Program-made: the position numbers and the translations under genes | The notes under the pieces: model-generated | Database searches by the model: none | The model's input: only the letters and a program-made list of their open reading frames with translations | Told to the model about the DNA's origin: nothing | Shown: positions 1 to 64,000 of the stretch, piece by piece | Position numbering within the stretch: the stretch's first letter is position 1 | How the letters are laid out: every line of letters starts with the position of its first letter | Assembly: GCA_026023565.1 (NCBI GenBank) | Contig: JAPETS010000007.1 | Span: 558,001 to 622,000, forward strand | Reading direction: 5' to 3' | Source of the DNA: Cirrosporium novae-zelandiae | Taxonomy: Eukaryota | DNA: 64,000 nucleotides

Positions 1-2
1 AT

Positions 3-80
3 GTCGACGGTTATACCAAACTCATAATGGTGACCTGCATTGGCACAGATAACGTTAAAGAGTGGCTACTTGAAAAGGGC
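3..80 (+). other. Ankyrin-repeat-like coding fragment truncated by the window edge (possibly degenerate)
   Basis: Frame reads VDGYTKLIMVTCIGTDNVKEWLLEKG, resembling D-x-G-x-T-x-L...G...LLEKG; followed by a GTATGT donor at 81; downstream frame closes quickly. Confidence 0.3.
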
Positions 81-879
81 GGTATGTTTTAACAATTATC
101 ATTCTTCTAATACCCAAGAAATATGATCTTTTAGGGCGCAATAGATCTTTATAAAACGCTATCTGATAGCAAGATCTGGACTTTGATTTCATATTCACTA
201 TAACTATCCTCTGCAAGCCCCCGTTAAAGACTTAGCTAGAGGTTTATTTACCACCATGGGAAGGTATCTTCGGGCATTGCCGTCCACTCTCACTTCTTGT
301 TGTGACCCCACAAGCCACGAACGCCTTACTACATATAAAAACTCGTACAAATAGCCCTTCCACTAGCTCAGTGAGCTGGTTCCCCACAATTTCGCTCTAG
401 GCAGAAGTAGTCCATGGCAGCATACGGTTACTGCGGTATTATAACACATGTAGATGTAGATAGGCACGTGATAGGCTTGCAGAAAGTCGCATATAACTCT
501 CGCTAAACTTGGTTTATGCACTCAGTTATGCCCACATATGACAGAGTTCTATCCAATCGCTAACTTTCCTGCCGGCCACAGTTTTCCGATGGAGAAACCC
601 TTCAACACTGGAATTTCCCGTCGGAGTCTACATGTGGCCTAGATAATGAACAATAGACTTACCATTCCACTTGATATCTGAGCCTGCTATAAAAACCCTT
701 AAATAGATTGATGGCTACTTATTTGTGTTTGATAAACTCTTCTTGCAGTTTACCATTTGTTGTTTTGTCAGCATTTCAACCTTAGCTATTCTTATATCTA
801 TACCGGGGACTTCTCAACAGTCAATTTTGTCAGTGGGACTAGAATCTCTAGTCGTTTCGTTGTCGCAAATACTTCAGCC

Positions 880-2354
880 ATGGCGGGTCAACCCGGGTTA
901 TATTCTAACGTCAACACCACCAAGATGTTAGAGCAATCCCAAAAGTCTCTCATCCGCTATGGTGGCAGCTTTCTACCCCTGATAATTACCAAAGCTGAAG
1001 GTGTCTTTGTCTATACCTCTACCGGCCAAAAGATCCTAGATTGGACCTCCGGCCAAATGTCTACTCTCTTGGGGCATGGAAACCCTGAGATAGTGAAAAC
1101 AATCCACGATCATGCATTACAGCTTGACCATTTACTCAGTGGGATGCTAAGTCCACCAGTTATTGAGTTGGCGGAGAAACTTACAAGCCTTCTTCCAGAG
1201 GGACTAGATAAGGCTATGTTTTTGAATACCGGCGCAGAGTCAAACGAGGCTGCAATAAAGATGGCTAAATTTTATACGGGCAAATGGGAAATTGTCGCAT
1301 TGGGAGGTAGTTGGCATGGAATGACTGGGGCAGCTCATGCCAGCACTGTATGCATACCCCGCGTGTCTCATGCTGTGCTGACAATCTTCTCACAGTACCA
1401 ATCTGGTCGCCGAGGATATGGCCCATTTGTATGGTTTGTCCTTGCTATTGTTAATAGGATAAACGGTACTAATACAAAAAGATACCTGGCAACCTCGTTC
1501 TCCCCACCCCGAATGCCTACCGTTCTAAGTTCCGGAATCCAGACGGTTCATACGACTGGGAAAGCGAATTGAACTATGGGTGGGACTTAGTAGATCAAGC
1601 GTCGGCTGGTTCATTGGCCGCCGTGATCCTCGAACCAATACTTAGTTCGGGTGGAATGTTGGTCCTTCCACCTGGATATCTCCAATCAATGAAGGAGAAT
1701 TGTCGAAAGCGGGGCATGCTGCTGATCGTGGACGAGGCCCAAACGGCAATTGGACGTAGTGGCTCGATGTTCGCCTTTGAACATGATGGAGCTACACCCG
1801 ACATTTTGACTCTCAGCAAAACATTAGGTAATGGGCTCCCTCTTGCAGCAGTAGTCACCTCTACCGAGATTGAGAAAACGTGCAACGAAAATGGATTTAT
1901 CTTCTATACAACACATGCCAATGACCCATTGCCGGCTGCTGTTGGGTTGAAAGTCCTTGATATTGTCGTCCGCGATGGCTTGGTTGAGCGATCTCGAAAG
2001 CTTGGCTTGAAGCTACAGGATGGTCTAAAGACTCTTAAAAATAAATATGCCTGCATTGGTGACGTGCGGGGAAGAGGCTTGATGGCGGGAATAGAGATTA
2101 TTGGCGATCCGAAGACTAAACAGCCTGCACTGGAGCTAGGAAATGCTCTCGCATCTCGGATGTATGAGCTTGGTCTTTCCGCAAATTTGGCAACTGTTGC
2201 TGCATTCGCAGGGGTGTTCCGGATTGCACCCCCGATTACAGTCACTGAGGATGAGCTCTCTCTTGGCTTAGGTATCATGGAAGAAGCATTTAAATCTGTC
2301 CCGGGTACTTTGAATACAACAACCCAAAATGGTGTTGGAATAACAAAACTCTAG
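880..2354 (+). CDS. dgdA: 2,2-dialkylglycine decarboxylase (class III PLP aminotransferase); introns 1348-1395 and 1429-1481
   Basis: Spliced product has LDWTSGQMS, SWHGMTG, EPILSSGG, DEAQT, TLSKTLG (PLP Lys), FYTTH and FRIAPP, matching bacterial DGD along its length as recalled; GT-AG introns join ORFs 757..1572 and 1569..2354. Confidence 0.88.
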
Positions 2355-2655
2355 CTTGATCCATTACCCCCGGTCCAAGATAATCACGCAAAAGATATAT
2401 CTGGAGATATGTCGGCGGAAAGGGCCCACCTAGAAAGGACGCAGATACTGTCAGCATAATAGGCATAGTAGCAAGAGGTCTTGATATGACTGCAGAATAT
2501 AAAGGATGACTGAATTTAGAAGAAAACTGAAGGCAGGCTACTAGGATACTGACAGCTAGAATAGGGAGGTTATAATATTACCTACTATCAGTATTTAAAG
2601 GTAGTTCCTTAGACGATAAATTTATGATACATATACATATTGTGGAAATAAACTT

Positions 2656-4898
2656 CTAAAACGTGTTATTGTTCACGTCAAGCATATCCCACAAGTTAGC
2701 CCATGGATACTCTAACTGACCGAAGCCAGCATCCGAGTTAGGGATAGATAGTATGTCAGGGATATTACTGCCTTCTAGCCACGGGCTCTCATTTTGTTCG
2801 CCTCTTGTGTTGATCGTGGATAGGCCGTTGTCGACATTGGTTGTAGATAGGTCGTTTAATTCACGAGTGATGTCTTGGTGAAGGGATGGAGCATTGATCG
2901 TAATTCTTATAATAGGCTCCTCACATCGAGCAAGGAAAATATCTGCAAGATCCCACTCATTTTTGTCCTTAGCTTTTCGAAGCTGATCCCTGAAGAGCCT
3001 CAACTTTGTTTTACAAGATTCCGAAATGACTGGATCTTTGGTATCGACTGCGCAGCGTAATAGGATTATTGCTGCAGAAGCAAGGTGGTATGCAGTATCT
3101 AGGAAGAATAATTAAAATCAGTCATCATAGGCAAAATAATATTTCCTAGAACGAGGTTTGAATCATACAAGGTAACCAAAACTCCTTGAGATGGTGTTCC
3201 TTTAAGGAGCAAATGAATATTACAATATCGCCGGCAGCTTGCCGTAGCTTCGCCAAACGGTAGTGGATGGCTTCAGGTACATCTATATCAGTCAAATGAG
3301 TGGCTTCCTAATTGTCTGTCAGTGCTTGAACGGCACGTTATCCAAAACACATAAACCACATACCCGTAAAGCAACTCGGCAGAGCAACATCTTGATCGAA
3401 AGATATCCAGTTCGGAGGCTACATGATCCGGATACAGATGTACTATCAACACTTCCATGATCACTCACTTTTAGATAGCTCGGAAGGCAATTTTCCCATT
3501 TATCAAGAGCAGTCTCAAGATCGCGAAGCCTTCTTGAGATCTCTCTGTGATCTATTTTAAGGCAGTACACAAGAGTCAGTATTTCTCCTAATAATTCGGA
3601 AAGCATGCAAAGACTGATAAAGCATTCCGCTGCTCGTTTCCGCTCTCCTGACTCTTTCCCTGATGTCAAAAGCATAGAGAGTTCTGGGACAGGCACATCA
3701 TACTGGTTCGAGTTGATGTTAGGAGGTGTTCCATGTGCCATTGCCGCCCTATAATCCTCAGTTACCGATTCGGGGAGTCACCAACATGCAGTCGCACCAA
3801 CAATCATTTATTAAAACTCCCCACCACAACCTAATGCGAATATGCTTGTCAATTGTGGACCCCCGCCACGTCCTTGGATCTCTGTTTAACCCCAAGCTAT
3901 GTGCAAGTGAAACGGTTCGCCCTATGTTAATAATGTTACCCATGATTGAGTAAATAGGCCTCCCGAAAAGATCAATAATCGCCGCTTGAACAGTAGATAA
4001 GCTTGGGGCCAAGAAATCATCCTGTAATGCAGTCACCGCTGTGTTCCAGGCATATCGGATATCTGGCCTATGATGATATCTTAGGATGTCTGAACGATCC
4101 CAAAATATCAGGGAGCTTGCGTATAATTCACAAATTAGAGTTGGTGAAAGCTCAGCTTCACCCTGCTTATGCAGTCCTAAGGATGACTGTTCGTCCAGTA
4201 TAGGAAAGCACGGGTGTATATATTTGAAATAACTACAAAATATATGATATCAGCGATTCGCGCTATCACCTGGGGGCATGGTCAGAGTACATTGCAATCA
4301 GTTCGTGAGTATAAGGACCTAGAATCTGCTCGAGAATTTCCAGTTGCGCTTTCCCAGGCGATTTTGCTAGTTTCAGCCCTTCTCTTCGTCGGGGTACTTT
4401 TAGGTATAAAATTGGATTTCGCGGATCATCAGAGACAATGTTGTAAGGTTGTGATTGCTGCGACCCAATGGATGGGCTTGAAGGCAGACATTGTTGAAAG
4501 ATCCGGACATCTTCTGCTACCATTGGCCCGACGACAATTGAGGAATCTGCAGAGTCGGTCTTTGCGTCTAAGCCTTCAATCTGTCTATTACACGTCGTGA
4601 TGACTGTTGAAACATTTTCATTTAGTTGCAATGTAGGATCCTCGGGAGCTTGACGACGACGTTTGGAAGCTCGCTGAGGGCTAGACAACTCTGTATCATT
4701 GGCATCTTGTGCTTTGGAGTTTATAGATCCATGGTCACAGACGCTCAGATTCAAACGACAAAGTAGACAAGGTTGACCTGGGAGGTCAACGACGCAGCGT
4801 AACTTTCGCTTGCGGCAGCGGTCACAGGCCGGGTTCTTATGTGATCGATACGGTCGTTGAGATGGCAACGAAGTTGAAAGAAACTGGGATTTAGACAT
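2656..4898 (-). CDS. Zn(II)2Cys6 transcription factor with fungal-specific TF domain (4 introns)
   Basis: CDRCRKRKLRC...CLLC...C cluster; YFKYIHPCFPILD, LGLNRDP and RIRLWW middle-homology motifs; exons join in frame through GT-AG introns. Confidence 0.9.
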
Positions 4899-5490
4899 TG
4901 GGGAAAAATAGTTTACGTCTTTTCTATTTGAATATATGGTTCAAGGATTTTATATGGTGGATGGTGGGCAAATATGGAAATGGTAGATGAATATAAAATC
5001 CGGAAAAATCAATATCCCGGAGGCGAGGCCTTGGTAACCTAGGCTAGGCTAACGTGCCTTAGCATCAGGATGAAATTATTTCAGGATAATCCCTGCGCAC
5101 CTTGATACTGTTATCGTATTGTTTACCGTACAACCCAACTTCGGCAGTTACAAATCCACAGTGTGCTAAGTAAGAGGATTACTATTCTATTAACACAAGT
5201 TAAGGTCTGACGGATCTCAATGGAACAATAAAACGTCATACCACCCCTTAAATATCGTCAATTATTCACGCTTCTCGGCCGCCGTGTCCGACATTCAAAG
5301 ACAAACGGATCAAATCATTAGCAAAAGTCAAATGGACCATGACGATGCATATCCACAAGATTGAGGGGTATTGATTTATCCCTCACCCTTCTATCAGCTA
5401 CTTAATCTCTTGCTTCTGTCCTCTATTGAACACTATCATTGAACAATTATCTCCCTTATCAGCCCACTTTACTCTAGATATCCCCCAACA

Positions 5491-6645
5491 ATGACTACAA
5501 CAACTCGAGGCTGGAGAGTCCAAGGCATTGGCAAAGGCTTTGATGCCCTCACCTGGAGCGATGACTTGAAGCTCCCAGAGCTCGCTCCCAACGATGTCCT
5601 AGTCAAATTCCGTGCTGCCTCCCTCAATTACAGGGACTTAATCATTCCCAAGGGGATGTATCCCTTTCCTCTCCAAGGTACTGCACTACCCCGCGCTGCA
5701 ACTTTTCAACAGTTCTGACCCTTTTCCCTTGTAGACGGTGTAGTCCCAGGCTCCGACGGCTCTGGCGAAGTCGTTGCAACCGGTGAACGAGTGAGTCGCT
5801 TCAAGAAAGGCGACAAAGTTCTAACACTCTTCAACCAACGCCATCTCGCCGGCTCCCTCACCCCGGAAACACTTCTCACTGGCCTCGGTGGTGTGGTTGA
5901 TGGTGCTCTCCGCGAACAAGGCATCTTCGACGAAAATGGATTGGTTTCCATGCCAAATAATTTATCGTATGAGGAAGCTGCTACACTTCCCTGTGCTGGT
6001 GTCACGGCCTGGAATGCTCTATATGGTCTCAAGCCATTGAAACCAGGTGACTGCGTTCTGACGCAAGGAACTGGCGGTGTCTCAATCTTTGCCGCCCAGG
6101 TGAGCCAACTTAATGCAATGCAATAACTTCAAATACATCCAGATTAACAACCACCTTAGTTTGCTCTTGCCGCCGGCGCAACCGTCATTAGCACCACCTC
6201 CTCAACCGCCAAGGCTGAAACCCTCAAGAAACTCGGCGTGCACCACGTAATAAACTACCGCGAAGACCCAGACTGGGGCACCACAGCCAAAAAATTCTCA
6301 CCCCAGGGTTATGGTGTGACCCACGTTATCGAAGTCGGTGGTCCAAAAACAATCAAACAATCTTTGGACGCTGTGCGCATCGACGGGCAAATCACGATCA
6401 TCGGTTTTGTGGGCGGAAAGGGCGAGGAACCCAGCTTCTTAGAACCCCTGAATCATTGCTGTATCGTAAGGGGTATTCTGGTGGGTAGCCGTGAGCTGTT
6501 CGAGGATATGAACCGTGCGATTGAGGCCAATAACATCAAGCCTGTGGTTGATAAGAAGGTATTTGAGTTAAAGGAACTGAAAGATGCGTATCAGTATATG
6601 TGGGACCAGAAGCACTTTGGAAAAATGGCGATTAAGATCGCTTGA
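5491..6645 (+). CDS. Medium-chain dehydrogenase/reductase (zinc-type ADH-like, quinone reductase family); introns 5678-5734 and 6100-6159
   Basis: AASLNYRDL, PGSDGSGEV, LPCAGVTAWNAL, QGTGGVS and HFGKM motifs. Confidence 0.9.
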
Positions 6646-7188
6646 GCAAATGATTTGATTAAAAGAGGGAAATAGAGAGAGAGAAATAGCAATGATGATA
6701 TTTTGTATAGGAGCTGTTCTTATGTGAACCCAGTGAAAAGGAATGGAACGAATATGGGTTTTATGTCATTGAAATATCTCCTGTTCCACACAGTATTTAA
6801 TTAGGGGTTCAAACCAGCTTAGAGGGTTAGAATTCAGTCTTTGTCCTAGCCGAGGCACGGCATACTTAAAGGAGATGAAATTTTGGAGAAGCGATGTTGT
6901 TAATAATTATATTATAAAAATACTACTGTTTCAATTTCCGTTTATTTTCATTCTAATAGTTTCAGTCTATATGCCTTCGGTTTCGAGGATAAAAATGGCC
7001 TTTAAACATGAATTAGGTAGGTATAGAGAGTATAAGGCGATAGCTGACCGTATTTACTAACCAGATTCATAACTGACGAGATTTTGAAAACTAAAAAGAG
7101 CTATCGCCATTTAGATGCGTTGGATAATAGACGATGATGATTTTATAGAGGGGGATGAATGAGATTTGCAGAGCAGTCCTCAACCAAC

Positions 7189-7938
7189 TCATACCCGACT
7201 CGTGTTAATATTATATGGACTTTCCGCGATCCATCGCCCAATCCTACGCTTGTTTCCAATCTCCTCAGTAACATGGCCAGCCTCCAGGAGCTTCGTCTCC
7301 TGATCGGTGAAACCATCCCACAAACTTGATATTCTCCACTCATGCAGCGGACCTGTTGCAAAGACGCTCCAAGGTATAACCTTCCAGCACACATCCATAT
7401 GACTAACCTTCTTTCTCAATTCATTTATTTCCCACGCAATATATTCCAAGTCGTCAATCTTCCATCTCCGCACCCCCATTCTCAGCTCAATGCGAAGTTC
7501 TTTGAGGTTAGGGAAGGCCAGAAGATTCATGAGGGCTTTATGGGGGTCACTAATGGGGCAATTACGGATTTTGAGTAAGATTTTGCTAGCGAAATCCTGC
7601 AGGTCATGAACGTGAAGGTCGTCCAGGCCTGCAAGAACCGTGCTGTCGATTTCGAATATGTTCTTGGCGTGGAAAATATACGAAGCTTCGGAATGAAGAA
7701 ACGTTGGCGACTGGTGGCGCTGGAAGAAATAATATATGTTTTTGGTTCCTCTGTCGTCTTCTGAGAACTTGTATTGGTGTTTTTCAGGGGGCTTTTCGAA
7801 GCTAGCTTTAGGTCTTGCGAGGTTGTATTCGTTGCTCTCGACTACTTCGACATGGTGGGCGGCTACCAATAAGTAGTCTAGAATATGGAGACGAATCTCG
7901 CGAGGGAGGGTCATGAATGTTGGTTTGGAAGACGCCAT
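7189..7938 (-). CDS. Hypothetical protein with F-box-like N-terminus
   Basis: 249-aa ORF starting FMTLPREIRLHILDYLL. Confidence 0.65.
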   Translation of the reverse strand: MASSKPTFMTLPREIRLHILDYLLVAAHHVEVVESNEYNLARPKASFEKPPEKHQYKFSEDDRGTKNIYYFFQRHQSPTFLHSEASYIFHAKNIFEIDSTVLAGLDDLHVHDLQDFASKILLKIRNCPISDPHKALMNLLAFPNLKELRIELRMGVRRWKIDDLEYIAWEINELRKKVSHMDVCWKVIPWSVFATGPLHEWRISSLWDGFTDQETKLLEAGHVTEEIGNKRRIGRWIAESPYNINTSRV

Positions 7939-8981
7939 ATCAGTGTGATTTACTTTGAGCAGGGGTTCAGAAGTTAGCGAAGGGTTTGAATAAAGAACAT
8001 TCCTTTGGAACTTCCAATGGTATGATTACCAGATAGTGGCTTTTGTTGGTAGGTGAGGCAGATTGACAGAGGTGAAAGAAAGCTTGAGCGAAAGTAGAGC
8101 TCTCTAGAATAAGATAGAAGAAGAGCTTCAGTGAAGATATCGGGCACAACATGTTGGAAAAGAAATAAATAAAAGAATTGTCTAGGTAGAGTAGATAAAC
8201 GCTTGAGAGTGAACGGCGGAAAGGAGATGGATAATATGGGTTCTTCCAAGTGCGGAGAAGTGGGGTTACTGGGGTAAACTAGCAGGGTGTAAAAAAGCAG
8301 ATGAATTAATTCATAGACTAGATAGATATCCCTTGGATGTAATGGAGAAAAGAACAAGCTTGCGACGTCAGCCATTGAATAATGTCTTATTAATTGTATA
8401 CGCCATCCATTTCCAAACTTTGGTATCACGGTAGAAAGTATATAGATACCTCTATCTATGCCAAACATACGCCGACTCACCGTTCTGCACAAAACAACTC
8501 GGCTTCCTGCCTGTATCAAAGCTCCATTTCGTGTTTGTAACCTGCAAGTATGGTGGTATAATAAGAAATTATCTCACGTTGATGGGAGCACCTACATGCC
8601 ATTTACGCCAATATCTATATCGACTCAATTTTGGGTCCCTTCTATACAGGCTTCTGTTACTATGCGGGGTACTCCCCCTTTTCCCCCGGTTATTTTTTGC
8701 TAGTCTTTGGTGCTGTTGTTGACTGCTGAGTTATCAAACGGTAAGGACTCACTGACGATCGTTTTCTTGAGGAAGACATGTGGAAGGCTGTTGATCAATA
8801 CCTTTGAGGGTTTAATCTTTCGTAACTGTAAAGAAACAAACTCTAAAAACTGGTATCTAAATTACCATGCTATCCCTATTCGAGTTGTTCTAATAGACTA
8901 GATAGACCAGGCGTCAGATTATAATTAAATCTCCCTATGACGTACCTCATTTAAATAAATTTAAACCCCACCAGGCACTCA

Positions 8982-10149
8982 ATGTCTTCCCTACAACAGC
9001 AACAAAAGCCTTCCACAGAAGGCTCTCCTCTTTTTAATCCCGATGAATTCTTCTTGGCTTGGAGATCCCGCGAGGGTGTTGATTTCCTTCTCGAGCACAA
9101 TGAGTTTCGCGAGGCCATCATCAAGGCATTTCGGTTAATGAATGATGATAGTTATGTTTATCATGCCATAGCTAGTGTAACGCTGGCACAAGTGCAGTAT
9201 ACGGTGACAAGGGGACGAGGTGGAGGGTTGCATGCTTGGTATTTGGATGGAGAGGGGAATGCTGTATGCATTGGTTATTTTGCTTAAAGCCCGTTCTGCG
9301 TACTGACTGAGGTCAATTGATCTATAGTTTCCAAATCCACCTTCGGCTGATATAACAGCTTATACATCCATATTTTCTCCATCAAAATCAGCCCCCAACC
9401 TTCTAAAAAGCCTTAAATCTAATGCTAAGAAAAACTCCCTTCGTGCTTCCATAGCCTCGCATCTCCTCTCCGCACGTCATATATCCTCGTCCTACTCCTC
9501 ACCAAAGCCCAAGAAATCGCCAAATGCACATATAAACCCATATTACGACATGTGGTGCTGGTCATGCCAGAATCTTGAATGGGGTGGACCAAACGAAGGT
9601 ACAGTCAACGTGAAGACATCACATCACATTCTCCCAATATTTATGCACCACTTTGGGTGTGCGGTACCCAGCTACGAATGCCTAGAAATCATTCGACAGG
9701 TTACTCGTGGGAAATCTATAGTAGATATGGGTAGCGGCAATGGCTATTGGACGTACCTCCTTCGTCGTCAGGGAATGACTGTCCTGGCCGTTGATAACGA
9801 GCAGAGTGTATGGAGAACTATGTGGATCGGCGATACAATAGTTACCGATGGCATAAGATGGCTTCGGGCGAGGCATGGAAGTAAAGATGATGTTCTTCTG
9901 CTGGTGTACCCGGTTGTAGGTGGATACTTCACAGCGAAGATACTTGAGACGTACCAAGGGAATGCCGTTTGCGTAGTTGGTACACAGAATGGAAATGGAT
10001 ATACTGCCTTCAAGGATAAGACCATAGAGAAGTACATGGAAGGAATAGGAGAATGGGATATGACTGTACGTATTGCAATCCCCAGTTTTGCTGGTAAAGA
10101 TGACGCACTCTTCGTGTTTGAGAGAAAAGAGGGCGGTCAGACTACATGA
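8982..10149 (+). CDS. Uncharacterised protein with class I SAM-methyltransferase-like motif; intron 9264-9327
   Basis: Intron joins ORF 8982..9287 in frame to 9550..10149; VDMGSGNGYW motif I and AVDN motif. Confidence 0.75.
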
Positions 10150-10879
10150 AATAAATATCAGGCTCTCAGCGAAATTTGCAGTATTGTTTTTTTTATTTGA
10201 AGAAACTAGAAATTATTCACCATCCATGCCCTTTGGAACAGAATAATTCTCCAAGAGAATTCGCAAAGATATTTACAAGCTTGAAGGCGGAAACCCCCAC
10301 AACATCCACTTAAGATTTCAGAGATGCCCCTTTCGTTTTTATTTTATCTTTATTCTTTTTGATATGCTATTAAAGCGTCGAGGATGGTGCGTTACGTATC
10401 ATTGTTATGCAAGGATCATATTTCAACAATTGTTCCTTCTTAGGACCATCGAGTATAGCTTCAGTGCGTGACTGACAAGAAAAGCCTACAAAAAATATCA
10501 GCACTACGGCGGTTCCGACCCATGCCCATTGACTTACAACACATTGACTTAGCATCACAGACCTTCTCTTCCCCTTCCTTTTTTCTCCTTTCTTTTTCTT
10601 TTACTCCTCTTAACCCACCCCCAATAATTCTTACGCTCTCAACCTTAAATGTCGTTGCTACTCAAGCATTGAAATGTCACCTATCGCGATCTAGGGAAAT
10701 GGGAAAACGAGACAGGAAAACCTCCCCAGGTTTGGGTACGGAATCTACTTTTCTATTCTAGTGCGATGGCGTCGTATTTTCAATTCAAGCTAAAGAAGAA
10801 TGTAGATACATCAATATTTAAAATGCGACAGTCTTTCTTCATTTCCTAAAATTTGATCTTGGGTAAAGCAAGGTATCTT

Positions 10880-11790
10880 TCTAAGGTCCCTAGCAACTCT
10901 AATATGCCAAACAGTAAGTATTATCCTTTATATCCCAAGAGTATCCCGTCTGGCAGAACTACTAACGCGGGAACAGAGATTCAAGTTCGATGGCGACTTT
11001 GCCTCATATGTCAAGGCCCATAAGGACTAGGCATCCGAACGAGCCAAGCGGCTAGACATGCTTTTTCAATACAAGTTACCTGTCAGGAGACCATTAGGAC
11101 TGCTTAGTCAGTTAAAAGAGGAAGATGACAACATTCTCTCAAATCCTTTAAATAAGGCGATAAGAACTTTCCCTATTTAATACTATTAAAGATTTTGACA
11201 AGTGTAGAAGGTTGATATCGAGGCACTATTTCGGCTCGATACCAGGATAAACATAGAAGGTCTTCGAGCAAGGATGAGACAATTACCAACCGCCCAGTAT
11301 CTCGAAGACCAGAGACCAAGCAAGGGATTTTTATCTATGAAGAGTTTTAAATTCAGGCAGATGGAAAGATGCACCACGTGGAGGTCAACTAGTGAGACTA
11401 ATAAGTTTGAGCAAGCCCTAAGAAAGGATATGATCGAAGAGATGAAGGAGTAGAGCAATACACCCTAGCTGCGGGACTTCACCAATGATGAAATCATAAT
11501 TTTCCAGACTGGCACGCACGGGATATACTATGGGTGAGCGCGAAGGTATGCCCTTCCTGAAACGAAAAGACAGGCAAACCAAGTCAAATGTCAGAAGCTA
11601 GCCCAAAAGTCAAACCATCCTCAGCCAGATCCCGATTTCTTTCAAGGTGCATGAACTCTCGCTCCCAGCAACCTCCGTAAAAGTTCTGCCCTGCAAGAAG
11701 CACTGCGGCTGTCTATCAAGGGTTACGAGGATGCCGCCAGTGTTCGACCTCCCCCGACATCGGAGAGCCAATGCTATATAGTTCAGTGAG
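10880..11790 (+). pseudogene. Degenerate gene of a fungal hypothetical-protein family, with in-frame stops and a frameshift; limits approximate
   Basis: Intron-like GTAAGT..CTAAC..CAG at 10914-10976, then protein-like frames (DMLFQYK...IRTFPI / SVEG* / IEALFRLDTRINIEGLRARM...LRDFT) broken by TAG 11028, TGA 11213, TAG 11451 and TAG 11466. Confidence 0.55.
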
Positions 11791-12097
11791 AATATCTCTA
11801 TCTAGTCCTCTGCTCTAAAAAACGATATAAGTAAGTGGATATTTTTATCTGAGTGTCTTCGTCCCAGAAAGCGAGGTAAATTCTGTGCTCTAAGTCTCAA
11901 TTGTGGGGGGAGAGTTTGATGGCCGGATTACTTGGATATAGGAATAAACTCGTGCGACGTAAGTGCTTGATTGTTACCATTTCCATTTGATATAAGATTA
12001 ACGTTCATCCAGTAACAGTAGTTCAAGCCACCCTCGCCCATGGTAAATAAGAAAATTGACCATTCATACATTACGTTTCCCTCCAAAGTGTCAGGAC

Positions 12098-13614
12098 TTA
12101 GACTAAACTATCCGTACTGTCACCCCTACCCTTCTTCCCCGCCTTCCCCGCCGACTCAATCCTCTCCTCCCCAATTGCCGGCACCACCCTTCCATCCATA
12201 CTACTCTCCTCACTACTCTGAAACTTAACATTCACGCTCGTCGTCTTCATAATCCCATCCTCCGATATAATCCCCTCCTCGCTATCTCCATCCCCTCTCG
12301 CGGTCACCACACTATTCAATTTCTTCCCAGCATACTTCCCCATCTCATAATCCATCATCGTGCCGCTCCGTCGCGTCTTATGCATGGTGCCACTTTTGGT
12401 GGTTCTGCTGCGGCCGTAGGTCTGGGAGTTGCCGCCGCGCCCAGGGGTTTGGCTGCTGCGGTAGGAGGAGCCGAGGAGGCGGGGCACGAAGCGTTGGAGG
12501 AGGGGTTTCAGGGATGGCCCGCAGGCTGTAATTATGGCGATGTCGACTTCCACGGCCGACCAGATGAAGGAAATATCCCAGTTACCATCGGATGCGGCCG
12601 TTTGGAAGTAGAAGTGGATTAGGGTTTTCATGCGGATGCAGCCGATGATCATGACGCTGGATGAGGTTACAGATTTAGGAAGTAGATTTAGATTACGCGG
12701 GGGAGAAGATACGTACATGATGCCCAAGGAGAGGAGACCCGTTACTGCGATTTTCTGCCGTAGCGGCATATGCAAACTATAGGTAATCCATGCGGGAATC
12801 ACGAGTACAGCTAAATCCGTGAGCAGTGCGAAAATGCCGACAAACGTATTGAAGACTGCTTGGTTGAGGCAATGACCTTTTTTCCTTGGGAGCATAAATT
12901 CATATACATATGAAACCGGGGAGCACTGGAATACGGAACACAGCAGTAAAATCGTCGATACAACGGCGAGGACCAAAAAGGTACCTCGGATCGTATATTT
13001 GATCTTGATGTGTTGGTTCCCATTGATTTTGTCGAGGAAAATGAGGGCTGAAAGCTTCACCAGGGAGAGAATTGGGTTGTGAGTTATTTGGAACCCATAA
13101 TTGTACTATAGCAAAAAGACACATTGTTTAGTACTCACTGCAAGATCTTGGTCTTTTCGTATTACGGTTAGATTGAATTTTAAGAGTACGTACTTTCATA
13201 GCTTCTGGATAATCCTTCTCGGACCAGTCTGCCGGTATATCCTTATTATGGTAACCGATGTAATCATATTTAATGACTAATACCAGGTTAGCTAGGTTGG
13301 GACATCTCATGGTCTATACTTGCATTGCCATGACAGATAGGTTTCAACAACGGTCAGGGCCTTTGCGTTGTCAATATCTAGTTATACATATCTAGGACAA
13401 AGATCTAGCTCACCCACGCGATAACAATAAGGACATCATCTATCAAAATTAACATCAGCTATAAGCCTGATGAATGAATGGTTATTAACATACCTACACC
13501 GAACCTCTTCTGGAGCTTTTTACCTAACAGTCGAAGTCCCAGAGCGATGCTACTGCAAATAGGTAGAACAAGGAGGATTGTCAAAGCAATGGTCTGATGT
13601 GAATGATCAACCAT
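12098..13614 (-). CDS. PTH11-like (fungal rhodopsin domain) integral membrane protein without CFEM; ~5 introns
   Basis: MVDHSHQTIALTILLVLP...LRL...FGVDD, VKLSALIF, FQCSPV, TDLAVLVIP, WSAVEVDIAIITACGPSLKPL. Confidence 0.85.
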
Positions 13615-14994
13615 GTTTGTGTACTCGCCAATGGATGAATTAAGAAAATCTTATTAACGGCAGATAGCAGCTGCAGCGAAGACTGGGGTTAACGAGCGTC
13701 ATGCATCTAAAAAGAAAAACTTAGAAAATGAACGTAGGAGGTGTAAAAGCCTGATCAAGGGGGAATATCAATCAAGTAGTTATATTATAGATCCCCTTTA
13801 CGCATTATTACTTGCGGCTGGTATCTGCCAGTTAAAGAATTGAATCAGCGATCATCGAGTGGTCAATTCATATGATCTGATCTAGTTCATATCAAACCTC
13901 GGAGGATCTTGGAGGAAGCGGGGAGCTTTACCAGATGCTGGTAAGCGGTTCATCATGAAGGTCTTGATGGCAAGCTCCATGGACAGTAATTTGGAAATTT
14001 TAGTCAACTTACGTTCCTCTTCTGAGGCTTGCCCAGCTTGATATTATCAATAGCTCGCTCGCCCCGACAAATCAGCAATATTAGGCGACAGGACCCGCCC
14101 AGTCATATCGTTCAATGCTTGAGGAGAAGAAGCATTCCCTGTTAGTAGCCAAGCCATTCCAAATACCGAGGGAGAACATAAGGTTAGGATGTTTGCTTGG
14201 ACGTCCCGTCAAAAAAAAAGATTAGGAAAATACATCACTTGGTGTGGATCCCGAGGTGGGGAAAGGTTTAGGCGACATAAAAATATTCAAGAAAATTAGA
14301 CTAAAGTAGTTGCCAAAATTGAAAGATAGACTAGTGGGGACAGACAGCTTGATACCCCAAGCTACTATTCTCAAAATCGATTGCCAACGCAACCACGAAA
14401 CGTCCCATTTGTAGTATCATTCATAGCAGTTTCAAAAGTGGAATTTGGCACAGAAGACAGATAACAACTTTGGGGGGAGGGGGTAGTCTAGCCTCCAGTA
14501 GAGCACCAAAGAAGGCTAATCAGTTCAAATATTAGGGCTGAACCAGAATCTCCCATGGTAGGGGGGAAATAAAAATCTACTCCGATGATTACCCGTAGAT
14601 AATTTATCAAACACCCATGTACACACACACTGTTGGTTGGAATTGAGGCAGATTTCTTAAAATCAGGGTATCATGGTAGGATTTCAGGTCTAGGCTTCAG
14701 GAGGCTGATACGCTATGTTAAAAGTATAATTGATAGTGAGCTGATGCTCCACTTGATTATCCGGGGGCGAGGATATGAATAGCGGCGAAAGAAGATAGTT
14801 CAGGGTCGTGTTCAAGTAGTGATAGTGATAGTATGCATAACTTTAATAATTATGCGAATTACCACGTGTTTTCTCCGTTCTAGAAAATGTTTAAAAACTT
14901 AAAAAGCATTTTGGAAGAAGCTTAAACTTTATTACCAATCGCGTGCAAACAAAACATGTGATCCTACTCCAGCCAGAAATATATCAACTTCAAT

Positions 14995-16749
14995 TTAATA
15001 CCGACAGTGCCCACAATATCCACAATCTTCAGCAGAACATGCCGTGTAATCTGCCTCTGATTCACCACCAGAGAAATGTGCCTCATCATCTGAGTAATCC
15101 GAATCATCAGAACAATTGCAGACAAATCCTCCACATTTCATACACCTTAACTTGTCCTCATCCGCCTCGTTAGCTTCCCATCTCTTCCTTAACGCTTCTG
15201 GGAGAGTGTTGCATTCTGTCCTTCCCGCTTCCCAAATCTGCAACTGTTGTATCCCAACCCGAGTGACGACAACCTTACCTTCTGGTGAATTCTTTGCCGC
15301 CTTAGTGATGTCCTCGATGATGCCTAGAAGACAATTGATCTGTCCTTTATTCGTTTCTTCCCATTTCTTGACTTCTTCACGCATATCACCAATCCCAATC
15401 CCATTGAACCGGCTTTTTTCCATGTATTTCTGGTTGAAACCAGATCCCTCGGAATCAGTATCCTCAGAAGAAGGCTCCTCGAATATTCCAGCTTGGTGAT
15501 AGCCGATGACGAAATTGGGGATTTGACACAGCCAGAGCCGTGAACATAGCTCGTCCATATCAATTCCTCGCTTGAAACTTCGGGTTTTCATTTCGAAAAT
15601 GACCTCTTGGGGAATCTGCCTACCTCTGCGTTCGATTTCCAGCTCCTGGTCAGAATCACGTACATCCTTTCTCGATATACTTGAATTATCGTTCTTCGAT
15701 TTCGCAATTCTAATACCTTTTTCTATTCCAGTGATCGTCAATTGAGAAGTCGCCGAGGTGGGTATGCTTGCTCCCTTTCTCCGGCAAATACGAGGGATAT
15801 GTTGTAGTGGTCCTCCATCTTTCATGGTCTGCAGCAGCTCTTTTTCCGTCAGAGAACCAGGCATGTCCTCATCTGTTAGGTATCCGTCACTCTCAAACCT
15901 AACCAAACACTTCAGCCTCCCCGCAAGCCTATATGTAATCATCCTTTGATAGGATACCGAGTCCTTCACATCCTCCTCCCAGACCGTATACGCCTCTGGA
16001 AACGTATGTCCATAACCTCTCACGTTCTGAAGCACTTCCCTAGGGCTTGCCTCCCTCCTCACAAAGAACGCCGTGGTACCCACAACCTCAACCTCAAACC
16101 CAAAAGTCTGATCAGCCTCATCCGCAAACTTGAGTAAATAATTCAACACCTTATTACAAGTAACAACATCAATAGAATCTGTATCGAATTCCTCATTCAT
16201 CTCAAATAAAGCCTGAATCGCTGGCTCGAATGGATGATTCGGAGACCGCGCAGCATTGATATCCTTGGAAAAATCTCCACTGTCTTCTTTGAGCCGAGGA
16301 ATCTCCTCCGGAAGTGACCATAGTCGCGGTGCTCCTGGAACGAGAATTTTCTTCTCCGACTCTCTTTCCTCGGCGACCCAACAATACGAACCCGCAAACT
16401 CACATTCCGTAATCCTACCATCTACTTCCTCTTCCTTTTCAACCCCTATATCCTTTTTTTCCAAATTCTTCACCAACACCCCATTATAATTTTCTGGAAA
16501 CCGACTCTGACTTTCATGCCCAACTTTAAACCCTCTACGCCATGCCCCTCGTTTTTGTCCCTGCTGCCATCCACGTGCCCACCTCCCCTCCCTAAATCTC
16601 CGAAAACCGGAACCGCGAGACGGCGCTATCGTAGTGCCTCCCTCGTTCGTAGACTGATGCCCATATGCATTACCTACGCCACCACGCCATAAACCTCTGT
16701 CTCTCGTCGTTGTTGGCCACGAAGAATGGTTATTTGATTTTGACGTCAT
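14995..16749 (-). CDS. Uncharacterised protein with candidate DXO/Rai1-like nuclease core, RG-rich N-terminus and Cys-rich C-terminus
   Basis: 584-aa intronless ORF; ILVPGAP, DINAARSP, GHTFPEAYT, RFESDG, EMKTR and LWLCQIP motifs. Confidence 0.75.
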   Translation of the reverse strand: MTSKSNNHSSWPTTTRDRGLWRGGVGNAYGHQSTNEGGTTIAPSRGSGFRRFREGRWARGWQQGQKRGAWRRGFKVGHESQSRFPENYNGVLVKNLEKKDIGVEKEEEVDGRITECEFAGSYCWVAEERESEKKILVPGAPRLWSLPEEIPRLKEDSGDFSKDINAARSPNHPFEPAIQALFEMNEEFDTDSIDVVTCNKVLNYLLKFADEADQTFGFEVEVVGTTAFFVRREASPREVLQNVRGYGHTFPEAYTVWEEDVKDSVSYQRMITYRLAGRLKCLVRFESDGYLTDEDMPGSLTEKELLQTMKDGGPLQHIPRICRRKGASIPTSATSQLTITGIEKGIRIAKSKNDNSSISRKDVRDSDQELEIERRGRQIPQEVIFEMKTRSFKRGIDMDELCSRLWLCQIPNFVIGYHQAGIFEEPSSEDTDSEGSGFNQKYMEKSRFNGIGIGDMREEVKKWEETNKGQINCLLGIIEDITKAAKNSPEGKVVVTRVGIQQLQIWEAGRTECNTLPEALRKRWEANEADEDKLRCMKCGGFVCNCSDDSDYSDDEAHFSGGESEADYTACSAEDCGYCGHCRY

Positions 16750-17131
16750 AGTTTTTGAATATGGGAATAGTAGGGATGGGTAGGGTAGGTAGTTTAATGC
16801 AGCGTAGAGTTACCGGTTCAAACTAGTAGTATATAAATAAATGTAGACAATGCTTCGGGGGGGTTGTAGTGATTGTAGAACCGTCTAGACATACCAACTT
16901 TTTTATAGATGAATATATAAATTTATATCTCGAAAAAAAAAACATCAAAAAGTCTTTGATGAATAAAACTAAACGACAAATTGTTGTAACTTGTCAAAGA
17001 GAGGGAATAGCAGCCTTGTCTCCCCCTTGGTTTCTTTTTCTTTCATCTTATTTCTTTCCCTACACCGCCTATGTACGGCATAGCACGGTATGGCACAGCG
17101 AAGCAAGGCAATGAGTGTGGCATGTAAGTCA

Positions 17132-17160
17132 GGCAGCCCGTAGTACAAGTGCGGGCTGCC
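17132..17160. repeat. GC-rich inverted repeat (hairpin)
   Basis: GGCAGCCCG-tagtacaagtg-CGGGCTGCC: perfect 9-bp stem, extendable to 11 bp with a G-U pair. Confidence 0.75.
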
Positions 17161-17618
17161 CTTATCTAACCGAAAATATATACACATCTACATATGCTGT
17201 GTTCTGCGAATCATGTATGTACGTATATATGCAGGGATATCCTAAGCGCCAGCTTCTCTTGTCTTGTTTCAAGATGCGTCATCGTAGGCTATCCAGTTGA
17301 GTGGTTCTATTGGTTCTTTGTATGACGTTGCAGGTTACACGAGTGGCACAGCACAGACTACTGTACAGTATGGTTGAATCGATCTAATTTGATTTAAACA
17401 ACGCCGCCAGGTTTTAAGTGTAGAATAATTATTTAATATGTGAATAAAATAGATATTAGAGTGTTTAGTTTGCTTTGATTTACTTTAGTGGAATCACGGT
17501 ACTGAATAAGGAGAAAGAAGTATATGGGATTGACTGGCTGATTAGCGACCCTGCTCCCTATTATGCGATCAAATCACGACTCTCTTTAGATCTACCTATT
17601 TAACCTGAGGTATTTTTC

Positions 17619-19532
17619 TCAAAGCCTCGAACACGACCCAAGCAAATCCTGATTGATGATTCCAGCAACCGCGATGCACTCCTCGTCCTGGAAGTGTGGG
17701 GTCGTGATCTGGATGGCGCAAGGAGCGCCGTCAGCGGCCTCGGGATCGTAGTCGGGGCCTCTAGCCGGAAGTGAGAATTTAACGGGGTTGGGGTCCAGTT
17801 CTTTGGAGGCCTTGGAATAGGGGATTATTGTTGCGGGGTACTAGTAAAATGAATTGCGTTCCAGATATCTGCTAGGGGAAGAGCTATACTTACGTCTAAG
17901 AGATTCCAGAGGACAGTGTACGGCACCATCCCGTATTTATCGTGCGGAACCGCAGTCCCCTGTGCCCCTGGCCCAATTATACAGTCGAGTTTGCGCTTAA
18001 TCCACATGGCTCGCCATTTATTACGATACGCTACTGTTTCCACGTTCAAGGCAGCTAGACCATCAATAGTATATTTATGCTTCGCGACGTAGCGCTCATG
18101 GTATTCTTTAGACACCATCGTCCGAGCAGAGGGAATAAGTGGCTCACCACCGGCCTCAATGTGTCTTACGGCAGTCCTTATGGGATCAAGCGAGAAATAC
18201 GCAAACGTGAGTTCTTGCGCTGTGGAAACACTCATATCTGGGTCGTGAGGGAGCTCAACTATTTCGTGGCCCGCTGCACGAAGTTCGTTGGCTGCTTTGG
18301 CCAGGGTATGGCGAACCGGGGGGTGGAGAGGCCATTCAGGATCTTCGGTCAGGAGGCCAATAGTCAATGGTGTTTTGGGGGGCTTCAAGGTGCGCCAAGG
18401 AACTGCGTGAGCCGTAGCATCATAGTTCCATGGATGAGCACCGATGACGGCTTTCATAAAGAGTTCGCAATCCTCAAAGGCAGTTGCAAGCGGACCTGCG
18501 CAAGCTGGAACACCTGTGGGGGCTCCAGGTAAACCTGGAGTCGCTTGACCGCCATATGGGATTCTATGCGTGGAAGGTTTGAACCCATAATCTCCGTTAC
18601 AGAGAGCAGGGATTCGAATTGACCCGCCGACGTCAGTACCTACACCGATTAGTGAACCTCGCATTGCAATTAGAGCACCTTCGCCTCCACTAGAGCCCCC
18701 AGCTCCGAGAGTTGTTTTGTGCGGATTAAGCACTCTTCCCCATACATAATTGTCTGAATCCGCAGTCTATTAGCTGTGTAAGTGCATGTATACAAGACCA
18801 ATAAAGTGTAAATCTACCATCAAAGTCTGAGGAATGTTGGTCTTTACATAGAGAACTGCACCTAGGTTCAGTAAGATGTCGACCAGAGGTGAATTCTCTG
18901 CAGCTGGTCTGTCAATAAAGGAGGTATAGCCAATCGTGCTATCGTATCCCTTCACGCGAAAACTGTCCTTTTCGAATTTTAGTACAGTATTCACTGATGG
19001 AACAAACATGAATTCCCACCTTGATGCTTACAGGAAGACCATGCAGAGGGCCAAAAGGCTTCTTGTGTGTTTTCAAATAATCGTCCAGAAATTGCGCCCT
19101 CTGAGAAGCAAAATCAAAAAAAGTCTCAGTAAGGCAATTGACCTAAAGGATGGAAAAAAAGTCAGTAGCTAGTACTTCTCGGAATTTTTTGCAGAAAATC
19201 TTCTTGCGAACCAATTGCTGGGCAATGGCTGCTCTCTTGGAAAAAGCCAAAGTCACTTCAGCCGCAGAGAATGTTCCATCTGCTAGCTTCTTCAACAATT
19301 CTCCAGCGGTATAGTTCTCGGTAATATCCAATTCATTATCAGACAGAATGCCGCTTTTTCGAGGGGCATCAAGGGTAATTGCGTTTGTTGGCTTCTCAGT
19401 TGATGGGGTAGGGAATTTTGAATTATCCAGACGCCATGCTGCAGGAATCGAGGCTAGACGGCTTGCTTGTTTGCGAGCTGCACGTATCTGCCATGTTTCT
19501 TGAGGTGTAGTATCAACCTGAGTAAGAGTCAT
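17619..19532 (-). CDS. Amidase-signature family amidase (acetamidase/FAAH-like); 4 introns; C-terminal SRL
   Basis: GPLHGLPVSIKD, KTNIPQTLM, GGSSGGEGALI and GTDVGGSIRIPA (Ser-cisSer-Lys triad); last exon ends LGSCSRL-stop. Confidence 0.92.
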
Positions 19533-20105
19533 GATGGTGGTTTGCGCTGAATATATTCAAACCTGTACTAAATTGCAGAGAACAGCAAGATAGAAAAGGT
19601 AGATGAATAGTTGCCATTACTGATAGATAAGACTCCTCGAGCCAATATGTGATGTGATTAAAAGTATCCACCTCTCTCTCCACTCATCAGTATCAGGAAG
19701 TCGGGAAGTAGAGAGAAGTGGACCAGTTGTTGTTGGTGATATTATTGCGGAGGGGTAGTTGATGAGCGATTTGGCTAAGAGCGTTCTAGTAGGAAATATT
19801 GGAGGGAGATACCTCTAAGCGAGTCCCCCCTCTGGCAATCCAGTGCCTCAGTTACCCCTCTCAGGGAGATAAATCTATCGGACATCTCCCCATCCAACTT
19901 ATCCTTACAAGATACATAAAATCAGTTTCAATCCTAGGCCATGATAATTTGATATGGTTTTATTGTCACAATCTTCCATTTCAATTGTTATCTATAGCCT
20001 CGGCATTTGTTCACTGGTTCCGCCCCTTCTCGGTTTTGAGCGACCGAGACCCTATCCATCTACCCCTCGGGTTTTCAATCCTTCTTGGGAGACATGATTG
20101 GAATC

Positions 20106-21656
20106 CTAGATATCTTTTGAACTGTACTTCCGAAGCAATGGCTCTCTGAGCAGCCTTTCCATTGCATGGGACTCTAGATGAACCGAAACATCCACCCCGT
20201 TGTCGCACCAATGTCGTGGTTTTGTTTCCGTAGATGAACCACCAAAAGGCGCAGCCTCCATGATCTGGATACACCCATCTAAACTTGGCATAACGGCTTC
20301 AACGTACCGAGGCGGGATCCCAAGCCCAAAGTCTATTTCATACATTCCTGTGTGAACCCATGATGTTACTAGAACATGTCGATGCCCAAGGAATGCCTGC
20401 CATAGTCTTTGTGGGCACCATTCATGTGCCGTGGTATGAAGATGTGCCGCTATGGCCGACGAATCAAATTTCTTCAAAGTTGAGCGAATCAAGCCTGCTA
20501 TTGGAGCTGGGGAATCTGTAGTTGCCTCGCACGCCGTCGCTGGTACATCTGTAACCATAAGCGGTGACCCTAGGAAGCGTTTAGGTAATGGCGGACATGT
20601 TCGAGGGCGTAAGCCAAATGTTACATCCAGGTGTACTATCTCTTCATCCGCTTTTAATTCTCGTGCACGATTTATACATGCCCAGATATGAGAAAGAAGT
20701 GCATCTTGATAACTGACCGGCAAAACAGCCATTGAAGCAGCCTCATGGATATGTTTCATTTCTAAAGGATCAAAGTGTACCAAGTAATGCGATACAGAGG
20801 CATGCACATCCCACTCGAACCATGGCATATTTGTGCCTAGGGTAAGAACAGTCCCAGGCTCCAGTTCTGAAGGAGGGTCTCTTCCTGATATCCACCAGTC
20901 GAAGCGATGGCAAGGCAGAGCAAGTGCAATATCTACCAACTGTTCGTTCGGTTCTAGCGCATCAATATCCCCAGCTGCAGCATTGTCCAAAAGTTGGGGA
21001 TTGAAGACTGGAGAGGGGGATGGAAGCGGTGTTTTATGGAAGATTGCTTGGCTTATGTTTGCCCAATCTTTCACAAAATGTGAGAGCGTAATTGCATCTC
21101 CCAATGAATGGGAAAGTTTAACGGCGACAGCTAAACTTCCGCACTCAAACGTTGTGACCTGGATTGCCATACATGGTAAGATTGAATCTTCATTTTTTGA
21201 AGGAGCAAGGGGAGTAGTTGGTAGGAAAATTCCAGATGGCACCTGTGTTGCATCCCAGGAATGAAGTGTATTTGCACGTTTTTCCGGATTTGGAACGAGT
21301 GTATCGAGGGTGCCCGAGTAGTTGGCGACGACAAATTCAATACCAGGATCGGTTGTTTTTCCAAATTCCAAATTTAGACGGTGGAAGCGTTGAGTATGTA
21401 GCCCACCAGGTTTGTACGCTGACCATTGGAGTCTGCCACACCATTGAGGATAATAATCCAGGGTATGGCAGAGAGCTGTTTTCAGATGGTCTGGAGAGAG
21501 GGTTAAATTAGGTCTTGATGGTGAATTATAGTACCAGACAGCAGCAGAGACTGCGAAGTTGGCAACTGTAGCATCAATGATGGACAAAGGGACACATTTT
21601 GTAGTGTTTATGGGGTTTGTAGGGAAAGCTCGTGCTGAAGATGTAATGTGGAACAT
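20106..21656 (-). CDS. BAHD-like CoA-dependent acyltransferase (Transferase family)
   Basis: HSLGD (HxxxD) and DFGLG motifs; YPQWCGRL; intronless 516 aa. Confidence 0.88.
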   Translation of the reverse strand: MFHITSSARAFPTNPINTTKCVPLSIIDATVANFAVSAAVWYYNSPSRPNLTLSPDHLKTALCHTLDYYPQWCGRLQWSAYKPGGLHTQRFHRLNLEFGKTTDPGIEFVVANYSGTLDTLVPNPEKRANTLHSWDATQVPSGIFLPTTPLAPSKNEDSILPCMAIQVTTFECGSLAVAVKLSHSLGDAITLSHFVKDWANISQAIFHKTPLPSPSPVFNPQLLDNAAAGDIDALEPNEQLVDIALALPCHRFDWWISGRDPPSELEPGTVLTLGTNMPWFEWDVHASVSHYLVHFDPLEMKHIHEAASMAVLPVSYQDALLSHIWACINRARELKADEEIVHLDVTFGLRPRTCPPLPKRFLGSPLMVTDVPATACEATTDSPAPIAGLIRSTLKKFDSSAIAAHLHTTAHEWCPQRLWQAFLGHRHVLVTSWVHTGMYEIDFGLGIPPRYVEAVMPSLDGCIQIMEAAPFGGSSTETKPRHWCDNGVDVSVHLESHAMERLLREPLLRKYSSKDI

Positions 21657-22035
21657 GATTGAAAATATATAAAAGCTAAATGAAAATCAATTATGTGCGA
21701 TGATAGAGGAGAAAGAACTCTAGAGCAGATTTCCATAGAAGTTGAAAGGAACGAAAATGAAAATTCTTTATATAAAGCAGTTCATTAGCCTATTTTCGAA
21801 AAATATTGCTTGAGGACCCTAATTAGCGGAAGGTGCGTTGATTCATATTGGGAAGTCATAATGGTTTGGTTACATAGAGAACTATATGTGAGTTAGCCAA
21901 AAAATAATTTAAATTTTAACTATTTGTATATCTACTGTAGTTACACAGTAGGGTGAGGGGAGGGGGTTGAGATAAATGAAAAATGATGGTGGTTCTAGAT
22001 TATGATTGAGGATGATGGAGAATTGAATGATTGTG

Positions 22036-22103
22036 GGGGTCACAGGGGAGATCACAGGGGAGATCACGGGGGAGGTCACGAGGAGGTCACGAGGAGGTCC
22101 GAG
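22036..22103. repeat. Degenerate 11-12 bp tandem repeat (GAGRTCACRGG)n, about 6 copies
   Basis: ggggtcacaggg gagatcacaggg gagatcacgggg gaggtcacgag gaggtcacgag gaggtccgag. Confidence 0.8.
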
Positions 22104-22573
22104 ACAGGGATTTGTATGGAATCGGGGCAATGACGCAAGTGGGAAAATCCATGTCCAAGTCCCTGGAAATTAACACCAAACTAGTCTGAATTGACCTGAA
22201 CTGCTTGATCCATTGAGACTGACCTCTTTATCCTTCTACTTCTTCTTCTTCTACTTCTTTTGCTTCTTCCTATTCTTCCTCCCTTCTTCAACTTTCATAT
22301 TCACATTTCTCATACACCTCACTCTCATCACAATTCCCACAATTCTACTCAAAAACTACCCCCTCAAATTATTCAACTTACCCAACACCTTTCATCTACA
22401 ACGTCTTATCCCAGATCGCGGTTGATTGAAAGTTCAGCCACTGCCCCGCCGCCCAATCATCAAGAATCAGAATAAATACTCGAAACAATTACAACTTATA
22501 CATCTCCCATTCATCAAGAACTCCCCTCCTTTAACTCATCAGCTACTTTACCACCTTCACCAACAATAACAAT

Positions 22574-23440
22574 ATGTCGACACCTACTTTGATCAATTTA
22601 CCTCCTCCTCCCTCCAATCCAGAGACTCCTTCTGAGATGGGACCTGGTACTCCAAACTCTACAACTACCTCCTTGAGTACCTTATCTACAACTGCAATCA
22701 AAGACGGGTAGGCTTTTATTTCTACTACTCATATTTGTCTGTGTTAATTCCACTTCAGCCATCGCGGACAATCTCATCCTCATGGTCATACCCATCACCA
22801 TTCTGGCTCCGGTTTGAGTAGTCTCGATGCAGAACGCGCCGATCGTATCTCTCGCCTAGCTGGCTTAGAGCGCGTCACCGCCGCTAGATCGGGCTCTAGT
22901 GGCCTTGCAACCTACACTTCAGGAACAAGCAATCAGCCACCAAGCTATTTTGACACCACCGGAGGCTTACCTAAGGAGCGATCTACGGTTGGGAGTGCGA
23001 GTGCGACGGAACCGAGTGTTGGAGCACGTACAACCTGGGCAAGTAGCAGTGATGCTTATGAGGGTGATAAGATGAGTGAGGACCCTGATGATGGCATGTC
23101 GTCGCTGGGCGGCTTTAGCGACGAAGGCAATGCCAGCTTAGTTGCATTTGGCGAGGGTGCCAGCGGTATCAGCGGGCCCATCTCCACTCCACATCAGCGG
23201 GCTCTTGCTGCTAGACATTTCGGAAGCATCGACAGTCCATCATTCGGTAGAGCTACTCCGGAAGGCGCTAAGCGGGAACCCAGAATGATTGATGGCATGA
23301 CGTACGATGCAGGTGTTACGGACACGACCGCTAGACCTCCCTTGCCAGCTACACCTTCCACTCCAGGAAGGACAACCCCTCCACTTGGAAATGATGATGG
23401 AAAAGAAGGAGTGAAGGGGAATCCTTCGGAGGATAAGTGA
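22574..23440 (+). CDS. Conserved fungal hypothetical Ser/Thr/Gly-rich protein; intron 22708-22758
   Basis: MSTPTLINLPPPPS...TTAIKDG|HRG splices in frame to ORF 22814..23440 (ADRISRLAGLERV, EGNASLVAFGEGA). Confidence 0.8.
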
Positions 23441-24172
23441 AGCGACCTACGGGTAAACTTGTTATGAGACGATTGACTGGATGCTGTGTGGAATTGGGAC
23501 CTTGGAACGGCAAACAAGCGATGAGGGCTTTTGACGAGACTACAACCTGTACTTTTACGCTCTTGATATCCAAAGAATGATGCATGCAATGATATTGATT
23601 GAAAAGGTCGGCCTTTGCCGCCATTGTGAAATTTGTTATTAATCTAGTAGAGAAGCTATTGTCGGGTACTGGTGCATATCAAATGTCGTCGGAAACCTTC
23701 GGGTTAGTAGGTGCGATTCTTGGCAATTACTACGACTTATTAAGTAAAAGCTTCATTTTGAAAGGTCGTGTTATGATCCAATCTCCACGATATATGGAGT
23801 ATTCTTGGAGAAATTCCAGTTTCCTCGGAATATTTAATTGGTCAGATCAATAGCCGCTGGAGTAAAATGCCAAAATATCTGTTTGGTGATATCTAAACTT
23901 ACTATGCATTCCTATTATCACAACTGCCAGCATCCTGACACCGCCTTGAAAGTTGCCAGATTGACCTCTCTAATGGTCCAAATATTGCCAACACATCTTC
24001 CAATTTAACCCGCAGTTTTGTTGTAATATTTCCGCTTTTCTTGCCTTCGTCCAGATCTTTATCATCTCCAGTTCTTACCTTTCCCCATCTTCCCCATGCT
24101 CTTACGTTCCACCGTCTCCTTCTCCCTTACTGCTCAATCTTGTCCTTTGTAATGCCGTTCCATAACCATAGC

Positions 24173-25522
24173 ATGGCATCCTCGAAATTGACATCGGGCG
24201 GAAGAACCATCTTGCATCTACCTCCAGAAATCATCTTCTCTATATTCGACAACCTATCCATCGAAACTCTCAAAGCCCTCCGGCTGACCAATAAACATCT
24301 CTCCAGCCACACCCTTCAATATCTCTTTAGGACAGTACGCTTGGAGCTTAGTAGATCCTCCCTCGATGAGCTTCATGAGAAAGCCAAAGCCTATGGTCCA
24401 TACATGAAAGAGCTAGTGATTGACCGGAACTGGCTACTTACAGCACCTGAACGTCGATTTGATATCCAAGATGAATACCATGAACTCACACTTCCTGCCG
24501 AAAATTTTGACCATCGACGGGTGGACCTGAGAACGATCTATGCATCAAAACCATGGTTGACGGCACAATTTGATTTCGTCACAAATCTAGACAACGTCGA
24601 GGCAGCACGCTCTCTCATAAGAAATTATATGCCTAATTTGAATTCGCTGACTATCACCAATACAGGCGGTGAGATGTTGGTATATCGAGGATGGTGGGAC
24701 AATTTCTTTCTAGGTCCTGATGAAGAGTTGCTACTTGACTTTATTTGCAAGATTTTCGTTGAAGGTCCCGGCCCATCATTGTGCGTGAAAGCCCCAAATT
24801 GCTCTCTGGAACGTATTACCATTTCGCCAGCAGCGGGATTCGAAAACGATGTTTTCAAGTTCAACAATGAATTTGCAATACGAAGAATGGCACGTTTGGG
24901 GAAAGTTGTATCTGAGATCGATTCATTGGCACTTTGCACAAGATTGTGTCACCTGGTCAAATCCTGTCGTACGATTGACTTGACAATCGCCGCGTTCAAC
25001 ATATTTACTGGGGCTCCAGCTGAAACGAATGCCCACTGGTATTTTAGTAGCATTATTTGTGCTGCTTCACAAAACCTCAAATCGCTCTACTTGAACCTTT
25101 TATCGTGGGAGAACGAAGGATTTACGTTCTTGGATGAGCATCTCCTCAACACCAGGTTTCCTCATTTAGAGCAATTTCATCTTTCCGAGGCACCTGTCTC
25201 GTTATCACTACTAAACCGGTTCCTCTACAATCACCAGAAAACGTTGGAATCGGTCCAGTTTCATTACGTAAAGCCGATATGGAATGCGGATCCGGACCTA
25301 CTTTCTTGGAGTCGATTTATTTCCAAACTTCGGAACTCAGTAGACCGAAGTTTTTTCGACCATGTATCAATAGGGTTCTGTGGCGTTTTTAACTGGAGAA
25401 GTGGTGTAACCGATTGGGCTCGATGGTATTTTGTGGGACCAGAACAAGTGAAGCAGTATGGAAAAGGTGGGCAAGGAAACCCATTCACAGGAGGATATGT
25501 GAATGTGGTGGAGGTAGCTTAG
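24173..25522 (+). CDS. F-box protein with LRR-like C-terminal region (start may be 24152)
   Basis: ILHLPPEIIFSIFDNLSIETLKALRLTNK F-box; NLNSLTI, NLKSLYL and HLEQFHL repeats. Confidence 0.8.
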   Translation: MASSKLTSGGRTILHLPPEIIFSIFDNLSIETLKALRLTNKHLSSHTLQYLFRTVRLELSRSSLDELHEKAKAYGPYMKELVIDRNWLLTAPERRFDIQDEYHELTLPAENFDHRRVDLRTIYASKPWLTAQFDFVTNLDNVEAARSLIRNYMPNLNSLTITNTGGEMLVYRGWWDNFFLGPDEELLLDFICKIFVEGPGPSLCVKAPNCSLERITISPAAGFENDVFKFNNEFAIRRMARLGKVVSEIDSLALCTRLCHLVKSCRTIDLTIAAFNIFTGAPAETNAHWYFSSIICAASQNLKSLYLNLLSWENEGFTFLDEHLLNTRFPHLEQFHLSEAPVSLSLLNRFLYNHQKTLESVQFHYVKPIWNADPDLLSWSRFISKLRNSVDRSFFDHVSIGFCGVFNWRSGVTDWARWYFVGPEQVKQYGKGGQGNPFTGGYVNVVEVA

Positions 25523-25690
25523 GTGCCTACAGTGTAAGTAGATAGATAATTAGGTAGTATAGAAAATGCCTAGTTGGATTTGAAACATAACGGTCACAAG
25601 GCTTGTTTTTAAATACCAAAAGTAATTATAGGAGGGGTAAAGGGGGCACCGGGAGGTCACGTGGGTCTCGGGGGTATAAATAAAAATAAG

Positions 25691-26115
25691 CGGAAAATTA
25701 CTCGGGGTACCACTGTCTGAGATATCTCATTGCTGATATACCATCCCTCAAAGCCTTTAACGTTTACCCCCGAAGCCTTCAACATTTACCCCTAAACTAT
25801 ATATATGCTTTCAGTTTCCAAGTTATATGACTTAAATCACTATATAGATTTTCCGAACTCGTATTTTAGATTCTAGACCTAAATCAATATATCTATATTA
25901 ATTATAACCCTAATAAAAGCCTCACTGAATCTATATCCAAGGCGTTATAATAAATTTCAAAATAATTATTTTACTGTTAATTGTTCTAGGTATTCAGTTT
26001 ATTCTAAATAGACTTTATTTTATAAACAGCAACAGTCTAAATATCAAGCTTACTAGATAAGGATGGTATACCAGCAATGAGATATCTCAGACAGTGGTAT
26101 CCGCGTAATTTTCCG
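25691..26115. mobile_element. Non-autonomous Mutator-like DNA transposon / MITE (425 bp)
   Basis: TIRs 25691-25746 (CGGAAAATTA...ATACCATCC) and 26061-26115 (GGATGGTAT...TAATTTTCCG); identical 10-bp flanks TAAAAATAAG at 25681-25690 and 26116-26125; AT-rich non-coding interior. Confidence 0.9.
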
Positions 26116-26519
26116 TAAAAATAAGTCAAAGGAATGTTGACTCAGCTAGAAAGAAGTTTTGAACTATTTGACGGTAACTAAGCCAATCCAGATTAGCGTA
26201 GAAGAACTTGGCATCATCAAGCAGCCGAAACACAAACAACTCCAAGGGAAATCTGAACACTCGACTTGTTGGTTGCTTCCTTTCTTCTTTGTGTGCGCGT
26301 TTGAGTGTCCTTGGTTAAGGCTTGCCTCAACTTCGACAGTTTCCATTTCCAACAACAATCCTTCTAACCCTTTACCTCCCTCCCTCCCTCAAGAATCTTC
26401 TTACCTTCTCTGGTTATCCAGGATTGTGTCCAGCTGTTCGGCAACTGATTTTAATTCTTTCTATTAAACAAAAACCAGCTCTCCAAGCCAAGTTTGGGTC
26501 AGTCAGGCTTTAACTAGTC

Positions 26520-28894
26520 ATGGCACCCCCAACCCAGTTTGCATGTCAGTTCCCTTCTCTTGATGCTAATCTACTTGCTGTATCTGGTAGCTGACTAGTT
26601 GTGTTTGCTTTTCTTACAGGTCGGACACTGAAGGGACTCGGAATTGTCGATGCTGCTCCGATCTATGAACCCCTATCAGGTTTTCAAAGGTCGCTTTCAG
26701 TCTTTCCATGTCTGTTCAATGTCACGCTGACATTCCCTATGTTCTAGACCGGAAGGCAATTTTCGCTGCTGTACCTACTCGCCATGTGGCCGATACTTCG
26801 GTTGGGCATCAAATCAAAGGTTTGAAAATGGACAATGAGAAGCTCTTCATGAACACTTATGCTGATGATGCCACAGCGTTTCGATAGTAGATGCCTCTGT
26901 TGGTAACATAATTTCAACGTTATCGGTGGAAAATGTCTACGAATTAGGATTTTCTCCTCGTGGAACCTTCATCATGACTTGGCAGAGGCCTAGTAAGGAC
27001 GGGAATGGAAACATGCTCAGGAACCTTAGGCTCTGGAAAGTCATTGATGCGAGCGAAGAACGAAGTCCTGTCTATGCCTTTTTCCAAAAATCACAGACTG
27101 GCTGGAACTTGCAATTTACTCCTGACGAGTCCTTGTGCGCAAGGACGGTAACAAATGAAGTCCATTTCTATGAGACGAAAGATTTTACCACGGTCTGGAA
27201 TAAGTTACGGGTAGAAGGTATCACAGACTTTGCTCTTGCGCCTGGCAGGAATTTGTCCGTTGCCGTGTTTATACCAGAGAAGAAGGTATGCACCACCCAG
27301 TCACCCAGTCAGCTTACGCTAACGCCAATCCAGGGTCAACCCGCAAGTGTAAAGATCTACAATATCCCTCAATTCTCGACTCCAGTATCACAAAAGTCTT
27401 TTTACAAATGCGACAAGATCCAATTCAAGTGGAATGATTCCGGTACTACGCTGCTAGCACTTGCTCAAACTGAGAGTGATGCTTCTGGAAAATCATACTT
27501 TGGAGTCACGACACTTTACATTCTGAGTGCGGTAAATGATTTCGCCTCAAGGGTCGACTTTGGTAAGTCTTTACATAAACATTTTAAATATCCAAATATT
27601 AATTTTGTATGTAGACAAAGAGGGTGCTGTCAACGATGTTCACTGGTCCCCAAATTCAAACCAATTTGGTGTGGTCTATGGATTCATGCCTGCAAAAACC
27701 ACCATATACAACCTTAGGGCTGTTCCGGTGTTCTCCTTTCCATTGGGACCCCGAAACACCATTCTTTTCTCCCCTCATGGTCGGTTTGTCCTAGTCGCTG
27801 GGTTTGGAAATCTGGCAGGTCAAATGGACATTTATGACCTGGAGAAGGACTACAAGAAGATTTGCACAATTGAAGCAAGCAACTCCAGCGTCTGTGAATG
27901 GAGCCCTGATGGAAAGTATATCCTCACTGCTACCACAAGCCCAAGGCTCCGTGTCGACAATGCAATACGCATATGGCATGTAAGTGGCACTTTGATGTAC
28001 CATCAATCCTTCGATGAACTCTATCAAGTTCTTTGGCGCCCCGAATCTCCAGAGACGCATCCCCTCGAAGATCCATTCAATCCCGTACCTGCCCCCCATC
28101 CATCGGCAGTCGCCTATCTGGGAACAGTCAAAACGCCTTCCAAACCAGCAGGTGCGTATCGTCCTCCTGGTGCTCGAGGCCTTGCGACGCCTCTGTCTTT
28201 TAAACGCGAAGACGAGGGTGGTGCTGCTTTTTCAAGCAATGGTGTATCCTCTATCAACGGCTTTGGACGATTACATAAACGGGAAGTTCCAGGTGCGGAG
28301 CCTGCTCTGCCTCCTGGGCCAGCCCCTGGCGGAGGCGTGAGCTTGACCCTTGCAGATGGGGACGAGAAGCTCTCGAAAGCAGCGGCCAAGAACAAGAAAA
28401 AGAGGGAAGCGAAAAAAGCGAGGGAGGCTGCAGAGAAATCAGCCACCCTTGCTCCTCCTAACGCAGATGGTTCGGCTCCAAGCCCGAAACGGAGCAATTC
28501 CCGATCAGGAAGGCGAAGTGGCTCCCGCAGCCGAGCCAATAGTAACGCCACACAACGATCCCGCTCTCAACGTCGCGATGGCGGCAAAGGCACTGAGAGT
28601 CGTCCAAGGACAAGAAACGGTCCTGCATCCAACAACTCAAATAATGGAGGGCCAAGAATTCTGACGCAGCAACAGGCACAGCCGGCCCCTGACATGACTG
28701 TGACTTCTCCTGGGGGCGGCGGCGGTACACCACAGGACAAAAAGATCCGAAGTCTGTTGAAGAAACTACGTGCTATTGATGATTTGAAGATGAGATTGGC
28801 AGGTGGTGAGAAACTGGAGGATACACAGATGAAGAAGATTGGAACAGAGGAAATGGTGAGGAAAGAATTGGAGGGGCTTGGTTGGACAGGTTGA
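26520..28894 (+). CDS. EIF2A: Eukaryotic translation initiation factor 2A (5 introns)
   Basis: Beta-propeller motifs FSPRGTF, GKSYFG, GFMPAK, LVAGFGNLAG and ATTSPRLRVDN; C-terminal KKIRSLLKKLRAIDDLK. Confidence 0.93.
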
Positions 28895-29600
28895 ATGAAT
28901 GCAGTTTTTGGCAAGAGAGAGGGTTTGGTTTAGTGGTGGGTATGAGGGAGTTCTGAAAACTCCATCTCAAAAGCTTCTTTCTATCTACCCTCCCCTTCAT
29001 CAGCAGGGTATCTAGGCCTATTGACGGAGAAAAAACCCTCACGAAGACCTCTTGAAATTATCTTGTCCTCGATATTTGATTGGCCTTGCACGTTTGCGGC
29101 GGGGAAAAGATCTCAAGGTTTAATCGGAGCAACTTGGGGGTAAGGAAATGGCTCAAAGGCATATAGATGTGTATGTGCGTGTATGTTGTGAAAGAAGCTC
29201 TTATCAAAGTGCACGAACAAGTTGGAAGAAAGAAAAGTTTACTAGATTAGAGAGAAAATGGGGCGATAACATGTTGATGGATCCTTCTGGGTCAATACTA
29301 TTCGGTGTTTTTCTATATTTTTATACGCAGATATATTCTGCTTGTACCATGTTTTTTTGTATAGTAAATATTTACGTACGTTGACAATTTAGACTTTTCT
29401 AGGCAAATGTAACTAGCCTGGCTTTTTATTTTATTTTTTCCACTTCATAGTGCGGGCATGGCAATGGAGATTATATGGTGTTTCCATACCCAGGAGCGGT
29501 AGTATAAAAGGCCCTCCAAAGCCCCTGTTCTATATTTTATAGTTTTATATAAACCTACCTAAGTGCAAAATCGATTCATCCATCCCATCCATTCCTTTAA

Positions 29601-32299
29601 TCACCTCCCAGTAGTCATACTTCCAGTAGAAGAAGAATCTCCATTATTTTCATCTTCTTCTTCCTCAGTACCATCCTCCATCATCCCCGGCATCATTCTC
29701 ACCTGGAATACTCCCTCCATCCACTCCGCAAACGTGTCCGAATCCCACACGCCGTCTTCCCGTCCCTTTCCATGCTTACTTACAACCTTTTTATCATTAC
29801 CTACCGCCGCGCGTTGCTCCAAGGCTTCGCAGAAGTCCTCATAGTTTTGCATCACCTGGTCTTGCACGGCGGCAACCAGTGTCTCTTTTGTTCTGGCATC
29901 TGGGAGGTATTCATCTAGTTTTGCCCGGAGCACGGGGACTTCCTTAACGATGGAATCACGGAGGGTGCGGACGGCGGCAGCCGCATCGAAAGAGCGTTTT
30001 TCGGTCATGCTCACAGCAACGGATGTTGTCGTTTTAGAGGCTGAGGAGGCGACGTAGTCGTTGATGACAGTGCGGAGACGACCGTCCAGTTCAACTTTTG
30101 CGTCTAGCATGTTTTCGACAACGCGGGGGATAAGGCCTGAGCCAACGAGGCGAACTAGGTTACGGGGGTTAAAGAGGCCGCCGCGGGAGCGGAGTTCCCA
30201 GAAGGTGTTTGTGATTGTAGAGAAGTCGAGGGAGACATCGGGAGTAACGTATTCAATGTCGAAGGCCACGATTTGTTGTTTGAGGATCAGGAGATGTTTG
30301 ATTAGGAAGAGTTGGGAGTCGGGAAGGGTGGATTTGGTGGCGATTTGAGTGGAGGCTTGGTGGAGGGAAAGGGTGGTTTGATGGACGATTCGATGGGCTA
30401 GGTCATCGAAGACTGTTGACTGGATAGGGAATTAGTAAGGCGATAATGGAAGGGGAAATTGGAACGCACATTGACAAGACGGTATATTCGGCTTAACAAC
30501 CAGATTGCTTTCCTAAGAGTCGGATACCAGCCTTCAAAGGCCGCTTCTGTACCGAAGTCGAACGAAAAGTCTTTTTCATCGGCCAGATCACCCTCCCGTT
30601 CAACAAGTGTAGAAGTTTTCTGGATCCCTGATCCATTTGCTACACGAGATCCATCCTTCTTTCCAGACAAGGGCACTTTCCGAATGCGTGCTGGATAGTC
30701 AATGTCTTCAGGCTTTGGCTTGTAATACTCGATCTCATCTCGTAAGATGGCTTGAGTCCGGAAAACCAAACGAGTTTGAGCATCTTCTAGAGCTGGATGA
30801 ATAAGGGAAGAAAAGTCAAGCTGGTCATCATTTGCCTGCTCCTCTTCATCTTCTTCATCCATATATCGAGTCTGTAATAGGGTGCAAAGTTCGCACAGCT
30901 TTAGCAACTGGATTTCGTGGATGATTCGAGGGCGTAGATGATCGTATAGAGGTTCGCAAATAGATTCTAAAAAGTCGTATAGATTCTCTTGGCCTTCAAA
31001 CCATTCATTCCAAAGATCGTATTCATCCATACAGATACCTTGAATATAGCTAATGCTACTTCTGGAAAATGCCACCAAGTCAGTCGCGCTACTAGGAGCT
31101 AATGCTATCTCAGAAATCCTCTTTCTAAGAATAGGAAGTACCAGCCTAGCACGAGTGGACGAGTATGCCGTATAGAGTTCGTTCATGAGACTCTGATACT
31201 CTGACTCTGAGCCTGGTTCCGCATCTGCTGGTAGTTCCGCACGCTTTTGAATCTCTATGCCAAGTCTCTTCAAGTCCGGCGCCCCTGTTCGAAATTTAGC
31301 ATATAGCAAAGCAGACATGGTCGTATCATTAAGTTGTCGGTCTGCTATGCGTTTCGACACGTCATTAGCCACATCACGCAAAGAGCCTACAAAATCAGTC
31401 CGGATAAGAGTAAGGGCTCGAGTCAGGAGTATGTTGTATCGGGATCGATAAATCTCGGCTTCTTTTTGGTTCAGATGTTTCTTCATATATCTCAAACATT
31501 CGTCCAGATGTGTGAGCATCTCCGAGAAGTCTTGCCCACGCACGAAATTCCCAGCACTTGGTGCATTGAGTCTTCTCGTGATTGGTTCAAGATAGCCATA
31601 ATATTGTAGATTCTCCCCAATTCCATCTGCAAGCGTAGTAAGCCGCTTCTGCTCTGTCAGAAGACCTTCACATTGTTTCTGGAATGCGGTTGTTTGGGCT
31701 TGGACGGCCCGAAATGACGAGGATAGAGAAGACAGAAGGTCCAAGGTTGAAGAAGTGCCATCGAGTATCGAGTCCAAATGGGATATCTGGAGGTTAAGCT
31801 GGTCTAAATGATTCCTAGTAAGAATATCAGTATGAAGACCCTGAACAATATGTAGGTTACACAGGCCACGTACTGATATTTGTCATTGCTGAGACTCAAT
31901 AGATCGTCTTCCAATGAAGAGTACCAATCCATGAACTCCAATTCTGTCTTAATCTGACTTCCAGGCACGGGCTTGCTCTCGGACACGGCATCTTCTCCAA
32001 GCTGGGCCTTCGCGGCTTCATAAAAGTCGCTGTATGACTTTGCCCGACGTGCTATAGTAGCTTTCGAAGGACTATTTGTACTCTCCTCGACCATGATGTT
32101 ACTAAGGTCATCTTCTACTTGGTTCGTATCAGCAGCTGCACTTTCCTACTCAATAATCAATACAACAGCACAGAAAGACGCCTTAAAGTCTTACCCTCTT
32201 TTGGATGGTTGATGTTCTCTTCCGATTTCTAGACACCCATTGATTTTCTTGGGGCTGTGCAGCGGGCACAAAGGTATAGAAAGAGGCATCATCATACAT
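29601..32299 (-). CDS. COG3: Conserved oligomeric Golgi complex subunit 3 (Sec34); 3 introns
   Basis: RRAKSYSDFY, LYDHLRPRIIHE, DAQTRLVFR, WYPTLRKAIWLLSRIYRLVN and LFLIKHLLILKQQIVAFDIE. Confidence 0.93.
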
Positions 32300-32656
32300 G
32301 ATGGACAACAATAAAGGACCAGATCTCACATATTTGCTTAGGAAGGCCTCATTTGTGGAGAGTGTGAGCTCCGGCGTCTGTTTATCTGTCCTATAGGCAC
32401 GCACAGGGCCTTACCGAGGGCGGTGAGAGACGCCAATTAATAGACGCTCATGTGATTACCGATACTAAGCGCCCGGGCATGGCAGAAAGCAATCGATGCT
32501 GTCATACTGTCTAGAAGGAAAGAATAATCTTAAAGCAGATATGGCATGACCTTCCTCTAAATAGCCACTTAGGCTGCCTGAGAGATAACATCTTTGATCA
32601 ATATTTATCAAATCTATAACTGATTTTTCTCTTCTGAACTAGAACTAGTCTTAATA

Positions 32657-34423
32657 ATGTTTAGTTCTCGATCAGTTACATTTTGGGTCGAGAACCAGTC
32701 TCTCAAATTCATCAGACAATCAAGTCTACGGCGGAACCTACAGACTTCAGAACACTACTCATCGAGGTCCTCTAATCCCAAGTTTTCCAGTCGGTGGACC
32801 CGCTCAATTGGTCTTGTCACTGCCCTCGTTGCAACTACCGTCGCTACACATCAATACTATATAGCTCCTGACACTCACGCCGAAGCACCCCCCATACCTG
32901 TAGAAATTCGGCTGCCTGAGGAAAGGAGGAAATCCACATCGAAAGAAGACAATCGTGACCTAATCTCGTCTCAACATCTCCAAGTAAAGAAGAGCTGGGA
33001 AAATCCCGGAGTCTACGCATGGGGATCCAATATTGGCAAAGTTGCAGCGCCAGATTCAGATGACCTCTTTATCAAAAGTCCAAGACGAATACCTTTTTTC
33101 AATGGTCAATTGTTAAGGGACGTGAAGCTTGATCGCAATTTTGGAGCTGCAATAACAGAAAACGGAGATCTAATACAATGGGGCACGGGATATTCGAAAG
33201 AGAATTTCCAACCTACTGTGACTCTCAAGGGCAAAGACTTAGAATCAGTATCTCTGTCTGAGGACCGAATAATTACACTATCCAAAGGGGGTCAGGTATA
33301 TTCATTACCAGTCTCAAAATCTAGCCAAGCATCTGGACCAAAATTATCAGAATCGTCTTGGATACCGTTCCGGAGTGGCCGATCAAAGGTAAGCTACAGA
33401 ATTCTCGAGCTGCAAGACATGTCATGGGGTGAAAAGGTCTCGCAAATCGCGGGAGGTCTCCATCACGTTCTTCTCCTAACCAACAAAGGTCGTATTTTCT
33501 CCGCAGCTTCCGCAACCGAAGCCTTTCCATCCAAAGGTCAGCTCGGTATACCAGGGTTGACCTGGTCAACCAGACCAGAAGGACCTGCAGATAAATGCCA
33601 CGAAGTCAGCACCCTACGGGGTTTTGAAATCACCAAAGTTGCAGCTGGAGACTACCACTCCCTTGCCATAGACAGACACGGTCGTGCCTTCTCCTTCGGC
33701 GACAATACTTCCGGCCAACTTGGCCTTGAATTCAATTCTGATTCCCCCTATATTGATGCACCTTCTCTTCTCTCATTTCAGACCCTTTATCGCGGAACAA
33801 ACCAGACTCCCAAAGTAACCGATGTCGCCGCAGGGGGTCTCAACAGCTTTTTTACCGTCGACGCCACCCGTATGGCGGGCCAAGGCGAAACCGGACCTCG
33901 ACTCCTCAATCTTGGTCGCGTAACTGCAGACACATGGGCTTGCGGCCAAGGTATATTCGGGGGACTCGGCAACGGCCACTGGACACACGTGCAAAGCACC
34001 CCATCTAGGATCAAAGCTCTGAGCGGACTCTTCGAATATGACGAGAAGAAGAGTGCCGTCGTTCCCATTCGCCTTTTGTCGCTGTCTGTGGGCGCAACCC
34101 ATGCTTCTGCCATCATGGATAATGTCACCAATCTAGGAGCATCGGATAAGACATCCGAAAACGATACTAACTGGGGTGCGGATGTGTTATGGTGGGGCGG
34201 CAACGAGTTCTACCAGCTAGGAACTGGAAAGCGGAATAACGTCAATAATCCGACGTATATCCCACCGATGGATGTAAGTGCAGATAGGGAGATGGGCCGG
34301 AGGGAAGACCACCGGTTCCAGATCACGCCGAGAAAAAAGGTCAAAGTCGGAGGTCACTGGGTTAATGTGGAACAAAAGATCGAGTGCGGACGGTTCGTGA
34401 GTGCCGTGTACTCTGCTATATAA
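32657..34423 (+). CDS. FMP25: Mitochondrial RCC1-repeat protein Fmp25
   Basis: Basic presequence plus TM segment; ENPGVYAWGSN, GDYHSLA, FGDNTSGQLG and WGGNEFYQLGTGKR. Confidence 0.85.
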   Translation: MFSSRSVTFWVENQSLKFIRQSSLRRNLQTSEHYSSRSSNPKFSSRWTRSIGLVTALVATTVATHQYYIAPDTHAEAPPIPVEIRLPEERRKSTSKEDNRDLISSQHLQVKKSWENPGVYAWGSNIGKVAAPDSDDLFIKSPRRIPFFNGQLLRDVKLDRNFGAAITENGDLIQWGTGYSKENFQPTVTLKGKDLESVSLSEDRIITLSKGGQVYSLPVSKSSQASGPKLSESSWIPFRSGRSKVSYRILELQDMSWGEKVSQIAGGLHHVLLLTNKGRIFSAASATEAFPSKGQLGIPGLTWSTRPEGPADKCHEVSTLRGFEITKVAAGDYHSLAIDRHGRAFSFGDNTSGQLGLEFNSDSPYIDAPSLLSFQTLYRGTNQTPKVTDVAAGGLNSFFTVDATRMAGQGETGPRLLNLGRVTADTWACGQGIFGGLGNGHWTHVQSTPSRIKALSGLFEYDEKKSAVVPIRLLSLSVGATHASAIMDNVTNLGASDKTSENDTNWGADVLWWGGNEFYQLGTGKRNNVNNPTYIPPMDVSADREMGRREDHRFQITPRKKVKVGGHWVNVEQKIECGRFVSAVYSAI

Positions 34424-34556
34424 ATAAATGAAAAGGAAAAGCATGAATAATGATTTGTATCATCTTGTACCTTTATAACTCTACACACTTGACCTTTTTC
34501 AAATGTAATCATTCCAGAAAAAAAGAGCCTTCTAAATCAATCGGAAAAATCTAGAA

Positions 34557-36536
34557 CTATACTGCCCCCCCCCCGTCATCACCACCAACAACTTCCTTCC
34601 AAACCGCTCCTCCCACAACCCCCACCGCCCCAACCAACCCCTCCACTGTCCCCCTCCTTGTTAAAACATTCACAACCACCCTCACCATCCCCCCACTGTC
34701 TCCATCCCCAGGCGCCCAATCAACCATAAACCCCCTCCCCACCAACTCACTCACAATCTTTCTTGTAACCTTCGTGTTTCTCCTCCTTACATCCTCGCCT
34801 TCAGTTTGAGTGGCCATCCCACATGGGATATACCGAAAGCAAACCTGCAAGCAAGGCGGCGGGTTCTCAGACACGAGCACCAAATCCGGATGATCCGCCA
34901 CGAGCGACGCGAGATATGAGGACATAGCGAACGCAGACGAAAGCTGCATTGAGAATCCAGATGTGCCGTAGTATGTCCAAGCGAGGAAGAGCTTCAAACT
35001 GTCGCCGCGACGTCCACATTGCAGGGTCAAGTCCGCGAGATCATACAGATCATCAACTGGCGGAGATGCATCCTCCTCCCCATCGTTATGTTTCGCGTGA
35101 TTATCATCGCTTCCATGGAAGAGATACCCCGCCTCCATTGAATTCGCAGCATGGAATTGTTGCATGTCGCGACCGAGCAGGAAGGAGCACGTGACGGGCA
35201 CGCCGAGCATTTTGTGCGGATTGAATGCGATGGAGTTAGCGAGGTGGAGGCCTTGTATTTTCCATCGAAGGGGGTCGCAGAAAGCGACGCTGCCGCCCCA
35301 GCTACCGTCCACGTGCATCCAGAGACCGTGCTGGACGCAGAGGTCAGCGATAGCGGGGAAGGGGTCAAAGGCCCCTAAGACGGTAGTGCCAGCGGTGGCG
35401 TTCACAAAAAATGGAACTTTTCCTTCCTTTTTGGAGGTAAGGATTTGAGTTTCTAACGCGGAGGGGATCATGCGACCTGCGCTATCCACGGGGATGGCGA
35501 TGCAGGATTCGGTTCCGAGACCTGCGGCCATGGCCGCTTTCATAATGCTGTAGTGGCCGTGGGCACTGGTAAAGAGGACCAGTTTTTTTCCTTCAAGGCC
35601 GCGGGTTTTTGTACTGGGGAAGAGGGTGTTGCGCGCGATGATGACGGCAGTTAGGTTGCTAGCGCTACCGCCCTGGGTAGAGATTCCGCCAGCGTGGGGG
35701 CCGGGGAGGTCGAAGAGTTGAGCGAGGCGAGCGACGGTGTGTTTTTCGATGAGGGTTAAAGCTGGGGAGACAGCATAGACGTGCAGGTTGGTGTTTAGGG
35801 CGGAGAGAATTAGGTCGGATGCCAGGCCGACCTGTGGGGAGGGAAGTAGGCTGTGAGTTTTGTGGTTTGAGATTGTGAGGAGGGGTTGGACTTACAGCAT
35901 TAGGACTTGCATAGAGTTTATCAAGGAATCCTTGGTCCCATGTGTTAACTGAATACTGTAGAACCTTTTCCACAATCCCCAGCAGGCCGTCCTGTCCTTT
36001 TCCTGTCTCGGGGAGGTTGAGCGCAAGGATCTTAGATAACTCTTGAGGTGAGCGGTAGTCAACGAGGTTTGTGCGTGGAGTGCCATCCGGGGCGGGGAAA
36101 ACGACACCGTGGCTAGTGGGTTTGATAGTGGCGTCGAGGTCAGCGCGACGGATGAAAGGAGTGAGAAGGTTTTGAACCGAGTTGAGTAGCTGCGTGAGGT
36201 CAAGGGAATGTGTTAGAAATAGTACAGTTAAAAGATATAGTAAAGGGTCTATAATGAATATTGACGATTGCGTGAAGTCAAAAATTTTTTTTTTCATTTC
36301 TAGTCATCACCATAAGAACATCAGAAATACATTTTAAGCAGGCACGAGCTTTTATTCAAGGCTTGAAGCTCATAGCATGGGTTGTAGAGATTAAAATCTA
36401 ATAACTGAGCCAGGACGATGACTGACAGACAAAAGAAACAGGCATATAAATTGCATACAGAAGTCACTTCATCGGCTCTTTGGAGTGGACCATGTTCAGC
36501 AGGTAAGGCCTGTGACAAAGCAGAATTGCTTGCCAT
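34557..36536 (-). CDS. Group II PLP-dependent decarboxylase (GAD/CSAD/aspartate 1-decarboxylase-like); 2 introns
   Basis: YSVNTWDQGFLDKLY, NATAGTTVLGAFDP, HVDGSWGG, NPHKML (PLP Lys) and LQCGRRGDSLK. Confidence 0.88.
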
Positions 36537-36848
36537 CTGGAACTATTGATAACAGGAAAAGACTCGTATCGAAGCGTGGTAAATAGTAGGACAATGCCAG
36601 TGGACCATTTGACAATCAAAAAAATGAAAGAAGTAGTTATCGTATTAAGAGGATGGAGGTTAATAGACGGAAAAATCAAAATTTCATTTTTCCCCAGGAA
36701 ATCAATTTGTCGAGGAGTAAAATCCTTGCATTCAAGACAGCGATCTTTTCCTAATATGTTTAGATTCTCCAGTTAGTGCAGCCCTGACAGAAGCTTATTT
36801 GATCTTCATAATCCAGCTGAATTTCCATTATTAATCCGATTTTCTCCT

Positions 36849-39302
36849 TCATTCATCCTCGGACTTCTTTTTCTTATATTTTTTCTCCTTTTTCTCCTTT
36901 TTCTCTTTCTTCACTTTTTTGGTCCCTTTCTCCTCCATCCCTTCCACCTCATCGGTATTCCTTTCCTTCCGCTTCTTACTTTTCTTCTCCTTCTCCACCT
37001 TTTCTTCCACTATCGAAGTCTCAACTTCCTTATCTAATTCCATTAACTCCCCCTTACCATTTTTCTCCTTTTTAGCTCTTCTCTCCTTTCTCTCCGTCTT
37101 CCTTTCGACCACAGGAGGCTCTACTTCCTCATCTACTTCCATAGTCCCTTCATCCTTCATCTCCTTTTTGGCTTTCTTGTCTTTCTTAGCCTTCTTTTCT
37201 TTCATGGCTTGTTCGGCTGCAAAACGCTCTCTAGCCCCTGTAACTCCATTAGTTGCAGCCTCAACTCCCATCAAGGTCCTCAAGTTTTCCTTCGACTGGA
37301 TCTTCCAACCTCGCTCGTCGCGCTTATAGAGATCCATAGCCCAGTTTCGCCATACTGCCCGTCCCAGATACGAATCTCTCAGGGACGCTTCATTCTGAGC
37401 TAGCTCTCTAGCAATATTTTGCCTCATAAACTGTGTGTCATGTGTACCCATCCATAACGCATCCACAACATGAGATCCTACTCTATCAAGCGCCAGCTTG
37501 GCTATTGATCCATACAATTTCGGTATTGTCTGACGCCGGAATGCTTGTGAGGATGTAGGGAGAGACAAAGCATCCTGCAATACGCGAGAAGCAATCACAT
37601 TCTGTGCTAGTATAAGTAAGGATTCTGCATCCTTGCTAAGTAGTCCATCGTAGACAATTTCACTAAGAGGGCCTGGAACCTCGAGCATCTTTCGCATTAA
37701 CAATGCACCAAGATGACTGGCTCTAAGTTGTTCTTTTGAAAGCCGTAGAGACTGCTGAGACTCCTCGGCCTTCTCAGGTTTCTGGAAATGATGCATTCGG
37801 TCTGGATGGATATCCGTTGTTAGTGGAGCTGCTTCCACCTTGTTTTGAGGCGTACTTTGTGAACCCAGTGCCTTTGTCAATTCCTCGGCAATTCGTGTAG
37901 TGTCGAGATCTCTTTTCACACAGCAGTCGATTAATGTGATAATAACATTATTTCTTGCGAGCTTAAAAAGTTTCTCAAGCTCTGGCTTAATAGACAGTAG
38001 AGCCTCTTCAAGCTCCTCACGGCTTAATCTTTCCAGTGCTCTCATTACCACATAGCCAGCTGTTTCATTTCTTGCCAAGCTACCCATCCGATCCTTGATT
38101 AAGGTTCTGTAGATCGACTTGAAAATCTTGCCGGGTGCATGTCGAAGGATCGTCTCTATTAAACGCGACCCAGATTGATCATACAGCAGTCCATTAATGA
38201 ATTTTCCACTGTCAGTCTCCTCAGCGGGAGGATCGTCAGGAATCAGTTTCTGGAAAACCGAGTTTTGGTCTTTACCCCTCTTCTTGCTCTTATCCGTCAA
38301 CTCAATATTAAGAAAAGCCTGTAGAACAGGACTGCCCGTGGGATGTGTTGCCAGAGCTCGTAAATAAGTAGTATCAAGGCCGTGAACCGATCCAGTGATC
38401 AGTTTATCCAAAGCCTTCTTGAATGAATCCGGTACGGCTCTCTGTTCAAGGTTAAGTCCATCTGTTACATCATCCTGCCCACTCACTTCGATCTTCTCTT
38501 TCTTCTTGCTTGCTAAAATGGATTTCGTCTCTGATTTATCCAACGATTGTCCAGAGAGTACCAAAACCAAAACACGAAGTGTATGAGAAGCAAATGTTTG
38601 TGTCAAAAGAAACCCGAGATTGCCTTCGAGTTCATTTAGAGCATACAGGAAAAGATTTTCCATAGAAACATACACATCCCCATTCATAATTGCTTCTTGT
38701 TCATCCTCGATTGGTGCAGTAAGCTCTTGTGTAACAGTCGGGGCACATTTGATAAAGAGTGTTTCGCAGCAATGAGAGGCAAATCGATGTTGAACCATGT
38801 CTAAGAAGCTAAGAGCTCATCAGTTTCCAGATATAACCAAGAGTATAGGCAAAGTAACCTACTGTCCACTGAATTTTCCAAATAATTTTTTCAGTTGCGC
38901 AGGATTGGATAGCGATATTAGTCTTTCCATGAACCGTGAGCACGACTGGCTATGAGCAACCTTCAGCTCTTTTCCATCTACTTCCTTGTAAACGTTCTCC
39001 ACGAATAGATCCCGCTCTTCAGCATCCTCGAATTTGTTCAGTTCTAGCATATCATCTGCGTGCTTGAAATATTCCTGTTCCTTTTCATCGAGCATACCAT
39101 ACCAAACATTTTGTTGCTCTTCGATATCGGCCCCAGCCCACTGGTTATCGGCTCCACCGCCATCTGCTTGCTGATCAGTTGTTTTTTGTCGCTTTGCAGC
39201 CCTTTCGGCAGCCTCAGCTTCTTCTTTCTCCTTCTTCCTAGCGAGCCTCTCTTGTCGTGGACCACGACGGTGATTCGCTTTCTTCAGCCACAGTTTCGGC
39301 AT
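36849..39302 (-). CDS. NOP9: Nucleolar protein 9 (PUF repeats); intron 38809-38862
   Basis: [45 protein letters not shown] and GRAVWRNW. Confidence 0.92.
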
Positions 39303-39899
39303 ATTTATTAGAGATGGCTATAGTAGAAGTGGTGTGGGTTTGTAGCTTGTTCCTAGAATGGTTGAACAAGCCAATTGAAGTAGAGATTTTTACTGCGTAT
39401 CCAGGCTTTGAAAATTAAAAATTACCGACAACTCTTTTTTTTAAGGTTGAGCTACGGATACGCGTATTTAGCTTAGCCGATATTACCTGTAGCGCGTTCT
39501 TACTTCAGTCGCGGTTAATAGGGCCGCCACGTCTCCGAGTTATTTGACTATCCAAGTACAGGTATGGCAATGAGAGCTATCATTGACACAGACTAGAAGG
39601 TTATCAACAAAAAAATCAATAAAAAATGGCATTTAATGGATATATAATTCTAAAAGCCCAATCAACCTTTTTAAAGCATACCACATGCTAACAAAAAGTT
39701 TGAAGTGGTTCCTCCCATTCATACATCCATCCATTCTGATCATCAAGGGTCATCAAAAATCCGATGCGCTGTATATGTATAGATCCAGAATGCAAAGGCA
39801 AACACCCATACGCCATCTATGCCCTATACTCCATACTCAATCCGTCGCCGAAGATATCTGATATATCCCCTTCCTAAGGATGCTAAGAAGTTCCAGGAC

Positions 39900-42787
39900 T
39901 TACTTCCCTTCCGTCCCCTCTCCATCCTTCTTCCGGGCCGTCCCTGCCGAACTCCCTGTCCTACTATTACTACTACTCGCTAATGCGCTACTTTTACCCT
40001 TCCGGTCCGTACCCCCAACAAGCCTCCGCTTCCGCCTCACAGGCGTGTACACATCATTGAAGTTCATGACGACGCCTAGAAACCTCATATCAACGTCTGG
40101 TTGGTATGCTAGATCACCGAGGAGAATATTGACGCGGACACGGAAATCGCTAGTTAGATGTTGGAGGCGTGCCCGGAGGGAGGGCAGTATGAGGTGGTCA
40201 TCGCTTGCCGGTAATGCGGTGGAGATTCCAAGCTCATCAGCAGCACCGACGGGGCCGTCTGTGTCTGTTGGTGTGGATGCGGATGAGGCGTTAAGGGCAC
40301 TGCCAGCACCCCACCGAGCATTAATGTGATTTGCTTCCATCTTTGCGCTGAGTTCTTGGCGGCGGGTGAAGTCTGCGACGGAGAAGGAGTAGAGGCCTTC
40401 GACGGCATCTTTATAGACAAGCATGAGTTTCAGAATCTGGTGAAGCTGTTCGAGGAAACTGTCTTCGCCACGAGAGCGAGAGGATGAGCCCAAGAGGCCC
40501 TTGTGTGTTATGGAAGTGAGATATTTCGAATGGGCTTCGATGAGGTCGTCAAGCGTGCATTCCGGTTTGTGGATGGCAATCTGTAGTTGATCCCAACTAG
40601 CTTCAATAACTTCGAAGAGGATGTAATATTGTAGCTGATTGACGAAGTGGATCATTTCTGCAATGGATCCACGAGCCGCTTTCCAGTCTTGACCAACTTT
40701 ATCTTCAACGGTGCTAAGAACGCCGCGAGCACCGGTCATGCAGCGACGCCAGATGCTGCCAAGTGCGAATTCGACCCGCTTGATGCGCCACAGGAAGTTG
40801 AACATCTTAAGATATTGAGTATTGCCCCAGGGGGTGATGACTACGTCAACCGGGGCGTCGATTTTATAGTCTAGAGTAAAACAGTCCCAACCAATGTCGC
40901 CATGCTGCGGGGGAAGCATCCGAGCATCGAGCCTCCGTAAGACATCGTCTGACTCAAATTGGGCATTACTAGCTCGGATTGCATGCTCTAACTGTGCGGT
41001 GAGAGTATGCCGGTATTGCGAGTTCGCAGGACGGTCGAGATTTGGAGCCAATGATTCCATGAGCAAGGCAATAAAGTCCCCTTGCCCAAGGAGAAGGTAT
41101 TTCTTAAGGCCATTTAGATGAGAGAAGAGGTGGAACTTAACATCCATAAGGTAAATAAGGCGAGCCATTGTAGTTTTATAGGCATCATCAATAGAAGCTT
41201 CGAGTGTAGCAGTATCACCATACTCGAGGTCGCGAGATGAACGCTTGCTGTGTTCTTCGACCCATGTGGAATCAGCGCACCCATAGCGAATAAAGTTAAG
41301 AGACTTCCCAATAAGGAAAACTTTTTGAGCAAAGGAGGGAGTAATTATGGAGGGAATCAAAGATTCATCAATTCGATATTTCGTTTCCCAGACGCTGGAC
41401 GCAAGACGCCGAGGATCTGCTGGGACTTCAACGCCTGAAGATTCAGTAACAAAAAACTCGTGGTACGGATCTGATAATTCGCCGTCGTATATCCACTGGC
41501 GGAGCATAGCATAAAAAGGACGAGTAAGGGGTTTTAAGAGACGTTCGGCAAAAGCGATGACAAAAGGGTCTCCATAAGATGTAGAGAAATTGTGTACCAT
41601 GGAGATCAACTGTCCCCCTTGTCTGTTTTTAGATTCCTCGACCATAATACTCATCAATCTTAGCCCAAGGGTTGCATCCCTTGTCCAAATAACGCATCTT
41701 TTTAATGTTACCAATATCGCTTTATTTTTATTGCCCTCTTTACTGACCGCAAGTGCATGACGGATTCTCGATTCAAGGCTAGTCACTACTCCAAGATAAT
41801 TACGCAGCTCTTTGCCTACAGCGGCTCGAAGACTTTGCCCCATTAGCCCACCTTCGGAAGTCTGTACGAATTCTGAAAGACGACGGTAGAGCAGAGACGG
41901 TTCGGCAACGGTATTTAACAAAGATACCATAGAGATCGGAAGTGTAATAGGAAGGTTTAAAGTCGTTGAGGATGCAAATTCTAGATGGGAAGAAGAAAGG
42001 CCCTGGAACGTAAATGGAAGATCACGGAGAAGCATCGCTTCCGAAGGGCCTTCTTCAGTCACACTATGTGTCACTTTCACCGTCTCTTTCGAAGAGCTAG
42101 GCGGTGCAGCTTCTCGGGCAGCTCTTGGGCGCCGTCTATCCGAATCATCATGCTTTAAAGAGCTTTTTATTTCTTTCGGCGGCAATCGTGGAGAGCTTTG
42201 TTGCGATGGCGAAGCATCATGTAGTTCAGTTCCTCTACTCAACCTACTTGCGACCTTTGGGCTCATCGGCTGTGCGATAGTGGACCTTCTGAGAATATCC
42301 TGAACTGCCGAAGAGGTTGAACTTGTCATAGAGGAGCCCGATAGCTGATACAGCAGGTATAGAATTGCCCATTTCTGAGAAAGGACAGGTTGAGTGAGGA
42401 GGCGGGAATACAGGTTAGAGAACTTGACAGCGGGATCTGGAGAAGCATTTTCTCTTAATACTAGGGAGAAACAGGTCAGCGGTCTTGTCTATAGCTTCGG
42501 AACGTTTTGCCCAGGTCCCTATCTCACATTTCTTCTTAATCAAGTCGGCGGCGTGATTAACATCAGTTGTTTGAGCAGAACTCGCACCACTACCCGTATA
42601 TAAAGTCAGCCAGTAATTGCAGCTCCAATGGAGAGCTGTACCTCTCTACGACGTGTCTTGCGAGCTCAAGCGCATTGTCATGTCTCTCATCGGCAACTTC
42701 TTCATCGTCGTCGGGATAGACAGGAATGAGGGAGTCGACCAAGGAAGATAATGCATCATTAATGCGCTTTGCGCGTTCTTCAGCCAT
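39900..42787 (-). CDS. SPC98: Gamma-tubulin complex component 3 (Spc98/Alp6); 2 introns
   Basis: LLRDLPFTFQG, WIYDGELSDP, LIGKSLNFIRY, KKYLLLGQGDF and HFVNQLQYYILFEVIE. Confidence 0.92.
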
Positions 42788-43303
42788 CTATGCATTGGCT
42801 TAGATGGATCAAGTTTCGAAAGGGAAATTTCATAGCGTTGATCGACACTCGAGAGTATCATTCGCGCCGGTTGCATAGACTATGGCGGCAATGTGTTTAC
42901 TGTTTTGGATTTGATAGAGCTGAATTAACTAATTAATTACCATGAGTTTGCATTATTTGCATTAAAGCCCCCTTAACTTAGCCCACCAGTTAACTGACTC
43001 AAGCAAGTGCTAGCTGCTGCCACCTAATAATACAAAGTAATTGACTTAGGTACTGTGTAGAATCTTCATTACTAATTTAAATCGTAGATATGTTTATTCT
43101 ATATAAATTCTACAAACTACCTTAAATAAGGACTCTTGAAACGCCAAATTGAAAACATCTTCCCTCAGCCCTGTAGCCATTCCAGCCAACCATTTTCTAG
43201 TATATATTGCCAATAAATATGATGCATTCCCTTTCTTTCGAAGTCTGTACTAACTTTCACTCTATCATCACCATTTCGACCAACCGTGCAACCACCTATA
43301 AAG

Positions 43304-44956
43304 TTATTCCTCCTTCGATCCATAATTGACACGGTGCCAGGCATTTGTTAGCAGACCCCTAACATTCCAAATTGCCATATACTCCCCTGGCTGGGTATTG
43401 TAAGCTTCATCCACAGCTTTCACCACAAAACACCTTCCTTCTATCTCTGGTGGGACGATCCATCGCCATTGCTTCCATGCCCAAGACTTGTAGCCGTGTG
43501 CAGGATTTGGAAGTAACTGCGCTTGATACCAAGTTTTCCCACTGTCAGCACTGACATCCACCCGCACAATATCACGCCCTCCGCCAGAGAAGGCATAGCC
43601 TTCTACCATGACCGACTGGGGAGATGCAGTGTCCTTTGCCTTCACAGGAAAATATTCACTGATCTTGGTAATAGCACTCTGAACTGGGAGTTCTTGAATG
43701 GCTGATGCCCCCTCCCACTTGAGTTGATGAGCGCTCTCATTAGGACCAAAGACTTTATAGTCTTTTTGTTGCCAGGTTGATGAAGATTCCTCTTCCGCCA
43801 ATACAACTTTGTTTACCCATTTCACACTTCGCGTTGCGGTATGACCTGGAACAATAGCTCTGAGAGGATAGCCATGATCTGCTGGGATCGGGTGGCCGTT
43901 CATTTCATACGCTAGTATAACATCACCGCGTTTGTCAACCGCTTTATCAATGGGAACAGAAGCTCCATATGCCTCAGTACCGGTGAACTGGGCATGTCTC
44001 ACGTGGTCCGGAATATCATTGATCGGAAACCCAACATCAGCAAGGATATCTCTCAGACGGACTCCAGTCCACTCCGCTGTAGATATTGCGCCAACACTCC
44101 ATGGCAGGCCCATCGCCGGTTTTGCCTCTTCATTCATGTGCTTCCGTCTATTACCAGCACACTGCAGCGTGACCGTAACTGTGGCTGGTTTGAATTTTGT
44201 TTTAAGATCCTCCAAGGTGTATACCTTCTCCGTGCCATCATGCAATTCAATGCGTAAATTATGAGCAGATTCTCCAGCCCCAGGAACCCAAAGATGATTT
44301 CTCACAAAGTGTGTCTCGTTCGGTGTAAGAAAGCTTTGCAATTCTTGCGAGGGTGTTTCAGAATTACATGGTCTTGCGGTATGTTGTTTCAGCCTGGGAT
44401 CACGCTTTGGATCTGCCTTGAATGGGTCATCGATTCCTTCGACTGGTACTTGGCCATTCACAAGATCTCGTGGATCAACGTCGCCAATATAGTACTCCTC
44501 AAGTATATCATATACTTCCTGCTTCTGATGTATGCTGAAGATATTCCAGTACTGGTCAATCACACCGCCTGCTGCGCGCAAAATGACATCACCCCCTGGA
44601 TGACCTGATATCCAATCTGTTATGTCATATACACGTATACCCTTTATGACCCATTTCCTCTCAGCATCTCTGCCATGCTCCTTCACCTCAGACAATCGAA
44701 TTTCTGGGCAGGGTTCGGCATCTGCATCAGGAACGTAGTATAAGACAGCGGAAGCAAGAACGATGGTTACAATACCAATTCCGAAAATTTTAGAATGGGA
44801 GCTTTTCGAGAAAGCATCGCTAGTGGTTATGAAAGACTGTGTGGCATTTCGTGAGGAATTAATGAGGATCCTCGGTGAGAACTTGACGATGCGTTTCGGT
44901 ATTGGTCTTGGGGCTGAAACCAACAACTTCCGAGCCGTTTGCTTCATTCTAACCAT
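43304..44956 (-). CDS. SUOX: Sulfite oxidase (cytochrome b5, Moco-binding and dimerisation domains), intronless
   Basis: VYDITDWISGHPGG b5 motif; FVRNH, LQCAGNRR (Moco Cys), DHGYPLR, SVKWV and KAVDEAYNTQP. Confidence 0.92.
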   Translation of the reverse strand: MVRMKQTARKLLVSAPRPIPKRIVKFSPRILINSSRNATQSFITTSDAFSKSSHSKIFGIGIVTIVLASAVLYYVPDADAEPCPEIRLSEVKEHGRDAERKWVIKGIRVYDITDWISGHPGGDVILRAAGGVIDQYWNIFSIHQKQEVYDILEEYYIGDVDPRDLVNGQVPVEGIDDPFKADPKRDPRLKQHTARPCNSETPSQELQSFLTPNETHFVRNHLWVPGAGESAHNLRIELHDGTEKVYTLEDLKTKFKPATVTVTLQCAGNRRKHMNEEAKPAMGLPWSVGAISTAEWTGVRLRDILADVGFPINDIPDHVRHAQFTGTEAYGASVPIDKAVDKRGDVILAYEMNGHPIPADHGYPLRAIVPGHTATRSVKWVNKVVLAEEESSSTWQQKDYKVFGPNESAHQLKWEGASAIQELPVQSAITKISEYFPVKAKDTASPQSVMVEGYAFSGGGRDIVRVDVSADSGKTWYQAQLLPNPAHGYKSWAWKQWRWIVPPEIEGRCFVVKAVDEAYNTQPGEYMAIWNVRGLLTNAWHRVNYGSKEE

Positions 44957-45875
44957 TCAATGCCACTTCAAAGACTCAACAAAATGGTATCTTCAAATAC
45001 AGTTTGCGTATATCCAATACCCTAGGTTCGGAAGATTTAGAAGCGAGAGGAGACAAATTAAGATGGTTGTGATTGCATGCACTCTGTACCTCCAGTCTGT
45101 GGCACAGTACATGTACAGTATCTAGACAGAATAAGCTAGATAGACAATAATAGTTGCAGTTAATTGCAATAAATCCTCTAGGAAATAAGAAAGAAGCTGC
45201 TTCCAATTAAAAAAGAACAAACGGACGACGATGAGAAGACATAGCCAGTGGATGAGAGTGTAACTAGACTAGATAATTAATTACGTGGTTACTTGATACC
45301 TACATGCACAGGTAAGTAGGCGTCTATAGAGTTATGTAGCTATGGACATTGAACCAATTAACGAAAATGAGGCGTCTGAGGATGCGGAGACGTGCAGTGT
45401 GGTGCAGCAATACAAAGTTATTATTTACTGTCTGCTTTCCTTTGGAACTCTCTTCCAATCATAAGCGGTGTAGCTCTCACCGACTTAGATTAGCCGAGAT
45501 ATTCCTAAAGTAGTAAACAGCTTCCATCCCAATTCCTTATCATATATTCTACCTACGTTTCGCCCGTTCCTTCTTGTATTCCGCAGCAACCACAACGGCG
45601 CATCTCTCAACAATTATGGCATCCTCAAAATATAAACGCAAGTACGATACCGACCCCCCACAAAACCCTAAGGTCGGGCGCCATAACAATATTGACAATA
45701 ACGAACAGCAGATAAAGGTCACTCCAAGGTAAATAATTCCAAACTTATATTTTTTCTTTCCCCAGTCAGACTTGTGATTTCATCTATCTGAATATCAGTG
45801 CGTCTGCCCTCAGCTTTACCAGTCAAAGAAAATAGCAGCAAATAAAGCGCTCAACACAAGCATTTCATTTCAAAC

Positions 45876-47315
45876 ATGTCTTTCGAAAAGCCTCGGAGCG
45901 ATCGCGACTACTTGGCTCAATTGTTGCTAACCTCTTGGTTAAGTTCCTTGAATAATAACTATCTGAGCCATCCCAGTGCCCTGGCTTGTGATGTCCTCAT
46001 CCTCGACTACCTCGTGTATAAAGCAACCAAGGGACTGCTTGAAGTGCGCCGACTTGAACGAAGGGCGGGGTTCATCTACGTTGATTACTGGGATGTCACA
46101 AACCTCATTAAGATGGTGGACAGTGAGTCTAGTTGATTCATTTCCCAGGTCACATTTCCTAAGCTCTAACTAATGAATATCATGTCCCATCAGGTTTCGT
46201 ATATATGTTCCGGGGCAATCATCCCGACTATCAATTCAACGACGATCAAAGATTGAGACTTAAGATCTGCCGATTCGCTATAACCTTCTGCCGCCGATAC
46301 CAGGTGGCCGAAAATCCATATAAAGTACAAATGTTATTAAATATGCGGGAGAAAAATACGGCCAGGGCAGAGGCATGGCAACTCGAACACTCTACCGAAA
46401 TCCCCGACAAAAAGACCATAAACTTCAACCTCGGCGATGAGCCAAACCCACAACCAATCCTTGAAAGAATCCGAAGTGGTATATCTGTTCCTCCTACATG
46501 CAAAGCTTACGGCCAACCGGAAACAATGTCACTGTTGGACATGCTGTCAGAACTCCTAACCCTCACGGCACTTGAAGCCAAACGACATAAAGTAGTAGCA
46601 TCTGACATGACTGTGGAAATGATCCTCAAATATATGATGCAAGCAGCCCTCGAACAGTACACCGTGTTTGGGCAGACATCCATTAGCCGAGTATACGAAG
46701 CATTTTCCTATGGCTGGACCGACCACATGGCGCTCCAAGGCGATGACAAGGACCTCGCAGAATTGTTCGAAAACGACAATGGATATCACGAGCGAAAGGA
46801 CTGGAAAGAAAAAAGGGCAGAATACATGACCATTATCGTAAGTCTTACCTCACATTTCATTTATTCCCTCACTCCCTCATCCACCTCCTTCAAAATCCCC
46901 AAATACACTTATACACGCAAAAGCTAACACACCTACCCGCACTTAAAAGCTTAACAAACCTCCCACCCTATCCTGGCTGGCCCACTTCGAAAACCTCACC
47001 AGAACCCACACCATGGATGCCACTGAAAACATGGTCCTCAGGTACCTCGAAGAGCTCTTCAACGTGCAAGAAAAACCCGAAATCATCCAAATCCTCAATG
47101 GCACCCTGCCAGACGTGTCCAAAGAGGAGCAGGCCACTCTCGCCAACTACCTACTATATGGCCATGCCAGGCGACCTGAATATGTACGTCGGCGTGTGGA
47201 GGAACAGATTATGGCGGAGAATATGGATCCGGTTGCGAGGCAGGGGGGTGTAGTGGAGAATGTGAGGCACGGGCATACGGTGCCATTGCAGGAGAATATG
47301 AATGAGAGGGATTGA
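45876..47315 (+). CDS. Fungal hypothetical protein; introns 46123-46193 and 46838-46949; start uncertain
   Basis: Three ORFs join in frame through GTGAGT..CAG and GTAAGT..AAG introns; ILDYLVY and YMMQAALEQY motifs. Confidence 0.7.
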
Positions 47316-47959
47316 AGCTTCAAGGGAAGCGAACTGTGCGATGTCTGCTTTATTGGGGGGGGGGGGGAAGCATCCGATAACCCGAGTGAGCAGTGCTTGC
47401 TTTAACTATGGGATGTGCGATATTTTTTTTTCATGGTACTTTACTTTTCGTGTTTTTTTATGCAAAATCTCACCACATCTACGTGGCAAGAAAAAGATAC
47501 CCAGGGGACCTGATGGCGTTTATTGATGGGGGAAGGGCATAAGAGGAGTATTCAAACGGTACCTGCGTTGTGTTTTTAGAACGGAACATGCTTACTATGC
47601 TCTGTATATATTTGCGATGGCAGTAACAATGATATACAAATGATGGGACTTTCTCTTCGGAGGAATCCTGTGTAATTAAAGATAAATGGTTGGAATCAGC
47701 GAGGAAGAGATTACGCAGATAGCTGACTAGACTAGGTTGAATTCTCATACCCACGTAATCTAAAGTCATTTCAAAAGTGAATTATTAACATAACTTATTA
47801 AGTATGCAAGCCTGTCTTCTCTTTCAGCCTAAAGTAACGCCGGGTTTGTGTTCTGAGAGGATCTCGATGATCACGTACAACAAAGGTGGGTATCAAAAGC
47901 CTCTAGATGAGTTAAGGTATCCAAAGGCGAAAAGGGACTGCGCGCAACCTTCAATCCCC

Positions 47960-49513
47960 TCACATTACAATGCAAGGCGTCATCTCCTTGAAATCTGGCC
48001 CATACATATCCACACCGGCCAAATACTCGTTCTCCTTTTGTTTCTCCTTAACCTCCTTGGGAAAATTCTTCTTTAAGAACTTCACGAGTTCGCGATCGAT
48101 GTTATCGCTGTCGGCCTGCATGACCACGTTCTCCCGACATAGGGGGCAATGATCTTGGTTTTCCCGCTGCATGACTACGAGACAGCGGATGCAGAATGAG
48201 TGGGAGCATCGGAGGCGGACTGGTCGCCAGGCTATCCCCATGCAAATAGGACATTGGTAGTCGTTAACTTGTGGGACGGTAGGGATAATCTCCTGGGATA
48301 TTCTGGCGCAGATGTCTTTGGCGACGGATTGCGCCATGAAAGGATCCGAGGCGATTGTTTGAGGGAAGGATTTACTAGCACGGAGGGCGGTGTGTTTATC
48401 GAATTCTAAGATCTTTTAGCCTGCTTGCGAAGGATTTAGGGTACGGAGTGAATCACTTTTCAATATCTTGGTCAGAGCCGTTCTATTAATCTCCTGGAAT
48501 TTTAGTATCTTCAGCACCTCTTCATTCAACTGGATAAAACGTATCACCCCGATCCCACCATCGAACTTGAAAGCATCAAGCATGTGCTGCTCATTAGCCT
48601 TGTCAATGAACAATTGCAGGCGCTTAGAAGCGTCCACGCTCGTTCGTTGTCCTCTATCGCAGGCTCTAGTAGAGAAAAATATATCGGAGTCGACATAAAG
48701 ATCGAACAAAGTACGCCAAGCATATAGATTTGATTTTGCGACTTTCTTTTTCTTAGGCAAATCAACGGCTTTTGAGATTTCATCTCCAAGCTCTTTGATC
48801 ACATCTTCCAAGTGCCGTTCTTCCTGTTCATGAAGCATATCCAGAGTTGTGATCTTGTTCATTAAAAGCTCAAAGAAATCTGCGTTAGACATCAAGGGTA
48901 CTTCCACGATCCTAGCCGGCTGTAGAAATTCGGGACTGGTGTCAGATTCCTGCCTTAGCTCATCTATGGAAGAAGTGGAAGAAGTGGAGGCAGTGTCAGT
49001 TAATTTGAGATTCTCCATCGGATTCATGACCTCCTCCAGGCTCTCGGGGGTTGAAGGTTCATCATCAGATAACTCGGTCACTTTTGATTCCTCGCGTTTG
49101 GCAACTGCGAGTTTTTGCAGATAGGACCAAGTCTCCGGCGAAAGAGTGGCATCAAGAAGTGTTGCATTGTCAGGATCAACCAGGAATATCAATTTTGGAC
49201 GAAACAATTGCGACTTGTCTAGCACAGATTAGCATGTATCTATAAATTGGTTATAATGAATGCTTAAATACACACCAGCGAAGGAATACTGGAAAATTGG
49301 GTGAAGTTGGCTTGACCTTGAAGTGGAACCAGGATTATCTAGAGATTGCCATAATAACTCGACGGTTTTCCTATCTAGGCCAAGACCCAAAAGCTCCCTC
49401 TCAACTCTCTTTATACATTTCTTCAGTTGCTTATAGTTGATGGCGGAGCTAACCCACTCCGGCGGGAAACCCTCCTTCTTGAGGGTTTGATCAAGTTCGT
49501 GGCCAAACTTCAT
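47960..49513 (-). CDS. SPX-RING E3 ubiquitin ligase (Pqr1/NLA-like); 2 introns
   Basis: MKFG...YKQLKKCIK and INRTALTKILKKFDK (SPX); CPIC...CSHSFCIRC...CPLC RING; ends CIVM. Confidence 0.9.
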
Positions 49514-50108
49514 CTCGACAAAGCTTAGAGAGGTTTCGAGCTAGATGAACTAAATGACGGTTCATATTAGATGAAATGCACAGAGAAACAAAAAGGGTTA
49601 GAGGTGCGAAATATTAGATAAATCTGAAATTATGGAGGACGGCCAGTCGTCTGTCCCTTCTGAAGATTCAGATGAAGTTGTAGGAACATGTTTGTTTTGA
49701 AAGGAAGGAGGAAACTGAGAGGATGCTTAATAGCTTAATAGTAAGTGGATGATAAAGAGGTCGACCGACTTCTTTTGATTAAAAAAAAAAGTTGAATGGT
49801 GCGTGACCGACCATACTACCGAAGGCGGAGGTGGCCCAGATTACATTCTCGAGAAATCAAAAAAAACCCCCACCACCCTTCTCTCAAGAGATATGTTCAC
49901 TTTTTGTATCAAATGTATAATCTATGTACTTTCTAGATGGTCAATAAATATTAATTAATCTTATGAGATTACAAATTAAACTGTGCCATTCCACCATATT
50001 AAGTAACAGTGCCCCTCTTCCTTTACCCCTCCACATCTACTCTAGGCATTGTGTTCCTGGCATAGTCGGCACAAGAAATCTAGGAACTTCGATCTTTTAT
50101 TTCCCGTC

Positions 50109-51829
50109 ATGGGAGCTGGCCAGTCAACAAGCGGGGCTGGAGCCAGTCCAGGCAGTATTAGAGAGAGGAAAACTTGCTATTATGAACTTCTAGGAGTCGA
50201 AAAAACGGCAACAGATGATGAGTACGTCGTTTTCCACATTTCAAAATCCCTTGTTCACCACACTCACCTTTCTATTACAGAATCAAAAAAGCCTACCGCC
50301 GAAAAGCCTTGGAACTTCATCCTGACCGCAACTACGGCGACACAGAAAACGCTACCACACTCTTCGCCGAAATTCAGGCTGCTTATGAAGTTCTCTCTGA
50401 TTCCCAAGAACGTGCCTGGTACGATTCGCATCGCGACGCCGTCCTACGAGGTGAAAGCGACGGAGGCGCAGAAGAGCATTTCGAACACGATGTGCGCATT
50501 ACTACTACCGACGATATACTTGCATTGTTTACCAAGTTCGATAGACGGGTGGAATTCTCTGATAAACCGACAGGATTCTTTGGGGCACTGAGACAGATGT
50601 TTGAGATACTTAACAAGGAGGAAGAAATAGCGTGTGGGTGGGAAGGATTAGACGTCCTGGAATACCCTTCATTTGGCTACGTGGATGATCCATACGATAC
50701 CGTTGTCAAGCCTTTCTACACCGCATGGAGTGGGTTTGCGACAAAGAAGACATTCTCATGGAAGGATGTATATCGATACTCTGAAGCTCCCGATCGGAGG
50801 GTACGCCGTGCGATGGAAAAAGAAAATAAGAGATTACGAGATGAGGGAATAAAAGAGTTCAATGATGCCGTGAGGTCGCTAGTTGCCTTTGTAAAGAAGC
50901 GCGATCCTCGATACAAGGCCAACATACAGACAGAGGCAGAACGGCAAAAAGTCCTACGAGACCTCGCGGCGGCACAAGCGGCTCGCTCAAGGGCAGCAAA
51001 TATTGCCAAATATGAGAGCGAGGTCCTACCGGAATGGAGTCAGAGGAGAGATTATTCCGATGGAGAAGAGACAGAAGAGGAGGATGAGGAAATTGAGGTA
51101 GAGAGTTTCGAGTGTATGCTATGTCACAAGACCTTCAAGAGTGAAAAGCAATATGAAGCACACGAGAAGAGCAAGAAACATTTAAAAGCTATACAACAAA
51201 TCAAGAAGCAAATGCGCAAGGATCACAAGGATTTAAACCTAGACGATGAGATCATGGGTGGAAATTTCACCGGTGTGGCTTCACCTGCGAGGCAAGATGA
51301 TAATGTCAATATTGTTGTTGAAAATTTCGAAAAGGTTGTACCTGGAAGTGATAACGCTGAAGTTCTTAAAGAGACCGCAGATATACCAACTGCAAACGAT
51401 GAACTAAAAAATCACATTGATCCCCCTCAGGTAAACGACAACATTGATTCCTTGAAGCAAAATCCTACTTCTTCAACTCATTCAGAGGAAGATTCCGACT
51501 ACGCCCCTCGAAGCGCTATTCAAAACCGTATCTACGAACTCGAGGATCCGGCGCTAGAATCTTCAATGTCGGATCTTAACGTATCTTCCACTTCAACTCC
51601 CCCCCAAAAGAAAATTGGCAAAGCCAAAGAAAAACGCCTCAAACGAGCTGCTAAACAAGCGGAGGAGGCAGCCTCGCAGCAGGGCAAGGGATTCACATGC
51701 TTTGGATGTAACGAGAAATTTGCGTCAAAGACCAAGCTGTTTAATCATATTAAAGACTCAAGACATACCGCGCCTCAAGCCACGGTAGGTAAGGCAAATA
51801 ATACGAAAGAAAAGAAGAAGAGGAGGTGA
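50109..51829 (+). CDS. JJJ1: J-domain / C2H2 zinc-finger protein Jjj1 (DNAJC21-like); intron 50223-50280
   Basis: YYELLGV...HPD...ERAWYDSHR J domain; RRAMEKENK; two C2H2 fingers. Confidence 0.92.
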
Positions 51830-52768
51830 TTCCAATGGCGTGCTCATTGACGCTATGGGGGAAATAATACCTTATTCCCGCTTATAAAGCTCACATGGCA
51901 TAATCTATGTATTCACTAAGAAGACCCTCAAATGTGTGAAATCCGTGTTTTGGTCAGATATTTTAAATTCTGAGAGGTCTCCAGGCAAAGAGAAGGGCGT
52001 ATTGTGCTTTCACGCACATGAATATTCTAACCCCTAGATTAGGATAGGTCAGTTAGACGGTGTGACTATGATGACATGATAGATGGATATGATTATGAAG
52101 TGGAAAAAATATGCATTATGATGTTCCAGATTATGAGGCCGGCGTTCTTGGGAAGGGGGATGTCATGGAAAAGGACCAAAACAAATGAGACATTCAGTAC
52201 AAGAGCTTAGGAAAACATGATAGATGATATTATGGATGAGGTTATAACGGTGAATTCCTATGAATAGATTATGTAGTTACTCGATTATTTAAAATATATA
52301 TATATAATTATATATAATTGTAGATAGTAACCATTGTGGTCGCGACGGCTCTAGACCCCTATTGTGTCTATTGTGTGTGTGGAGAAGTCGACGAGGGGGG
52401 GTAATATGGTGGTGGTGTATGACGTTTAGGGGGGTGTGGGGGGGGGGGGGCAGGCTCAGGGGGGAAGTGTATTTATTAGTAGGCCGAGAAGCCGGACATA
52501 CAAGTACCTTATACATACACACACATACGGTACATTAATTAGTGTAGCCACACCATCATTTCATTGTCTCAACTGGCGCAATATCACGAGGTATATATTC
52601 GTTGGTTGTAACTTGTTCTCCAAATGATGTTTTAAATTCTCGTTCTTTCAAATCCCTCCTATACAAATTATTCCTCCCCTGTTAAAAGAAAACCTTTTTT
52701 TTCTACCATCGTGCTATGATACCTTAGAAATTCTATCCGCGCTCGACCGTTAATCATCCTGCAGCAAT

Positions 52769-54820
52769 ATGGCCACCCTTGCGAGCCTCCCAGATGAAAT
52801 CATCCAACATATCCTTGAATATCTCCCTCCTCTCTCTGTTCCCTCTGTCCAACGCGCCTCTCGACGCTTCAAAGGTGTAGCCAATGAGCCTCTGCTATGG
52901 CGTCACTTCTACCGCACCCATTTCGTCTACCGTGATCGCAATTGCGAAGTCTTAACTCGTGCTTGGAAACAGAAATATGTCTACAGATACCAATTGGAGC
53001 AGGAGGTTGAATGGCTACTGGATAGTATTATTGCAAGCCAATTGGGCAGGGTAGAAAAATTTCAGAGAATTGTCGAATTCGGGATTGATGCTAAAGACAC
53101 ATTATTGAGAAATATAAATGCGGGGGATGACGAGGAGGATGTTCTTGCAAGGAGGTAGGGGATATTTTCTCCTTCAGATATTCAGCCATAAGTTTCTAAC
53201 CGAGAAACAGATATTATAGTGATGCTGCTCTTTGCTGCTTACATCGTAGCCTTGCGATTCCGGAATGGTTCCGTCTTGGAAACAATGAGCCTGTTCCTCT
53301 AGAAAGAGCGTTGGGGGCTTATGATATGTTCATCCTTCACGATGGCCCAAATGATCTTGACCATGTTGCTATCCACCACCAAACTAATTCATGATCCGTC
53401 TATCTAACATGCTTTCCAGATATCTACGCAGCTCTCCTCAATTGCGCAAGCCATCCTCGAGCTTCATCCCACCTGGACCATCATGTCCACTCGCCGAAAA
53501 GCCCTCGCCATCGGCGCCTTTATGCGCTCCCATAACTTCCATGGGATCCGCTCCGATTCTGCCTATCGCAACCTTGAGAATTGTTTCATAGGTCTTGCCC
53601 TCGAGGATGAGAACCACCAGTCCCTTCCTCTGATCTCCGTCGCAATATATTCCTGCATCGCTACCCGCCTAGGCATCGATGCTAAACCGTGCCCCTTCCC
53701 TTTCCACGTCTACGCTGTTGTCCATCCTCCCCAGGGCTTCACCTTGGACAGTCCGGCTATCTCCTCACCCCCCTTCAGCTCACCCCAACTATTGGATGAC
53801 CAAGAAGTCATGTACATGGATCCTTTTCGCACCTCTAGCGAAATCCCTCTATCATCATTAAAAGCACAACTCCGTTCCCTCCAATTCCATGCTCCTAACA
53901 CTCCCTACCTTGGTGCCGCTAGCGTCTCTGAGATGGTCATCCGCTCCGCCCGTAACATTATGACCTCCGTCCAAGAAGCTAATCAGCGCCAAACTGCTGC
54001 AAACCATGCTGCCGGCCATCACCTTGCGCCTATCCCCACATTCCCAGAAACGGACGGCGCGTTTTATGCAGCTCTATGGGCAAATGTTCTGATAGGAGTA
54101 CCGCCTCCTGGTCAGGAGGACGCACCCCGGGGGACAATGCTGACACCAACCCGACGACGTTTTCTCCCGTTCCTAAATGACCACATCACAAGTCACCTCC
54201 CCACAGACGCCTGTCTACTAGAAAAATTTGCCCTCCCTCTGTTTCGAAATCTACCCGAATCTGCACACATTCGCGAAACGGTACGTCTTATCCGCTCTGG
54301 CGACAACATACCAAAGCAGATAAGACGACGGAGACCGTTAGGACAAGGCGCGGCGGATGGGTGGGCGTGGTACGTGAAATGGAAAGTCGGAGAAGTATTC
54401 CAGCATCGGCGGTACGGGTACATGGCTGTGATTACAGGATGGGATGTTGAGTGCGATGCAAACGAGTTGTGGATTCAGCAGATGGGGATTGATCAGTTAG
54501 AGGGTGGGAGGTGCCAGTCTTTCTATCACGCTCTGTAGGTCTTCCTTTTTCTTCCCCACACCTATCTATATGTTTACCATGCTTCTTCTACAAACACCCT
54601 CCTCGCTCTTCCATCATACCAATCATCTAACCACCATTTCCGTCTACACAGAGTCGAAGACAACACCGTCCGCTATGTTGCCGAAGAAAACATCGAGATC
54701 ATCCGGCCGGAAATCCCCACGCCTACATTGCTCCGCCTCGCGGGAAAGCACTTCAAGCGCTGGGATAAGGAGCGCAGGGTTTTTGTTAGTAATATTCGCG
54801 ATGAATATCCTGATGATTAA
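52769..54820 (+). CDS. F-box + transglutaminase-like (SirB1-type) + YccV domain protein, FBXO21-like; 3 introns
   Basis: LASLPDEIIQHIL F-box; LPLISVAIY...FPFHV...MDPF; KVGEVFQHRRYGY...GWD and YVAEENI YccV motifs. Confidence 0.88.
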
Positions 54821-55804
54821 TTGGGCTGTTTGCTATTAAGAGTGGGGTGAATGTGATTGGATGAGTGAAAGGGAGGGGAGGGAGTAGAGAAGAGGTTCGG
54901 GGGAATGAATGGCAGTAGTAATTCGAGGATCAATTAATCAACTTGTAAGTTATAATAATAAAGAAGAAAAGGTTTTGAATAATCGAGTTTATTTGGATGC
55001 ATGTAGTTGTTTATTTAATATTATACATACACGCATATACACATCTGCATATGAGATGGTTGATTAACTGGCTGACCTAACATATTGCAATAAATAAAAA
55101 CAATTTGATCCGTCTTAGTAGTACGTGCTAGAAAAGCAGAGCGGATGTTTGGCTAGGTTTCGAAGTTGGAGTTGTTTAGATAACATTTCCATTTATTAGA
55201 CTATTATATTTGATTTAGAAACAGGGTTTCCATGCTACATCATACAGTAGTTGATAAATCCCAAAGCATGTCTATTCCTTTACTTTACGCAGGAATCTAG
55301 CTTCATAATTTCTATCCCTTTCATGCGTTCATTTATCGTATCGTATCATATCACATCGTGTAAAAGTAAATAAAATATTCATTAAGGTATATGTCGCTGA
55401 CTACATATGTAAGTTATGATACAGTACAGCCAAGTGCAGCCACTTTAATAAATTCCGTCATGATAACACATTTTTTTATCCGTAAACATCTCGTAACCGA
55501 CCGATCGATCGACCGACTTAAAACTCGAATGTGCCTCGCATAACACAATCATTGCAAAGCATATATAAAAAAAGGATTTCGTGGTTGTGGTCGTGTGGCC
55601 TAAATAAACAATGCTGTAATCATATCACCGTAAGTAACTCATTGCAGGGATCCACTGTATGTAAACCTCGCAAGACCTTTTAGGCAAACGGCAACATCGC
55701 AAGCTGTTCTGCATGTGATGGGTTGATTATGGATTAAAATGATGGATGGGATAGATCACCAGGTGATAAATATCTGAACTGAGTTGCTTCAGCGGAAGCG
55801 GCAC

Positions 55805-58452
55805 TTATCCCAGTCCGGATCTAGTTGTCTTGACGACATGAGCGACTGGTTGCAAGATTCCTTTGTTATCCGCTGCGCCCAGTCCCATACCATGACTCCA
55901 TCCCATCTTCTCTAACATAGCTCTGCCCTTATTATCTGCTCCGAGCTCTGGTGCGCTGGCTCCTACAATGTCCCCATCCCTATAGCCGACGCCACTTGCG
56001 ACGCCACCTCCACCTCTGAGGAAGTCTGGTTTTCTGGTTTTGTCTCTGTTTCTACCCTTGCCCTTATCAGGGCGAGGGAGGAACCTGTTCATGTTGATGC
56101 GAGATTCGAGATCTGGGATGTTGATTTCGGTCCACAGGGCCGTGGCTTTGGTTTTAGTGAGTATAGGGAAACGGTTGTGCTTGTCGCCTTGGGATTTAGA
56201 TTTCAATTTGAATCTATTAGAGATGGAATGAACTGCTATACGGTCGGGTTTGTCCATTGGAGGTAGGGCGAGGCTGGAAAAATGTAAGCATATTTCTCAC
56301 ACCAAACAACTACTTCTGGAATAGTGGAACCATACCTGGTTCTGGATGAAACCAAGAAGTCGATGATTTCTTCCTTTACTTCACCCAAAGTTATGCCGTC
56401 CTTGTATTTGACATGTAAATTAGGCGTTCCATTTTTCCTTCCTAGTAATCCTTGAGCACGAAGCTCCTCTCGTTCACGCTTCTTACCCGCCTTTTTGACC
56501 CGATCTTTCTTCCACTGTTCCTGAATCTTGCCTTTCAGTTCATCTTCTATATTATCCCAAGATGGTGGGCTGTCAAGTGCGGATTTAAGTTTGAATTTCT
56601 TTGTGGTATCTTCCCCGCGATACCTCGATTCGCGCGAAGCAGAAGCAGAAGGGCCCGAGGTTTTCTTAGTGATGAACTCATCAACATCCATAACATCGGT
56701 ATCAATATCTTCAAAAGAGCCATCAAAGAGTAAGACTTCGGAAGAGCCAAGACCAAGTTCCTCCTGCTTAGCTAGTGATCGTGCGATTTGTTCGTCGGTC
56801 ATTTTGTCTATCCGTCGTTGGATGAGATCTTGTTCATCCAGTTCATCTTCAAGAGCATCGTTAGCATCACCTATGGCTGCCTCTTCATCAGGTAACTCGG
56901 ATTTGGACTCGGATTCATCGTCTGGGTCCGGGTCGGATGGGTATTTAGGGACATTGAGTTCATCCTCCTCAAATAAGGCTATCTGTTCACCAGCTCCGTT
57001 TTCTTGTAGGCCTTCGCTAGCGACCCATCGGGCCTCATCGGTGGACTGACCGCCATATACGACCAAATATTGGGTTCCTGATGGCCTTTCTCTCTTTGAG
57101 AGAATCATTGACACCATGATTGGGAGGCCTTCGGATGTACTAAGATCATCAAGGTCTTGAAGATCGATGGAATCCCAATCAGAGATTTTGGACTTTTGCT
57201 GGACATTCTCTGATGGTTCAGCCTTGTCATCCATTATTTCATCATCAGATCCACCAAGATCACGTTTATTGAACGGTGAATCTGGTTGGAGATCATCTGC
57301 CGATCCATCGTCTTGCATGTTTGCTATATAATCAGCAAACACTTCATCTTGTAGTGTTTTCTTCTGTTGGCGCTCTCTCTCCTTTCTCTCCCTTTGTTCT
57401 TGCCGTTTACTAGACTTCCGAGATCCTCGTGGAGAAATTCCGCTGACTGGACGAGTAGATTCAAGAGTGATAAATTCGGAGGTCTCTTCTTTCACGATTC
57501 CACTCTTACTAACCTCCATGGCTTTCTCGATAGTCGTCTCAACATCAACTTGGTATAATTCTGGTTTAGGTGGGGTTTGGTCACGATTCTTGTCTCCAGA
57601 GATAATTTGTGGTTGGCTGCTCCTGGTAGGTAACACGGTGGTTGTAGAAGTTGTAGATAATCTATTTCTTGGTATGAAAACCACCTCATCATCACTCGAA
57701 TCGGACTTTGACGAGGACAAATGAATGGATGGAAGAGGTAACCCAGTCTGAACGGTTGATTTAGATCCAGTAGTATCTACGAAGAACGGTAGGTCAGACT
57801 TCAGCGTAGGTGAATGAATGTAAGGTGGGGGTAAGTTAGTTGGGATTCTTGACTTAGATCCGCAGGTGTCCATAAAGTAAGGTAAATCCCCAGGACCAGG
57901 TCCATGGGCGAAACTTGCAAAGGTCACGGGTTCTGGAGATTCGGAGCGGGAACGAGCTGGACATGCAGATTCCTTTGAGGATACAGCATCGACACCGCCT
58001 GACTTCGCATACTGTTGCCATTTTGATTTTGCCTTATGTGCCTGGCTCTTATGATCTTGGGTGCCATCCATTTCATCTTCCTTGGGCCTAATGGTAGAAG
58101 GAGGTGTTTCAGCTGAAACAAACGTAACTTGATTGAATCTCAATGGTGTATATCGGCCGTTAAATTGACGTCGTTCTGTATTGCGAGCTGCATCTGCCAT
58201 AGAATAGTAAGATGAAGAAGCTATGAGAGCAAAGTCAGATATAACCATGTAAAAACAATGGATGAATAAGACAGTACCATTATTCGACCTGGAAAACGAT
58301 GACTGAGGTGTAGAACCCCAGCGGCCAAATGAGACATCATCATTATCATCATCATCATCATCATCTGCAGAATGTCTTATGGCGGTCTTTCTCCATTCAG
58401 CTCTAGATTTAGGAGGCCCTTTGGCGCCTCCACGTTTTCCTCGTCTCCCCAT
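55805..58452 (-). CDS. SQS1: R3H and G-patch domain protein Sqs1; introns 58221-58277 and 56274-56335
   Basis: PPMDKPDRIAVH (R3H); NKGRAMLEKMGWSHGMGLG (G-patch); LAKQEELGL. Confidence 0.88.
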
Positions 58453-59273
58453 CGCTAATTTTGGGATTGCAGGTTATCTTGAGAAGGAACATGGAAATAG
58501 CAGTAAATCTGCAGCTTGAAGTATCTTTGGAGGGGAATGAAAAGGAAATAAAGAGTAAAAAGGTGGTTAGTGAATAGTGTAACTCTACGAATATCATTTA
58601 TGTGCATAATTATTAAATTATCCTTTGATTTGTTTGCAATATCGGAGCTACACCTATTTTGTGGTTATTTGGCCTGGATTTACAGGCGTCCAGTATAGTA
58701 TAGTGTACCCATGGTAGTCTAGCCTGAACTAATAAAAGATCACACAACAGCTTGACCTTAAGGTCTTAAGGTACAGTACCTAGCTGCCCCTCAGTACCAC
58801 CAATAGCCTGCTGTTTGCCTGCTGTTTGCCTATCCTTCACCGTGCCCACCCCCCCAGCCCTCCATACAAAGGACTCTAAGTACTGATTGTCCATTATTGT
58901 AACTCACCCTCTTCCTCTAAATTTCAAAGTAATTTAGATATTCAAATTCTATTAGACTATTGCCTCTCCTCCTCCTTACTTTCCGATATAAACCAACTTT
59001 CTTTCTTTTTTTCCCCATCCCCGCTCTCTATTCATTCTGGCACAGTCGGTAACTTGGGGAGGGGAGGCCCAACCACTCCGTGCCTACTTTGTAAGTATCG
59101 TGACGCATTCCTCATACTTATCCTCGTATGTCCTTACGCTAATAGCAAAGAAGCCTCTCCAGAAATTCCCAATAAATAATATTCTTAGTCCCCTGTTTCA
59201 CATATTTAATCTTCCACGCCTATGCGACCTCATCCCGCTCTCTTCGCGTTATTTTCGAAATACCTCTCTGGCT

Positions 59274-60790
59274 ATGTCATCCTCTGTCAAGATACCCGGC
59301 ATGAACAATGTAGACCTTGGCAGATATAGCAAACGCCTTGTCCAGTATTTTTGGGATCCCGAACCTAAGAATAATGAAAGTCCCGAATGTCCTATTTGGT
59401 GTCTGGGCAAACACTACAGGATACCAGTCCAACCAACAGAAGAACCCAGCAGCCCTGTCCCAAGAACCCCGAGAGAACGATCCCCCTCAAATTCTGCCCT
59501 ATCGCATGCATCTTTAGAGTCTACCACACCTCCAACCAGCACAGATGAGAGCTTGGATGATGCCCCAGTGCGAATTGAACATGCTGATAGTCCTGTCGAT
59601 AGTGTTGAAGAGGATGGAGGATGGCCCATGGGGTTCCTGGACGACTTTGAATCAAAAATATGGCTTACCTATCGGTCTGGCTTTGCCCCAATAGCTAAAT
59701 CAAAGAACCCAGATGCCTTTTCATCGATGACGTTCTCAGTTCGGCTGCGCAGCCAATTACTTGAACAGGAGGGTTTTACTTCAGATACTGGTTATGGCTG
59801 TATGATACGATCTGGGCAAATGCTACTAGCCAACACATTGTCGATACTCCAACTTGGAAGAGGTATTTCACCCTCATTATTGAGATCAAGTCCCAATATT
59901 AATGACCATAGACTGGCGGCGAGGTTCTAAACCTGAAGAAGAGCGCCGACTCCTTGCTCAATTCGCGGATGACCATCGCGCTCCCTTTTCTATCCACCGT
60001 TTTGTTGAACACGGCGCACAAGCTTGTGGAAAGCATCCCGGGGAATGGTTTGGCCCGTCAGCTACAGCAGAATGCATCAAAGCATTGTCTCATCAATGTG
60101 CGGAAGTTGGCTTGAAAGTTTACGTCACTGGTAATGGCTCAGATATTCACGAAAACGAATTCCTTGAGATCGCGTGTCCAGATGGAAAGGCCTTCTCACC
60201 TACTCTAATTCTCTTTGGTACGCGGCTGGGAATAGATCGAGTGACGCCGGTCTACTGGGAGGGGTTAAAGTCCATATTGCAAATGCCCCAGTCTGTCGGC
60301 ATTGCTGGGTAATACATCTCCCGATCTCCGTCATAGACGTATTGCTAACATGGCTTGCTCTAGCGGGCGCCCCTCCGCCTCCCATTACTTCATCGGGGTC
60401 CAAAACCACTCATTCTTTTATCTCGACCCACACACCACACGCCCCGCTCTCTCGTACCTCAGTCCTACTCCCGCTGAAGTTGATTCCTGCCATACACGCC
60501 GCCTCCACCGACTCCACGTCAAAGACCTCGATCCCAGCATGTTGATGGGCTTCTTGATTCGCAGTGCTGAGGAATGGAAGACCTGGAAACAGAACATTAA
60601 TCATGCACAGGGAAAATCGATTATACATGTTAGCGACGAAAGGGAAGATGGAGAAGATGGAAAGAGCGTCATTAGGGAGGGCGCAGTAGACGAAGTGGAA
60701 ACTCTGGATGAATCGGAGGAAGAAGATGCTAGCGAGAATGAAGATGGAAAGAGTATAGTGACGGTTACGGCCGAGGACACTTCTTCATGA
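59274..60790 (+). CDS. ATG4: Cysteine protease Atg4; 2 coding introns and a probable 5' UTR intron (59091-59150)
   Basis: IWLTYRSGF, SDTGYGCMIRSGQ (catalytic Cys), GEWFGPS, GIAGGRP and YLDPH (Asp/His). Confidence 0.94.
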
Positions 60791-61683
60791 CTAGAAGTAT
60801 CGTATTATAACGGATCACATGACTAGGATTTTGGAGATTTGGATATTCGGCGTGTGCACTTTGGCGTTTGTTTCCACTCGCACACCTGAGTAAGTAGGTC
60901 GGCCGGAATACAGATGAACCATCTACCCCAATGAAATCAGCATGAATGAACATGAAACGCATTATTTCTTCCTCGCCCGGGGAATGGGGAGAAAGAGCAT
61001 CCCAATGTAGCAATTGATTTATTTACCAATACTCCAGTCTCCCACCAGGCCAACCAAAACCTAGATGCCCAAATCCTGTTGATAAGTTATCCCCCTCTCC
61101 CCCGATTAATTACTCTCCGATCGGCTAAACCCCAACAATATCATATAATATCCAGTTATCCTCCGAATTTCAACATTCACCCAGTAGACCATTCAGTATA
61201 TGTTGATGTTGTAATATTCATAATACTCGCTATGAGTGGCCAACAATAATGCAATATGAGACGTTTTTCTGGGTCATCAGATTCCAGGCGGTGATCCGAT
61301 GGAGTCATGGTCCGTGCCAGATATCGGTATCCAGGCAGACCATATAAGAGTGGATCCCATGCTGCTTCACGTGGACAAAACATACTACTAAAGTGAGTTA
61401 ATGATGATGGTTAGTGACTAAGGAACAATGGCCATAAAAATCGATTATTGAAATTGTAATTCAGGATTCAAGTTCTCTTCATATTGAGAAATACTAGCTG
61501 TAGGAAAGAACTCATAACGATTCGATTTCCTGACGACTTGGTTATTGTACAGCCCCTTGATTTCCCATAAGCAAAGACCATAAAGACATTCAGACCTCGA
61601 TGATAGAAGTCATCCCGTAACCATTATCAAACCCGCATAACACCCGATAAATAAGACCCAGCAAGACCCTATGGAGAAGTGAC

Positions 61684-62308
<625 letters not shown>

Positions 62309-62981
62309 TTTGCTTATGGGTAAATTCGGAACTGCTAGAATGACTTGAAAATGGCAAGATAGAAGTCAAGAGATCAAGAATCGAAAATTGAAATCGATTG
62401 ATGAGGGTAAACGGATGTTTGGTGAGAATGGCGGGAGTGGTGGATGTGAGATGATGGAAGGAGAGAAGAAGAAGTCGACGCGATTGAGCGACGACGGAGG
62501 TATTTATAAGAAGGTCCGAAGGGTAATGGGTCGGTTGGATCACTGACGCTAGTGTGAAATGCGAAATGCGCGACGATGTGAGTTGACTAAATGGGGACTA
62601 GCCGTAAAAAGAGCGAAAATGATGGGGAGGCAGGGAACCAATCTGATTAACCCCCCCTAGTTTAACTGCCCAAAGTAAAACAAAAAAACAGACGCGACCA
62701 AAATCAAAAAAAACCACCACCACACATCCTTAGTACACACCCCCTCCCCACTAGTGCCTAGAGGTTGATCCCGCACCTGCCATCGCGTACCTTCACGCTT
62801 TATAAACCCCCGACTTCCCATACTTCGCCGTCTCCCTTCTTTCTCTTTTTTCCATCCATCATCTACCGTACTCGACCTCTCATCAACTGGCGACCTTTGT
62901 CAATCTGAATCCAATTATTCGCTTTCATAGCCACTTTTCGAATTTACTCAGCTTTTCGAATCTTCAACTAAATCCATCAAA
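62309..62981. promoter_or_regulatory. Bidirectional H2B-H2A promoter
   Basis: Head-to-head histone genes; TATA-like TATAAA at ~62801 (+) and TTTATA at ~62503 (-); ACGCGA (MCB-like) at ~62477 and ~62692. Confidence 0.7.
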
Positions 62982-63636
<655 letters not shown>

Positions 63637-64000
63637 GAAGTTTTCGGTTTATTGTTCATGGCGCAGGTGTGGGTTTCTTATCTGGCTTTTATGCGATAGG
63701 GTGACGACCGGAAATGGGATCCGGATTATGGCATTACATCGCTTAGGGTTGTAAATTATGTCCATGGCAATGGAATGAATGCAATGGGATAGCAATTTCG
63801 AATTGATTCTTTAATCATCAAAACTTTCTTGTGGAGTGTGCTTGTTCCTCAACCCAAGAGTCTGGGGATTCATTTTTAAACCGTCCTGACTCTCAACCTC
63901 ACTTGTGTTTAGCCCTATCATCGCCTTTTTGGATACGAAATCACATGATATTGAACAGGACTCTTCACTATAGTCGTCATAGTACATGGACTCGAAGCTG

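Follow-up and report, generated by a model that had tools for sequence, protein, structure and literature searches.

The sulfite oxidase gene and its surroundings

The window, that is the whole stretch of 64,000 nucleotides analyzed, from the fungus Cirrosporium novae-zelandiae, carries on its minus strand an uninterrupted open reading frame, coding for a sulfite oxidase of 550 aa if counted from the first ATG (Met1), or of 547 aa if counted from an ATG three codons downstream (Met4). The N-terminus of the longer form reads MVRMKQTARKLLVSAPR. The frame and its domains are localized as follows:

43304..44956, minus strand: uninterrupted open reading frame, cytochrome b5-type sulfite oxidase
44477..44695, minus strand: cytochrome b5-like haem domain, residues 88-160 (PF00173)
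43772..44296, minus strand: molybdopterin-binding domain, residues 221-395 (PF00174)
43325..43705, minus strand: dimerisation domain, residues 418-544 (PF03404)

These three Pfam families, all above cut-off, are the only ones found in the 550-aa protein, and nothing else appears at E 0.1. Their order (Cyt b5, Oxidored_molyb, Mo-co_dimer), with no reductase (FAD/NAD) domain, is the one that defines animal-type sulfite oxidases, and the succession of haem b5, Moco and dimerisation domains is the same as in the chicken enzyme (SOX, PDB 1sox). The latter aligns with residues 83-545 (E 5e-121), the molybdenum-ligating cysteine being present as Cys266, opposite chicken Cys185.

In a protein search, where 8000 candidates were scored, the best 119 non-self matches are 53-64% identical to the query, and no relative closer than 64% was found among the candidates scored. 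Those of the 119 that bear an organism name come from ascomycetes, for the most part lichen-formers and black yeasts. A metagenome scan by six patterns, one of them the peptide MVRMKQTA, yielded 24 loci, none closer than 61%; one metagenome contig features two tandem sulfite-oxidase-like genes (L014:1392-2456 and 3001-4065). When residues 1-75 were searched among proteins of 302-963 aa, only the self match was returned (1 of 40 candidates). In a tree built without P0002, the 547-aa form of the query in the protein collection, and without the fused P0072, the query lies on a long branch with a support of 0.28, and its placement was not achieved. At the DNA level, one run (X1) covers the whole stretch with zero differences, and may be the window's own source; two other runs (X2, X3) match in three short pieces, less than 90% alike, none of which covers the N-terminus.

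Beyond the presequence, no substantive difference separates the protein from animal-type sulfite oxidases such as chicken SOX, or from the ascomycete orthologues annotated as sulfite oxidase. What sets it apart from the family is a possible three-residue extension and a histone H3-like word, absent from 269 homologues. Judged from its sequence, the gene is a complete, ordinary ascomycete mitochondrial sulfite oxidase, a new member of the animal-type family.

Two neighboring genes were also noticed. Some 660 bases away from where the sulfite oxidase begins lies a divergent, apparently intron-split gene (45617-47315, plus strand), of which a 240-aa piece matches no Pfam family above cut-off. Further on (47960-49027, minus strand), an SPX domain and a C-terminal RING finger are found in separate frames, probably belonging to one intron-split SPX-RING protein.

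The mitochondrial targeting signal

The protein N-terminus, ahead of the haem domain, is composed of three elements:

44789..44956, minus strand: basic, acid-poor, matrix-targeting-like stretch, residues 1-56
44732..44788, minus strand: hydrophobic, stop-transfer-like segment, residues 57-75, located by hydropathy
44714..44725, minus strand: A78-D79-A80/E81, likely processing site

The initial annotation had described a basic, acid-poor stretch followed by a hydrophobic segment, as in a bipartite intermembrane-space signal, and this description holds. Composition and hydropathy, on which the call is based, show 12 K/R and 1 D/E in the first stretch, followed by the most hydrophobic 19-mer of the protein (residues 57-75, Kyte-Doolittle 2.31). 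A similar basic and hydrophobic N-terminal signal is found in animal-type sulfite oxidases.

For comparison with the family, 85 full-length-like starts were kept from the 119 matches, after dropping 3 not beginning with Met, 7 without the anchor motif and 24 with a leader too short or too long. Just ahead of the haem domain, 50 of the 85 orthologues carry the motif A/V-x-A/T-E/D-small, which suggests the processing site listed above; the query features a Pro at its final place. The alignment with the mature chicken chain begins at residue 83. In vertebrate SOX, the signal is cut by the inner-membrane peptidase. By analogy with the vertebrate enzyme, which resides in the intermembrane space and has its N-terminal signal cleaved (PMC10574614), and from the anatomy of the signal, the same location and a similar cleavage are likely for the fungal protein.

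Resemblance to the histone H3 tail

Two short segments of the presequence recall the H3 tail:

44927..44956, minus strand: H3-like decapeptide, with KQTARK at 44927-44944
44906..44914, minus strand: APR, one residue off the H3 register, in register with the A-x-R-P columns of the orthologues

H3 loci were obtained by a pattern scan of viral contigs, where 13 of the 119 matches listed are H3 by translation; the reference sequence was taken from locus L067, and loci L125, L062 and L063 were confirmed by Pfam (Histone). Some of these viral H3 genes are variants. Three of them (L049:281-730, minus strand; L063:689-1147, plus strand; L121:289-618, plus strand) carry a Trp-containing insertion of 13-17 residues in the tail, just after the K27 motif, with the histone fold intact, and the same tail text is found in L065, L103 and L106. 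In another (L139:289-618, plus strand), Lys replaces R2, and the tail is altered and lengthened after P16.

The alignment originally proposed, 11 identities over 18 H3 positions with one gap, was reproduced: the one-residue gap may be placed anywhere between query residues 10 and 15, and 7 of the H3 residues 1-9 are matched in exact register from the first ATG. Without gaps, and including Met, 8 of 10 residues are identical to H3 Met-K9, while residues 11-23 match at 0 of 13 positions. Local alignments, by both BLASTP (19.2 bits) and Smith-Waterman, end at K10. The proposed extension of the H3 match into APR is thus seen in the gapped alignment; it is not seen in the ungapped one, and the local alignments leave APR out.

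Under a composition model, the probability of at least 7 of 9 matches in exact register is 6e-8 with the composition of mature proteins and 8e-7 with that of presequences, and about 0.001-0.008 in-register matches are expected per genome of 10000 genes, so that for a single gene or genome the match is a rare one. Over 5e6-1.5e7 gene starts, an assumed gene number, 0.3-0.9 such matches are expected at this generic rate, before counting the other well-known tails that a reader would spot. When the register is left free, the match is modest: 647 of 200000 shuffles reach the H3 score of the query, which is 33, and among 256 homologue N-termini the top score is 31.

KQTARK is, moreover, a common word: 106 of the 119 listed pattern matches in viral contigs are not H3, and in two of these a long open frame reads MKQTARK. 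Non-histone viral frames at L042:701-718, L132:301-318 and L078:701-718 contain MKQTARK or MAKQTARK, apparently at a gene start or close to one, which indicates that the word arises easily. A PDB search with residues 1-30 gave no match at E 10. Residues 1-50 matched no Pfam family at E 1, where three real H3 proteins scored as Histone and PAF; with a match so short, both tests are weak.

Choice of the start codon

The H3 register depends on which of two ATG codons is used:

44957..44959, minus strand: in-frame TGA, directly before the first ATG; without splicing, no longer N-terminal extension is available
44954..44956, minus strand: Met1 ATG, first in-frame AUG, with T at -3 (weak context), required for the H3 register
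44945..44947, minus strand: Met4 ATG, with A at -3 and followed by AAG, homologous to the orthologue start

An intron in the 5' leader, with its end at the TTAG that precedes Met4, is not favored, as the 60 bases upstream contain no branch-site-like word. An out-of-frame upstream ORF of six codons lies at 45058-45078 (minus strand), some 120 bases ahead of Met1, and could affect start choice if included in the mRNA leader.

In five orthologue loci, from about two independent lineages, the start is visible: it reads purine-N-N-ATGAAG, and an in-frame stop precedes it by 2-5 codons. In fungi, strong starts are rich in A at positions -1 to -3, whereas a first AUG of weak context is leaky (PMC7049704). 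As for the possibility that the downstream codon is the true start, Met4 fits both orthologues and start context better, which leans against mimicry as well as capture. The 547-aa form P0002 also begins at Met4; this was a program's choice, not evidence. Met1, as the first in-frame AUG, may still be partially used. A weak upstream AUG, followed by a strong in-frame one, is a known route to two isoforms in fungi (PMC7049704), and the query shares this arrangement with the fungal dual-AUG genes of Wallace et al. 2020. In the genes described there, the targeting sequence lies between the two AUGs, and the products go to two locations (PMC7049704); in the query, 9 bases separate the AUGs, and the signal is present in either product.

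Orthologue starts

Among the 85 orthologue starts, 31 begin with MK and 14 with MKQ, while none begins with MV; MK starts are scattered over several clades of the tree. The usual start of the family is M-K-Q-x-x-R-x-L-x-x-x-A-x-R-P, corresponding to Met4. Counted from this residue, 8 of 19 positions of the query agree with the residue most frequent among the orthologues (K2, Q3, R6, L8, A12, R14, P15, I20). Mean identity to the 85 orthologues is 2.44 out of 16 when anchored at Met4, against 1.37 +/- 0.29 in 20000 shuffles (P 0.0007), and 1.33 when anchored at Met1. The best orthologue, P0089, matches 9 of 16 residues from Met4 without gaps (P 0.0002, best of 85). A weighted profile, for which orthologue starts were clustered into 50 groups, gives the same picture: with Met4 as first residue the query scores 6.4 bits (P 0.0007), which among held-out orthologues would rank between the 75th and 90th percentile, and with Met1 it scores -4.3 bits.

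From this Met4-anchored match it follows that K4, Q5 and R8 of the H3 match, as well as the A and R of APR, are family letters. APR itself, as far as the aligned sequences indicate, is placed by the family register and not by the H3 one: in P0056, APRP is found at the same distance from its own start as APR in the query, in columns A12, R14 and P15 from Met4. What lies beyond the family consensus is limited to T, A, K, the Pro of APR, the upstream ATG and the Arg before Met4. T4, A5 and K7, counted from Met4, are rare, being found in 5, 1 and 3 of the 85 orthologues, respectively, where the modal residues at positions 4, 5 and 7 are L/R, L/R and A/V; the Pro of APR is found in 3 of 85.

None of the words KQTARK, QTARK, KQTAR and TARK occurs in the 269 homologues from two protein searches, and the longest word shared by the H3 tail and the first 60 residues of homologues is 4 residues. 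The lack of KQTARK retention leans against capture and mimicry. Similarly, no M-Z-R-x-K start was found among 256 homologue starts, none of which is closer than 64% identity.

Possible capture of an H3 fragment

The initial annotation had suggested that an H3-tail fragment was captured and reused as a presequence. In its recent form, the first ten H3 codons, from a gene or a cDNA, would have replaced the presequence start by recombination at the shared K-Q-x-x-R letters, a graft tolerated since H3 tails are basic and acid-free like presequences. We regard this as very unlikely. Exact register from the first ATG, identity at 8 of 10 residues, the sharp end at K10 and the rarity of T, A and K in the orthologues speak for it, and the likelihood ratio of a 10-codon H3 graft over pure descent is 2e4-3e4 before priors. 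With the nearest homologue at 64% identity and a tree support of 0.28, a recent, lineage-specific event would not show in the present comparison. The ratio, however, is brought down by the low prior of such grafts alone: if the prior is assumed to be 1e-6 to 1e-4 per gene, with a factor of 1 in 20 for the breakpoint, a posterior of 0.001-0.13 results. A graft would also require that T3 of H3 became ATG exactly at the ancestral start of the family, complete with ATGAAG and A at -3.

Nor do the codons favor a graft. Only 3-4 of the 10 are identical to those of any of ten H3 genes, and DNA identity over the decapeptide (20-22 of 30 bases) is no more than the peptide alone gives, being equal to that of random back-translations (P 0.29-0.85, window codon usage). 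AGA, CAA and CGG, used by the query, belong to the minor codons of the three H3 genes for which usage was counted. The ten genes compared come from viral contigs, are non-fungal and were picked by a codon-fixed pattern, which makes the test a weak one.

The missing introns had been taken as a sign of capture, the gene being described as intronless among intron-rich neighbors. The frame is indeed uninterrupted; the contrast is overstated, as 8 of the 29 other ATG-started ORFs of at least 150 aa in the window run for at least 450 aa without a stop. The intronless state is common to orthologues: a single open frame encodes the whole orthologue in L002 and L006, and nearly the whole of it in L001. 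Seven of the 24 metagenome loci are intron-split, but those match as short pieces, at 32-57%. Since close orthologues are intronless too, missing introns say nothing on capture. The genes in positions 30000-60000, minus the sulfite oxidase ORF, found no match in the flanks, at most 3 kb long, of the 24 loci, a comparison uninformative at such distance.

An older graft may also be imagined, in which the presequence of the whole ascomycete clade derives from H3 residues 3-18, the present species retaining more of it than others. When H3 is placed on the profile of orthologue starts from K4 onward, it scores 3.7 bits, a value reached by 0.35% of 50000 shuffles; this register is the best of 20. 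Some orthologues also carry K-A-x-R at the places of H3 K14-A15-x-R17. Yet this register was chosen via the query, which resembles both, and correction for 20 registers raises the probability to about 0.07. More than 3 residues of H3 K4-K9 are matched in none of the 85 orthologue starts, the modal residues at positions 4, 5 and 7 being those given above. Presequence drift is, moreover, probably too fast for one lineage to retain an unselected copy. Of all the explanations considered here, an ancient graft appears extremely improbable.

Possible histone mimicry and modification

Alternatively, selection may have shaped the resemblance. An ancestral MKQxxR start would have undergone point changes and gained an ATG upstream, to give a Met1 isoform that, after Met removal, begins with V-R-M-K-Q-T-A-R-K; its K4 would be bound by H3 readers, or methylated by COMPASS, ahead of import, which would connect sulfur metabolism with chromatin or serve to regulate the import itself. 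Such selected mimicry seems highly improbable, although some features fit it. The motif iM-Z-R-X-K, where Z may be Val, defines H3 N-terminal mimics and is found in 48 of about 21000 human proteins (PMC8166343). From Met1, the query reads M-V-R-M-K, in agreement with it; from Met4 the motif is absent. Of the five positions constrained in the MLL4-WRAD motif, the peptide agrees with four, Met at -1 falling outside the motif (PMC12551112), and the dual-AUG arrangement is a known fungal source of two isoforms (PMC7049704).

Against these features, the motif alone, at the human frequency just cited (PMC8166343), is common, being expected in 0.4% of presequences, and it is missing from all of the 256 homologue starts. 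The two AUGs are three codons apart and both products retain the import signal. Histone methylation writers and readers work in the nucleus, and the segment is probably removed on import, away from them. Of the suggested histone mimic there remains, if Met1 is used, the fit of M-V-R-M-K; the absence of the motif from the homologues speaks against selection.

The H3TMs described by Chen et al. 2021, among them VRK1, BCL11B, TSHZ1 and PCLAF, share the iM-Z-R-X-K start with the query as read from Met1 (PMC8166343), and the query goes beyond this motif, since Q5-K9 match H3 too. Those followed up in that report are nuclear or chromatin-linked, several with a family-wide motif; in the query, by contrast, the ATG has a weak context, no homologue features the motif, and the mitochondrial signal is probably removed. 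The query is not classed as an H3TM, because the motif hangs on an unproven start and no homologue retains it.

H3K9-type mimics with ARK(S/T) include G9a, influenza NS1 and LIG1. The query shares T-A-R-K with them, but lacks S/T at +1 and Gly at +3, and ARK[ST] is absent from the whole protein. DIM-5 requires R8-G12: G12P abolishes activity, and S10A or T11A greatly reduces it (PMC3248561). In place of R8-K9-S10-T11-G12, the query reads R-K-L-L-V, with L-L-V following K9 where DIM-5 needs S10, T11 and G12, which speaks against the K9 site as a DIM-5 substrate. A literature search found no peptide-array specificity data for fungal Set1, and a titles-level survey of reports on histone mimics and mitochondrial presequences found no mimic on a presequence.

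Origin and meaning of the resemblance

Very probably, the H3 likeness is a chance effect on a family start already reading M-K-Q-x-x-R, in a normal, vertically inherited ascomycete sulfite oxidase. The family start at Met4 already has K, Q and R in common with H3 K4-Q5-R8; drift in a fast-evolving signal, rich in R/K/T/A, may have supplied T, A and K, and the ATG three codons upstream, together with the Arg codon before Met4, would complete the H3 register. The precursor would be made with its basic presequence and hydrophobic stop-transfer segment, sorted to the intermembrane space and lose about the first 80 residues. By analogy with known sulfite oxidases, the enzyme is expected to oxidise sulfite, electrons passing from Moco to haem b5 and on to cytochrome c. 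Since both start forms keep the whole targeting signal, the H3-like letters would serve just as part of the import signal.

H3 capture or a working histone mimic are, in comparison, unlikely. That the presequence is a true mimic of H3 1-9, arisen by either graft or selection, with the Met1 isoform V-R-M-K-Q-T-A-R-K read or methylated at K4, is a quite unlikely reading, even taking both routes together. If true, the histone methylation machinery would be linked with the detoxification of sulfite, or with import into mitochondria, and, as far as the literature search shows, no histone mimic had been described before on a mitochondrial targeting signal that is cleaved off. H3 tails and presequences would then be exchangeable, and the link between H3K4 methylation and protein import would be testable.

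In the ordinary reading, the gene is one more fungal sulfite oxidase, and matters little as such. It offers a calibration for histone-mimic calls: an in-register match of 7 out of 9 residues can arise where the family start reads M-K-Q-x-x-R, and before such a call is made, one should look at how the orthologues start, at the context of the start codon and at what follows K9.
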